40,830 nt of DNA from positions 1 through 40,830 of the forward strand of contig JBOGDU010000115.1 in NCBI GenBank assembly GCA_050743145.1, given 5' to 3'. Under the pieces are notes generated by a model, which saw nothing but the letters and a program-made list of their open reading frames with translations, did no database searches and had not been told where the DNA came from. Numbering within the stretch: the stretch's first letter is position 1; each line of letters starts with the position of its first letter. The position numbers and the translations under genes are program-made. Shown here piece after piece: positions 1 through 40,830 of the stretch. This DNA comes from Jiangellaceae bacterium (GTDB lineage Bacteria > Actinomycetota > Actinomycetes > Jiangellales > Jiangellaceae).

Positions 1-408
1 CAGGGCAGGCTGCGGTTCGCCACCTACACCGGCAGCTTCACCGCCGCGCTGTTCATCGACTTCTGCCGCAAGCTGCTGCACGACACCGACGGGCCGGTCT
101 ACCTCGTGGTGGACGGGCACCCCACCCACAAGGCCAAGACCGTCAAACGGTTCGTGGAGGGCACCAACGGCCGGCTCAAGCTGTTCGTGCTGCCCGCCTA
201 CTCCCCCCAGCTCAACCCGGACGAGTGGGTCTGGAAGAACGTCAAGCACGACCGCGTCGGCCGCACCAGCGTCCGCACCGCGGACCAGTTCAAGGCCACG
301 ATCATCGGCGCACTGCGCCGACTTCAGAAACTGCCCCACATCGTCCGCGCATTCTTCGCCGACCCCGACCTGCGCTACATCACAGCCGAACCCGAGTCGA
401 CTTACTAA
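1..408 (+). mobile_element. IS630-family (Tc1/mariner-like) DDE transposase, C-terminal part; the 5' end lies outside the window
   Basis: Frame 1 is open from nt 1 (QGRLRFATYTGSFTAALFIDFCRKLL..VVDGHPTHKAK..LPAYSPQLNPDEWVWKNVKHD). The DGH and YSPxLNPxE core motifs are typical of IS630 transposases. Stop TAA is at 406-408. Confidence 0.85.
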
Positions 409-416
409 CGATCTCC

Positions 417-458
417 TTGGTAATCCGGTGGTTCCGGGTTCGAGTCCCGGCGCCGGCT
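417..458 (+). other. Orphan 3' half of a tRNA gene (Thr-GGU-like), with no 5' half present
   Basis: TTGGTAA (7-nt anticodon-loop-like, anticodon GGT) is followed by TCCGG and a TGGTT variable region. The T arm is CCGGG-TTCGAGT-CCCGG (434-450), then the acceptor 3' strand CGCCGGC and T. The required partners CCGGA and GCCGGCG are absent upstream, where the sequence is the transposase 3' end. Confidence 0.55.
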
Positions 459-483
459 CTCGCATCGCCTCAGGTCACACCCG

Positions 484-1455
484 CTAGTTCGAGGGCTCGA
501 CGCTTATCACGACATTGCCGATCTTCTGCCCTGTCTCGACGTACCTGTAGGCCTCGACGATCTGGTCCAGCGGATACGTTCTGTCGATGACCGGCTTGAA
601 CTGTCCGGACTCGATCAGTTCCTTGAAATACCTCACCATCTGCCGGTCGTGCTTCGGAATGGGAAACATGACCTTCTTACCGCGGAACAGCGGTGTGACG
701 AGCGCCAGGATCGGGTTCTGGGACAGCGGACCCAGGTCCGAGGAGAGGTAGATCCCGCCCGGTATCAACAGCCGCTTGCAGCGGCCGAACGAGCTCTTGC
801 CGACCGCGTCGAGGACGACGTCGTACGTCTGGTCGTCCTTGGTGAAATCCTCGGCCATGTAGTCGATGACCCGGTCGGCGCCCAGACCCTTGACCAGCTC
901 CACGTTGTTCGTACCGCAGACCGCGGTCACGTTGGCGCCGAGACTCTTCAACAGCTGGACCGCCGCCGAGCCGATGGCTCCGGTTGCGCCATTGACGAGG
1001 ACGTGCTGCCCGCCGTGGATCTTTGCGGCGCGGATGACCGAGAGGGCATAGTGCGATCCCTCGGTGGCGGGAGCGGCCTGCTCGTAGGTCAGTTTCGCCG
1101 GCATGGTCGCGAGCAAACCGGCTTCGGGAATCGTCATGTATTCAGAATGAGCACCGAACGGGCCCTCGTTGTACCCGAACACCCGGTCGCCGACCTCGAA
1201 CGACGTGACTCCACTTCCGACCGCCTCGACGACTCCCGCGAACTCGTTCCCGAGGACCGTCACCCTCGGTCTGATGAGCCCACTGAACAATCTCACGATG
1301 AACGGCTTGGCCGCCCGGAAGCCGCAATCCGTCCGATTCACCGTCGTCGCGTGAACCTTGACGAGCACCTCGTCGTCGCCGGCCGTCGGCTTTTCCACGT
1401 CTGAGACCCGAACCACTTCCGGCGGGCCGTATCTGGTGTGGACTGCTGCCTTCAT
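484..1455 (-). CDS. Medium-chain dehydrogenase/reductase (zinc-type alcohol dehydrogenase / NADPH:quinone oxidoreductase-like)
   Basis: MKAAVHTRYGPPEVVRVSDVEKPT.. N-terminus and the GATGAIGSAAVQLLK Rossmann motif. I chose the internal ATG at 1455 rather than the ORF-track start at 1548. Confidence 0.8.
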   Translation of the reverse strand: MKAAVHTRYGPPEVVRVSDVEKPTAGDDEVLVKVHATTVNRTDCGFRAAKPFIVRLFSGLIRPRVTVLGNEFAGVVEAVGSGVTSFEVGDRVFGYNEGPFGAHSEYMTIPEAGLLATMPAKLTYEQAAPATEGSHYALSVIRAAKIHGGQHVLVNGATGAIGSAAVQLLKSLGANVTAVCGTNNVELVKGLGADRVIDYMAEDFTKDDQTYDVVLDAVGKSSFGRCKRLLIPGGIYLSSDLGPLSQNPILALVTPLFRGKKVMFPIPKHDRQMVRYFKELIESGQFKPVIDRTYPLDQIVEAYRYVETGQKIGNVVISVEPSN

Positions 1456-1562
1456 GGGCGGACTGTAGCGACGCCGCGAGCATCGGCCGAGTCTGCGGGC
1501 TACCGCAACGGGCGCGTGGGTGCCAGGGTCTGCGGTAGGGATCCGCATTGCGGGAGGCCGGC

Positions 1563-1946
1563 ATGGACGACGTACCGGACCGCTATCTCGAGGCGCTACG
1601 CGACGTCTACGACCCCTGCTGTCGGGAGAAGGGCATCTCTGTCGTGGACATGGGGCTCATCCGCTCGGTGACGGTGCGTGATGGGCAAGCCCGGGTAGAG
1701 CTGCTGCTCACGTCTGGGTGGTGCCCATTCGCGTCGCGTGTTCTCACCGACGTACGCGACCGGATCATCGCGCTGCCCGAGGTCGGCAGCGCTGAGGTCG
1801 ACGTGGTCTGGGACGAGGCTTGGACCACCGATCGCCTGTCCGCATCGGCAGTGCGCAAGCTGAACTTTCTGCCCGCCCCGGCGCGGGTTCCGGACCGCGA
1901 TGCATACGTCGTGGCACACACGAAGGAGGCCGACGGTGATCGGTGA
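1563..1946 (+). CDS. DUF59/MIP18-type metal-sulfur cluster assembly factor family protein
   Basis: LRDVYDPCC..GISVVDMGLIRSV..LLLTSGWCPF..VVWDEAWTTDRLS pattern. RBS GGGAGG (1552-1557) sits 5 nt before ATG 1563. Confidence 0.6.
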   Translation: MDDVPDRYLEALRDVYDPCCREKGISVVDMGLIRSVTVRDGQARVELLLTSGWCPFASRVLTDVRDRIIALPEVGSAEVDVVWDEAWTTDRLSASAVRKLNFLPAPARVPDRDAYVVAHTKEADGDR

Positions 1947-2946
1947 TGCGTTCGTTTTCGACGGGGTCGCGCACTTGTTCAACTTCGACGCCAAGAACCC
2001 GTTGGGCAGGCCGGGCGAGATGTTCTCGCAGCACATCTACGCTTTCCATCAGGCGCTCACGCCACCGAGCGAGACGGTGCTGCCCCCCGAGGAGTTCCTC
2101 CGGCAGTGGACGGTGGCGGACATCCAGCGCATGGTGTACGACGAGTCCGACACGGACATGCTCTGCGCGATGCCGCTCCCGCTGACCGACCTCTACAAGG
2201 ACGGCCTCTCCCCCTGGGAGGAGTGCGCCGAGCTGGCGACCCGCGACCCGGACCGCACGGTCTTCTGGGGCTCGGTCAACCCGCTCGAAGGGCGCAAGGC
2301 GCTCGACCTGATGGAGCGTCAGGTCGGCGAGTTCGGCGCCAGGGCCTTCAAGTTCTACAACGTGCGGTACGACTACGGCTCGCCCTTCCCTTGGCGGATG
2401 GACGACCCGCGGGTCGCCTTCCCGGTCTTCGAGAAAGCGCAAGAGCTCGGCGTGAACCTCATCGGCGTCCACAAGGGCGTACCGCTGGGACCACAGCCGA
2501 TCGAGCACACCCAGACCTGGGACATGGACGGCGCCGCGGCCAACTTCCCCGACCTCAACTTCGTCATCTTTCACGTCGGGTTGCCGTTCCTCGACGAGGT
2601 GTGCTGGCAGCTCATCCGCCATCCGAACCTCTACGCCTCGCTTGCCGCGACCATCAACTTCGTCGTCCGCGCACCGAGGATGTTCGCCGAGACGCTCGGC
2701 AAACTACTGTTCTGGTGCGGCGAGGACAAGATCGTGTACGGGAGCGAGGCACCGATCTGGCACCCGCAGTGGGCGCTGAGGGCGTTCTGGGACTTCGAGA
2801 TACCTCAGGACCTCATCGACGGCTACGGCTACCCACAACTCACCGAGCAGGCCAAGCGCAAGATTCTCGGCGAGAATCTGCTCAGGCTGCACGGAATGGA
2901 CGTCGACGAAGCCAAGCGCAGTCTCGGTCGCCCGCAGGAACACTAG
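1936..2946 (+). CDS. Amidohydrolase-2 (metal-dependent hydrolase/decarboxylase) family protein
   Basis: RBS AAGGAGG (1923-1929) sits 6 nt before GTG 1936, which overlaps the upstream gene's end. Strong GC3 bias. Sequence features such as VFDGVAHLFN, GVHKG and IFHVGLP look TIM-barrel amidohydrolase-like. Confidence 0.6.
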   Translation: MIGDAFVFDGVAHLFNFDAKNPLGRPGEMFSQHIYAFHQALTPPSETVLPPEEFLRQWTVADIQRMVYDESDTDMLCAMPLPLTDLYKDGLSPWEECAELATRDPDRTVFWGSVNPLEGRKALDLMERQVGEFGARAFKFYNVRYDYGSPFPWRMDDPRVAFPVFEKAQELGVNLIGVHKGVPLGPQPIEHTQTWDMDGAAANFPDLNFVIFHVGLPFLDEVCWQLIRHPNLYASLAATINFVVRAPRMFAETLGKLLFWCGEDKIVYGSEAPIWHPQWALRAFWDFEIPQDLIDGYGYPQLTEQAKRKILGENLLRLHGMDVDEAKRSLGRPQEH

Positions 2947-3013
2947 GAGGACCTGGCAGGTCCACGGCATCCTGCAGCTGATCAGCAGCTTTCGCCTTTG
3001 TACGCTGGCCGGC

Positions 3014-3559
3014 ATGGCTGCCTCGTCGCTCATGGTCCCGGTTGGCACACCGGCGCCCGACTTCACCTTGGACGACATCGCCGGCAGCACGGTGCGCCTC
3101 GACGATCTCGCACTGGCGCCCGCACTGCTGGTCGCATTCCTGTGCAACCACTGCCCGTACGTTCGACACATCGAATCCGAGCTCGGCCGGATGCTTTCGC
3201 TGTACCCGAGCCTGGCCGTCGTGGGCATCTGCACCAACGACTCGGAGGCCTACCCGGACGATCGGCCCGAGCGCCTTGCCGATCAGGCGCGACGTGCAGC
3301 CTGGACGTTCCCGTACCTGCTCGACACCGACCAGACCGTCGGCCGGGCATATTCCGCTGCCTGCACGCCGGACTTCTTTCTCTACGACGCGCAACGCCTG
3401 CTGGCCTATCGCGGCGCGTTCGACGAGTCGACGCCGGGCAACGGCAAGCCGGTCACCGGTGCGCTCCTCGGCGCGGCGATCTCCCGCGTGCTGGTCGGTC
3501 AGCCGGTGCCTGAACCACACCTGCCGAGCATGGGCTGCTCTATCAAGTGGCGGACGTGA
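3014..3559 (+). CDS. Thioredoxin-fold redoxin (AhpC/TSA-like thiol-disulfide oxidoreductase)
   Basis: VGTPAPDFTLDD..ALLVAFLCNHCPYV (CxxC). The start is uncertain (ATG 3014 or ATG 3032). Confidence 0.7.
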   Translation: MAASSLMVPVGTPAPDFTLDDIAGSTVRLDDLALAPALLVAFLCNHCPYVRHIESELGRMLSLYPSLAVVGICTNDSEAYPDDRPERLADQARRAAWTFPYLLDTDQTVGRAYSAACTPDFFLYDAQRLLAYRGAFDESTPGNGKPVTGALLGAAISRVLVGQPVPEPHLPSMGCSIKWRT

Positions 3560-3581
3560 AGCCCGAGGTGCCGGTGCTGGC

Positions 3582-3791
3582 TTACTCCCCGCTCTCGTAC
3601 TTGAACGAGAGGTTGAGCTTCGTGCGATACGTGATGCTGCCGTCCTCGGCCATGTGAATGTCCTGTGCCACGACCTCGGCGACCCGGAGATCGCGGATCG
3701 TCTGGCTGGCCGTCTTGATGGCGACTGACGCAGCGTCCTCCCAGGATTCCGCGCTGGTGCCGATGACCTCGGTCACGCGGTAAACGCTCAT
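3582..3791 (-). CDS. Dodecin-family flavin-binding protein
   Basis: 69 aa, MSVYRVTEVIGTSAESWEDAA..AIKTASQTIRDLRVAEV, a typical dodecin signature. RBS GAGGAGGG lies upstream. Confidence 0.8.
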   Translation of the reverse strand: MSVYRVTEVIGTSAESWEDAASVAIKTASQTIRDLRVAEVVAQDIHMAEDGSITYRTKLNLSFKYESGE

Positions 3792-3998
3792 CCGACCCTC
3801 CTCGCCGAACCCGGCTCGCTTGTCTGGACAGTCCTACCGGAGCAATGCGTTCGGCCACAAGGAGAACCGAGCGTCACGGTGGCAACCCAGGCGTGCGATC
3901 GGCGGCCCGCCTCGCATGGCACAGTAAAACGCTCCACATACCTGGCGAATCAGGCACGACGACGCTGCCCCGGTGTGCCATGAGCACTGCGGTCCGGT

Positions 3999-5678
3999 TC
4001 AGCGGGGCATCGTGCTGCGCAATGACGACGACGAGGTGCGATCCAGCAGCGCCCTCGCGCTCAATCCCTGTACCGCTTCCGGCCGCGCAGGGGCGGCCGC
4101 TGTCAGGACGGCCTCGCGGAACTGGTCGTCCTCGCCGAGTCGGTAGACCAGCTCGCTCACCACGACCGGCGGCAACTCGTCGACCCGACGGTCGTCGACG
4201 CCGAGCAGGTCGCCGACGACGGCGCGGACCTGGTCGCCGGTCAGCTCGCCGAGGGCCGCACGCAGCCGGGTCACAGGCTGCTGCGCGGCCTCCGTGACCG
4301 CCTCGGCTACGGCGGTCTCGGGTAGATCCGGCAATCCGGCCTCGAGCAGGCCTTCGGCGTCGACGATGCCGACGCCGAAGGTGCGCTGCAAGCCGTTGCT
4401 GATCCAGTCGGACGGTATCCGGCGACCGTGGCTGCGCAACAACGCCAGGAACGCACCCTGGACGTTGGCCTTGCCGTATCGCCGGCGGATGGTTTCGGGA
4501 CCGTGGTGGGCCAGCCACAGCGCGGCGACACCGGCCAGCATCGCCACCGCGTACGAAGTGCCGTCGCTACGCGATCGGATGAATCCGGGCGGCGTCCCCA
4601 GGATGACCCGCGCCGTCCAGACGCTCTCGCCCGGTGCGGAGATGTCGACCGCGGCGCCGCGCGACGAGTCGTGCCAGGGCTTGTCGTCGCAGTTCGTGGC
4701 GGCCACGGCGAGGCATTCGGGATACGACGCCGGCGCGACGACGAAGGTGACCTTGTTGCCCGCCGCCGCCATCACGATCATGCCGTCGGCCACGGCCGCG
4801 CGGATCGCGTCCTGCAGTCCGATGAACCCTCGACCACCAAGGGACATCGAGATGATGTGGCAGCCGCGCTCGCGGGCCAGGTTGACCGCGCGCGCGACGT
4901 CGCCGTCCAGCACCTGGACCACGCTCTTGATCGCCCGGAAGGGGACCAGGGTCGCCAGGGGAGCGACGCCGCTGATCTCGCCCCGCTCGCGTCCGGCGAT
5001 GACGCTGCCGGTCTGCGTGCCGTGGCCGGGCGAGTCGAGTACGGCAAAGAACGCGCGCCGCAACGGATCGCGAGCGTTGTCGTCATCATCGATGAAGTCG
5101 TAGTCCGTTGTGAGGTCCAGCGCGGCGCGTTCCAACTCGGGATGGTCGCTGTAGCCCGTGTCGATATGCCCGATGCGGATGCCCTCGCCGCGGCTTCGCC
5201 CGCGCTGTTCGGGCGGCAATGCCCACGCCTCGCGGGCGCGCACGTTGTCCAGCGCCCATGCCTTGGTCCCCGAGCACGGAAGGTCCTGGCGGTCACTGTC
5301 CGCGGACTCGGGCTGCGGTTGCGTCGAGGGGACGGTGCCGACCTCGGGCCCGAACGCGGTAGACGGGACGTCGGGCTCGACCTCCAGGTCTGCTTCGTGC
5401 GAAAGCCTGGTCGCCAGGTCATAGGCCACGCGACTCTGGTCATATGCCGGTACCGAAGGAATCGCCCCGCTCACCACCCACCAGCGCTTGAGCTCAGCGG
5501 GCCGCGCGTTGCCGAACAGCCGCTCGAGCCGCCATGCGTCGCCCGCCATGTCCGCGGGTCCCAGCTGCCGCTGCACGGCCCGACGCAGATGCCGCTCGGA
5601 CTCGGCCTTTTGGGTCATGCCCGCGGGCAGCTGCACCAGCAACCGCACCCACCCCTGCGACGGATCCCGTGGACGCAT
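3999..5678 (-). CDS. S8 (subtilisin-family) serine peptidase with no detectable signal peptide, flanked by extra N- and C-terminal regions
   Basis: Catalytic motifs are in order: GHIDTGY (Asp), GHGTQTGS (His), AAAGNK (Asn), DGTSYAVAMLAG (Ser). Start ATG 5678 is preceded by GAGGGGGAG; the alternative is ATG 5714. The ORF-track extension to 6236 overlaps a real opposite-strand gene. Confidence 0.8.
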   Translation of the reverse strand: MRPRDPSQGWVRLLVQLPAGMTQKAESERHLRRAVQRQLGPADMAGDAWRLERLFGNARPAELKRWWVVSGAIPSVPAYDQSRVAYDLATRLSHEADLEVEPDVPSTAFGPEVGTVPSTQPQPESADSDRQDLPCSGTKAWALDNVRAREAWALPPEQRGRSRGEGIRIGHIDTGYSDHPELERAALDLTTDYDFIDDDDNARDPLRRAFFAVLDSPGHGTQTGSVIAGRERGEISGVAPLATLVPFRAIKSVVQVLDGDVARAVNLARERGCHIISMSLGGRGFIGLQDAIRAAVADGMIVMAAAGNKVTFVVAPASYPECLAVAATNCDDKPWHDSSRGAAVDISAPGESVWTARVILGTPPGFIRSRSDGTSYAVAMLAGVAALWLAHHGPETIRRRYGKANVQGAFLALLRSHGRRIPSDWISNGLQRTFGVGIVDAEGLLEAGLPDLPETAVAEAVTEAAQQPVTRLRAALGELTGDQVRAVVGDLLGVDDRRVDELPPVVVSELVYRLGEDDQFREAVLTAAAPARPEAVQGLSARALLDRTSSSSLRSTMPR

Positions 5679-5813
5679 CTGCTCCCCCTCACGAGTGAAT
5701 CGCCCTGAGCTCATAGGAGCTGGGCTTCCGGTGGCTCGCCGACGTCGAGGTCGGTGTTCTGACCGTAGTGCCGTTGTTCGAGCCGTGCTGGGGAACGACC
5801 TAGCATCCAGACC

Positions 5814-6206
5814 ATGAATGTGGAGACTGCTGCCCGCCGGTGGGCGGAGACGTGGAACCATGCGTGGCCGGCCCGCGACGTCGAGGCGATCGCGTCGCTC
5901 TACGCGGACGCTGCCGAGTACCGGGCACTGGTCTTCCGTGAGCCGGACTTCGGCGTAGCCGGGATACGTCGCTACCTGCGCGAGAACTTCGGCGCGGAGG
6001 ACGACATCGAGTGCCGGTTCGGCACGCCGGTGGCTGCCGGGGACCGGGCCGCGGTCGAGTGGTGGGCGACATGGATCGAGGACGGTCAGCGGCTGACCCT
6101 GGCCGGTGCGACGTTGCTCCGGTTCGACGACGACGGTCAGGTCGTCGACCATCGGGACTACTGGAACCAGGTCGAGCGCCGCGAGCCGCCGTACGAACAC
6201 TGGTGA
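5814..6206 (+). CDS. NTF2/SnoaL-like fold protein
   Basis: ARRWAETWNHAW..RDVEAIASLYADAAEY..AAVEWWATW..LRFDDDGQVVDHRDYW pattern. Confidence 0.6.
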   Translation: MNVETAARRWAETWNHAWPARDVEAIASLYADAAEYRALVFREPDFGVAGIRRYLRENFGAEDDIECRFGTPVAAGDRAAVEWWATWIEDGQRLTLAGATLLRFDDDGQVVDHRDYWNQVERREPPYEHW

Positions 6207-6347
6207 CACACTGCGTGGATCACTGTTGCGGGGCATAGTCGACGTGATGGTTGCCGGTTCACTGCTGTCCGAGTGACATCAGACCGGCGATGATCACTGA
6301 CAGTGGGGGAAGTCATACCGATTTCCCAGGGCAGGAAGGGGTGCGAC

Positions 6348-7133
6348 ATGACAACTGGTTCGAGTTCGCGGCTGCTCAGCGACGACCTGATCCGACTGCT
6401 GGAGCTGGTGAAGGGCTCCGACAGCATCGAGCTGAAGCTGACGGTGCCCGAGTCCGCTTACCGTTCGACGGCGGCCGCGCTCGGCGCGGACCCGCTGGAG
6501 GCGCAGATCCGCCAGGTGTTCTTCTTCGACACCCCCGACCTGGCCCTCGACCGGGCAGGCGTCGTCGCGCGGGCGCGGCGAGTCCAGGGGCGCGGGGACG
6601 ACTCCGTGATCAAGCTCCGCCCCGTCGTACCGTCCGAGCTTTCCGGCGACGTCCGCGGCTCGCCGAACCTCGTCGTCGAAGTTGACGTGATTCCTGGCGG
6701 CTACGTGTGCTCAGCGTCGCTGAAGGGCCAGCTCCCGAAGCCGGCCGTCCGGGCCGCGGCGCTGGGCGAGAAGCCGCTGCGCAAGCTCTTCTCGAAGGAG
6801 CAGCGGGCCTTCTTCGCCGCGCACGCCCCGGACGGCGTGACGATCGACGACCTGTCGGTCCTCGGTCCGATCTTCGTGCTCAAGCTGAAGGTCAGGCCGG
6901 AGGCGTACCCGCGTCGCCTGGTCGCCGAGATGTGGATTTACCCGGACGGCGCACGCGTCGTCGAGCTCTCCACCAAATGCCTGCCAGGCGAGGGGATCGC
7001 CGTGGGCGTCGAGGCCCGGCAGTTCCTCGAAAGCAAGGGCATAGACCTCAGCGGGGAACAGCAGACCAAGACCAGAACGGCTCTGGAGTTCTTCTCCTCG
7101 GAGCTGCAAACCCATCGCTCCCCACCGACGTGA
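6348..7133 (+). CDS. CYTH-like (triphosphate tunnel metalloenzyme / class IV adenylate-cyclase-like) domain protein
   Basis: SIELKLTV is a degenerate ExExK strand. It is followed by ARARRV..DDSVIKLRPV and VVEVDV / VVELSTK strands, in the usual CYTH order. RBS GGAAGGGG precedes ATG 6348. Confidence 0.5.
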   Translation: MTTGSSSRLLSDDLIRLLELVKGSDSIELKLTVPESAYRSTAAALGADPLEAQIRQVFFFDTPDLALDRAGVVARARRVQGRGDDSVIKLRPVVPSELSGDVRGSPNLVVEVDVIPGGYVCSASLKGQLPKPAVRAAALGEKPLRKLFSKEQRAFFAAHAPDGVTIDDLSVLGPIFVLKLKVRPEAYPRRLVAEMWIYPDGARVVELSTKCLPGEGIAVGVEARQFLESKGIDLSGEQQTKTRTALEFFSSELQTHRSPPT

Positions 7134-7288
7134 GCGCGGTTCGCACGATCTTCGGCGTGTAGTCTCACCGACAGGGGAGACGCCGACCGTGACTGCCGGC
7201 GCCGCCGTGTCACCATCACAGTGGGGCGTGGGCTTCGGGGGGGACGGCATGGGGCGGGTTCCGTTCGAGGTTCGGCGGCGGTAGCGGC

Positions 7289-7465
7289 ATGACCGGGTCG
7301 GACGGCCTGATCGTCGCCAACGGCGTGGACGCCGTCACCGGCGACTACCTCCTCGCGCCGCAGAACGTCCTGTACGGGATGTTCATGCACCAGGGGGAAC
7401 TCACCGTCCAGGACGAGCAGGACATCCTCACACCGGCAGTGGAGCGGATGAAGGAACACACATGA
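7289..7465 (+). CDS. Unannotated 58-aa ORF translationally coupled to the CHAT gene
   Basis: MTGSDGLIVANGVDAVTGDYLLAPQNVLYGMFMHQGELTVQDEQDILTPAVERMKEHT. Nearly every codon ends in G/C, whereas the upstream in-frame codons do not. ATG 7289 is the first start after the in-frame stop at 7190. Its TGA (7463-7465) overlaps the CHAT ATG (7462) as ATGA. Confidence 0.55.
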   Translation: MTGSDGLIVANGVDAVTGDYLLAPQNVLYGMFMHQGELTVQDEQDILTPAVERMKEHT

Positions 7466-9600
7466 GCACTGCCGACCTGAACGACGATCTGGAGCTCGCG
7501 GCGATCTGGATCGCGCTTCACGACGCCACTGAGAGCCGGCGCTTCTACGCCGCTCGGATACTCGCTCGCCATGATGTGAAGTCGCACGTTCGTGACGTCC
7601 AGCGTCTCGTTGATCAGGAACCGTCCGGGAGAGTGCGGTTCTGGCTGTCGGTCGCGCTGGCCAAGGCTGGGTTCTGGTCGGAACTGACGTGGGCGAACTG
7701 GGACCGGATCGACCTCGGCGATCCGGCCACGCTCGCCGGCGACATTCGGGCATGCGGCCCGTTTCCACCCGGCGCGATGGAGGCGATCCGGGACACTGCC
7801 GAGAGGTCGTGGGTCTTCGCCGCCTTCCTTCGCAGTGTGGATGCCCACATCCCAGCGGGTGACACGGCAGCCACGCCGGATGACGGCGACGACACTCCGG
7901 ACTTCGAGCCGACGGGGTCGGCACCGAGGGGCGTCGGATCCAGCGGGGAGACCGAGCTCCCGGACTTCGGAGCCGAGGCGGCCGTCGACGAACCGCCTGA
8001 GCCGGAAACCGCGACCCGCCAGGCGTACCCACGGGTCGACGCGCCGGACGTCGTCGTCGTGGACCACCCGTTCGACGTCATCGTCGGCGTCGCACCGCGT
8101 CGCGACCGGACGCTCGTCGGCACGGGTGGCTTCGACCTCACCGGCGACGAGGTGCGGCTCGAGGTTCTGCTGACTTACGACCCGCAGTCCTTACGCCTCG
8201 ACGGAGACTCCAGGCTCTCGCTGCCGGTCACGCGCGACGATCCCTATCCGTCGGCGACCGTGCGGTTCACCGCCCTCGACGGCGACGACCTCGGGAACGA
8301 ACGTCGCATCGGCGTGCACTACCTGCTCGATGGCGTGGTACGCGCGATTGCGTGGCGGGTCGTCGTAGCGGTCCTGACTCCGGACGAGGTGGCGGGCGCG
8401 CCGAAGCCGCAGACCCGCGAGCGCGAGCTGCTCGACCTGACTTCGCTGGTCGCGGAGGATGCTCCGGACCTCGTGCTCGCCGTGTTCCGGGCCGACTCGG
8501 CGGCGCCGGGCCACTACGTGTGGGCCGCGTATCCCTCGGCGGCCGGTGTCACCGTTCCCGACTCGAAGCGGGCACGGAGTCTCGGCGACCCGCGGAGCTA
8601 CACGACCGACATCGGGCGCGAGGTCGCGATGTCCAACGACCGCTACGCGCTGTATGCCTTCCTCGTCGGAACCGGTCGCACGATCGGCGATGCGGTACCA
8701 CCTGCCATTCAGGCAGCCATCCGCGAGGTCGCACAGCGGCCCGATCCGGCAGAGGCCGCTTCGGTATTGCTGCTCACCGAGGAGCCGTACGTGCCGTGGG
8801 AGCTGGCGGCGTTCACCCCGCCGCTGGCGACGCGGTTCGGCGGCGCGTCTCCGTTCCTCGGCGCGCATGTGGCGCTCGGTCGTTGGCCGCTCACCGAGAG
8901 CCGGCCGAGGCCCGTCCCACGACGGAGCGTCGAGGTGGTGGACCGTGCCGTGCTCACTGCGACGTACGTCGGGGTCACGGGCTGGCCGCAACTGCCGTTC
9001 GCCGAGGCCGAAGCTGCCGCGCTCGCGGAACGCTACCCGCGGACGGCTGTGGTCGAACCCGTCTTCCGTGATGTCCTCGACTGCCTGGGCGGGCAGCCCG
9101 CGACGGACGTGCTGCACGTCGCGCTGCACGGGCGGTTCGACCCGCAGGGCGTCGACCAGGGCCTGGTACTCCTCGCGCCGAAGGCGAACGGCGGCTTCGG
9201 GCCGCAGTACCTCAAGCCGCAGCACGTCGACGCCGTCACGATGCCGCGGCCGACGTTCCTGTTCCTCAACGCCTGCCAGGTCGGGCAGGGCCAGGTGACC
9301 CTCGGCGACTACGCGGGGCTGGCCGCTGCCCTTCTCAGGGCGGGCGCGTCCGGTGTCGTTGCCGCGCTGTGGAACGTCGAGGACGAAGTCGCGAGCCGGG
9401 TCGCGGACGAGTTCTACGCCGCGGTGTACCGCGGCGACGACGCTCCGTCGGTGGCCGAAACGCTCCGACGGATTCGCGCGAACTACACGGCCGACAACGT
9501 CGACACCGGGACGAGCGACAGTGCCACATTCGTGGCCTACCAGCTGTTCGGTCATCCGCGGTTACGGCTGTTATCAGGACAGGGAGACGACGGTGGCTGA
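7462..9600 (+). CDS. CHAT-domain (caspase-fold) protease with an N-terminal HEAT-like region, an acidic Pro-rich linker and a beta-rich middle domain
   Basis: The C-terminal dyad is VLHVALHGRF (His) and TFLFLNACQVGQG (Cys). The N-terminus has ARILARHDV..VRFWLSVALAKAG repeats. No TM segment or signal peptide. RBS GAAGGAA precedes the start. Confidence 0.8.
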   Translation: MSTADLNDDLELAAIWIALHDATESRRFYAARILARHDVKSHVRDVQRLVDQEPSGRVRFWLSVALAKAGFWSELTWANWDRIDLGDPATLAGDIRACGPFPPGAMEAIRDTAERSWVFAAFLRSVDAHIPAGDTAATPDDGDDTPDFEPTGSAPRGVGSSGETELPDFGAEAAVDEPPEPETATRQAYPRVDAPDVVVVDHPFDVIVGVAPRRDRTLVGTGGFDLTGDEVRLEVLLTYDPQSLRLDGDSRLSLPVTRDDPYPSATVRFTALDGDDLGNERRIGVHYLLDGVVRAIAWRVVVAVLTPDEVAGAPKPQTRERELLDLTSLVAEDAPDLVLAVFRADSAAPGHYVWAAYPSAAGVTVPDSKRARSLGDPRSYTTDIGREVAMSNDRYALYAFLVGTGRTIGDAVPPAIQAAIREVAQRPDPAEAASVLLLTEEPYVPWELAAFTPPLATRFGGASPFLGAHVALGRWPLTESRPRPVPRRSVEVVDRAVLTATYVGVTGWPQLPFAEAEAAALAERYPRTAVVEPVFRDVLDCLGGQPATDVLHVALHGRFDPQGVDQGLVLLAPKANGGFGPQYLKPQHVDAVTMPRPTFLFLNACQVGQGQVTLGDYAGLAAALLRAGASGVVAALWNVEDEVASRVADEFYAAVYRGDDAPSVAETLRRIRANYTADNVDTGTSDSATFVAYQLFGHPRLRLLSGQGDDGG

Positions 9601-11083
9601 GCAACTCGACCCCACAGGTGTCGCAGTCTCGATCGGGAGCGTCACGCTGCGCACACCGGGTCTCACCGGAACAGCGGAAGTCCATCACGCCGGCAGTTCC
9701 GGCATGCGTGCTGCTGAGGACGCGACAGCGGAGTTTCTCGAGTGCCTCGAGCGTGCCGGCGTCGAGGAGCAGTTGACAATCGAGATCCGGGACCCCTGGC
9801 AGACCGATGACGACGGAACCGGCAGCAGGGCGGCTGGTGGTGACGGCGACATCGAAGCGGAGGTGCCCGGACCGGGCACCGGCCTGGGGCAGTTCCTGAT
9901 CTTTACCGCGGAGGACGGGACCGTGAGCTGGCACCTGCCGGTGGACGTACCGCGGGACCCGCCGTCAGTGGCCTCCCGTGGTGATGACAGCCGGGTCTAC
10001 CGGGTACCGCGTGCGGTGACGCCGACGGTTCAGCCCGACGGAGCCGGGCAGCGCGGCCTGTTCGGCATCGTCGGGTCGAAACTCCTCAAGGTGCTGGTCT
10101 TTCCCCTCGTGGACCCGGTACTGGGCAAGGTCGGCGACTACTTCGCCTCCCGTTGGGAGCAGCGTCACCGGCAAAACGCGCTGCGGACGTTCCAGCCCGA
10201 GACCTACCGGCAGGCGGCGGGCGACCCGCTGCCTGACTGGTCCGTGCTGGCCGCCGGTCCGGCGCTGCTGTTCGTCCACGGGACGATGAGCCGATCGCAC
10301 ACCGGCTTCCGCCGGATCCCCGAGTCGTTGATCGGGGAGCTTCATTCCCGCTACGAGGGCAGGGTCCTCGCCTTCGACCACTTCACGATCTCGGTCGACC
10401 CCACGGAGAACGTGCGGTGGCTGGCGAAGCAGCTGCCCGACGGCCTCGGCATGACCGTCGACGTGATCGCACATTCCCGCGGCGGCCTGGTCGGCCGGGT
10501 CATGGCCGAGCGCGGCGAGGAACTCGGCCTCGGTGGCATCGTCGACGTACGCAACCTGATCATGGTGGGCACACCGAACGCGGGAACCGTCCTGGCCGAC
10601 CCCGAACACCTCGGCACACTGCTGGACCGGGTGACGAACCTGGTCCAGTTGGTGCCGGACAATCCGGTGACCGACACCGTCGATGTCGTCCTCGCCGTCC
10701 TGAAGCAACTCGCCGTGGGCGCGTTCGGAGGGCTCGGCGGCCTGGTCTCCATGAACCCGAACGGCAGCTATCTGCGGGAGTTCCTCAACCGGCCCGCCAC
10801 GACGGCGAGCACGTACCGAGCCGTCGCCTCGGACTTCGAGCCGGCTCAGGGGTCGCCGCTCGCCCGGACGGCTCGCGACGCGATCATCGACGTCGTGTTC
10901 GGCAGCATCGAGAACGACCTGATCGTGCCGACCGAAGGCGTCCACCACGTCAAGGGTCTCGACGGCTTCGCCCCGGCCGATCCGTTGGTCTTCCCGGCGA
11001 CCGCGGCTGTCGACCACAGCAGTTTCTGGGTCCAGGACGCCTTCGCCCAGAAGGTCCTCCAGTGGCTGCCGTCTCCGGATTGA
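9593..11083 (+). CDS. Alpha/beta-hydrolase (lipase/esterase-like) with a ~190-aa N-terminal domain of unknown function
   Basis: GTG 9593 follows GGGAG (9582-9586) and overlaps the CHAT stop by 8 nt. Motifs are LLFVHGTMS (oxyanion HG), VIAHSRGG (nucleophile elbow), ENDLIVP (Asp) and AVDHSSFW (His). Confidence 0.7.
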   Translation: MAEQLDPTGVAVSIGSVTLRTPGLTGTAEVHHAGSSGMRAAEDATAEFLECLERAGVEEQLTIEIRDPWQTDDDGTGSRAAGGDGDIEAEVPGPGTGLGQFLIFTAEDGTVSWHLPVDVPRDPPSVASRGDDSRVYRVPRAVTPTVQPDGAGQRGLFGIVGSKLLKVLVFPLVDPVLGKVGDYFASRWEQRHRQNALRTFQPETYRQAAGDPLPDWSVLAAGPALLFVHGTMSRSHTGFRRIPESLIGELHSRYEGRVLAFDHFTISVDPTENVRWLAKQLPDGLGMTVDVIAHSRGGLVGRVMAERGEELGLGGIVDVRNLIMVGTPNAGTVLADPEHLGTLLDRVTNLVQLVPDNPVTDTVDVVLAVLKQLAVGAFGGLGGLVSMNPNGSYLREFLNRPATTASTYRAVASDFEPAQGSPLARTARDAIIDVVFGSIENDLIVPTEGVHHVKGLDGFAPADPLVFPATAAVDHSSFWVQDAFAQKVLQWLPSPD

Positions 11084-11223
11084 GTCGCTCACGCTCCGCG
11101 CTTAGTCCCGACCGGCCTGCCGACGACTGGCTGGGTCTCGCATGATCGCCCCGTCCTCACCTTGACGGCGGCACTCTGCCCGGCCACGGTCGTCGGTAAG
11201 TCGACCGGTCCGGGAGGGCGGGA

Positions 11224-11868
11224 ATGTCCGAGCGAACCGTCACCATCGACATCGATGGCGGCGACGCGATACACGGGGACCTGACGGTTCCCGAGCACGC
11301 TGCCGGGGTCGTGCTGTTCGCCCACGGAAGCGGCAGCAGTCGGCACAGTCCGCGGAACCGAAGCGTCGCGCGCGAACTCCAGCAGCGTGGGCTGGCGACC
11401 ATGCTGGCCGACCTGCTCACCGAGGCCGAAGAGGGCGAGGACGCCCGGACCGGGCGCCTTCGCTTCGACATCGACCTACTGGCCGAGCGGCTCCTGCTCG
11501 CGACCCGGTGGCTGGCGCAGGAGCCGTCGGCGGCGCATCTGCCGCTCGGCTACTTCGGCGCCAGCACCGGTGCGGCAGCGGCCCTGGTCGCCGCCGCGCG
11601 TGTAGGCAACCAGGTCGCGGCTGTGGTGTCCCGCGGCGGTCGGCCGGACCTGGCCGGTGCGGCGTTGACCGAGGTGCGGGCTCCGACCCTGCTCGTGGTC
11701 GGTGGCCGGGATGATGTCGTTCTCCGGCTCAACCGGGTGGCGCTCGGCGAGTTGGGCGGCGTCCGCGACCTGGTGGTCGTCGACGGAGCGACCCACCTGT
11801 TCGAGGAGCCCGGAGCTCTCGACGAGGTCGCCCGCCTCGCCGGTGAGTGGTTCGTCACCCACCTGTAG
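11224..11868 (+). CDS. Dienelactone-hydrolase-like alpha/beta hydrolase
   Basis: VVLFAHGSGSSRHSPRN, YFGASTGAAAAL (GxSxG), VVGGRDDVV and GATHLFEEPG. Confidence 0.7.
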   Translation: MSERTVTIDIDGGDAIHGDLTVPEHAAGVVLFAHGSGSSRHSPRNRSVARELQQRGLATMLADLLTEAEEGEDARTGRLRFDIDLLAERLLLATRWLAQEPSAAHLPLGYFGASTGAAAALVAAARVGNQVAAVVSRGGRPDLAGAALTEVRAPTLLVVGGRDDVVLRLNRVALGELGGVRDLVVVDGATHLFEEPGALDEVARLAGEWFVTHL

Positions 11869-12304
11869 TCGGCACCGGTCGGGTTCGCGTTGTCGCCTGG
11901 GCGGCCGCCAGCCGGGCGAGTGCGAGGGCAGCGATCAGCAGGCCGAAGTCACGCAGGGCGACGTCGTAGAAGTCACCCAGGATGAGCAGGTTGACGATGA
12001 TCCCGGCGAGCCAGGCGGCGACCAGGTAGCCACCCCACAGCGGACGGACGGCGACGACGAGCCCGGCGACGATCTCGATGACGCCGACCGCGTACATGAA
12101 CTGCTGGGCGGTGCCGGGCGTGATGTCGGCGACGAATGGTGCGAGGTACTGCGGCCAGTCGGTCATCAGGTTGAAGAACTTGTCCAGCCCGAACAGGATC
12201 GGAGCCACTGTGAACCCGGTTCGGAGCAGGGCGAACGCCTGCTGGACCGGATCAGCGCTCAGGGTTCGCCCGGTCGTGTGGGCGGATGGTGTGGTGCCGG
12301 TCAT
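11855..12304 (-). CDS. DoxX-family integral membrane protein
   Basis: About four hydrophobic segments (FTVAPILFGLDKF.., AVGVIEIVAGLVVAV.., YLVAAWLAGIIVNLL.., FGLLIAALALARL). RBS GGAAGGGAGA lies upstream. Confidence 0.65.
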   Translation of the reverse strand: MTGTTPSAHTTGRTLSADPVQQAFALLRTGFTVAPILFGLDKFFNLMTDWPQYLAPFVADITPGTAQQFMYAVGVIEIVAGLVVAVRPLWGGYLVAAWLAGIIVNLLILGDFYDVALRDFGLLIAALALARLAAAQATTRTRPVPTTGG

Positions 12305-12347
12305 GGTGTCTCCCTTCCTACGGCCGCCGGGGGTGGCGGCGGGATGG

Positions 12348-13592
12348 TCAGTGGTCGACGTGGTCGACGAGGTCGAGGAGCGGCGTGTCGGGATCGGCGA
12401 GTCGCGCGACGTCGACCTGGGCGCCGGAGCGGGTCAGCGCCTCGATGTGGTCGATGACGTCCCAGACGTTGACGCTCATGCCGGCCAGCACGCGCCGGTC
12501 ACGCAGCCAGAACGCGACGAACTCGCGCCGAGCGGTGTCGCCGCGAACGACGATCTGGTCGTATCCGCCGGGTTCGGCGTAGCCGGTGTACTCCATGCCC
12601 AGGTCGTACTGGTCGGTGTAGAAGTACGGAGTGCGGTCGTACGTGGCGCGGTCGCCGAGCATTCCGGCGGCGGCCACGGCGGGCTGGTGCAACGCGTTGG
12701 CCCAGTGCTCCACGCGGAGGCGCCGGCCGAGGCGCGGGTGGAAGGCATTGGCGACGTCGCCGGCCGCGTAGATGTCCGGGTCGCTGGTCCGCAGGTGCTC
12801 GTCGACGAGGATCCCGTTGTCCACGTCGAGCCCGGCGGCCTCGGCCAACTCGGTGACCGGGGTGATACCGACGCCCGCGATGACGGCGTCGGCGGGCAGC
12901 CTGGCACCGTCTTTCAGCACCACGGCGCCCACCCTGCCGTCGTGGCCGGTGATCTCCGCGACGGCAACACCAGGGCGAAGATCGACATCGTGGTCGCGGT
13001 GCAGGTCGGCGAACACCTGCGCCATCTCGGGGCCGAGTACCCGAAGCAGGGGCAGCTCGGATCGCTCCAGGACGGTGACCTCGGCACCGGCCGCGCGGGC
13101 GGCGGCAGCGGTCTCCAGTCCGATCCAGCCGGCGCCGACGACGACCAGGCGGGTACCTTCGTGCAACGTCTGCCGGATCCGGTCGCTGTCCGCAAGCCGG
13201 CGCAGGTAGAGCACTCCGTCGAGGTCGGCGCCGGGAACCGGGAGTGGTCGGGGTGTGGAGCCGGTGGCGATCAGCAACTTCGCATAGTCGAGAGGCTCGC
13301 CGTCGTCCAGGACGACCCGGTGCGAACCGGGATCGACGGCGGTCACGGTGGTTCCCAGCCGCAGCTCGACGTCGTGCTCGTCGTACCAGGACGGCTGGTG
13401 GACGTAGACCGTGTCACGATCGGCCTTGCCGGTCAGGTAGTCCTTCGACAGCGGCGGGCGCTCGTAGGGGCGCTCGGTCTCGTCGCCGACCAGGACGATG
13501 GGCCCGTCGTGGCCACGGTCGCGCAGCGCCTCGGCGGTCTTTGCGCCGGCGAGGCTGGCGCCGACGATGACGAATGGTGCCGTGGTGGGCAT
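12348..13592 (-). CDS. FAD-dependent pyridine nucleotide-disulfide oxidoreductase (ferredoxin/rubredoxin reductase-like)
   Basis: FVIVGASLAGAKTAEAL and LVVVGAGWIGLETAAAAR dinucleotide folds, plus AAGDVA. ATG 13592 is preceded by GAAGGGGTGAG. Confidence 0.8.
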   Translation of the reverse strand: MPTTAPFVIVGASLAGAKTAEALRDRGHDGPIVLVGDETERPYERPPLSKDYLTGKADRDTVYVHQPSWYDEHDVELRLGTTVTAVDPGSHRVVLDDGEPLDYAKLLIATGSTPRPLPVPGADLDGVLYLRRLADSDRIRQTLHEGTRLVVVGAGWIGLETAAAARAAGAEVTVLERSELPLLRVLGPEMAQVFADLHRDHDVDLRPGVAVAEITGHDGRVGAVVLKDGARLPADAVIAGVGITPVTELAEAAGLDVDNGILVDEHLRTSDPDIYAAGDVANAFHPRLGRRLRVEHWANALHQPAVAAAGMLGDRATYDRTPYFYTDQYDLGMEYTGYAEPGGYDQIVVRGDTARREFVAFWLRDRRVLAGMSVNVWDVIDHIEALTRSGAQVDVARLADPDTPLLDLVDHVDH

Positions 13593-13600
13593 GGGTTGGC

Positions 13601-14743
13601 TCACCCCTTCCGCGTGGTGGAGGCATGGTGGGCGGTGGCCCGGAACCGGTCGATCTTGTCTGCGACCTGACCGCTGAGCCGGTCCCAACTGGCCTCGAAT
13701 GCGGTCACCCCGTCGTCCTCGAGTTGCTGGACGATCTCGGCGTACCGAATTCCGAGTCCGGCCAGGGCGCTCAGCACCTCACGGGCCTGCTCGGCACGAC
13801 CGTGGACGGTGTCGCCGGTGATCCGGCCATGGTGGGCGACCGCGCGCAGCGTGGCCTCCGGCATCGTGGCGATGGTGTCGGCTGTGACCAGTCCGGTGAC
13901 GTAGCGGGTGTCGTCGTAGGCCGGGTCCTTTACTCCGGTGCTGGCCCACAGCAGCCGCTGCGGCCGGGCGCCGGCGGCAGCCAGCGCCACCCAGCGTTCG
14001 GATGCAAATACGCGCCGATGGCGCTCCGCGGCCAGGTGGGCGTTCGCGAGGGCAGCCTTGCCACGAAGGCGCTGAGCATCCGCCGTCGCGAGTCCGTCCA
14101 GCAGGGTGTCGACGGCGGTGTCGAGCCGGCTGACGAACAACGACGCCACCGAGGCGATCCGGGACAGGTCGTGCCCGGCTCGCTGCGCGGCCTCCATCCC
14201 GCCCAGGAAGGCCTCGAGCACCTGGTCGTAGCGGTCGAGTCCGAACAGCAGGGTGACGTTGATGTTGACCCCGTCGCCGAGGCAGGTCGCGATGGCCGGC
14301 AGGCCTGCGGGCGTGGCCGGAATCTTGACGAACAAGTTCGGCCGGTCGACCTGCTGCCACAGGATGCGGGCCTCGGCAAGGGTGCGGTCGGTGTCGTGGG
14401 CGAGGCGGGGATCGACCTCGATGGACACGTACCCGTCGCGGCCACCGCTGTCGTCGTACACGGGCCTCAGCACGTCGGCAGCCCCACGAACGTCATCCGT
14501 GGTGAGCTGGCGCAGGGCATCGTCGACCGTGACAGGTTGCGCGGCCAGCTCGCGCAGTTGCCCGTCGTAGAGGTCGCCGCCCGCGACGGCGGCAGCGAAG
14601 ATGGTCGGGTTGGTCGTCACCCCTGTCACGTGGCACTCGGCGACCAACCGGGCCAGCTCGCCGCCTTCCAGCCGGGCCCGGCTGAGGTCGTCCAGCCAGA
14701 TCGACACGCCCGCTGCGGTGAGGGCGTCCAGCGGGCTGGTCAC
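13601..14743 (-). CDS. tal: Transaldolase (long actinobacterial type)
   Basis: GVSIWLDDLSR, GVTTNPTIF, VSIEVDPRLAHDT and NLFVKIPAT (Schiff-base Lys), collinear with mycobacterial Tal. The GTG start 14743 overlaps the folE stop (GTGA). Confidence 0.9.
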   Translation of the reverse strand: MTSPLDALTAAGVSIWLDDLSRARLEGGELARLVAECHVTGVTTNPTIFAAAVAGGDLYDGQLRELAAQPVTVDDALRQLTTDDVRGAADVLRPVYDDSGGRDGYVSIEVDPRLAHDTDRTLAEARILWQQVDRPNLFVKIPATPAGLPAIATCLGDGVNINVTLLFGLDRYDQVLEAFLGGMEAAQRAGHDLSRIASVASLFVSRLDTAVDTLLDGLATADAQRLRGKAALANAHLAAERHRRVFASERWVALAAAGARPQRLLWASTGVKDPAYDDTRYVTGLVTADTIATMPEATLRAVAHHGRITGDTVHGRAEQAREVLSALAGLGIRYAEIVQQLEDDGVTAFEASWDRLSGQVADKIDRFRATAHHASTTRKG

Positions 14744-15456
14744 CGGACGCTCCCGTCGGGTACGGCCAGCGCGAGGAACTCGCTGCGGGACCGGGCGTCG
14801 TCGCGCAGCAACCCGTGCAAGGTCGACGTGACCGTGGTCGACGCCGCGGCGCGGACGCCGCGCAGCGTCATGCACATGTGCTCGGCCTCGACAACCACCC
14901 CGACCCCGCGCGGTGTCAGGTGGGTCTGCAACCAGTCGGCAACCTGCTTGGTCAGCCGCTCCTGTACCTGCGGGCGTCGGGCGAACAGCTCGACGACGCG
15001 GGCGAGCTTGGAAAGGCCCAGGATCCGCGCGCCAGGCAGGTACCCGACGTGAGCGGTGCCGACGAAGGGCAGCAGGTGGTGCTCACAGACCGACTGCACC
15101 GGAATGGACCTGGCCAGTACCAGCTCGTCGTAGCCCTCGTCGTTGGGGAACGTCGTCAGCCTGAACGGGCGCGGCGCCAGCATCTCTGCATACGCAGCCG
15201 CCATCCGCCTTGGAGTTTCAGCGAGGCCGCCCGCCTTCAGGTCCAGGCCCATAGCGCCCAGAAACCGCGCGGCCGCGTCGGCTGCGGTCTCCAGGTCGAC
15301 CGGGGCCGAGTCCGGCACCACGCGCAACACGGGGCGAGACGGCCGCCAGGCGGGCTCCGAACCGATCGCCTCGATCGGGAAGGCAATGGCCTCCGATTCC
15401 ACTCCCAGACCACTCACCGCCGGTGCCGCCTCTCTTCGACTATTTTCACTAATCAT
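14740..15456 (-). CDS. folE: GTP cyclohydrolase I (type IA), possibly with an N-terminal extension
   Basis: SVCEHHLLPF and EAEHMCMTLRGV zinc/active-site motifs. The start is uncertain. ATG 15456 abuts the AT-rich divergent promoter region; GTG/TTG codons near 15330 would give a more typical length. Confidence 0.85.
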   Translation of the reverse strand: MISENSRREAAPAVSGLGVESEAIAFPIEAIGSEPAWRPSRPVLRVVPDSAPVDLETAADAAARFLGAMGLDLKAGGLAETPRRMAAAYAEMLAPRPFRLTTFPNDEGYDELVLARSIPVQSVCEHHLLPFVGTAHVGYLPGARILGLSKLARVVELFARRPQVQERLTKQVADWLQTHLTPRGVGVVVEAEHMCMTLRGVRAAASTTVTSTLHGLLRDDARSRSEFLALAVPDGSVR

Positions 15457-15537
15457 CCTTAGTCTAAATTGTGTCAGTCTGTCAAGACCGGGCTGCCGTC
15501 CACTTTTGGAGTACGTGTATTGGTGTAACCTGGTGGC

Positions 15538-16230
15538 ATGAGCGATTCTCAGCCGGTGGCCGCAGTGGCGGTGCTCGCGGATGACTCGCGCCGGATCATG
15601 TACGACTACATCCGCCGACAGGCCCAGCCGGTGACGCGCGACGAGGCCGCGGCGCAGGCGGGGATCTCCCGCAAGCTGGCCGCTTTCCACCTGGAGAAGC
15701 TGGTCGAGGCAGGCCTACTGCAAAGCGACCAGCAGGCACCGCCAACGGGAGCGCGCCGAGGCCCGGGCCGGGTGCCGAAGGTCTATCGGCCCACCGACAC
15801 GGAGCTGAGCGTCTCCATCCCCGAGCGGCGGCTCGACCTGCTCGGCGAGGTCCTCGTCGACGCCCTGGCCACGGAGGCGGCGTCGGGTACCGCCCGGGAG
15901 GCCGCGCTGCTCGGTGCCCGGCAGCGCGGCATCGAGCTCGGCACCGCCGAACGCACCGAGCGCCGCCTGAACCGCACCGGTGCCGAACGCGCCGTTCACC
16001 TGGCCTGTGGCGTGCTCGAGCGCGTCGGCTACGAGCCTTACCGTGACGACGACCGGTCCGTCCACATGCGCAACTGCCCTTTTCATCCCCTCGCCGCCCG
16101 CCAGCGCGAGCTCGTGTGCGGGATGAACCGCGAGCTGATCGACGGGCTGCTTCGCGGCCTCGGCAACAGCTCGGTCGACGCGACACTCGCTCCCCGACCG
16201 GGTGAGTGCTGCGTGGAACTGCGTCAATGA
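15538..16230 (+). CDS. Winged-helix (ArsR/TrmB-like) transcriptional regulator with a Cys/His-containing C-terminal domain
   Basis: LADDSRRIMYDYIRRQ..VTRDEAAAQAGISRKLAAFHLEKLVEAGLL wHTH, and a C-terminal NCPFHPLA..LVCGMN. Confidence 0.65.
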   Translation: MSDSQPVAAVAVLADDSRRIMYDYIRRQAQPVTRDEAAAQAGISRKLAAFHLEKLVEAGLLQSDQQAPPTGARRGPGRVPKVYRPTDTELSVSIPERRLDLLGEVLVDALATEAASGTAREAALLGARQRGIELGTAERTERRLNRTGAERAVHLACGVLERVGYEPYRDDDRSVHMRNCPFHPLAARQRELVCGMNRELIDGLLRGLGNSSVDATLAPRPGECCVELRQ

Positions 16231-16243
16231 CGGCGCCGTCGCG

Positions 16244-16606
16244 GTGGTGAGCAATCCGGACGTTCGGGTTCGCCGGGTCTACGACGAACCGTCCGACGAG
16301 GACGGCCGCCGGGTGCTGGTCGACCGCATCTGGCCACGCGGGCTGACCAAGGCCAGGGCCGACCTCGGCGAGTGGTGCAAGGAGGTCGCACCGTCGACTG
16401 CGCTGCGACAGTGGTACGGCCACGACCCCGCGAAGTTCGAGGAGTTCAGTCGCCGCTACCGAGCCGAACTCGAGGAACCCGGGCGGGCCGACGCACTGCG
16501 GCACCTTCGCGACCTGGCCGCGCGCGACCCGCTGACGCTGCTGACGGCCACCAAGCGCCCCGATATCAGCGAGGCCGCCGTCCTCGCCGATCTGCTGCGC
16601 CGCTGA
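16244..16606 (+). CDS. DUF488-family protein
   Basis: RVRRVYDEPSDEDGRRVLVDRIWPRGLTKA..WCKEVAPSTALRQWYGHDPAKFEEF. The start (GTG 16244 or 16247) is uncertain. Confidence 0.7.
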   Translation: MVSNPDVRVRRVYDEPSDEDGRRVLVDRIWPRGLTKARADLGEWCKEVAPSTALRQWYGHDPAKFEEFSRRYRAELEEPGRADALRHLRDLAARDPLTLLTATKRPDISEAAVLADLLRR

Positions 16607-16623
16607 CGTTCAGGCGAGCGAGA

Positions 16624-16652
16624 TTGACCTGGGCGGTGCTCTTGTCTATGTT
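16624..16652 (+). promoter_or_regulatory. Putative housekeeping-sigma promoter of pcaIJ (TTGACC-17 nt-TATGTT)
   Basis: TTGACC at 16624-16629, an exact 17-nt spacer, TATGTT at 16647-16652, about 80 nt upstream of ATG 16731. Confidence 0.4.
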
Positions 16653-16665
16653 CGTCAAGAGAACA
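16649..16665. promoter_or_regulatory. 17-bp dyad TGTTCG-TCAAG-AGAACA overlapping the -10; candidate IclR-type operator
   Basis: The inverted half-sites are TGTTC and GAACA. It is nested with CTCTTG(16639)-N11-CAAGAG(16661) and followed by the direct repeat ACATGCG (16663 and 16674). Confidence 0.4.
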
Positions 16666-16730
16666 TGCGTCCGACATGCGAACACGGCGGGACGGGGTCC
16701 CTTACAGCGCCCTGGGGAGACTGCTGACCG

Positions 16731-17546
16731 ATGGCTGAGTTGGTCTCGCTGGTCGAGGGCATCGCCGAACTCGTCCACGACGGTGACATGGTCGCCCTGG
16801 AGGGGTTCACTCACCTGATCCCCTTCGCCGCGGGTCACGAGATCATCCGGCAGGGGCGCCGTGATCTGACCCTCGTCCGGATGACTCCGGACATCGTCTA
16901 CGACCAGATCATCGGCATGGGGTGCGCCCGGCGCCTGATCTTCTCCTGGGGCGGAAACCCGGGTGTCGGTTCACTGCACCGGTTTCGCGACGCCGTGCAG
17001 AACGCCTGGCCAGGCCCGCTCGAGATCGAGGAGCACAGCCACGCAGGTATGGCCAACCGTTACGTGGCCGGGGCCTCCGGCCTCCCGTTCGCCGTCCTGC
17101 GCGGGTACGTGGGAACCGACCTCATTGCTCGCTCCGACGAGATCAGGCCGATCACCTGCCCGTTCACCGGCGAGTTGCTCACCGCTGTGTCCGCCCTTCG
17201 TCCGGACGTCACGATCGTGCATGCACAGTGTGCGGACCGCTCCGGGAACGTCCAGATGTGGGGGATCACGGGCGTCCAGAAGGAGGCCGTGCTTGCGGCG
17301 AAGCGCTCGCTGGTCACCGTCGAGGAGGTCGTCGACGAGCTCATACCGGCGCCCGACCAGGTGATCCTGCCCACCTGGGTGGTGACGGCCGTGGCCGAGG
17401 TGCCCGGAGGGGCCCACCCCTCCTACGCGATGGGCTACTCGGTGCGCGACAACGACTTCTACGTGGCGTGGGACGCCATCAGCCGCGACCGTGACACGTT
17501 CCTCGAGTGGATGCAGGACAACGTCGTCACCGGGAGCCGGGTGTGA
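16731..17546 (+). CDS. pcaI: CoA-transferase subunit A (3-oxoadipate:succinyl-CoA transferase-like)
   Basis: GDMVALEGFTHLIPFAAGHEIIRQG..LTLVRMTPD..GNPGVGSLHRF..GLPFAVLRGY. It pairs with subunit B through a GTGA overlap. An IclR regulator and a maleylacetate-forming pathway lie nearby. Confidence 0.7.
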   Translation: MAELVSLVEGIAELVHDGDMVALEGFTHLIPFAAGHEIIRQGRRDLTLVRMTPDIVYDQIIGMGCARRLIFSWGGNPGVGSLHRFRDAVQNAWPGPLEIEEHSHAGMANRYVAGASGLPFAVLRGYVGTDLIARSDEIRPITCPFTGELLTAVSALRPDVTIVHAQCADRSGNVQMWGITGVQKEAVLAAKRSLVTVEEVVDELIPAPDQVILPTWVVTAVAEVPGGAHPSYAMGYSVRDNDFYVAWDAISRDRDTFLEWMQDNVVTGSRV

Positions 17547-18319
17547 CCGCGACCTGGACCGCGGACGAGATGATGACCGTCGCTGCGGCGCGGCTCCTGC
17601 GGGACGGCACCTCGTGCTTCGTCGGCATCGGGCTGCCGAGCACCGCGGCGAACCTGGCCCGCTCGACCCATGCGCCGGGACTCGTTCTCGTTTACGAGTC
17701 CGGCTGCCTCGGTGCTAAGCCCGATCGACTCCCGCTCTCGATCGGGGACGGCATCCTGGCCGAGACGGCAGACACCGTCGTCGGCGTACCCGAGGTCTTC
17801 AACTACTGGCTGCAGCCGGGGCGCATCGACATCGGCTTCCTCGGTGCGGCCCAGATCGACCGGTTCGCGAACATCAACACCACCGTGATCGGCAGTGACT
17901 ACGCGGCGCCCGAGGTCCGGCTCCCTGGGGCCGGGGGCGCGCCGGAGATCGCCGCCTCGTGCCGGGAGGTCGTGGTCGTCGTCAGACAGAACCGGCGCAC
18001 GTTCGCTGATCGGGTCGACTTCGTCACATCGGTCGGCTTCGGCACCGGACGCGGGCACCGGGAGCGGCTCGGTCTCACGGGGTCGGGGCCGCGCCTGGTC
18101 ATCACCGACCTCGGCATCCTGGAACCCGATCCGATCACGTGTGAGCTCACCCTGACCCACGTGCATCCGGGTGTTCGGATCGACCAGGTTCGTGCCGCGA
18201 CGAGTTGGGACCTCACAGTGTCGGGATCAATCGCCGTGACGGAGCCGCCGAGCGAACACGAACTGGCCACCTTGCGGGCGCTGGAGTCGACGACGCATCG
18301 GGTCCGGGGTGCGGCGTGA
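17543..18319 (+). CDS. pcaJ: CoA-transferase subunit B
   Basis: The GTG 17543 start overlaps the subunit A stop. WTADEMMTVAAARLLRDG..CFVGIGLPS..GAAQIDRFANIN. Confidence 0.7.
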   Translation: MTATWTADEMMTVAAARLLRDGTSCFVGIGLPSTAANLARSTHAPGLVLVYESGCLGAKPDRLPLSIGDGILAETADTVVGVPEVFNYWLQPGRIDIGFLGAAQIDRFANINTTVIGSDYAAPEVRLPGAGGAPEIAASCREVVVVVRQNRRTFADRVDFVTSVGFGTGRGHRERLGLTGSGPRLVITDLGILEPDPITCELTLTHVHPGVRIDQVRAATSWDLTVSGSIAVTEPPSEHELATLRALESTTHRVRGAA

Positions 18320-18395
18320 GCACCGTAGCCTGTGCCTCGGGCCGCGAACCAGGGCGCGGCCGCCCGACCCGACCGTGGAGAACTGGGGTGCGCCG

Positions 18396-19214
18396 GTGAC
18401 CGACCGGGCAGGGGTGCGCGAGCCGGACTCGCGCGGCACGGACTTCGTCAAGTCGCTCGAGCGCGGGCTCGCGGTCATCCGCGCCTTCGACGCCGTGCAC
18501 GCTGCGTTGACCCTGTCGGAGGTGGCCCGCTCGACCGGGCTGACCAGGGCCGCCGCGCGCCGATTCCTGCTCACTCTGGTCGAGCTCGGCTACATGCGCA
18601 CCGACGGTCGGCTGTTCGCGCTGCGCCCACGCATCCTCGAGCTCGGCTACGCCTACCTGTCCAGCCTGAGCCTGCCCGAGGTTGCGCAGCCGCACATGGA
18701 GACGCTCGTCGCGCAGGTCCACGAGTCGTGCTCGGTCTCGGTCCTCGACGGCGACGAGGTCGTGTACGTCGCGCGCGTTCCGACCAAACGGATCATGGCC
18801 GTGGCGATCAGCGTCGGAACCCGGTTCCCGGCGCACGCCACCTCGATGGGGCGCGTCCTGCTGGCTCACCAGCCCGTGGAGTGGCTCGACCGGTACCTCG
18901 CCACGACCGAGCTGCGGCCCATGACCCGCCGGACGGTCACCGACCCCGGCAAGCTGCGCGGCATCCTCAACCGGGTCCGGGCCCAGGGCTACGCACTTGT
19001 CGACCAGGAGCTCGAGGAGGGCCTCCGGTCGCTCGCCGTGCCCATCCGCAACGGCACCGGGCTCCCGGTCGCGGCGATGAACGTGTCTGCGCACGCCAGC
19101 CGGGGCACGTCCGAGTCGATCCGCAGGGAGCTGCTCCCGCCTCTGCGGGAGGCAGCCCGACGGATCGAGGACGACCTCCGGGGCAGTGCGGCAGCGGCCA
19201 CCGGGTCGAGCTGA
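18396..19214 (+). CDS. IclR-family transcriptional regulator (PcaR-like)
   Basis: FVKSLERGLAVIRAF..LTLSEVARSTGLTRAAARRFLLTLVELGY HTH, and an effector domain with LDGDEVVYVARVP..GTRFPAHATSMGRVLLA. The start is approximate. Confidence 0.85.
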   Translation: MTDRAGVREPDSRGTDFVKSLERGLAVIRAFDAVHAALTLSEVARSTGLTRAAARRFLLTLVELGYMRTDGRLFALRPRILELGYAYLSSLSLPEVAQPHMETLVAQVHESCSVSVLDGDEVVYVARVPTKRIMAVAISVGTRFPAHATSMGRVLLAHQPVEWLDRYLATTELRPMTRRTVTDPGKLRGILNRVRAQGYALVDQELEEGLRSLAVPIRNGTGLPVAAMNVSAHASRGTSESIRRELLPPLREAARRIEDDLRGSAAAATGSS

Positions 19215-19240
19215 CAATGCATGACGGCGAGGGCGGGACG

Positions 19241-20131
19241 ATGACCGAGGGCGAGCCGACCTTCGACGACGTCGAGGATGTCCGGGCCCGGCTCGCCGGT
19301 GCCGGCTACCTGGCCGACGACGCCATCGCCACGACGGTGTTCCTCGCTGACCGGCTGAGCAAACCGCTGCTGGTGGAGGGGCCCGCGGGCGTCGGGAAGA
19401 CCGAACTGGCCAAGGCCGTCGCCGCTGCTGTCGGGGCGGGGCTGGTCCGGCTCCAGTGTTACGAAGGGCTCGACGAAGCCAGGGCGCTCTACGAGTGGAA
19501 CTACAAGCGGCAGCTCCTGCGCATTCAGGCCGCTCAGGCCGCCACCGACGACATGCGGTGGGAGGCCGTCCAGGATGACATCTTCACCGAGGAGTTCCTG
19601 CTCGCCCGGCCGCTGCTGACGGCGATCCAACGCTCCGAACCCACCGTGCTGCTCGTCGACGAGACCGACAAGGCCGACATCGAGGTCGAGGGCCTGCTGC
19701 TCGAGGTGCTGTCGGACTTCCAGATCACGGTGCCCGAGCTAGGCACCGTGACCGCCGTCCGGCGGCCGTTGGTCGTCCTCACCTCGAACGCCACACGTGA
19801 GCTGTCCGAGGCGCTCAAGCGACGCTGCCTCTACCTGCACATGGACTACCCCGACGCCGCGCGGGAGAAGGCGATCGTCCTGGCCCGCGTGCCGGAGGTG
19901 GCCGAACGGCTGGCCGAGCAGGTGGTCGCCACGGTCCGGGCGCTGCGGGCCATGGACCTGCGCAAGCCCCCCTCGATCGCCGAGACGATCGACTGGGCTC
20001 GCACGATGCTGGCCCTCGGGGTGGACACCCTCGACGAGACGGCCGCAGCGGCCACCCTCGGTGTCGTGCTCAAGCACCGCGCCGACCAGGCCCGTGCCGT
20101 CGGCCAGCTGCACCTGCCGCAGCGGGCCTGA
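19241..20131 (+). CDS. MoxR-family AAA+ ATPase (CoxD-like)
   Basis: Walker A GPAGVGKTEL, Walker B VLLVDETDKA, and LVVLTSNATRELSEALKRRC. The alternative start is ATG 19217. Confidence 0.85.
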   Translation: MTEGEPTFDDVEDVRARLAGAGYLADDAIATTVFLADRLSKPLLVEGPAGVGKTELAKAVAAAVGAGLVRLQCYEGLDEARALYEWNYKRQLLRIQAAQAATDDMRWEAVQDDIFTEEFLLARPLLTAIQRSEPTVLLVDETDKADIEVEGLLLEVLSDFQITVPELGTVTAVRRPLVVLTSNATRELSEALKRRCLYLHMDYPDAAREKAIVLARVPEVAERLAEQVVATVRALRAMDLRKPPSIAETIDWARTMLALGVDTLDETAAAATLGVVLKHRADQARAVGQLHLPQRA

Positions 20132-20250
20132 CCGCGGGCACGAGCTGTGACGAGTTCCGGCTGCAGGCACCAGTCGCCGGCAGATTGTCAGCGGCCTCCG
20201 ACGCCATCGTTCGGTGGGCAGGTCGACGAGCTCAGGGTTGGCCAGCCGGA

Positions 20251-21639
20251 CTATGCGATGCGGGCGACGCACTCGGTGAGCTGGCGCAGTGTCGACACCT
20301 CGAAGACGTCGGTGCAGTACATCTCGTAGAGGGCGAGATCGGAGTCCGCAAGGTTCCACTCGCCTCGAGGCTCCGGATCGAGCCAGTACAGCCGGCGCGA
20401 CCTGCGGGCGAGCTCGGCCATCGCCGGCGCCGCCGACCTCCGGTCGTGCGAACGCGCGTCGCCGCAGACGATCACGGTCGTCTTGGGCCCGACGGCGTCG
20501 GGCCAGGCCTGCAGGAACCTCTCGAAGGCGAGCGCGTAGTCGCTGCGGCCGTCTCGGGCCATCAGGCCACGGCGGTCGAGCAGGTGACGGGGGTCGAGCA
20601 CGCCGGGGGACGACTCCAGCACGTCGGTGATCTCGACGATCCCGTCGACGAACACGAAGGAACGCACCCGCCGGAACTCCTGGTGCACCGCGTGCAACAG
20701 AGCGAGCGTGAACGGCGCGAACTGGGCGGTCGAACCCGATACGTCGCACAGGACGACGAGGTCGGGCTTGGTCGGGTGTCGGCGCTTGAGGACGACGTCG
20801 ATCGGCACACCGCCCGTAGAGATCGACCGGCGCAGCGTGCGACGCATCTCGAGGGTGCCGCGGCCGCGGCGGCGGGCCCGGTGGCCCAGCCGGATCGCCA
20901 GCCGGCGGGCGAGCGGTCGGACGGCGCTGCGCAGTGCCGCCAACTCGTCGGGTCCCGCCCGGAGGAGCGGGGTGTCCTCGAGTGCGTCCGGTTGCGGCGG
21001 CGGCGCTCCCACCCGGTCGCCCAACGATGCGGCCACCAGTGCTTCGATCCGGCGACGGATCTCTTCCATCCGCGCATTCGCCGCCGCGGCATCGACGCCG
21101 CGCTGCAGGGCGTCCGATTCGGTGTCCGGCTGCAGGATGCGCCGGTACAGCCGGCCGAGATCGACGCCGCGGAGAACGCGCTGGACGTGGTGCTGCACCG
21201 AGCGACCGTCGGGTTCCCCGGCCCAGCGGTCCACGGCATCGCCGAGAATCCTGTCCACAGTTGCGTCGTCACCGGCGGTGATCGCCTCTGCAAGCAGGCC
21301 AGTCGTGTCCTCGTCGCGACCGGCGCCGGACGACAGCGGCGGCACCGCAGGCCGGTCCCGCCCGAGACCGTCGTGCGGCCGGAGGAACACAGCCTCGAAC
21401 GCGAGGTCGAAGACGTCGCCGTGCGCCGGATCCTTTACCAGGCTGGCCCGCAACGCGTCGCGCACCTGGCGACGACGGCCGAGATCGACCTGGGCGAGTG
21501 CGCGGACTGCGTCGATGGACTCGCCGGTCGACACCGGCAGGCCGCCTGCGCGCAACCGCCGGGCCAGGGCGAGTACAGGGCCGAGCACGGTGGACGGCAC
21601 ACCGCTGGTGTCGTACGCTTCGCGAACGATGGTCCGCAT
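20251..21639 (-). CDS. VWA-domain protein (CoxE-like)
   Basis: MIDAS motif VVLCDVSGSTAQF, and the C-terminal VIVCGDARSHD..RLYWLDPEPR. Start ATG 21639 is preceded by AAGG. The rest of the 851-aa ORF is rejected. Confidence 0.8.
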   Translation of the reverse strand: MRTIVREAYDTSGVPSTVLGPVLALARRLRAGGLPVSTGESIDAVRALAQVDLGRRRQVRDALRASLVKDPAHGDVFDLAFEAVFLRPHDGLGRDRPAVPPLSSGAGRDEDTTGLLAEAITAGDDATVDRILGDAVDRWAGEPDGRSVQHHVQRVLRGVDLGRLYRRILQPDTESDALQRGVDAAAANARMEEIRRRIEALVAASLGDRVGAPPPQPDALEDTPLLRAGPDELAALRSAVRPLARRLAIRLGHRARRRGRGTLEMRRTLRRSISTGGVPIDVVLKRRHPTKPDLVVLCDVSGSTAQFAPFTLALLHAVHQEFRRVRSFVFVDGIVEITDVLESSPGVLDPRHLLDRRGLMARDGRSDYALAFERFLQAWPDAVGPKTTVIVCGDARSHDRRSAAPAMAELARRSRRLYWLDPEPRGEWNLADSDLALYEMYCTDVFEVSTLRQLTECVARIA

Positions 21640-21663
21640 ATCGAACACCTTAGGGGGCGCTGG

Positions 21664-22416
21664 ATGCCTGCGCCAGAGGTCCTGTTCGACCTCGCACTGA
21701 CGCTTCATCCCGAGCACGACGCGTCTGCCCAGGACCACGCGGCCATCCTGGCGGGCCGCCTGGGCTACGGGGAGGTATGGCTGCCGGCCGGTGGAGAGTA
21801 CGGGTGGCCCGACCCGGGCCGGCTGGACGTCCTGGCCGAGGCGGCGGGCAGGGCGCGGGTCGGCCTGGTGGTGTCGGGCGGAGCGGCCGACGTTGCCGCC
21901 GCCTTGCGCTCCGGCCAGGGCCGTGATGCCCTCCTCGAGCTCGATGGCGCTTCGGACGACCTGATCGACGCGGTCGGCGGCGAAGCCGCCTGGGGCGAGC
22001 GGGCGCGGCTGCCCCGCTTCGACCCGGCTGCGGCGGGCACCGTCGTTGCCGCCGGCAGCCGTGCGGCCGTGCTGGACGGCATCCGGACAGCGGTCAGGGA
22101 CCGCTCGGCGGCAGGCGTGTCTCGGGAGCATCACCACGTCGTCGCAGCCGTCCCGGTGTCGATCGGCAGGACGTTCAGCGAGGCCGACGCGCGCGCGCGG
22201 CGCGACCCCCGCCTGTCCGGCGACCGCGATCCGCGTCGGGGCGGGCTGTTCGGCACGCACGAGCAGGCGCAGAGCCAGGCCCTCGACCTGGCTGCCGCCG
22301 GCGTGGACGTGGTGCGCGTGACCGTTGCCGACGAGGTCGACGTGGCCGATCTGCTGGCCCAGGTGCGCTCTCTCGTGGTCGGGGCGACGCCCGTCCTGCA
22401 CGCTCGGCGTACGTGA
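21664..22416 (+). CDS. Short LLM-class (luciferase-like) flavin/F420-dependent oxidoreductase-like protein
   Basis: LFDLALTLHPE..AAILAGRLGYGEVWLP N-terminus and a C-terminal FGTHEQAQSQALDLAAAGVDVVRV. RBS AGGGGG is 7 nt upstream. At 250 aa it is shorter than typical LLM proteins. Confidence 0.45.
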   Translation: MPAPEVLFDLALTLHPEHDASAQDHAAILAGRLGYGEVWLPAGGEYGWPDPGRLDVLAEAAGRARVGLVVSGGAADVAAALRSGQGRDALLELDGASDDLIDAVGGEAAWGERARLPRFDPAAAGTVVAAGSRAAVLDGIRTAVRDRSAAGVSREHHHVVAAVPVSIGRTFSEADARARRDPRLSGDRDPRRGGLFGTHEQAQSQALDLAAAGVDVVRVTVADEVDVADLLAQVRSLVVGATPVLHARRT

Positions 22417-22499
22417 GCCCACCACCGGAACTGTGCGCTCGGGCTGTTGACATCCGATGTGCCCCGCCGGAGGATGAGCGTGTTCACTGGGCGAATGAG

Positions 22500-22516
22500 T
22501 GTTCGCAGATCGCACA
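22500..22516. promoter_or_regulatory. 17-bp dyad TGTTCG-CAGAT-CGCACA upstream of the hydroquinone dioxygenase genes; candidate IclR-type operator
   Basis: It has the same architecture as 16649-16665. A weaker adjacent copy is TGTTCA-CTGGG-CGAATG (22481-22497). TTGACA at 22447-22452 is a possible -35. Confidence 0.35.
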
Positions 22517-22548
22517 CGCTCGGCGATTGTGATCAGGGGAGGCAGACG

Positions 22549-23085
22549 GTGACTCAGGGTGTTCGGACGCCGGCAGGGGCCTATGAGGCCGAGTCGTACG
22601 TCACCAGGTTCGGATCCCTCGACGGCTTCGACAAGGGCGGCGTTGAGATCATCAACGACGATCCACGCCACTACGCCTTCTCCAACGTGTTCGAGGTCGC
22701 GGCCACGTCGAAGCCGTACGAGAAGGTAGCGGTCGCCAAGAACATGGAGTACGTGCTCGAGGCGGTCCGCGCCGAAGGAATCAGTGCCTGGCGTACCGCC
22801 GCCCATGACGAGTTCGCACTGGTACTCGACGGCGAGGTCCTGACCGACCTGGTCAAGCTGAACGAGCCGCCGCTGGCGGCCGACGCAGCCGGTTCAGTTG
22901 CTCTCGACGGGGAACCCGACGGCCGACGCATGGGCAGGATCACCTGCCGGCGCGGCCACCAGGCGCTGCTCCCCGCGGGTGCCGCATACCGCTTCACCGC
23001 CGCGACACCGTCGGTGATCCTGCAGCAGACGCTGTCCGGCCCGGACACGTTGTACCGCTGGGCCGAGATCTGTCAGACCCGTTGA
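22549..23085 (+). CDS. Hydroquinone 1,2-dioxygenase small subunit (HapC/PnpC-like)
   Basis: RBS GGGGAGG is 6 nt before GTG 22549. The 178-aa product sits immediately upstream of the cupin-type large subunit, matching the two-subunit enzyme's gene order and size. Confidence 0.6.
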   Translation: MTQGVRTPAGAYEAESYVTRFGSLDGFDKGGVEIINDDPRHYAFSNVFEVAATSKPYEKVAVAKNMEYVLEAVRAEGISAWRTAAHDEFALVLDGEVLTDLVKLNEPPLAADAAGSVALDGEPDGRRMGRITCRRGHQALLPAGAAYRFTAATPSVILQQTLSGPDTLYRWAEICQTR

Positions 23086-23119
23086 CCGACGCCGCACGAA
23101 CCCGAGGAGCGAGCAGCCG

Positions 23120-24112
23120 ATGAGTGTCGAAACCGCACCCAGCGTCGAGGTCACGTCGACCGAGGCCAACGCGCACGGCTACCGCGAGTTCGCCCTTGGC
23201 GAGTTCCGGTTCCGGCGCGACGAGTTCTTCGCCTACATCTCCTGGCCCACCGGCTCTCACATCATGAGCGTCGACGCCTTCCTGCGCGCTCTTCAGCGGG
23301 ACGTGGCCTGGGACTTCTTCTACGGCATCGTCAACTTCGACGGCGTCTTCGGGACCATGAACCACTACGGCACGGTCGACATCTTCGCCGGTCGCTACAA
23401 CGACGCATACCGCAAGGCGGAGCTCGACTACTACGAGAACATAGAGACGCCGCTCATCCGCGAGACCTTCAAGGCCATGCTCGACGAGTGGACGAACGAC
23501 GGGTTCGACCCGTTCGCCTCGCCGCACGAGACCGGCTCCGCGTTCGGCATCCGGCACGGGTCCAACACCGAGGCGATCACCCGCCGTCGGGTCGCCGCAC
23601 AGCGCATGGTCAACGTGGCGGGTGACGAGGAGCTTCGCAACGACGGCAACGGGCACCCGATCAACCGCATGTTCGCCGACGTTCCCCAGGACGAGCCGGA
23701 GATCGAGGTCGAGCCGGGGTTCGAGGGCGAGGTGGCGGCCTTCAGCCTCTTCGCCTACCTGTCCCGGTCCCAGGTCACCTGGAACCCTTCCGTGGTGAGC
23801 GTGTGCAAGGACAGCCTGTTCTGCCCGACGACCGAGGAGTACATCCTCCCGATCATCCACGGCAACGACCGGGTTGAGTGGTTCGTCCAGCTCTCCGACG
23901 AGATCTACTGGGAGGTCGAGGACCGCGATGCCGGAGGCGTGCGCGCCCGAGTCGTCATGAAGCCCGGCGACGTGTCGGCGATGCCGGCCGACATCCGTCA
24001 CCAGGGGTACGCACCCAAGCGGTCCATGCTGCTGGTCTGGGAGAACGGTTCTCCCGACCTTCCCGAGCTCATCGCCAGCGGCAAGACCCCGACGTACCCC
24101 GTCGAGTTCTGA
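23120..24112 (+). CDS. Hydroquinone 1,2-dioxygenase large (catalytic, cupin) subunit (HapD/PnpD-like)
   Basis: 330 aa. IHGNDRVEW then, 41 residues later, IRHQGY gives an H-x-N-x3-E...H metal-ligand spacing. As I recall, this matches the PnpD iron ligands. The genomic context is consistent. Confidence 0.7.
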   Translation: MSVETAPSVEVTSTEANAHGYREFALGEFRFRRDEFFAYISWPTGSHIMSVDAFLRALQRDVAWDFFYGIVNFDGVFGTMNHYGTVDIFAGRYNDAYRKAELDYYENIETPLIRETFKAMLDEWTNDGFDPFASPHETGSAFGIRHGSNTEAITRRRVAAQRMVNVAGDEELRNDGNGHPINRMFADVPQDEPEIEVEPGFEGEVAAFSLFAYLSRSQVTWNPSVVSVCKDSLFCPTTEEYILPIIHGNDRVEWFVQLSDEIYWEVEDRDAGGVRARVVMKPGDVSAMPADIRHQGYAPKRSMLLVWENGSPDLPELIASGKTPTYPVEF

Positions 24113-24131
24113 CCTCCCGGCGAGCCGGGGC

Positions 24132-25598
24132 ATGCAGACGAGGCTGTTCGTCGGCGGCGAGTTCGTCGACGCCGTGGACGGCTCGACCATCGAGGTCCGC
24201 GACCCACACGACGGCAGCCTGCTGGCCGAGATAGCAGAAGCCCGGTCCGACGACGTCGACCGGGCGGTCCAGGAAGCGGCGGCGGCCTTCGACGACTGGC
24301 GGCTGACCCCGGCCGCCGATCGCGGTCGGCTCCTGCTCCGGCTGGCCGATGCCATCGAGGCCGACGCCGACGCGCTGGCGCTTCTCGAGACGAGGGACAC
24401 GGGTCACCCCCTGCGGGACACTCGCGGCCTCGACGTGCCGCGCACCGCGGCGACGTTCCGGTACTTCGGCGGAATGGCCGACAAGTACCAGGGCTCTGTC
24501 GTCCCGGTCGAGCGTGGCTTCCTCGACTACGTGGTCCGGGAACCGCTCGGCGTGGTCGGGCAGATCGTGCCGTGGAACTTCCCGGTGATGTTCACCAGCT
24601 GGAAGATGGGCCCGGCACTCGCCGCCGGCAACACCGTGGTGCTCAAGCCGTCGGAGCTCACGCCGCTGAGCGCGTTGCGCGTCGCCGAGCTCGTCGCCGA
24701 TGTGGGCTTTCCCGCCGGCGTCGTCAACGTCGTCCCGGGCTACGGCCGGCTCGCCGGCCAGCGGATCCTCGACCACCCCGATGTGGCCAAGGTGTCCTTC
24801 ACCGGCTCCACCGACGTCGGCCGCCGAGTCGTCACCTCCAGCGCGGCCAACCTGAAGCGGGTACATCTCGAGTTGGGCGGCAAGGGCGCCAACGTGGTGT
24901 TCCCGGACGCCGACCTGGCCGCCGCCGTGGCCGGTACCGCGTTCGGAATCTTCCACAACCAGGGCCAGGCCTGCATCGCGGCGAGCCGGCTGATCGTGCA
25001 CGAGTCGGTCGCCGAGGAGTTTCTCACGGCGCTGGTCTCCCTCGCCGAGTCGATCCGCCTGGGTGACCCCAAGGCGGTGGAGACCGAGATGGGACCGCTG
25101 ACGTCGCCGCAGCACCGCGACCGAGTGTTGTCCTACGTCAAGATCGCGGTCGACGAGGGTGGCGAAGTCCTCACCGGCGGCGCACCACCCGACGCACCGG
25201 CCCTGGCCGGCGGGTGCTACGTGCGGCCGACCGTCGTCCGCGCGCAGCCGGGCAGCCGGGTCGCCGCCGAAGAGGTGTTCGGGCCGTTCATGACCGTGCA
25301 CACCTTCGACACCGACGAGCGGGCGCTCGAGCTGGCCAACGGGGTCGACTACGCGCTCGGCGCGGGCCTGTGGACCCGCGACCTGTCCCGCGCGCACCGG
25401 ATCTCCCGCGACCTGAGGGCGGGCATGGTCTGGGTCAACGCGTACAAGCGGGTCAACCCGGGCTCGCCGTTCGGCGGCATGGGGGCGTCCGGCTACGGAC
25501 GCGAGATGGGCTTCGAGGCGATGCACGAGTACACCGAGGCGAAGGCCGTCTGGATCAACGTCGACGCCCAGCTCCCCCCGTTCTACCCACGGGCCTGA
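24132..25598 (+). CDS. NAD(P)-dependent aldehyde dehydrogenase (4-hydroxymuconic semialdehyde dehydrogenase candidate)
   Basis: VPWNFP, LELGGKG (catalytic Glu), NQGQACIAASR (catalytic Cys) and EEVFGPF. Confidence 0.85.
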   Translation: MQTRLFVGGEFVDAVDGSTIEVRDPHDGSLLAEIAEARSDDVDRAVQEAAAAFDDWRLTPAADRGRLLLRLADAIEADADALALLETRDTGHPLRDTRGLDVPRTAATFRYFGGMADKYQGSVVPVERGFLDYVVREPLGVVGQIVPWNFPVMFTSWKMGPALAAGNTVVLKPSELTPLSALRVAELVADVGFPAGVVNVVPGYGRLAGQRILDHPDVAKVSFTGSTDVGRRVVTSSAANLKRVHLELGGKGANVVFPDADLAAAVAGTAFGIFHNQGQACIAASRLIVHESVAEEFLTALVSLAESIRLGDPKAVETEMGPLTSPQHRDRVLSYVKIAVDEGGEVLTGGAPPDAPALAGGCYVRPTVVRAQPGSRVAAEEVFGPFMTVHTFDTDERALELANGVDYALGAGLWTRDLSRAHRISRDLRAGMVWVNAYKRVNPGSPFGGMGASGYGREMGFEAMHEYTEAKAVWINVDAQLPPFYPRA

Positions 25599-25664
25599 GC
25601 GGCAGATCCGCCACGTCGTGACCGGGGGGTGCCGCACACCGCGCGGCAGAAGGAGGAAAACCCG

Positions 25665-26045
25665 ATGGCTCTCACCCGCCAGACCATGACCGACGAGCAG
25701 CGCAAGTCCGTCGCGCTCGAGTACCTCAAGGCCTTCGACAACGCCGGAGTCACCTCTACCGGCGGCAGCATCCTCGACCTGTTCGCCGACGACGCCCAGG
25801 TGTACTTCCCGAAGTGGGGCCTGGCTACAGGCAAGGACGAGATCGGACGACTGTTCGGCGACGTCGGCGCCACCATCACCTCGATCGTCCACGACTATGC
25901 GGCGTTCACCTGGATCTTCTCCGGCAGCGACCTGGTGGTGTGCGAGGGCACCAGCCACGGCAAGCACCGCGACGGACCGTGGCGCGCCGGCGGCAAGGAC
26001 ACCGAGCGCTACCCGTGGCTGGCCGGGCGGGACGGCTCCGGGTGA
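25665..26045 (+). CDS. SnoaL/NTF2-like small protein embedded in the catabolic operon
   Basis: RBS AAGGAGG is 8 nt before ATG 25665. EQRKSVALEYLKAFDNAG..VYFPKWG..FSGSDLVVCEGTSHG. Its stop overlaps the next gene's GTG (GTGA). Confidence 0.6.
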   Translation: MALTRQTMTDEQRKSVALEYLKAFDNAGVTSTGGSILDLFADDAQVYFPKWGLATGKDEIGRLFGDVGATITSIVHDYAAFTWIFSGSDLVVCEGTSHGKHRDGPWRAGGKDTERYPWLAGRDGSG

Positions 26046-27133
26046 AGGACTTCGTCCACGATGCTCCGGCCACGCGGGTGGTGTTCGGCGTGGGAGCGCT
26101 GTCCGCGGTTCCGGACGAGATCGTGCGTCTCGGCGGCGAGCGGGTGTTCCTCATCGGCGACCGGGCCGCGAAGGACTACTCCGACCAGCTCGCCGCAGCT
26201 CTGGGAACCCGGCTGGCCGACCGGGTGGATGACGTGGTCATGCACGTACCCGCCGAGGCCTCGGCGGTGGCCACAGCCCGGGCCACGGAGTCGGGCACCG
26301 ACCTGCTCGTGGCACTCGGGGGTGGGTCGGCGACCGGTCTCGCCAAGGCGGTCGCCAGGGCGGCATCGCTGCCCATCCTGGCGATCCCGACGACCTACGC
26401 CGGCAGTGAGATGACCCCGATCTGGGGGCAGACCGAGGGGAACCGCAAGATCACCGGGCGCGACCCGCGGGTCCTTCCGCGCACCGTCGTCTACGACCCG
26501 GAACTGACCGTCGGCCTGCCGGTCGACGTATCGGCGGCGAGCGGCATGAACGCACTCGCACACTGCGTGGAAGGTCTGTACTCGTCGGCAGCGAGCCCGG
26601 TCACGGCGGTGCTGGCCGAGGACGGCATCCGCGCCCTGGCCGACGCACTGCCCAGGGTGGTCACGAACCCGGCGGACCTCGACGCCCGAGGCGACGCGCT
26701 CTACGGCGCCTGGATGGCGGGCTGGGTTCTCGGCACGTCCGGCATGGGCGTCCACCACAAGGTCTGCCACGTCCTCGGCGGCGCCTTCGACCTGCCGCAC
26801 GCGGAGGTCCACTCCGCCGTGCTGCCCTATGCGACGGCGTTCAACGCGCCGTTCGCCGCCGAGGCGATGACGCGCGTGGCACGTGCGCTCCGGACCGACG
26901 ACCCGGCCGGCGGGCTGTGGGACCTCGCGTCCACGATCGGCGCTCCCACCTCGCTCGCGACGGTCGGCTTCCGGCGAGCCGACGCCGACCCGGTGGCGGC
27001 GATCGTCGCGGACGAGGCATCCGACAATCCACGCCCGGTCACGATGGAAGGCGTTCTGGAACTGCTGCTCGCCGCAAACGACGGGCACCGGCCCGACACC
27101 ACGACGACATTCGACCCGGAGGGGACCAGCTGA
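26042..27133 (+). CDS. Maleylacetate reductase (iron-containing alcohol dehydrogenase family)
   Basis: FVHDAPATRVVFG..LVALGGGSATGLAKAVA..GMNALAHCVEGLYS..HHKVCHVLGG. Confidence 0.8.
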   Translation: MKDFVHDAPATRVVFGVGALSAVPDEIVRLGGERVFLIGDRAAKDYSDQLAAALGTRLADRVDDVVMHVPAEASAVATARATESGTDLLVALGGGSATGLAKAVARAASLPILAIPTTYAGSEMTPIWGQTEGNRKITGRDPRVLPRTVVYDPELTVGLPVDVSAASGMNALAHCVEGLYSSAASPVTAVLAEDGIRALADALPRVVTNPADLDARGDALYGAWMAGWVLGTSGMGVHHKVCHVLGGAFDLPHAEVHSAVLPYATAFNAPFAAEAMTRVARALRTDDPAGGLWDLASTIGAPTSLATVGFRRADADPVAAIVADEASDNPRPVTMEGVLELLLAANDGHRPDTTTTFDPEGTS

Positions 27134-27295
27134 GGGCAGGCAGGCGCACCGTGTTCACGGTGCTCGCGACGGTGACGGCGGTGATGGCCATCCTGTTCAC
27201 GGTGGCGCTGCCGCGGGGACTGTGGGGCCTGGTCACCCGAGGCCGCCTGCGCCTCTTCCCCGCGGGCTACGAACTACGACCATAGGAGCGTCGCA

Positions 27296-28132
27296 ATGCC
27301 CGGACCGCTCACCGAGGACCAACTCACGGCCGAGGTCGTCGCCCGCCTGGACACCACTCGCGATCCCCGACTCCGCGAGATCGTCCAGGCTGCGGTGCGG
27401 CATCTGCACGCCTTCGCGCGTGAGGTCGGGTTGAGCGAGTCGGAGTGGCTCGCCGGGATCGGATTCCTCACCGCGGTGGGGCAGATGTGCGACGACAAGC
27501 GGCAGGAGTTCATCCTGCTCTCGGACACGCTCGGGCTGTCCTCACTGGTCGACATCGTGGCGCACGGCGCCGACGAGCACGCGACCGAATCGACGATCCT
27601 CGGGCCCTTCTATCTCTCCGGTGCTCCGTGGCGAGAGTACGGCGACACGATCGTGGAGTCCGACGACGACGGTGGTCCGACTCTGGTGACGGGACGGGTG
27701 CGGTCCGTAGACGGATCGCCCCTTCGCGGCGCGGTGCTCGACGTCTGGCAGACGGCGACGAACGGGCTCTATGCCGTGCAGGAGGACGCCCAGCCCGCCG
27801 GCAACCTGCGCGGGCGCTTCCGGGCCACCGACGACGGCCGCTACGCGTTCCGGACGGTCCGGCCGGTCAGCTACGCGATCCCCGACGACGGTCCGGTCGG
27901 TCGCCTGCTGCGGGCCTGTGGGCGGCATCCATGGCGAGCCGCCCACATCCACGCAATCGTCAGCGCCGACGGGCACCGGCCGGTCACGACGCACATCTTC
28001 GACCGCGACAACGAGTACCTGGAATCCGACACGGTCTTCGGTGTGAAGGACAGCCTGATCGAGGACTTCGAACCACAGCCCGACGGCAGCTACCTCGTCG
28101 AGCACGACTTCGTCCTGCGTCCGATGGGCTGA
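27296..28132 (+). CDS. Intradiol ring-cleavage dioxygenase (hydroxyquinol 1,2-dioxygenase-like)
   Basis: LGPFY, LDVWQTATNGLY, YAFRTVRPVSYAIPDDGPVG and RHPWRAAHIHAIV. Confidence 0.85.
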   Translation: MPGPLTEDQLTAEVVARLDTTRDPRLREIVQAAVRHLHAFAREVGLSESEWLAGIGFLTAVGQMCDDKRQEFILLSDTLGLSSLVDIVAHGADEHATESTILGPFYLSGAPWREYGDTIVESDDDGGPTLVTGRVRSVDGSPLRGAVLDVWQTATNGLYAVQEDAQPAGNLRGRFRATDDGRYAFRTVRPVSYAIPDDGPVGRLLRACGRHPWRAAHIHAIVSADGHRPVTTHIFDRDNEYLESDTVFGVKDSLIEDFEPQPDGSYLVEHDFVLRPMG

Positions 28133-28163
28133 GCGCTTCAACCACTCGGTGTATGGAAGCGCT
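28132..28163. terminator. Hairpin between convergent genes (8-bp stem AGCGCTTC/GAAGCGCT, 16-nt loop)
   Basis: Read directly: 28132-28139 pairs with 28156-28163. There is no U-tract and the loop is large. Confidence 0.3.
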
Positions 28164-28175
28164 GCAGCGCCGACC

Positions 28176-28613
28176 TCATCGTCCATCCCCCTCGAGCATC
28201 TCCTTGAGAACCTCGAGGTTGGCCGCAACCGCTGCCTTGACCCTGGCGACAACCACCGGTCCGGCCAGGCGCAGGGGGCCGCGCAGCTCCAGTTCGACGG
28301 AGTTCTGTAGCCGCGTGCTTCCCGCAACAGACTCGAGGACGTAGGACACGACGGCCGGGAACGGTCCGAGCCGTCCTCGGATCTCCAGTCGCTCCCCCGG
28401 CTCGTAGCGCGCCACCACAAAGGTCTCCTCGGTCCGGTTCGGAACCGAACGAGTCTGCCGGTAGGTGGAGCCCACCCCCACCGGCCCCGCCGACGTCTTC
28501 CTGGTCTCCACGATGGCGTAGTTCCATCTGGGCACGTTCTCGAAGTCGGCGAGAAAGGCGAAGACATCCTCGACCCGCCGGTGGATCACCACCGTGTTCA
28601 CGAAGGTGGGCAC
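28176..28613 (-). CDS. SRPBCC (START/polyketide-cyclase-like) family protein
   Basis: PTFVNTVVIHRRVEDVFAFLADFENVPRWNYAI. The start is GTG 28613, or GTG 28601 with a GTGA overlap with the fprA stop. Confidence 0.7.
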   Translation of the reverse strand: MPTFVNTVVIHRRVEDVFAFLADFENVPRWNYAIVETRKTSAGPVGVGSTYRQTRSVPNRTEETFVVARYEPGERLEIRGRLGPFPAVVSYVLESVAGSTRLQNSVELELRGPLRLAGPVVVARVKAAVAANLEVLKEMLEGDGR

Positions 28614-29986
28614 GTGCTCATGGTCGCAGGCGGCGCGCGTCGGGCGATCGCGAGCATGTCGTCGACGCTGCACACCTTCAGCCGCGGCCGGCCGCGCCTG
28701 GTGCCCTCCGCCGTCTCGTGGGCGTCGAGCAGCAGCCACTGGTCCCAGCGGAGGTACCGGACGCCACGACGTTCCAGCAGCGCAGTCACCGCGTCGGGAT
28801 CGGGCTCGGGCGGCCGCGGGAGCCGCGGAGCGTCGGCCAGCAGCGATCGGACCGTCTCCGCCGCATCGCCCTTGTTCGTGCCGATGACGCCCGTGGGCCC
28901 TCGCTTGATCCAGCCGGCGACGTAGACGCCGGCATGGTCGGGCCCGGCGACCCGACCCTCGTCGCTGGGGACGGTGGACGACACGTCGTCGAACGGGAGC
29001 CCCTGCAATGACCGCCCGGCGTACCCGACCGCCCGGAAGACGGCCTGCGCCGGCAGGCGCTCGCCCCGGCCGGACCCGACGAGTGCACCCTCCGAGTCGA
29101 TGGCCGTGCGCTCCACAGCCACGCCGTCGACGTGTTCCGAGCCGAGGATCTCGACCGGGCGAGTCCAGAACCTGAAGTGGACGCGGCGCGCGGCGCCGGT
29201 CAGCGGCCGGTTCGGCCACCCACGCAACACGTCGACGTTCCGGCGTGCTACGCGGTTCATCCCGACGGCCAGTTCGCTCGCCGGGTCGAGCTCGAGATCG
29301 GCCGGGTCGACGATGAGGTCCACGCCGTCGAGATCGGCCATCTCACGCAGTTCCAACGTGGTGAACTTGGCGTACGCGGGGCCGCGCCGCGAGAGCAGAT
29401 ACACGTCGGACACCGCGATCGACCGCCACGCCTCGAGCACATGGTGCGGAATATCGGTCGTGACGAGGGCCTCCGCGGGAGTGACGAGCATGCGGGCCAC
29501 GTCGAGGGCGACGTTGCCTGCGCCGACCACCACCACCTCCTGCGCGCCGAGAAACTCTCTGGCCGCGGCCCACGGGTGGCCGTTGTACCAGGCGACGAAG
29601 TCTGCGGCGGCGAAGCTGCCTTCGAGATGCTCGCCCGGGATGCCGAGGTTCCGCTCGTTCGCGGAGCCGGTGGCGTGGATGACCGCGTGGTAGTGACGGG
29701 CGAGGTCGTCGGCGGTGAGGTCGGTGCCATACGTCACGTTGCCGAGGAACCGCGCGTCCGGAGAGCTGAGGATCTCGGCGAGAACGGTGGACACAGACTG
29801 GATCTTGGGATGGTCGGGCGCCACTCCGTAGCGGACCAACCCGAACGGCACCGGCAACGCCTCGAACACATCGACGCTGACCGGCAGCGGGGCGGCCACC
29901 AGCGCGCCCGTCGCGTAGATCCCCGCAGGCCCGGCGCCGACCACGGCGACGCGCAGCGGGCCGTTCGATCCACCCGGTCGGTCCAC
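28598..29986 (-). CDS. fprA: FprA-type NADPH:ferredoxin (adrenodoxin-reductase-like) oxidoreductase
   Basis: VAVVGAGPAGIYA, GLVRYGVAPDHPK and VVVGAGNVALDVARML. GTG 29986 is preceded by GAGGA at 6 nt. The 462-aa length is similar to mycobacterial FprA. Confidence 0.8.
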   Translation of the reverse strand: MDRPGGSNGPLRVAVVGAGPAGIYATGALVAAPLPVSVDVFEALPVPFGLVRYGVAPDHPKIQSVSTVLAEILSSPDARFLGNVTYGTDLTADDLARHYHAVIHATGSANERNLGIPGEHLEGSFAAADFVAWYNGHPWAAAREFLGAQEVVVVGAGNVALDVARMLVTPAEALVTTDIPHHVLEAWRSIAVSDVYLLSRRGPAYAKFTTLELREMADLDGVDLIVDPADLELDPASELAVGMNRVARRNVDVLRGWPNRPLTGAARRVHFRFWTRPVEILGSEHVDGVAVERTAIDSEGALVGSGRGERLPAQAVFRAVGYAGRSLQGLPFDDVSSTVPSDEGRVAGPDHAGVYVAGWIKRGPTGVIGTNKGDAAETVRSLLADAPRLPRPPEPDPDAVTALLERRGVRYLRWDQWLLLDAHETAEGTRRGRPRLKVCSVDDMLAIARRAPPATMSTCPPS

Positions 29987-29996
29987 GTGCGGTCCT

Positions 29997-30410
29997 CTAC
30001 GCGGGGCGTCCGAGGTCGGCGGTGGACCGGACGTTCTGCAGCCGCACCTGGCCCCGCGCCGCCAGCCGTCCGTCCTCGTCCCAGATCTGGACCGACCACA
30101 GTTGCTGGGTGCGCCCACGGAACACGGGCAGTGCCTCGGCGCGCAGTTCGCCCGACCGCACCGCCCGCAGGAAGTCGGTCTGGTTCGCCACACCGACGAC
30201 GTGCCCGTCCTCGCCGAACCAGATCGAGGCCGCGACGCTGGCGAGCGTCTCGACGATGGCGCAGTGGACGCCGCCGTGCAGGATTCCGAACGGCTGGTGG
30301 AGCTGTGGCCCGACGGTCAGGTGCGCGGTGACCCGGTCGGCGGTGACCTCGTCGAGCTCGAGCCCGATCAGGTCGATGAAGTCGCGTGCGGGCTTCGCGG
30401 CAGGCGGCAT
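29997..30410 (-). CDS. PaaI-family hotdog-fold thioesterase
   Basis: LGLELDEV..LHQPFGILHGGVHCAIVETLAS..VQIWDEDGRLAARG. Confidence 0.8.
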   Translation of the reverse strand: MPPAAKPARDFIDLIGLELDEVTADRVTAHLTVGPQLHQPFGILHGGVHCAIVETLASVAASIWFGEDGHVVGVANQTDFLRAVRSGELRAEALPVFRGRTQQLWSVQIWDEDGRLAARGQVRLQNVRSTADLGRPA

Positions 30411-30479
30411 CTGGTCCTCACCAAGGTCGGCGGCGGTCCAGCCTACGGGAGCGGCCGCCGCGTCGGCCTGCGATGACCG

Positions 30480-31418
30480 TTGTCGCGGTACGCCGACGCA
30501 TCTCCAGAATCCGGTCCGACGGTGCTGCGGACCCTCTACCGTGACGACGTGCGCCTCCTCGACCTCCTGTCCGACGGCGCTCTGCTGCTGACCCTGTGGT
30601 CAACCGGGCTCGCCATCGGCATGTCGCTCGGCTTGCACGACGTCCTCGCCCCCCTACGGCGGACCGGCCTCGTGGCGCGGGCAGTGATCCTCGATGTGGC
30701 CGTGGTGCCGCTGCTCGTCTGGGCTCTCGTCGAGCTGCTGTCGATCCGCGAGGACTACGCGATCGGACTCCTGCTGGTCGGCTTCGCTTCGGCGGGACCG
30801 CTGGGGGTGAAGGCAGCGCAGATCGCGGGCGCCGACGTCGCCTGCGCTGTATCCCTGGTGGCCGTTCTCGAGGCCGCCAACGCGTTGGTCATCCCGCTGT
30901 GGGTCGGCCTGCTGATGCCGTCCGGCGTCGAGGTTCCGCTCGGTGAGCTGCTGGTCACGCTGGCGGTGCTGGTTCTGCTCCCGCTCGCGGTCGGCATGCT
31001 GGTGCGAGCGCGATCGCCGGGCTCGGCGCGACGCTGGGCCCCCGGAGCCATCATCGTGTCGAACATCTCGCTGGTGGTGGTGATCGCGTTGGTGATCGGC
31101 CAGAACCTCTCCACGCTTGCGGATGCGTTCGCCGCGGGGATAACGCCGGTGATCGTCACGGCAGTGGTCTTCGCGCTGGTGCTCGGTTGGCTCGCCGGTG
31201 GGCCCGACCGGTCCACGCGGGCAGTGGTCGCACTCGTCACCGGAGTGCGGGCAAACGCACTCGCCCTCGGCATCGGGCGAGCCTCGTTCCCGTCGGCCCC
31301 AGAAGTGAGCGTGGCGATCGTGGCGTTCGGTGTCTTCTCGGCACTCCTGCCGCTGGCTGCCGCGTTGGCCGCCCGCCGGATGCTGTCTCAGTCGGTCCGT
31401 GAGGCAACGACTGGATAA
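30480..31418 (+). CDS. Bile acid:sodium symporter (BASS) family transporter
   Basis: A polytopic membrane protein with GLAIGMSL..VILDVAVVPLL..GLLLVGFASAGPLG. The start is uncertain (TTG 30480 or a downstream GTG). Confidence 0.6.
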   Translation: MSRYADASPESGPTVLRTLYRDDVRLLDLLSDGALLLTLWSTGLAIGMSLGLHDVLAPLRRTGLVARAVILDVAVVPLLVWALVELLSIREDYAIGLLLVGFASAGPLGVKAAQIAGADVACAVSLVAVLEAANALVIPLWVGLLMPSGVEVPLGELLVTLAVLVLLPLAVGMLVRARSPGSARRWAPGAIIVSNISLVVVIALVIGQNLSTLADAFAAGITPVIVTAVVFALVLGWLAGGPDRSTRAVVALVTGVRANALALGIGRASFPSAPEVSVAIVAFGVFSALLPLAAALAARRMLSQSVREATTG

Positions 31419-31440
31419 AGCCCTCGGTCGCGCCGCCGTC

Positions 31441-31457
31441 TCATCCCAATCGGATGA
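31441..31457. promoter_or_regulatory. Palindrome copy D: TCATCC-CAATC-GGATGA
   Basis: Intergenic, 62 nt upstream of ATG 31520. It has the same half-sites and spacing as copies A-C, and the right flank is TG. Confidence 0.45.
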
Positions 31458-31519
31458 TGAGCGATCCCATGCCCTCTCTCTAAGTTACGACCTGACCAGC
31501 AAGAACCTGGGAGGAACGG

Positions 31520-31942
31520 ATGGACCAGAACGAGGGCACGACAACGCAGTACAAGGAGCCGAGCAGTGGGGCCGCGGGCCTCGTCGTTTTCGCTGCGATC
31601 TTGATGATCATGATCGGGGTGTTCCATGCCATCTCCGGTCTGGCCGCCTTGTTCGATGACACCTTCTACGTTGCGACGCCGAACTACCTGTTGGAGTTCG
31701 ACGTCACGACCTGGGGATGGATCCACCTGATCGCCGGAATCCTCGTCGCCCTGGCCGGTTTCGCCCTGTTCAGCGGGCAGACGTGGGCCCGGGTCGTCGG
31801 GATCACGCTGGCATTCTTGAGCGCCATCGCCAACTTCGCCTTCATCCCCTACTATCCGGTCTGGTCGCTGCTGATCATCGCCCTCAACGTATTCGTCATC
31901 TGGGCTTTGGCGGCTCATGGCCGCGTGTTGGCGGTCGAGTGA
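31520..31942 (+). CDS. Small integral membrane protein (DUF7144-like, 4 TM)
   Basis: RBS GGGAGGA precedes the start. GLVVFAAILMIMIGVFHAISGLAAL..TWGWIHLIAGILVALAGF..ARVVGITLAFLSAIANF. Confidence 0.6.
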   Translation: MDQNEGTTTQYKEPSSGAAGLVVFAAILMIMIGVFHAISGLAALFDDTFYVATPNYLLEFDVTTWGWIHLIAGILVALAGFALFSGQTWARVVGITLAFLSAIANFAFIPYYPVWSLLIIALNVFVIWALAAHGRVLAVE

Positions 31943-31954
31943 GGAGCGGTTCGT

Positions 31955-34237
31955 CTATTCCTCGAGCAGCCCGATGTCACGCGCCCTGAGCACTGCGTCT
32001 GTCCGCGTGGAGACACTCAGCTTGCGGTAGATGGAGATGGCATGGGTCTTGACGGTGTTGGTCGACACGAAGAGGCGTTCGCCGATCTCGCGGAATGACA
32101 GATGTGTCGGCAGGTATGAGAGCAGGCGCAATTCCGCTGCGGTCAGGGCGGTCGGGCCGGGGACGTCTCCTCCGCGGAGCAGCTCGAGCCGGCGCTGGAC
32201 ACCGCCGAGCTGTTCTCCGAGGGTGCCGTCGTCGGGCAGCCTGCCCACGATCTCGCGCGCGTCGGAGAGGAGCATCCATGCGCCCGCGCGGTCGGAGAGG
32301 GCGAACTGCACCCGTGCAAGCTCGACCATCGTCTGGACGGCGAGCCAGGGGATGGCACGGGTGAGCATCGGCCGTAGTCGTTGAGTCCGTATGACCTCCT
32401 GCCTCGCGCCGGCCACATCGCCGTCGTGGAGCGCGGTCCGGGCCACCGTGGCGAAGGTGATCGAGCTCAGCAGGTACTCCTCGAGATGGCCGGTCTCGAC
32501 GGCAGCACGGGCCCGATCCGACAGGCCGCGAGCCGCGCTCCAGTTGCTGCGGCCCATCGCCAGCAGAGACCGCTCGGCGAGGGCGACCGATGCGGCGGGC
32601 AGGGCTCCGAGACGCTCCGCTGCTTCGACCGCGTCGGCGAGGATCTCGTCGGCCCGATCGAGCTCGCCGGCCAGCAGTGTGCCGACACCGTGCAGGATGA
32701 GCGCCGCAGGTCGCCACGGGCTGCGCGACGACTCGAGGCCGACAGCCACTTCGGCGTCCTTCCGCATCTGCTGCACACCTCGCCGGCAGGTCAGGGCATG
32801 GAGGAGGCGCAGCGTCGACTCGCGTGACGTGCCGCCGTCGTGCGGACCATCCGCGACCGGGCCTCGCTCGGCGAGGTCGGCCCACCATGCCGCCCCGATG
32901 GCGTCGCCGGACAACGCCGCCGACCACCCGGCGATCAGCGCCAGCGAGGGATGCCGCTGCATGACCGTCTCGTCGAGGCGGTCGAGCCAGGCTTGCAAGG
33001 TCTTCAGCCGACCGGTGCGGTTGAGGGGGAACGCCAGTTGCTCGAGCAGCACGGCGGCCCGATCGTGGTCACCTCCGGCGAGGGCGTGGTGAACGGCGTC
33101 TTCGGGCACGTCGTTGGCGTCGAACCAGTCCGCGGCTCTGCGGTGAAGGATCGGCGCCAGGCCGGGTTCGCGCACGTTCAGCTCGGTCACCAGCACGTCG
33201 CGCAACAGATGGTGATAGCGATACCACTCCCGGTGATGATCGAGCGGAACGAGCAGCAGGTTGGAGTTCTCGATCGACCGGAGGACCTGCGCCGACCCGG
33301 TCCGGAGGAGGACGGCGTCGCAGAGTGACGCGGACATCCTGTCGAGAACGGAGGAGACGAGGAGAAAGTGCACCAGATCCTCGGACAGTCCGGTGAGGAT
33401 CTCCGACCGCACGTAATCGGCGACGAACCGGTCGTCTCCGGTGAACGCGATGCCCTGGACGCCGTCGTCTCCGCGGGCCTGCACGGACAGCGCCGCAAGG
33501 TACAGACCGGTCGGCCACCCCTCGGTGCGCTGGGTGAGTTCCGCCACCGCGCCGACGGGCAGGTCGACTCCCGCGTTCCGCAGCAGCGACCGAGCTCCAC
33601 CGGCATCCAACGCCAGATCCGAGGCACCGACCTCGGCCAGTGCGCCACGGGCTCGCAGCCGGGCGAGGGGAAAGTCCGGCACGGTACGCGAGGTCATCAC
33701 CAACTGTGAGCCCGGCGGAAGCCGTTCGGCGAGTTCGGCGACAACGTCGAGGCACGCCCGGTCGTCCAGGACGTGGATGTCGTCGAGGAGCAGGGCCAGC
33801 GGCCTTGACATGGCTGCGAGGGCCGCTACCAGCCGGGGAAGCACGGTCGACATGGCCGAGGCGCCACGCGACGAGAGTGCGGCGAACACGAGCGGGCCGA
33901 GAGGTTCGATGCGGTCGAGGGCGACCGCGATATGGGCCATCAGGACGACCGGGTCGTTGTCGCCCGCGTCGAGCGAGATCCAGGCGATCGGCCGGGAGTC
34001 GGCTTCCTCCCATTCGCCGAGCAAGGTGGTCTTCCCGTATCCCGGCGGGGCGATGACGGCTACGACGCGTGCCTGAAGGCTGCACAGCCGCTCGACCAGG
34101 CCGCGACGAGACACGGTTCCGGCCCGCAGCGGCGGCGGATTGAGCTTGGTTTCGATGACGCCGAACGGCGGGCCGGGCGGAGTGGCCGGCGCTCGCCTGC
34201 GGGTCGGTGTGGCTTGCCGGCGAGGCGAGCCGCTCAC
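31955..34237 (-). CDS. Large ATP-binding LuxR-family (LAL/MalT-like) transcriptional regulator
   Basis: N-terminal P-loop IAPPGYGKTTLL, a long helical/TPR-like middle region, and a C-terminal LuxR HTH LTAAELRLLSYLPTHLSFREIGERLFVSTNTVKTHAISIYRKL. Confidence 0.85.
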   Translation of the reverse strand: MSGSPRRQATPTRRRAPATPPGPPFGVIETKLNPPPLRAGTVSRRGLVERLCSLQARVVAVIAPPGYGKTTLLGEWEEADSRPIAWISLDAGDNDPVVLMAHIAVALDRIEPLGPLVFAALSSRGASAMSTVLPRLVAALAAMSRPLALLLDDIHVLDDRACLDVVAELAERLPPGSQLVMTSRTVPDFPLARLRARGALAEVGASDLALDAGGARSLLRNAGVDLPVGAVAELTQRTEGWPTGLYLAALSVQARGDDGVQGIAFTGDDRFVADYVRSEILTGLSEDLVHFLLVSSVLDRMSASLCDAVLLRTGSAQVLRSIENSNLLLVPLDHHREWYRYHHLLRDVLVTELNVREPGLAPILHRRAADWFDANDVPEDAVHHALAGGDHDRAAVLLEQLAFPLNRTGRLKTLQAWLDRLDETVMQRHPSLALIAGWSAALSGDAIGAAWWADLAERGPVADGPHDGGTSRESTLRLLHALTCRRGVQQMRKDAEVAVGLESSRSPWRPAALILHGVGTLLAGELDRADEILADAVEAAERLGALPAASVALAERSLLAMGRSNWSAARGLSDRARAAVETGHLEEYLLSSITFATVARTALHDGDVAGARQEVIRTQRLRPMLTRAIPWLAVQTMVELARVQFALSDRAGAWMLLSDAREIVGRLPDDGTLGEQLGGVQRRLELLRGGDVPGPTALTAAELRLLSYLPTHLSFREIGERLFVSTNTVKTHAISIYRKLSVSTRTDAVLRARDIGLLEE

Positions 34238-34278
34238 GTGGGCACGGTACCAGGGGCGTCAGGTGCTGAGGGTCCTTT

Positions 34279-34295
34279 TCATCCGGTCCGGATGA
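34279..34295. promoter_or_regulatory. Palindrome copy A: TCATCC-GGTCC-GGATGA
   Basis: A perfect 8+1+8 palindrome in the divergent LuxR/CMD intergenic region. It lies 42 nt from the LuxR start and 85 nt from ATG 34380. Confidence 0.5.
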
Positions 34296-34379
34296 TGCGT
34301 CGCAGCGGCCCATGGCGTGCCATGACCCTTGGGGCGGATCGGCGGCTTCGGCTGGATGCATCTCGACGGGAGTTCGGCG

Positions 34380-34757
34380 ATGGTGTCGAACCACGACCGG
34401 CTGCACCAGTACCGGCTGCGCAGCCTGGCGGTGAACGACGAGGAGTTCATCGACTCGGTCCTGGTGATGCGCCCAGAAGACGTCGAGGCATCGGGTCTCG
34501 ACCCGAAGACCCACGCGCTGGTGCGGCTCGGTGCGCTCCTGGCCCTCGACGCGGCGCCGGCGTCTTACCAGTCGGTCGTCGGAGCCGCCTTCGCCTCCGG
34601 CGCCACCGTGGACGAGATCGTCGGAGTCCTCGTCGCCGTGGCTCCCACGGTGGGTGTTGCCCGGATCGTGTCCGCGGCTCCGGAACTTGCCCTGGCTGTC
34701 GGGTACGACATCGACTCGGCGCTCGAGCGGTTGGACGACGAGAGGAATGAGGCATGA
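34380..34757 (+). CDS. Carboxymuconolactone decarboxylase (AhpD-like) family protein
   Basis: GLDPKTHALVRLGALLALDA..ASGATVDEIVGVLVAVAPTVG. RBS GGGAG is 7 nt before ATG 34380. Its stop overlaps the sulfatase ATG (ATGA). Confidence 0.55.
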   Translation: MVSNHDRLHQYRLRSLAVNDEEFIDSVLVMRPEDVEASGLDPKTHALVRLGALLALDAAPASYQSVVGAAFASGATVDEIVGVLVAVAPTVGVARIVSAAPELALAVGYDIDSALERLDDERNEA

Positions 34758-37129
34758 CGCAGAGTGACTCGATGGGACGGCAGGTCCTTCCGATCCCCCA
34801 CCGTCCCTACCGAGGGCTGGTGACCTACGACGCGAAGGACCCCGACACCACGTTCCCGCCGATCGAGCCGCTACGGCCGCCGCCGGGTGCGCCGAACGTC
34901 CTGCTGGTCCTGCTCGACGACGTCGGCTTCGGCGCCTCCAGCGCGTTCGGTGGCCCGTGCGCGACACCGACCGCGGAGAGACTCGCCGCGAACGGCCTGA
35001 AATTCAACCGCTTTCACACGACGGCACTGTGCTCACCCTCGCGCCAGGCTCTGCTGACGGGGAGGAACCACCACTCGGTCGGGATGGGCGGGATCACCGA
35101 GATCGCCACGTCGGCTCCCGGCTACAACTCGATCCGGCCCAACACGGCGGCTCCGCTCGCCGAGACGCTGAAGTTGAACGGCTACTCGACGGCGCAGTTC
35201 GGCAAGTGCCACGAGGTGCCGGTGTGGGAGACCAGCCCGATGGGCCCGTTCGATGCCTGGCCGTCTGGTGGCGGCGGGTTCGAGTACTTCTACGGCTTCA
35301 TCGGCGGCGAGGCGCACCAGTACTACCCGGCGATCTACGAAGGCACGGTTCCGGTCGAGCCTGAGAAGTCCCCGGCCGAGGGCTACCACTTCATGGCGGA
35401 CATGACGGACAAGGCAATCCGGTGGGTTCGCCAGCAGAAGGCGCTCATGTCTGACAAGCCGTTCTTCATGTACTTCGCCCCGGGCGCGACCCATGCTCCC
35501 CATCACGTGCCGAAGGAGTGGGCGGACAAGTACCGGGGTCGGTTCGACCAAGGCTGGGACCACCTGCGCGAGCAGACGCTCGAGCGGCAGAAGGCGCTCG
35601 GCGTCGTCCCGGCGGACACGGAGCTGACGGCACGGCACGAGGAGATCCCGGCCTGGGACGACATGCCGGACGACCTGAAGCCGGTGCTCAGACGACAGAT
35701 GGAGGTCTACGCAGGCTTCCTCGAGTACACCGACCACCATGTCGGCCGCCTGATCGACTGTCTCGACGACCTCGGGATCCTCGGTGACACGCTGGTGTAC
35801 TACATGATCGGTGACAACGGCGCCTCGGCCGAGGGCACGCTGCACGGCACCTTCAACGAGATGATCAACTTCAACGGCGCCGCAGCCCTGGAGACGCCGT
35901 CATTCATGGCGGCCCGGCTCGACCAGTTCGGAGGGCCCGACTCGTACAACCACTACGCGGTCGGCTGGGCGCACGCGATGAACGCGCCCCTGCAGTGGAC
36001 CAAGCAGGTCGCCTCGCACTGGGGTGGAACCCGCAACGGGACCATCGTCCACTGGCCCGACGGCGTCGGGGCGAAGGGTGAGATCCGCTCCCAGTTCCAC
36101 CACGTCATCGACGTCGCCCCGACCGTCCTCGAGGTCGCCGGCCTGCCGGAGCCCGCATTCGTCAACGGCGTGCAGCAGCAACCGATGCAGGGCGTCAGCA
36201 TGGCCTACTCCTTTGACGACGCCGCGGCGGCCGACCGGCACGAGACGCAGTACTTCGAGATGTTCGGGAACCGCGGGATCTACCACCAGGGGTGGTCGGC
36301 CGTCACGAAGCACAAGACACCGTGGATCCTCGTCGGCGGGGACATGCCCGCCTTCGACGACGACGTCTGGGAGCTGTACGACGCCGACTCCGACTGGAGC
36401 CAGGCGCGCGACCTCTCCAGCGAGTACCCCGAGAGACTGCACGAGCTTCAGCGCCTCTGGCTGGTCGAGGCGACCCGGTACGGCGTGCTTCCGTTGGACG
36501 ACAGGTCCGCTGAACGAGTCAACCCCGAAGCGGCCGGCCGGCCGAGACTGATCAGAGGCAACTCCCAGCTTCTCTTCGGCGGCATGGGGCGGCTGTCGGA
36601 GAACTCGGTGGTGAACATCAAGAACAAGTCCCACTCCGTCACGGCCGAGATCGTCGTCCCGGAGTCGGGTGCCGAAGGCGTGATCGTCGCCCAGGGCGGG
36701 AGTATCGGCGGGTGGAGCCTCTATGCCAGGGAAGGCAAGCCGAAGTACTGCTACAACCTGCTCGGCATCCAGCACTTCTACGTCGAGGGCGACCAGACGA
36801 TCTCCGCGGGCGAGCACCAGGTCCGCGTCGAGTTCGCCTATGACGGTGGTGGCCTCGGAAAAGGTGGGGCGGTATCGCTCTTCCTGGACGGGACCAAGGT
36901 AGGTGAGGGCCGCGTCGACGCGACCGCAGCGATGATCTTCTCGGCCGACGACACATGCGATGTCGGCAGGGAGGGCGGAGCACTCGTGACCGACGACTAC
37001 GGTCCGCACGACAACGCGTTCTCCGGCGAGGTGAACTGGGTCCAGATCGACGTCGGCGAGGACGCAGCCGACGCCGACCACCTGATCACGGCGGAGGAAC
37101 GCCTTCGGGTCGCGATGGCGCGCCAATGA
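34754..37129 (+). CDS. Arylsulfatase (formylglycine-dependent sulfatase, large AtsA type)
   Basis: NVLLVLLDDVGFG and CSPSRQALLTGRNHH (the C-x-P-x-R formylglycine motif). The 791-aa length is similar to the large actinobacterial arylsulfatases. Confidence 0.85.
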   Translation: MTQSDSMGRQVLPIPHRPYRGLVTYDAKDPDTTFPPIEPLRPPPGAPNVLLVLLDDVGFGASSAFGGPCATPTAERLAANGLKFNRFHTTALCSPSRQALLTGRNHHSVGMGGITEIATSAPGYNSIRPNTAAPLAETLKLNGYSTAQFGKCHEVPVWETSPMGPFDAWPSGGGGFEYFYGFIGGEAHQYYPAIYEGTVPVEPEKSPAEGYHFMADMTDKAIRWVRQQKALMSDKPFFMYFAPGATHAPHHVPKEWADKYRGRFDQGWDHLREQTLERQKALGVVPADTELTARHEEIPAWDDMPDDLKPVLRRQMEVYAGFLEYTDHHVGRLIDCLDDLGILGDTLVYYMIGDNGASAEGTLHGTFNEMINFNGAAALETPSFMAARLDQFGGPDSYNHYAVGWAHAMNAPLQWTKQVASHWGGTRNGTIVHWPDGVGAKGEIRSQFHHVIDVAPTVLEVAGLPEPAFVNGVQQQPMQGVSMAYSFDDAAAADRHETQYFEMFGNRGIYHQGWSAVTKHKTPWILVGGDMPAFDDDVWELYDADSDWSQARDLSSEYPERLHELQRLWLVEATRYGVLPLDDRSAERVNPEAAGRPRLIRGNSQLLFGGMGRLSENSVVNIKNKSHSVTAEIVVPESGAEGVIVAQGGSIGGWSLYAREGKPKYCYNLLGIQHFYVEGDQTISAGEHQVRVEFAYDGGGLGKGGAVSLFLDGTKVGEGRVDATAAMIFSADDTCDVGREGGALVTDDYGPHDNAFSGEVNWVQIDVGEDAADADHLITAEERLRVAMARQ

Positions 37130-37157
37130 CCAGCAACCAGCGTGACCTCGGGCTCTT

Positions 37158-37174
37158 TCACCCGGTCCGGGTGA
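37158..37174. promoter_or_regulatory. Palindrome copy B: TCACCC-GGTCC-GGGTGA
   Basis: A perfect 8+1+8 palindrome 79 nt upstream of GTG 37253. Its flanks (cTTTCA....TGATGC) are shared with copy A. Confidence 0.5.
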
Positions 37175-37252
37175 TGCCCTCGATGTCCGCGAGGGTGTCC
37201 CATGTGACAACGGCGGCCGGGCGCTTGTGAGCCGGCCGAAGGAAGGACGACC

Positions 37253-37789
37253 GTGATCGGACCTGTGCAGTTGGTGGTGCTCGGCTTCAGCAAGCCCGAG
37301 TTCAGGGGCGAGATCCTGGCCGAGCTCGAACGGCTCCGAGAGGACGACACGGTTCGATTGATCGACGCACTCGCGGTCTACAAGGACGCCGAAGGCGAGT
37401 TCGCCGCGTTGGAGGTCAGCAACCTTTCGGCGGCGGAGGCGGCGGAGTTCGGGGCCGTTGTCGGCGCTCTTGTCGGGCTCGGTATCGCAGGCGAGGAGGG
37501 CATGGTAGCGGGGGCCGTGTCAGGCGCCGAGGCGGCCGCGGACGGCGTGGACCTGTTCACCGACGAGGACGCGTGGGACGTCCTCGACGAGCTTCCCAAC
37601 GACTCGGCCGCTGCCATCGTGCTCCTCGAGCACCGGTGGGCGATCCCGTTACGCGACGCGATCGTCCGCGCCGGCGGCTTCCCGATCAGCGACGGCTTCA
37701 TCAGTCCGCTCGACCTCGTCGCGACCGGGCTCGCGTCGGCCGCGGAAGCGGAGGCGATGGTGGACACCGCCGGGACAAAGGAGACCTGA
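37253..37789 (+). CDS. DUF6325-like protein (Gly/Ala-rich central segment)
   Basis: IGPVQLVVLGFSKPEFRGEILAELERLREDDTVRLIDALAVYKDAEGE. RBS GAAGGAAGGA precedes GTG 37253. Confidence 0.6.
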   Translation: MIGPVQLVVLGFSKPEFRGEILAELERLREDDTVRLIDALAVYKDAEGEFAALEVSNLSAAEAAEFGAVVGALVGLGIAGEEGMVAGAVSGAEAAADGVDLFTDEDAWDVLDELPNDSAAAIVLLEHRWAIPLRDAIVRAGGFPISDGFISPLDLVATGLASAAEAEAMVDTAGTKET

Positions 37790-37790
37790 C

Positions 37791-37889
37791 GAGGTTCGGA
37801 CCCAGCAGCAGCTCGGCCGGCTCGAGGAGCAAGGCCTGATCACCGACGACGAGTACGAAGCCACGAAGAAGCAGATCCTGGGGATCTGA
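37791..37889 (+). pseudogene. Orphan SHOCT-domain coding segment with no start codon, in the +1 frame relative to the preceding gene
   Basis: Frame 0 reads EVRTQQQLGRLEEQGLITDDEYEATKKQILGI*, with TGA at 37887-37889. There is no ATG, GTG or TTG in this frame for more than 200 nt upstream. Confidence 0.5.
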
Positions 37890-37922
37890 CGCACACACCA
37901 CTACTTTGCGGAGGCCACTGTC

Positions 37923-38306
37923 ATGCCACTCATGGACCTGTTCTGGACGATGCTCTGGTTCTTCTTGTTCATCGCCTGGATCTGGCTGTTGATCTCGATC
38001 GTCACCGACATCTTCCGCAGCGACGAACTGTCCGGCTGGACGAAGGCGCTGTGGATCCTGTTCGTGATCGTCGTGCCATGGCTCGGCGCACTCATCTACC
38101 TGATCGCCCGGGGCGGCTCGATGCAGGAGCGGGCGATGCGCGACGCGACCCAGCGCGAACAGGCGACCCGGCAGTACATCCAGGAGGTCGCCTCCACCGG
38201 TGGGTCCTCCTCCGCGGAGGAGCTGACCAAGCTGGCCCAACTGCGCGAGTCCGGCGTCATCACCACGGCGGAGTTCGAGGCTCAGAAGGCGAAGCTCCTC
38301 GCCTGA
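37923..38306 (+). CDS. PLDc_N membrane domain + SHOCT domain protein
   Basis: LFWTMLWFFLFIAWIWLLISIVTDIF..WTKALWILFVIVVPWLGALIYLI, then the C-terminal LTKLAQLRESGVITTAEFEAQKAKLL. RBS GGAGG lies upstream. Confidence 0.75.
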   Translation: MPLMDLFWTMLWFFLFIAWIWLLISIVTDIFRSDELSGWTKALWILFVIVVPWLGALIYLIARGGSMQERAMRDATQREQATRQYIQEVASTGGSSSAEELTKLAQLRESGVITTAEFEAQKAKLLA

Positions 38307-38346
38307 GACCGTGCCGTGACAAGGCTTGTCCGGGAGGAGGGCAGAC

Positions 38347-38844
38347 ATGGCGACCATGGGCCCAGGCGCGGCCGATGGAACACCGGAGCGTAGCCCGCGC
38401 GCGGAAGTCCGCGTCCGGGCCGGTCGCCTGTGGGGCGGCGGCGTAGCGGTTGCCGTGGTCGCAGCCCTGACAGCGGCCGTCGGCTACTTGATCTGTGAGG
38501 TGGTTCTGGACATCGCGCTGATCCCGCCAGCAGAACTCGTCGGCGGCTCCAGTGATACCGGCTCGGTGTTGGCGCAGTACATAGCCCTCGGTGTGGTTGC
38601 CGCGCTTGTCGCAACGGCCCTCTTGCACTTCCTGTTGATCTCGACGCCGCGCCCGTTCGCGTTCTTCGGCTGGATCATGACACTGGTCACGGTGGCCGCG
38701 GGTGTCCTACCGTTCGCCACGGATCACGACCTGGACTCCCAGGTCGCGTCTGCCGCCGTCCTCGTGGTGCTCGGCGCCGCCATCGGCTCGCTGGTGTCCG
38801 GGGTCGGCGCTCGGTCGCTATTGCGTTCGCGTCCAGGTCCGTGA
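38347..38844 (+). CDS. Integral membrane protein (DUF6069-like, 4 TM)
   Basis: RBS GGGAGGAGGG precedes ATG 38347. There are four hydrophobic segments. Confidence 0.5.
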   Translation: MATMGPGAADGTPERSPRAEVRVRAGRLWGGGVAVAVVAALTAAVGYLICEVVLDIALIPPAELVGGSSDTGSVLAQYIALGVVAALVATALLHFLLISTPRPFAFFGWIMTLVTVAAGVLPFATDHDLDSQVASAAVLVVLGAAIGSLVSGVGARSLLRSRPGP

Positions 38845-38866
38845 GTCACCCGGCCGGCGACGACGT

Positions 38867-38883
38867 TCATCCAGTCCGGATGG
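38867..38883. promoter_or_regulatory. Palindrome copy C: TCATCC-AGTCC-GGATGG
   Basis: Lies 35 nt upstream of GTG 38918. It has two mismatches to copy A, and the GTTCA....TGGTGCC flanks are shared. Confidence 0.4.
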
Positions 38884-38917
38884 TGCCAACCGCAGGCGGT
38901 CGTGTTCGATGTCGTAG

Positions 38918-40240
38918 GTGATCGGGCTCGCCGTTCTTGCCGTGGTTTTCATCGGCTATTCCGTCGTGGCGGCCCGGCTGGCACGTTGGTCGGTCACCGC
39001 GCCGATGGTATTCGTCACGACGGGAGCCCTGATCGGTCCGGAAGGGCTCGGCGCTCTGGACGTCGCGGTCAACGTGGAGGCGGTCAAGGTCATCGCCGAG
39101 GTGACCCTCGCCCTCATCCTCTTCGCAGACGCATCCACGCTCAAATGGAGAGAGGTCCGACTCGACGCCACGCTCCCGGCGCGGCTTCTCTTGATCGGGT
39201 TCCCGCTCACCGTCCTCGCGGGTGTGGTGGCCGGCGTGTGGCTGATTCCGGCAGCCGGCTGGGTAGTGGCGGCGCTCGCTGCCAGCATGCTTGCGCCCAC
39301 GGACGCCGCTCTTGGGCTCGGGGTCTTCACCGACCGATCGGTCCCGGCAGGCATCCGGCGGGCTCTCAATGTCGAGAGCGGCCTCAACGACGGGCTTGCC
39401 ACGCCTCTCGTCACGCTCTTCCTGGCGGCCGCGGTGGCACAGGAGGGGGTTGGACCGGAGGGTTGGCTCGCCGCGGCGGCCCAGGCGCTGGGCCTGGCGA
39501 TCCTGGTTGCCACCCTAGTCGGTGTCGGTGTCGGGCGTTTCTTGGCCGGTGCTCGCCGGCGAGGATGGACGACTGAGATCTCCGACCGGCTGGCGGTGCT
39601 GGCCACGGCGCTGCTGTCCTACGCCGGCGCCGTCGCGATGGGCGGCAACGGTTTCGTAGCCGCGTTCGTGGCCGGGATCCTCTTCGCCGCTGCCTCCGGC
39701 GGGCAGCTGCATGAGGCGACCGAGTTCACCGAGGATCTCGGGCTGATCGCCTCCTTCGTGGTCTGGGCGATCTTCGGCGCACTGCTCGTCGCTCCATTGC
39801 TGACCCATGAGTTCCATCCGTCGGCGATCGTGTACGCGCTGGTCAGCCTCACGCTGGTGCGAATCGTGCCGGTAGCCGTAGCACTGGCGGGCACCGGGCT
39901 GAGACCTGTTTCGATCGCGTTCATGGGGTGGTTCGGCCCGAGAGGACTGGCATCGGTCGTGTTCACGCTGTTGGCGTTCGAGTCGCTCGAGGCCGGCGGA
40001 TTGGCCCCGGAACGGCTGATCGAGGTCGCTACCTGGACCATCCTGCTGTCGATCATCGCCCACGGCGTCACGGCCCGCCCTCTGGCTGCTGCCTACGGTC
40101 GAGCCGCCGCCGGCGCCACGGTCGAGCACCACGAACCCGCGCCGCAGCTCGAGACACGGGTTCCGAGGGGCTTGTCAGCTCGGCGGCCGGAGCGAGGTGT
40201 CAGACGTGAACCTGACGGGTCCGAGCGGCACCCGGGTTGA
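38918..40240 (+). CDS. Cation:proton antiporter (CPA1/NhaP-type Na+/H+ exchanger)
   Basis: About 11-12 TM segments, with LAPTDAALG and ESGLNDGLATPLV motifs. GTG 38918 immediately follows an in-frame TAG. Confidence 0.8.
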   Translation: MIGLAVLAVVFIGYSVVAARLARWSVTAPMVFVTTGALIGPEGLGALDVAVNVEAVKVIAEVTLALILFADASTLKWREVRLDATLPARLLLIGFPLTVLAGVVAGVWLIPAAGWVVAALAASMLAPTDAALGLGVFTDRSVPAGIRRALNVESGLNDGLATPLVTLFLAAAVAQEGVGPEGWLAAAAQALGLAILVATLVGVGVGRFLAGARRRGWTTEISDRLAVLATALLSYAGAVAMGGNGFVAAFVAGILFAAASGGQLHEATEFTEDLGLIASFVVWAIFGALLVAPLLTHEFHPSAIVYALVSLTLVRIVPVAVALAGTGLRPVSIAFMGWFGPRGLASVVFTLLAFESLEAGGLAPERLIEVATWTILLSIIAHGVTARPLAAAYGRAAAGATVEHHEPAPQLETRVPRGLSARRPERGVRREPDGSERHPG

Positions 40241-40280
40241 GCGGAGCGTCCGATGACAAGCATCGCAATCGTCGTTCGTG

Positions 40281-40310
40281 GCAGGGCTGGCCTACCTACG
40301 GCCAGCCTGC
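40281..40310. terminator. GC-rich hairpin between convergent genes (GGCTGGCC-TACCTAC-GGCCAGCC, extendable with one bulge)
   Basis: 40285-40292 pairs with 40300-40307 around a 7-nt loop. It sits between the NhaP stop (40240) and the mnhG stop (40318). Confidence 0.5.
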
Positions 40311-40317
40311 GGACCAG

Positions 40318-40680
40318 TCAGGACTCACCTGAATCGTCAGCCTGGAGCGCCGTCGTGAGCTCGTCGGTGACGAGAAGGTCCTTGCGTACCTGTCCGGTCC
40401 GGTAGGCGGCGCGGCCGACCATGTGTGCGGCGACGGGAGTCGTCAGCAGTTGCAGGGCCGCGACGACGACGAGCATGCCGACCACACTGCTGTCGCGGAG
40501 CCGGAGCCCCACTCCGAGTAGGACGAACAGCAGGCCGAGGGTCTGCGGCTTCGTCGCGGCGTGCATGCGGCTCAGCAGGTCGGGGAAGCGGACCAGGCCG
40601 ATCGCCGCGGCCAGACCCAGCAGCGCCCCCGCGACCAGGCAGCATGCCGATGCGACGTCGAAGACCGTGTCCCACGTCAC
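40318..40680 (-). CDS. mnhG: Monovalent cation/H+ antiporter subunit G (Mrp/Mnh)
   Basis: LLGLAAAIGLVRFPDLLSRMHAATKPQTLG..LLTTPVAAHMVGRAAY. The GTG start overlaps the upstream stop (GTGA). Confidence 0.85.
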   Translation of the reverse strand: MTWDTVFDVASACCLVAGALLGLAAAIGLVRFPDLLSRMHAATKPQTLGLLFVLLGVGLRLRDSSVVGMLVVVAALQLLTTPVAAHMVGRAAYRTGQVRKDLLVTDELTTALQADDSGES

Positions 40681-40830
40681 AACGGCCCCTCCTCCGTCTC
40701 GGCCACCGGTGGCCGGACCTCACCGGCGGCGAAGCGGGCGACGCTGACCGAGCCGACGAACCCCACGAGCGAGAGAACGACCAGGATCGGCAGCGTGGTC
40801 GCGTGCCGGTTCACCGCCGCCTCGAGCCCG
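40677..40830 (-). CDS. mnhF: Monovalent cation/H+ antiporter subunit F, C-terminal part (5' end outside the window)
   Basis: ..TTLPILVVLSLVGFVGSVSVARFAAGE..*, directly upstream of and overlapping mnhG. Confidence 0.6.
   Translation of the reverse strand, partial: GLEAAVNRHATTLPILVVLSLVGFVGSVSVARFAAGEVRPPVAETEEGPL

Follow-up and report, generated by a model that had tools for sequence, protein, structure and literature searches.

The window, i.e., the whole 40,830-nucleotide stretch of Jiangellaceae DNA analysed here, carries a CHAT (caspase-fold) protease gene and, directly following, an alpha/beta-hydrolase gene, which together probably represent, at roughly 70%, a two-component, proteolysis-gated cell-death module. 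Pairing of caspases with alpha/beta-hydrolases has already been described (Kaur et al. 2020; Evans et al. 2025) and has been tested in another bacterium. For the present pair, gene order, domains, catalytic residues, synteny, fusions, and Arg-Gly conservation are observed, and it is hydrolase cleavage, along with its exact sites, its toxicity, its trigger, and its biological role, that we infer. The genes involved are these:

7289-7465, + strand: small open reading frame (sORF) of 58 aa, an open frame lying 5' of the CHAT gene and ATGA-coupled to it
7462-9600, + strand: CHAT (caspase-fold) protease gene, 712 aa, as based on a Pfam CHAT match, 112 homologues, an AlphaFold2 model, and Foldseek matches
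9593-11083, + strand: alpha/beta-hydrolase gene, 496 aa, N-domain plus DUF7379 core, a putative zymogen effector, as based on Pfam, homologues, an AlphaFold2 model, and lipase/thioesterase fold matches

These three frames, their two overlaps, and the catalytic motifs all lie where a first-pass annotation had placed them. The sORF and CHAT gene share the ATGA at 7462-7465, while the hydrolase begins at GTG 9593, which still falls inside the CHAT gene, 8 nt short of its end, and is preceded by a Shine-Dalgarno-like GGGAG. Both of the larger genes have starts which are backed by homologues, with orthologous CHAT proteins opening with MS[TA]ADLNDD and with M-A-E-x-L-x-P found at the N-terminus in 18/18 aligned hydrolases. 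As had also been claimed, no clear transmembrane or signal segment is seen in any of the three proteins by a Kyte-Doolittle scan, which is a crude test (19-residue maxima of 0.98, 1.68, and 1.82).

The protease can be divided as follows:

7480-7842, + strand: helical, HEAT-like N-terminal domain, residues 7-127 (AlphaFold2 helices and a faint HEAT_2 match)
7843-8013, + strand: disordered acidic/Pro-rich linker, residues 128-184, containing P-R156-G157 (pLDDT below 50, composition)
8014-8373, + strand: beta-sandwich domain, residues 185-304 (AlphaFold2 strands)
8374-9597, + strand: separase/Csx29-like CHAT region, residues 305-712 (invariant H556/C605, Foldseek)

The Pfam CHAT match spans residues 501-678 (E 9e-20) and includes both H556 (of ALHG, with G557 next) and C605 (of NACQ), which are invariant in 56 homologues; their codons are found at 9127-9129 and 9274-9276, respectively. 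The His/Cys dyad, that is, is intact, just as had been read from the sequence. Equally borne out, by an AlphaFold2 model with a mean pLDDT of 84.8, is the proposed order of a HEAT-like region, an acidic Pro-rich linker, and a beta-rich domain ahead of CHAT, as in that model helices (7-127) are followed by acidic/Pro-rich disorder (~123-180), the beta-sandwich (185-304), and then the CHAT fold. The model's top Foldseek matches are Csx29, separase, DdvA, and gingipain R, with the beta-sandwich itself matching CARDB, macroglobulin, and cohesin-like modules. The helical N-domain is conserved only in close relatives, and other members of the CHAT family possess at that position TIR, SEFIR, FHA, LCAT, kinase, SDH protease, or TCAD7 domains. 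The protease N-terminus is a swappable, lineage-specific variable module, one which in its helical form may act as a sensor or adaptor of the protease. Linkers of this family carry R[GS] in 46/56 proteins and [WYF]R[GS] in 27/56, and the PRG found here at residues 155-157 may, by inference, be a self-cleavage site.

That the protease and hydrolase form a unit is seen from 80 loci recovered by means of the hydrolase search. The two genes are adjacent and on the same strand in about 70 of these 80 genomes, as distributed over six phyla (Actinomycetota, Chloroflexota, Acidobacteriota, Gemmatimonadota, Nitrospirota, and Eisenbacteria), with spacings between a 23-nt overlap and a gap of 126 nt, among which an overlap of 8 nt recurs. 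At nearly all loci for which upstream DNA is available, a beta-sandwich plus CHAT module lies directly 5' of the hydrolase and on the same strand, with the beta-sandwich kept together with the CHAT domain. Even distant CHAT homologues (27-36% identity; TCAD7-, SEFIR/TIR-, and LCAT-CHAT) retain a DUF7379 gene as the next gene. The two also are repeatedly fused, as Peptidase_C14(-DUF4384)-DUF7379, DUF7379-CHAT(-TPR-S), and CHAT-DUF7379, thus in both orders and with either CHAT or a C14 caspase. Among the top 150 representative clusters of the hydrolase, 29 exceed 700 aa, and of the long members run through Pfam all nine have extra N- or C-terminal sequence, which in 7/9 includes a caspase or CHAT domain. 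The trio of genes which the first-pass annotation envisaged is a pair: no third gene is conserved with these two across the 80 loci, and the core of the locus is a two-gene module of protease plus hydrolase.

The hydrolase belongs to a large family (676 homologues; 4628 representative clusters) and matches Pfam DUF7379 over residues 225-396 (E 4e-54). It can be divided, in part provisionally, into three portions:

9593-9979, + strand: N-domain, residues 1-129, up to candidate site 1 (R129/G130), conserved over its full length
9980-10054, + strand: candidate excised inhibitory segment, residues 130-154, up to candidate site 2 (R154/G155), of variable length and sequence and of low pLDDT
10055-11080, + strand: putative active C-terminal fragment, residues 155-496, with first residues GLFGIVGSKLLKVLVFPLV (triad conservation)

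The Ser-Asp-His triad, which had been recognized as complete, is near-invariant among 78 distinct homologues (S295 in 76/78, D442 in 78/78, and H475 in 78/78; codons at 10475-10477, 10916-10918, and 11015-11017), with Ala replacing the nucleophilic Ser in one homologue, P0200 of locus L003. Foldseek matches of the AlphaFold2 model, which is moderately confident (pLDDT 73), are to lipases and thioesterases. The N-terminal 200 residues are conserved as well. Just before the catalytic core there is a segment variable in both length and sequence which is found between two conserved Arg-Gly dipeptides. At the first of these, R129 and G130 each occur in 72/78 sequences; at the second, R154 is present in 78/78, with position 155 being G in 73, S in 3, and A in 2. 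Residues 141-160 display pLDDT values of only 34-40, the second site is kept as RRG-IVG in a Ruegeria fusion protein that is just 32% identical, and the putative C-terminal fragment would possess a hydrophobic new N-terminus (19-residue Kyte-Doolittle value of 1.82).

R129-G130 and R154-G155 may be viewed, by analogy, as candidate protease cleavage sites which bracket a removable segment. The analogy is with Lysobacter capsici AZ78, where two R|G sites in LcHydrolase are cleaved by LcCaspase, the N- plus C-terminal fragments being toxic together (Evans et al., bioRxiv 10.1101/2025.11.14.688446). Both systems consist of an adjacent caspase-fold Cys protease and lipase-like alpha/beta-hydrolase, both possess two conserved Arg|Gly motifs, between which there is a short stretch that precedes the bulk of the catalytic core, and both have a wide distribution in Actinobacteria; relatives of the window's hydrolase also adjoin caspase-nSTAND1 and WD40 genes (locus L075), as Evans et al. 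describe. The two differ in that the window's protease is CHAT/separase-like, with a beta-sandwich and short helical N-domain, whereas the Lysobacter enzyme is a small caspase whose sensor is of the WD40 or STAND type. So too, going by its reported description, LcHydrolase is ~33 kDa, about 300 aa, with sites inside of the hydrolase fold and 44 residues apart, versus 496 aa, a folded 129-residue N-domain, and a spacing of 25 residues here.

The protease most likely activates the lipase-like hydrolase by cutting it. One could suppose instead that the hydrolase is not a substrate, i.e., that it regulates or matures the protease or processes a small-molecule signal, with the output being cellular proteolysis or release of the protease's N-terminal module. 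Enzymatic N-termini do exist in some family members (TIR, SEFIR, LCAT, SDH protease, and kinase), TIR-CHAT proteins without a hydrolase gene are found, the protease could cut itself at the conserved [WYF]R[GS] of its disordered linker, and effector-less caspases can defend alone (Evans et al.). We give that supposition very little credence, however, given the conserved Arg-Gly dipeptides at the hydrolase's domain boundary, the direct cleavage and fragment toxicity seen with the Lysobacter pair, and fusions which retain both the hydrolase N-domain and the second Arg-Gly site.

A protease-gated lipase or esterase effector had been proposed from the start, with either the hydrolase's N-terminal domain or the 58-aa peptide as the cleaved or inhibitory element. 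Gating finds support in the synteny, the fusions, the Arg-Gly sites, and the Lysobacter pair, as does the N-terminal region in that role, but the peptide does not. The sORF is coding-like in its composition (GC3 of 0.90), yet can be detected only in close relatives within the Jiangellaceae, where it displays indels and a frame break. What it contains is this:

7364-7459, + strand: last 32 residues of the sORF, which match residues 182-213 at the C-terminus of a lipoprotein-like protein of 214 aa (tblastn, 90.6% identity over 32 aa); this stretch also holds the CHAT gene's ribosome-binding region, GAAGGAA

The matching proteins (P0235-P0237) are products of a 214-aa gene that is intact at loci L092-L094, where an ATGA overlap couples it to the CHAT orthologue. 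The sORF is a chimeric remnant, that is, the 3' stump of a lost lipoprotein-like gene, rather than a conserved third component, and its peptide is without a role, at most preserving translational coupling along with the protease gene's ribosome-binding site.

At L092-L094 the 214-aa gene is part of a packed string consisting of a C25-like gene, CHAT-SIR2, nSTAND1-WD40, the 214-aa gene, and the orthologous HEAT-CHAT gene. The window's copy might then be viewed as the orphaned rest of a larger operon under STAND control, its sensor lost by upstream deletions and itself now silent or decaying. Consistent with this are the stump, the tightness of that string, and the different deletions found 5' of the CHAT gene at five Jiangellaceae loci. 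Both genes of the window are nonetheless intact, retain all catalytic residues, and share 77-88% identity with orthologues from several related genomes, while the STAND and CHAT-SIR2 genes may constitute a separate, adjoining system. In addition, most of the 80 loci are without an NTPase neighbour, from which it follows that the pair works as a unit without one. We therefore consider such orphaning to be very unlikely. No recognizable sensor (WD40, STAND, and the like) is fused to or adjoins the window's protease, with its N-domain consisting of only ~120 helical residues, and the first-pass annotation was correct in reporting no NTPase sensor in the operon. It took that absence to be unusual, however, and the absence is less odd than was supposed as having no NTPase sensor in the operon is the usual state of this subfamily; relatives with sensors have nSTAND1-WD40 (L092) and caspase-nSTAND1 (L075).

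Other known systems resemble the pair in part. Kaur, Burroughs, Iyer, and Aravind (2020, PMC7159879) report obligatory caspase/alpha-beta-hydrolase pairing, and their VMAP (vWA-MoxR) ternary and GAP1 GTPase systems share with the present family this obligatory neighbourhood, an actinobacterial bias, and, in some members, TCAD7, a domain which they defined. The window's protease domain differs in being C-terminal to a variable N-terminus and not fused to a VMAP N-terminus, and no MoxR, vWA, or VMAP gene adjoins the pair in the window or recurs in the 80 loci; a VWA_CoxE frame (20251-22806) is present on the opposite strand at a distance of about 9 kb, with no MoxR found. Type III-E Craspase (Csx29/Csx30) likewise involves a protease that cuts a dedicated neighbouring substrate, with Csx29 the best structural match of the CHAT region (Foldseek E 4e-8). 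The window, however, has no Cas7-11, CRISPR array (no direct repeats of at least 22 nt spaced at most 120 nt), or TPR domain, nor any Cas-related Pfam match among the frames scanned, and its putative substrate is an enzyme zymogen as opposed to a sigma/anti-sigma-type regulator. With bacterial gasdermins, a caspase-like or CHAT protease relieves the death effector next to it of an inhibitory peptide, but that effector is pore-forming and cut C-terminally, versus an alpha/beta-hydrolase with N-terminal candidate sites; no gasdermin gene adjoins the window's protease. Propeptide lipases such as BlEst2 of Bacillus licheniformis (PDB 6wpx/6wpy), which are among the Foldseek matches, also combine a lipase-like alpha/beta fold with a pro-region at the N-terminus, whose removal brings about maturation, but are secreted housekeeping enzymes, without a dedicated caspase-fold protease or intracellular death function.

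The surroundings of the pair bear upon its role. In the window, Pfam assigns the genes adjoining the CHAT gene to DUF7379, to a DLH-type hydrolase, and to CYTH-like and SnoaL proteins; the protease's neighbours are metabolic genes. None of the sORF, CHAT protein, or hydrolase matches an HMM of the PADLOC-DB v2 models. The same mechanism might operate other than against phages, i.e., as a chromosomally inherited suicide or remodelling module associated with stress or development in actinobacteria and other soil bacteria. Housekeeping genes make up most of the flanks in about 32 loci, where both defence genes and nearby PADLOC matches are few, recurrence of DnaB with intein, encapsulin, and MatE as neighbours suggests vertical inheritance, and no phage-borne copies were found. 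Furthermore, Kaur et al. tie related systems to a multicellular habit, and what Evans et al. showed was toxicity of a hydrolase module, not phage protection. Against this, some relatives are found near mobile or defence-type genes (integrase, M78 peptidase, dCTP deaminase, HNH, D5 primase, SIR2-ATPase, and nSTAND1-WD40), and a hypervariable N-terminal module on the protease is typical of conflict systems. A role other than against phages seems to us unlikely, though not negligibly probable.

As a proteolysis-gated cell-death module, the pair would function as follows. The CHAT protease would be kept inactive until the arrival of some cue, probably as perceived via the helical N-domain and/or the beta-sandwich. 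Once active, it would cut the co-translated hydrolase after Arg129 and after Arg154, with Gly following each, removing a ~25-residue inhibitory segment from between the N-domain and catalytic core. The lipase- or esterase-like Ser295/Asp442/His475 enzyme so freed would then damage its own cell, and for the bacterium that damage would serve either as abortive-infection defence or instead as a suicide that is linked to stress or development.

As proposed in the first-pass annotation, three plus-strand ORFs are chained by short overlaps, and all three, along with both overlaps, were recovered at their positions. Homologues confirm the two downstream starts, that is, orthologous CHAT proteins open with MS[TA]ADLNDD, and M-A-E-x-L-x-P opens 18 of 18 aligned hydrolases. 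The window is high in GC (about 0.64-0.73), and its proteins have their nearest relatives in metagenome-assembled genomes of Jiangellaceae.

Features of the locus and of the surrounding window

3999-6236, minus: S8 subtilase, mycosin-like; domain at residues 350-577 of a 745-aa ORF
6303-7133, plus: 276-aa protein with a faint CYTH (triphosphate tunnel) match, E 0.025
7289-7465, plus: sORF, 58 aa (ORF call)
7462-9600, plus: CHAT protease, 712 aa; ATGA at 7462-7465 shared with the end of the sORF
9593-11083, plus: hydrolase, 496 aa; GTG start after GGGAG, 8 nt before the CHAT stop codon
20251-22806, minus: 851-aa ORF with VWA_CoxE in its C-terminal 220 residues
31955-34237, minus: large LuxR-family regulator with AAA_16 (STAND-like) ATPase and GerE helix-turn-helix

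The conserved unit is a pair, i.e., the CHAT protease gene followed by the hydrolase gene. Hydrolase homologues number 676 in a 90%-clustered database, the best 120 of these having full-length coverage and 48-88% identity, and an exhaustive profile search yields 4628 clusters at 50% identity, 1174 of them with E <= 1e-30. Scanning genomes with the hydrolase gave 80 loci from Actinomycetota, Chloroflexota, Acidobacteriota, Gemmatimonadota, Nitrospirota and Eisenbacteria, and in nearly all loci having upstream DNA a beta-sandwich plus CHAT module is encoded directly upstream on the same strand. The spacing ranges from a 23-nt overlap to a 126-nt gap, with the 8-nt overlap recurring. Approached from the other side, CHAT homologues of 27-36% identity each have a DUF7379 gene, DUF7379 being the hydrolase's Pfam family (E 4e-54), next downstream. 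When all flanking ORFs were clustered against one another, no third conserved gene common to the whole set emerged. Recurrent plus-strand flanking clusters were rejected as genes, these being shadow ORFs of a second CHAT gene that some loci carry in divergent orientation.

The two genes are also found as one. Fusions include CHAT-DUF7379 (protein P0026), Peptidase_C14(-DUF4384)-DUF7379 of 1100-1200 aa, and DUF7379-CHAT, some with a TPR-S domain; plasmid-borne fusions annotated CHAT or caspase occur in Ruegeria, Paracoccus, Nostoc and Anabaena. Among the best 150 representative clusters 29 exceed 700 aa, and all nine long clusters checked by Pfam carry extra sequence, which in seven includes a caspase or CHAT domain. 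Such fusions support a functional link between both genes. In two Longimicrobiales loci (L075 and L076; L numbers denote homologous loci in other genomes), the hydrolase lacks an upstream CHAT gene: at L075:11418-13607 it lies near a Peptidase_C14-nSTAND1 gene with WD40 genes, and at L076:746-4405 it carries a C14 caspase fused to its own N-terminus, and a CHAT gene follows.

The annotation had claimed a trio that included the sORF, and here the gene neighborhoods divide: CHAT and hydrolase are syntenic across phyla, but the sORF does not co-occur beyond close Jiangellaceae. Its composition is coding-like, with a GC3 of 0.90 versus 0.65 in the intergenic DNA upstream. Traces of it appear in close Jiangellaceae loci alone and cover only part of it, with indels among loci and one frame break. 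Searching with the sORF plus the protease N-domain retrieved 214-aa proteins with a lipoprotein-type signal, the C-terminus of which is 91% identical to the last 32 sORF residues. The 214-aa gene is intact in L092-L094, where it is ATGA-coupled to the orthologous HEAT-CHAT gene. Since that gene is intact there and its C-terminus persists in the sORF, the window sORF is, judging from these alignments, a stump left by an upstream deletion. It was thus dropped as a conserved third component, being absent beyond close Jiangellaceae, mosaic and frame-broken, and at its 3' end the tail of the 214-aa gene. The last ~10 sORF codons are kept in all relatives, and this conservation is sufficiently explained by the ribosome-binding region (GAAGGAA) for the CHAT gene that lies within them. 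The first 26 codons (MTGSDGLIVANGVDAVTGDYLLAPQNV, 7289-7366, GC3 1.0) are common only to the window and L001/L010, in which the counterpart (L001:7574-7654) opens a different, longer ORF.

In L092-L094 the 214-aa gene is preceded, across small overlaps or gaps, by nSTAND1-WD40 NTPase, CHAT-SIR2 and C25-like peptidase genes. The order at L092:1-6752, as also in L093 and L094, is C25-like peptidase, CHAT-SIR2 (726 aa), nSTAND1-WD40 (1181 aa), the 214-aa gene, then HEAT-CHAT as last visible member, a string that may be one larger system or instead two adjacent ones. The 276-aa CYTH-like protein (6303-7133) is 90% identical in L002/L008, where it likewise lies directly upstream of the sORF remnant, and is absent from L001 and L007. 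The S8 subtilase (3999-6236) matches the PADLOC 'subtilase' model (E 2e-16), and upstream in L001 there is a different protein, of S41-S8 type.

The CHAT domain with intact His/Cys dyad, as read originally from sequence, is borne out: Pfam CHAT spans residues 501-678 (E 9e-20), and within it H556 (ALHG) and C605 (NACQ) are invariant in an alignment of 56 sequences. An AlphaFold2 model (pLDDT 84.8, pTM 0.74) places a helical domain at 7-127, then a disordered, acidic and Pro-rich linker to about residue 180, a beta-sandwich at 185-304, and a two-lobed CHAT region up to the C-terminus. By Foldseek the CHAT region groups with Csx29, separase, the anti-sigma factor DdvA and gingipain R, and the beta-sandwich with CARDB, macroglobulin and cohesin modules. 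No PADLOC or NCBIfam model matches the sORF, the protease or the hydrolase.

Conservation in the protease is limited to its C-terminal ~75%, the beta-sandwich and CHAT. Homologues freely exchange the N-terminus for TIR, FHA-TIR, SEFIR-TIR, an LCAT-type lipase, a protein kinase, an SDH/ClpP-like protease or TCAD7; among 65 genomic copies it is mostly without Pfam match, occasionally HEAT_2, TCAD7, a second CHAT or an SDH protease. The helical N-domain of the window type is present only in close relatives. In L004-L006 a TIR-beta-sandwich-CHAT protein (P0011), 65% identical to the window core, stands alone without a hydrolase gene; because D5_N primase and MerR genes lie within a few kb, this element may be mobile. 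In four long-read MAG loci (L023, L040, L041, L052) the CHAT gene before an intact hydrolase is broken across frames, these being either pseudogenes or assembly errors.

Beyond DUF7379, the hydrolase has sub-threshold Pfam matches to PGAP1 and palmitoyl thioesterase; a literature search for 'DUF7379' found no paper, and the phage collection gave no homologue. In its model (pLDDT 73) a mixed beta N-domain comes first and the alpha/beta-hydrolase core last, with residues 142-160 between them predicted poorly. Structure comparison of that core with Foldseek gives a likeness to lipases and thioesterases in general and to no metabolic esterase family, the latter being the other identity that had been raised for it. 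Across 78 distinct hydrolases the triad is kept at S295 in 76, at D442 in 78 and at H475 in 78. In one homologue, P0200 (L003:9792-11288), which adjoins a 937-aa CHAT protein, Ala replaces the nucleophile Ser (AHARGG), and this protein may be an inactive variant.

The class to which the pair belongs is known from earlier computational work and, through one member, from biochemistry. Wherever vWA-MoxR (VMAP) ternary systems contain a caspase-superfamily domain, an alpha/beta-hydrolase gene adjoins it, and a related alpha/beta-hydrolase is present in GAP1 GTPase systems (Kaur et al. 2020, PMC7159879). Alpha/beta-hydrolases are among the most abundant protease-associated effectors, and in Lysobacter capsici LcHydrolase is cleaved by LcCaspase at two R↓G sites, following Arg73 and Arg117, with N- plus C-terminal fragments killing E. 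coli and the R↓G motifs kept in 161 homologues (Evans et al., bioRxiv 10.1101/2025.11.14.688446). The window hydrolase, putatively akin to LcHydrolase, is ~200 residues longer, and its candidate sites precede the catalytic core whereas those of LcHydrolase are reported to lie inside it.

The candidate sites in the window hydrolase are two Arg-Gly dipeptides. Of 78 distinct hydrolases, 72 have R129 and likewise 72 have G130; R154 is invariant, the residue after it being G in 73, S in 3 and A in 2, and this second site is kept as RRG-IVG in a 32%-identical Ruegeria fusion. The 25 residues between the dipeptides comprise one short strand plus a loop varying in length and sequence, and model confidence there drops to 34-40. 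By analogy this arrangement fits the published double-cut logic, from which we infer R129↓G130 and R154↓G155 as candidate cut sites. The central proposal, a protease-gated lipase/esterase effector, is in sum well supported, i.e., by synteny, fusions, the conserved Arg-Gly sites and the Lysobacter precedent.

The protease may have such sites as well. Its disordered linkers are otherwise unconserved across the 56 aligned proteins, and R[GS] occurs in 46 of them and [WYF]-R-[G/S] in 27 (background 0.0006 per position). The window linker (7843-8013, CHAT residues 128-184) contains P-R156-G157. This linker motif could be a self-cleavage site. R-x-A-Y-P-R (residues 186-191) was rejected for that role as it sits in the first, confidently modelled beta-sandwich strand.

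Following R154 the hydrolase reads GLFGIVGSKLLKVLVFPLV (10055-10111, residues 155-173), Gly-rich and the protein's most hydrophobic stretch (KD19 1.82). The family consensus is R↓G-[LIV]-[LIF]-G-A-[LIV]-G, the window beginning G-L-F-G-I-V-G. The influenza HA2 fusion peptide, GLFGAIAGF, is generated by Arg cleavage, and it is such cleavage-exposed viral fusion peptides that the predicted N-terminus resembles. A cut after R154 would expose a Gly-rich, hydrophobic N-terminus that could drive a lipase-like enzyme into the membrane. In parallel, the protease would cut its own disordered linker at the conserved [WYF/P]-R-[G/S] motif, shedding or releasing the swappable N-terminal module, HEAT-like here and TIR, SEFIR, LCAT or protease elsewhere. 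That activation would in this way go beyond removal of a plug, with membrane-directing N-terminus and protease self-cut as two outputs from one proteolytic event, is an unlikely reading, to which we give roughly one chance in eight.

Around the pair in the window lie genes for SnoaL, CYTH-like, DLH-type hydrolase, ferredoxin-reductase-like and transaldolase proteins, and Pfam plus a repeat scan of the window found neither NTPase nor cyclase nor CRISPR element in its vicinity, as had been said; this is less unusual than was supposed, as a pair without NTPase neighbor is the normal state in the subfamily (80 loci). NTPase-linked versions do occur, in L075 with caspase-nSTAND1 and WD40 genes and in Ruegeria with a SIR2-AAA ATPase gene. 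About 26 loci (within L011-L068, the window not among them) have a second, divergent CHAT gene just upstream of the pair, e.g., L024:3005-5251 (minus), its product starting with a CHAT domain and often ending in a CBM9-like region, which could hint at a protease cascade. Further off in the window, the LuxR-family AAA_16 regulator (31955-34237) is ~21 kb away with no sign of linkage, and the 851-aa VWA_CoxE ORF is without Pfam match in its first ~600 residues and without a MoxR/CoxD gene found beside it. A promoter/terminator scan of 6900-11400 found no sigma-70-like site and was uninformative, as expected in a high-GC actinobacterium. Flanks in about 32 loci are mostly housekeeping genes with few defense matches; an anti-phage role is plausible by analogy, with genomic context giving no proof.

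The gain is incremental, as the basic logic was already known. The locus nonetheless extends the recently characterized class of proteolysis-licensed death effectors by a large CHAT-linked branch of wide phylogenetic range, a branch usually without NTPase sensor and having instead a hypervariable protease N-terminal module. The main value lies in the specific candidate cut sites and in the record of this sensor-poor branch, and it becomes feasible to ask what triggers such minimal systems and on which substrate the hydrolase acts.

Follow-up and report, generated by a model that had tools for sequence, protein, structure and literature searches.

Regulator, predicted target genes and palindromic sites

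The window (the whole stretch of DNA that was analysed, 40,830 nucleotides) was matched only by DNA runs of a cave metagenome. It carries a gene for a MalT-like regulator and four copies, spread over 7.4 kb, of a palindrome with the consensus TCAYCC-N5-GGRTGA. Genes were assigned to families by using Pfam; sites are given with their agreement with the consensus and, for D, B and C, with the score from a position weight matrix (PWM).

31441–31457, + strand: site D, TCATCCCAATCGGATGA; exact match; 25.2 bits; upstream of the DUF7144 gene; kept in the related genome L001 at the orthologous position
31520–31942, + strand: DUF7144 membrane protein gene, predicted target (ATG 31520; Pfam DUF7144, E = 9e-49)
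31955–34237, − strand: MalT-like STAND/LAL regulator gene, 760 aa (Pfam AAA_16, TPR_MalT, GerE)
34279–34295, + strand: site A, TCATCCGGTCCGGATGA; exact match; in the divergent intergenic region between the regulator and CMD genes, oriented to CMD
34380–34757, + strand: carboxymuconolactone decarboxylase (CMD) family gene (ATG 34380; Pfam CMD)
34754–37129, + strand: sulfatase gene (Pfam Sulfatase)
37158–37174, + strand: site B, TCACCCGGTCCGGGTGA; exact match; 35.3 bits; kept in L001–L003 before the orthologous 178-aa gene
37253–37789, + strand: gene for a 178-aa protein (GTG 37253); no Pfam family above threshold
37923–38306, + strand: PLDc_N+SHOCT protein gene (Pfam)
38326–38844, + strand: DUF6069 protein gene (Pfam)
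38867–38883, + strand: site C, TCATCCAGTCCGGATGG; one mismatch; 26.5 bits; upstream of the NhaP gene
38918–40240, + strand: NhaP-type Na+/H+ exchanger gene, predicted target (GTG 38918; Pfam Na_H_Exchanger, E = 4e-38)

The regulator was found to comprise a P-loop NOD, a MalT-type winged helix, TPR_MalT repeats and a GerE/LuxR helix-turn-helix. Residues 28–434 were aligned to E. coli MalT (8bob) with E = 1.3e-40; in a BLASTP comparison with E. coli MalT, the N-terminal part was matched at 6e-40 and the helix-turn-helix at 5e-7, the latter alignment not being diagnostic of specificity. With NOD, TPR-like sensor repeats and LuxR DNA-binding domain all present, the protein is, as judged by its sequence, a true MalT-type STAND protein. 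Its homologues number in the thousands, and Jiangellales are present among the best 120.

The CMD and sulfatase genes, the stop and start codons of which overlap, form one predicted target operon (34380–37129). The 178-aa protein had been assigned to DUF6325 in a first-pass annotation of the sequence; no such match was obtained, the best being a sub-threshold one to DUF1269 (E = 0.05). The block to which its gene belongs (37253–38844; 178-aa, PLDc_N+SHOCT and DUF6069) is syntenic in L001–L003. No mal genes were found beside the sites in a Pfam survey of the window, which is at odds with a maltose regulon of the E. coli type.

Occurrence and conservation of the sites

All four copies described in the first-pass annotation were recovered, each intergenic and aimed at a plus-strand gene. 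In sites A and B the 8+1+8 palindrome is perfect, the flanks reported as common to the sites are real (in the form tT...TGc), and the distances from site end to start codon (63 nt for D, 85 nt for A, 79 nt for B and 35 nt for C) fall within the 35–85 nt given there. With up to one mismatch to TCAYCC-N5-GGRTGA, four matches were counted in the 40.8 kb window against 0.47 expected, a number reached in none of 100 dinucleotide-preserving shuffles. At two to three mismatches no enrichment was seen in the window, so these are four sharp sites and no diffuse GC-rich palindrome. When a PWM trained solely on sites from other genomes was applied to the window, the four sites scored 25–38 bits, all in the + orientation (site A, 38.5 bits in the + and 10.7 bits in the − orientation), against a maximum of 10.5 bits in shuffled sequence; a fifth site was not found by this PWM in the 40.8 kb.

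Phylogenetic footprinting, envisaged in the first-pass annotation, was carried out on orthologous loci from three Jiangellaceae-type genomes (L001–L003). The sites persist at orthologous positions while their flanks diverge, and they stay while the gene content changes; site A stands out as a conserved island in four genomes (alignment A1). An NhaP orthologue in a further locus (L048, 88% identity) is preceded by a perfect site at the same distance of 35 nt.

A metagenome scan by the motif alone, with the regulator left out of the query, returned at least 120 contigs; 98 high-GC and 22 low-GC contigs are among the matches listed. Regulator homologues (35–88% identity) are the most recurrent family adjoining the motif among these matches, carried by 19 of the 98 high-GC contigs and by 14 of the 33 contigs of at least 5 kb; 23 regulator-bearing loci are obtained when the window and L001–L003 are counted in. 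The motif is associated with the regulator family. Intergenic placement was found for 91 of 108 non-redundant sites. Among the loci listed, members of the DUF7144 family recur downstream of sites in nine, CMD follows sites in 17, and sulfatase occurs in 14. Glutamate decarboxylase recurs in related loci, in which DUF1269, DUF2252, class II glutamine amidotransferase and YihY/BrkB genes are also found downstream of sites.

Predicted promoter architecture

Across the 108 non-redundant sites, a −10-like hexamer was found 22–23 nt downstream of the site; the anchored logo reads T-A-n-n-A-T at positions 40–45 from the site start, with T45 in 66 of 106 sites (binomial p = 8e-25) and no mirror signal upstream in the 108 sites. 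At this distance the site covers the −35 region, as expected of an activator site. A search of 31300–39000 for promoters of the TTGACA/TATAAT type found none. All four window sites were computed to carry a −10-like hexamer within positions 39–46; the usual A at position 2 is missing from those of A, B and C. The predicted elements, together with a putative −10 of the regulator gene read from the sequence, are as follows:

31481–31486, + strand: TAAGTT, predicted −10 of the DUF7144 promoter (positions 41–46 from the start of site D); predicted transcription start near 31491
34244–34249, − strand: TACCGT, putative −10 located 6 nt upstream of the GTG of the regulator gene
34318–34323, + strand: TGCCAT, predicted −10 of the CMD–sulfatase promoter (positions 40–45); predicted start near 34329
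37198–37203, + strand: TCCCAT, predicted −10 after site B (positions 41–46, by the anchored logo); predicted start near 37208
38905–38910, + strand: TTCGAT, predicted −10 after site C; predicted start 38917/38918, the GTG itself

In L001, TACCTT is aligned to the predicted −10 of the DUF7144 promoter; in alignment A1, that of the CMD–sulfatase promoter is kept as TGCCAT or TGACAT and that of the regulator gene as TACCGT or TAACGT. As the predicted start after site C coincides with the GTG of the NhaP gene, the NhaP mRNA is probably leaderless; the 35 nt from the end of this site to the start codon fit the 34.4 nt reported for Actinoplanes (PMC7567727). That the putative −10 of the regulator gene lies 6 nt from the GTG suggests that this mRNA may be leaderless too.

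The sites are directional (tT-core-TGc), divergent genes bear two back-to-back copies, and each copy would serve one promoter. Site A stands 29 nt from the putative −10 of the regulator gene, against the canonical 22–23 nt; it is aimed at the CMD–sulfatase operon and is off the canonical distance for the regulator's own promoter.

A probable MalT-type regulon and its alternatives

The motif–regulator pair has already been described in Actinoplanes, and its discovery is not new. In Actinoplanes sp. SE50/110, Droste et al. (2020, PMC7567727) found 17 transcription starts to be preceded by 5'-TCATCC-5nt-GGATGA-3'; the motif overlaps the −35 region, and its 3' end is 34.4 ± 1.0 nt away from the start. 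In the genetic and transcriptomic data of that report, 42 of 51 genes are expressed at a lower level when malT is deleted, and 39 at a higher level when it is overexpressed. The motif TCATCC-N5-GGATGA is identical in the window, its predicted position over the −35 is equal, and the −10-like elements and start-codon distances of the window agree with it; both organisms carry the gene for a MalT-like LuxR regulator among the motif copies, and many sites precede many short operons with no maltose utilisation genes. This likeness lies in motif, position and domains. The cargo overlaps in part. SHOCT is common to Actinoplanes and the window, and families of the related loci (DUF1269, DUF2252, class II glutamine amidotransferase and YihY/BrkB) are listed for Actinoplanes as well (PMC7567727, Tables S3/S4); a second MalT-like paralogue is likewise found both there and in related loci. 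CMD, sulfatase, DUF7144 and NhaP are not among the genes listed for Actinoplanes, and they differ from its cargo together with DUF6069 (window) and glutamate decarboxylase (related loci). The cluster in the window has four sites and about nine genes, compared with 51 genes in Actinoplanes, and the carriers here are Jiangellaceae-type and other soil and cave actinobacteria rather than Micromonosporaceae.

With MalT of E. coli and Klebsiella the window regulator shares the STAND architecture, N-terminal homology (E = 1e-40) and a LuxR-type C-terminal domain; it is shorter than E. coli MalT (760 against 901 aa), and none of its predicted targets is a mal gene. The half-site GGATGA is identical to the core GGA(T/G)GA of the E. 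coli MalT box as quoted in PMC7567727, and the E. coli box and, as predicted, the window sites are both activator sites that replace the −35. E. coli MalT boxes are asymmetric decamers, GGGGA(T/G)GAGG, arranged in repeats (PMC7567727, citing Richet and Raibaud 1989 and Boos and Shuman 1998). The window sites lack this arrangement and have only the GGATGA core in common with it, being 17-bp inverted repeats of two hexamers with a 5-nt spacer, tT/TGc flanks and no G runs; the degenerate position also differs (GGRTGA here, GGAKGA in E. coli). The LAL regulators of Streptomyces antibiotic clusters are alike in their N-terminal P-loop NTPase, TPR region and C-terminal LuxR helix-turn-helix, and as cluster-situated activators, a role predicted here. 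Unlike their clusters, the locus has no biosynthetic gene cluster, its predicted targets being membrane, ion-transport and stress-type genes; with its MalT-type winged helix and TPR_MalT, the regulator is nearer to MalT proper than to the Streptomyces LAL proteins.

The four palindromes are read, with a probability of about 0.8, as promoter sites of the adjacent MalT-like regulator, through which four transcription units are activated. A dimeric-protein site, bound by the adjacent LAL–LuxR regulator and defining a local regulon, had been the reading of the first-pass annotation, and it gains support from the footprinting, the motif–regulator association and the Actinoplanes genetics (PMC7567727). 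By analogy with the latter report, the motif would depend on a MalT-like activator; we infer that in this organism the 31955–34237 protein binds the sites and activates rather than represses. In the proposed mechanism, the 17-bp inverted repeat would be bound by a dimer of the LuxR-type helix-turn-helix domains of this minus-strand-encoded protein, and the two GGRTGA half-sites, with centres 11 bp apart, would both be turned to the same side of the helix. The site would replace the −35 element 22–23 nt upstream of a weak −10, its centre about 43 nt before the transcription start. Switched on by some ligand plus ATP, the regulator would recruit RNA polymerase to the DUF7144, CMD–sulfatase, 178-aa/SHOCT/DUF6069 and NhaP units.

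It is unlikely that another transcription factor, either an unlinked regulator or a MalT-like paralogue, binds the sites and that the adjacent regulator is a mere co-regulated neighbour. Most motif-bearing contigs among the matches listed lack a regulator gene (the majority of these are short), two MalT-like paralogues occur in some loci (L125) and in Actinoplanes (ACSP50_3917), and binding in Actinoplanes is deduced from genetics and transcriptomics (PMC7567727); yet the MalT-like family is the sole regulator among the recurrent neighbours and also the commonest family overall. According to the same report, deletion of the MalT-like gene abolishes expression of the motif region, deletion of the paralogue barely acts, and the half-site is that of the E. 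coli box core. Overlap with the −35 region, where repressors act too, and the nearness of site A to the regulator's own putative promoter would also suit a classical repressor operator, at which a bound dimer blocks RNA polymerase and induction derepresses the genes. This is very unlikely: no consensus −35 is there to occlude in 31300–39000, class II activation typically shows such a fixed and oriented spacing to the −10, and MalT-family STAND regulators are activators. The site position, as read from the sequence, supports an activator over the −35, unlike a classical repressor operator, and in Actinoplanes deletion of the regulator lowers and overexpression raises expression (PMC7567727).

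An RNA hairpin, located either within a 5' untranslated region or at the 3' end of the preceding gene and acting in stability, attenuation or protein binding, had been set aside earlier because of the 1-nt centre. That argument was wrong, as stems of 6–7 bp can form, with folding energies of −6.5 to −10.6 kcal/mol, and the element is oriented relative to the downstream gene; the RNA reading fails on other grounds and is highly improbable. At the sole variable stem position (T-A 30, T-G 37, C-G 28 and non-pairing C-A 13 of 108 sites) there is no covariation (Fisher p = 0.23, n = 108), site A of L001 is itself a C..A combination, the stem is followed by no T run, and no Rfam match for a structured RNA was obtained, even at E ≤ 10. 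Given the −10-like element downstream and the Actinoplanes start 34 nt past the motif (PMC7567727), the motif would lie outside the transcript of its own promoter. A further reading is that the sites have clustered by chance, or are copies of a generic GC-rich or mobile repeat of intergenic DNA that regulates nothing; for it, the G+C content of the genome (68–70%) and the 22 low-GC contigs among the scan matches listed, which look like chance matches, could be cited. Four matches were reached in no shuffle, however, and orthologous conservation, near-exclusive intergenic placement, constant orientation and the fixed −10 distance leave such an origin with almost no probability. The chance-cluster reading is effectively refuted by shuffles, conservation, anchored logo and PWM.

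The novelty is modest: the system is extended to Jiangellaceae and many soil actinobacteria, with different cargo. The Actinoplanes "MalT" system is no peculiarity of Micromonosporaceae, and about nine poorly annotated genes of the window, several with domains of unknown function, are given a candidate regulator and a promoter architecture. The recurring cargo (glutamate decarboxylase, class II glutamine amidotransferase, sulfatase, CMD, Na+/H+ exchangers and small membrane proteins) may hint at a common stress function. Tentatively, and rather doubtfully as a whole, motif and regulator might define a regulon that is widespread among soil actinobacteria, has been shuffled horizontally, and serves in stress (pH, ion or stationary-phase) and not in the use of sugars; the STAND sensor would then have a ligand other than maltotriose, and the tT...TGc flanks would be a composite regulator/sigma-factor contact, hence one promoter per palindrome. 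Phytoactinopolyspora endophytica is a cultivable carrier, so the system is testable. Recurring glutamate decarboxylase, Na+/H+ exchangers, SulP and small membrane proteins (SHOCT, DUF1269 and DUF7144) were noted as pointers to a stress regulon; the arginine deiminase pathway falls in the MalT region of Actinoplanes (PMC7567727).

Motif copies and genes in the window

TCAYCC-N5-GGRTGA was searched with at most one mismatch, and four copies were found in the 40,830-base window (0.47 expected), at 31441 (site D), 34279 (A), 37158 (B) and 38867 (C); this number was reached in 0 of 100 dinucleotide-preserving shuffles. The first-pass annotation was thereby confirmed in its observation of four palindromic sites, and its site sequences and flanks were reproduced for all four copies. 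When two to three mismatches were allowed there was no excess over chance (43 matches in the window, 61 expected), so the four sites are sharp. An extra site was sought upstream of the SBF transporter gene (30480) and across the rest of the window, and none was found. Genes were assigned by gene calling and Pfam searches.

Genes around the motif copies (window coordinates, strand)
30480-31418, +, SBF transporter
31520-31942, +, DUF7144 protein
31955-34237, -, 760-aa regulator (AAA_16, TPR_MalT, GerE)
34380-34757, +, CMD protein
34754-37129, +, sulfatase
37253-37789, +, 178-aa protein, no above-threshold Pfam family
37923-38306, +, PLDc_N and SHOCT protein
38326-38844, +, DUF6069 protein
38918-40240, +, Na+/H+ exchanger (NhaP)

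Most of the gene labels given earlier were borne out; DUF6325 had to be dropped for the 178-aa protein, which gave no match to that family and a weak, sub-threshold DUF1269-like match (E = 0.05). The Actinoplanes region described below includes DUF1269 proteins. A gene for an MnhG/PhaG subunit of an Mrp-type Na+/H+ antiporter (40318-40719, minus strand; Pfam E = 2e-26) lies convergent with NhaP and has no motif site beside it; in L001, L014 and L105 (an orthologous locus and two further loci) such a gene comes after the SHOCT gene.

Residues 28-434 of the regulator can be aligned with structure 8bob of E. coli MalT (E = 1.3e-40), and in BLASTP against E. coli MalT the N-terminal part reached 6e-40 and the helix-turn-helix 5e-7; by these alignments the protein is a genuine MalT relative. 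The helix-turn-helix alignment contains only the generic LuxR-domain pattern T-x-KTH...Y-KL and is uninformative on specificity. Exact-sequence look-ups of the window proteins and a Jiangella aurantiaca homologue gave no match; the sequencing runs matching the window were cave metagenomes only, with no RNA-seq run among them.

The Actinoplanes precedent and conservation in orthologous loci

The motif-regulator pair has already been described, and the window is another member, from an actinobacterial lineage other than that of Actinoplanes and with cargo that differs in part. The MalT-like LuxR regulator ACSP50_3915 of Actinoplanes sp. SE50/110 is reported to activate a 51-gene region, 42 of the 51 genes being down upon its deletion and 39 up upon overexpression, with no effect on maltose genes (Droste et al. 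2020, PMC7567727). 5'-TCATCC-5nt-GGATGA-3' was found there by MEME upstream of 17 mapped transcription starts, its 3' end 34.4 ± 1.0 nt from the start and overlapping the -35 region; it was also present in four other Micromonosporaceae, and its half-site was related by the authors to the E. coli MalT box core GGA(T/G)GA (PMC7567727). The gene table of that study includes SHOCT, three DUF1269, class II glutamine amidotransferase and YihY/BrkB proteins and a second MalT-like paralogue, and for A. missouriensis a DUF2252 protein is given (PMC7567727); these families also occur downstream of sites in the present loci. A literature search found no later paper extending the Actinoplanes system beyond the 2020 paper.

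Orthologous loci were identified by a regulator search of species-representative genomes. Three loci (L001-L003) from MAGs of Jiangellaceae or other Actinomycetota encode regulators of 75-80% identity. The phylogenetic footprinting proposed in the first-pass annotation was borne out in these loci, the motif being kept at orthologous positions: all three carry a site ~42 nt upstream of the regulator start codon and a second ~500 bp beyond, ahead of the gene orthologous to that of the 178-aa protein, and site D ahead of DUF7144 is retained in L001. In intergenic alignments the motif is an invariant island within diverged sequence. Sites remain with their promoters despite changing gene content: the sulfatase gene is missing between CMD and site B in L001-L003, and L001 is without DUF6069 and NhaP.

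Site B directly follows CMD in the orthologous loci; in the window and in the further loci L048 and L078, the sulfatase gene comes after CMD, its start codon overlapping the CMD stop codon, and L002 has a sulfatase of 39% identity at another position, convergently oriented. Cargo genes have evidently been shuffled between promoters. Directly after the DUF6069 orthologue of L003, at the place occupied in the window by site C and NhaP, lies a degenerate two-mismatch site (GCATCCGGTCCGGGAGA, 7506-7522), which may be what remained when the antiporter gene was lost.

Promoter geometry and nature of the site

An anchored alignment was prepared from 108 non-redundant, oriented sites of the listed loci. 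Half-sites are spaced 11 bp centre to centre. The flanks are directional (5' tT, 3' TGc), also in secondary sites unselected by the scan pattern, and divergent gene pairs carry two back-to-back copies 25-70 bp apart (at least a dozen cases). A -10-like hexamer, T-A-n-n-A-T, was found at positions 40-45, with T45 in 66 of 106 sites against 17% T content (p = 8e-25) and a sharp peak of AT dinucleotides; no mirror signal was present on the opposite side of the motif in the 108 sites. The hexamers predicted in the window (positions 39-46) are TAAGTT (D), TGCCAT (A), TCCCAT (B) and TTCGAT (C). By a crude coding test 91 of the 108 sites are intergenic.

A transcription start 6-7 nt past the hexamer would place the motif centre near -43, so that the motif would cover the -35 region, as class II activator sites do. 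From the -10 position, which was found independently, the start is predicted 34-35 nt after the motif, in agreement with the Actinoplanes value. No sigma-70 consensus (TTGACA-type) promoter was found in 31300-39000, which fits activator-dependent promoters and does not positively give the promoter location. Two other promoter assignments were rejected: a SigB/SigF-type promoter (GTTT...GGGTA), as only ~8 nt separate the conserved blocks and there is a distinct -10-like element 22-23 nt downstream, and GATGAT within the motif as -10 element, as site B and many others have GGGTGA.

The first-pass annotation had excluded an RNA hairpin because of the 1-nt centre. This argument is invalid, since stems of 6-7 bp are predicted to fold at -6.5 to -10.6 kcal/mol; a palindrome acting as RNA hairpin is nevertheless ruled out by other evidence. 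The sole variable stem position is without covariation (T-A 30, T-G 37, C-G 28, C-A 13; Fisher p = 0.23), Rfam searches were negative both at gathering thresholds and at E <= 10, the stem is not followed by a T-run, and the -10 element sits downstream of the palindrome. Binding of a dimeric protein, the adjacent LuxR regulator, is supported as a prediction by site conservation, association with the regulator family and the Actinoplanes precedent. From the alignment, this dimer site would more precisely be a directional activator site that covers the -35 region, each promoter having its own copy.

Site A does lie in the divergent promoter region of the regulator, as had been noted, and points at CMD-sulfatase. 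Its score is 38.5 bits in the direction of CMD and 10.7 bits in that of the regulator, whose conserved putative -10 (TACCGT) is 29 nt away as against the canonical 22-23 nt; the site is therefore assigned primarily to the CMD-sulfatase promoter, and autoregulation through it is uncertain. The NhaP GTG is 35 nt after site C, so its mRNA is probably leaderless. TANNNT-like hexamers end 6-7 nt before the GTG codons of the regulator (34237-34249, minus strand) and NhaP (38905-38918), and both genes appear leaderless.

Wider distribution and neighbouring gene families

Metagenome contigs were scanned for exact matches to the 20-mer TTCAYCCNGTCCGGRTGATG, which was found on at least 120 contigs; 98 high-GC and 22 low-GC contigs were among the matches listed. 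The low-GC contigs (37-59% G+C; including L007, L022, L060, L083, L093, L100, L113 and L123) are without related genes and probably represent chance matches, the collection being very large. On many contigs there are several further sites not forced by the scan pattern. All coding-like ORFs of the loci were clustered, and the regulator's own family was the most recurrent among the matches listed.

Gene families recurring in the loci (ORF clustering)
MalT-like regulator: at least 23 loci (window and L001-L003 included)
CMD: at least 17
178-aa protein family: at least 15
Sulfatase: at least 14
PLP-dependent (glutamate-type) decarboxylase: at least 13
Class II glutamine amidotransferase: at least 11
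DUF7144: at least 9
SHOCT: at least 9
SulP: at least 6

Among the matches listed, a regulator homologue was present on 19 of the 98 high-GC contigs, which had been chosen by motif alone, and on 14 of 33 contigs of at least 5 kb; no second recurrent regulator family was found among the neighbours. The lowest homologue identities among the loci are 35-49%. In the cultured isolate Phytoactinopolyspora endophytica (L127) a 60%-identical regulator is surrounded by six sites and by Pyridoxal_deC decarboxylase, DUF7144 and SHOCT genes.

The decarboxylase, Na+/H+ exchangers and small membrane proteins recur near sites, and an arginine deiminase pathway is reported in the Actinoplanes region (PMC7567727); together they hint, speculatively, at a role in pH, ion or stationary-phase stress.

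In L127 (with sites at 9712, 9913 and 12368 among others) most sites are of the TCACCC-N5-GGGTGA variant, and several are without the tT/TGc flanks; two sites precede the regulator gene itself, so autoregulation may differ between lineages. Decarboxylase and amidotransferase form a recurrent divergent pair with back-to-back sites between them (at least 11-13 contigs, among them L016, L043, L051, L056, L057, L096, L099, L101, L110 and L114); this amidotransferase family also occurs in the Actinoplanes MalT region. On another contig (L125:991-5633), two MalT-like paralogues with 47% and 49% identity to the window regulator are encoded divergently, with a site between them pointing at one of the two; the pair resembles ACSP50_3915 and ACSP50_3917 of Actinoplanes.
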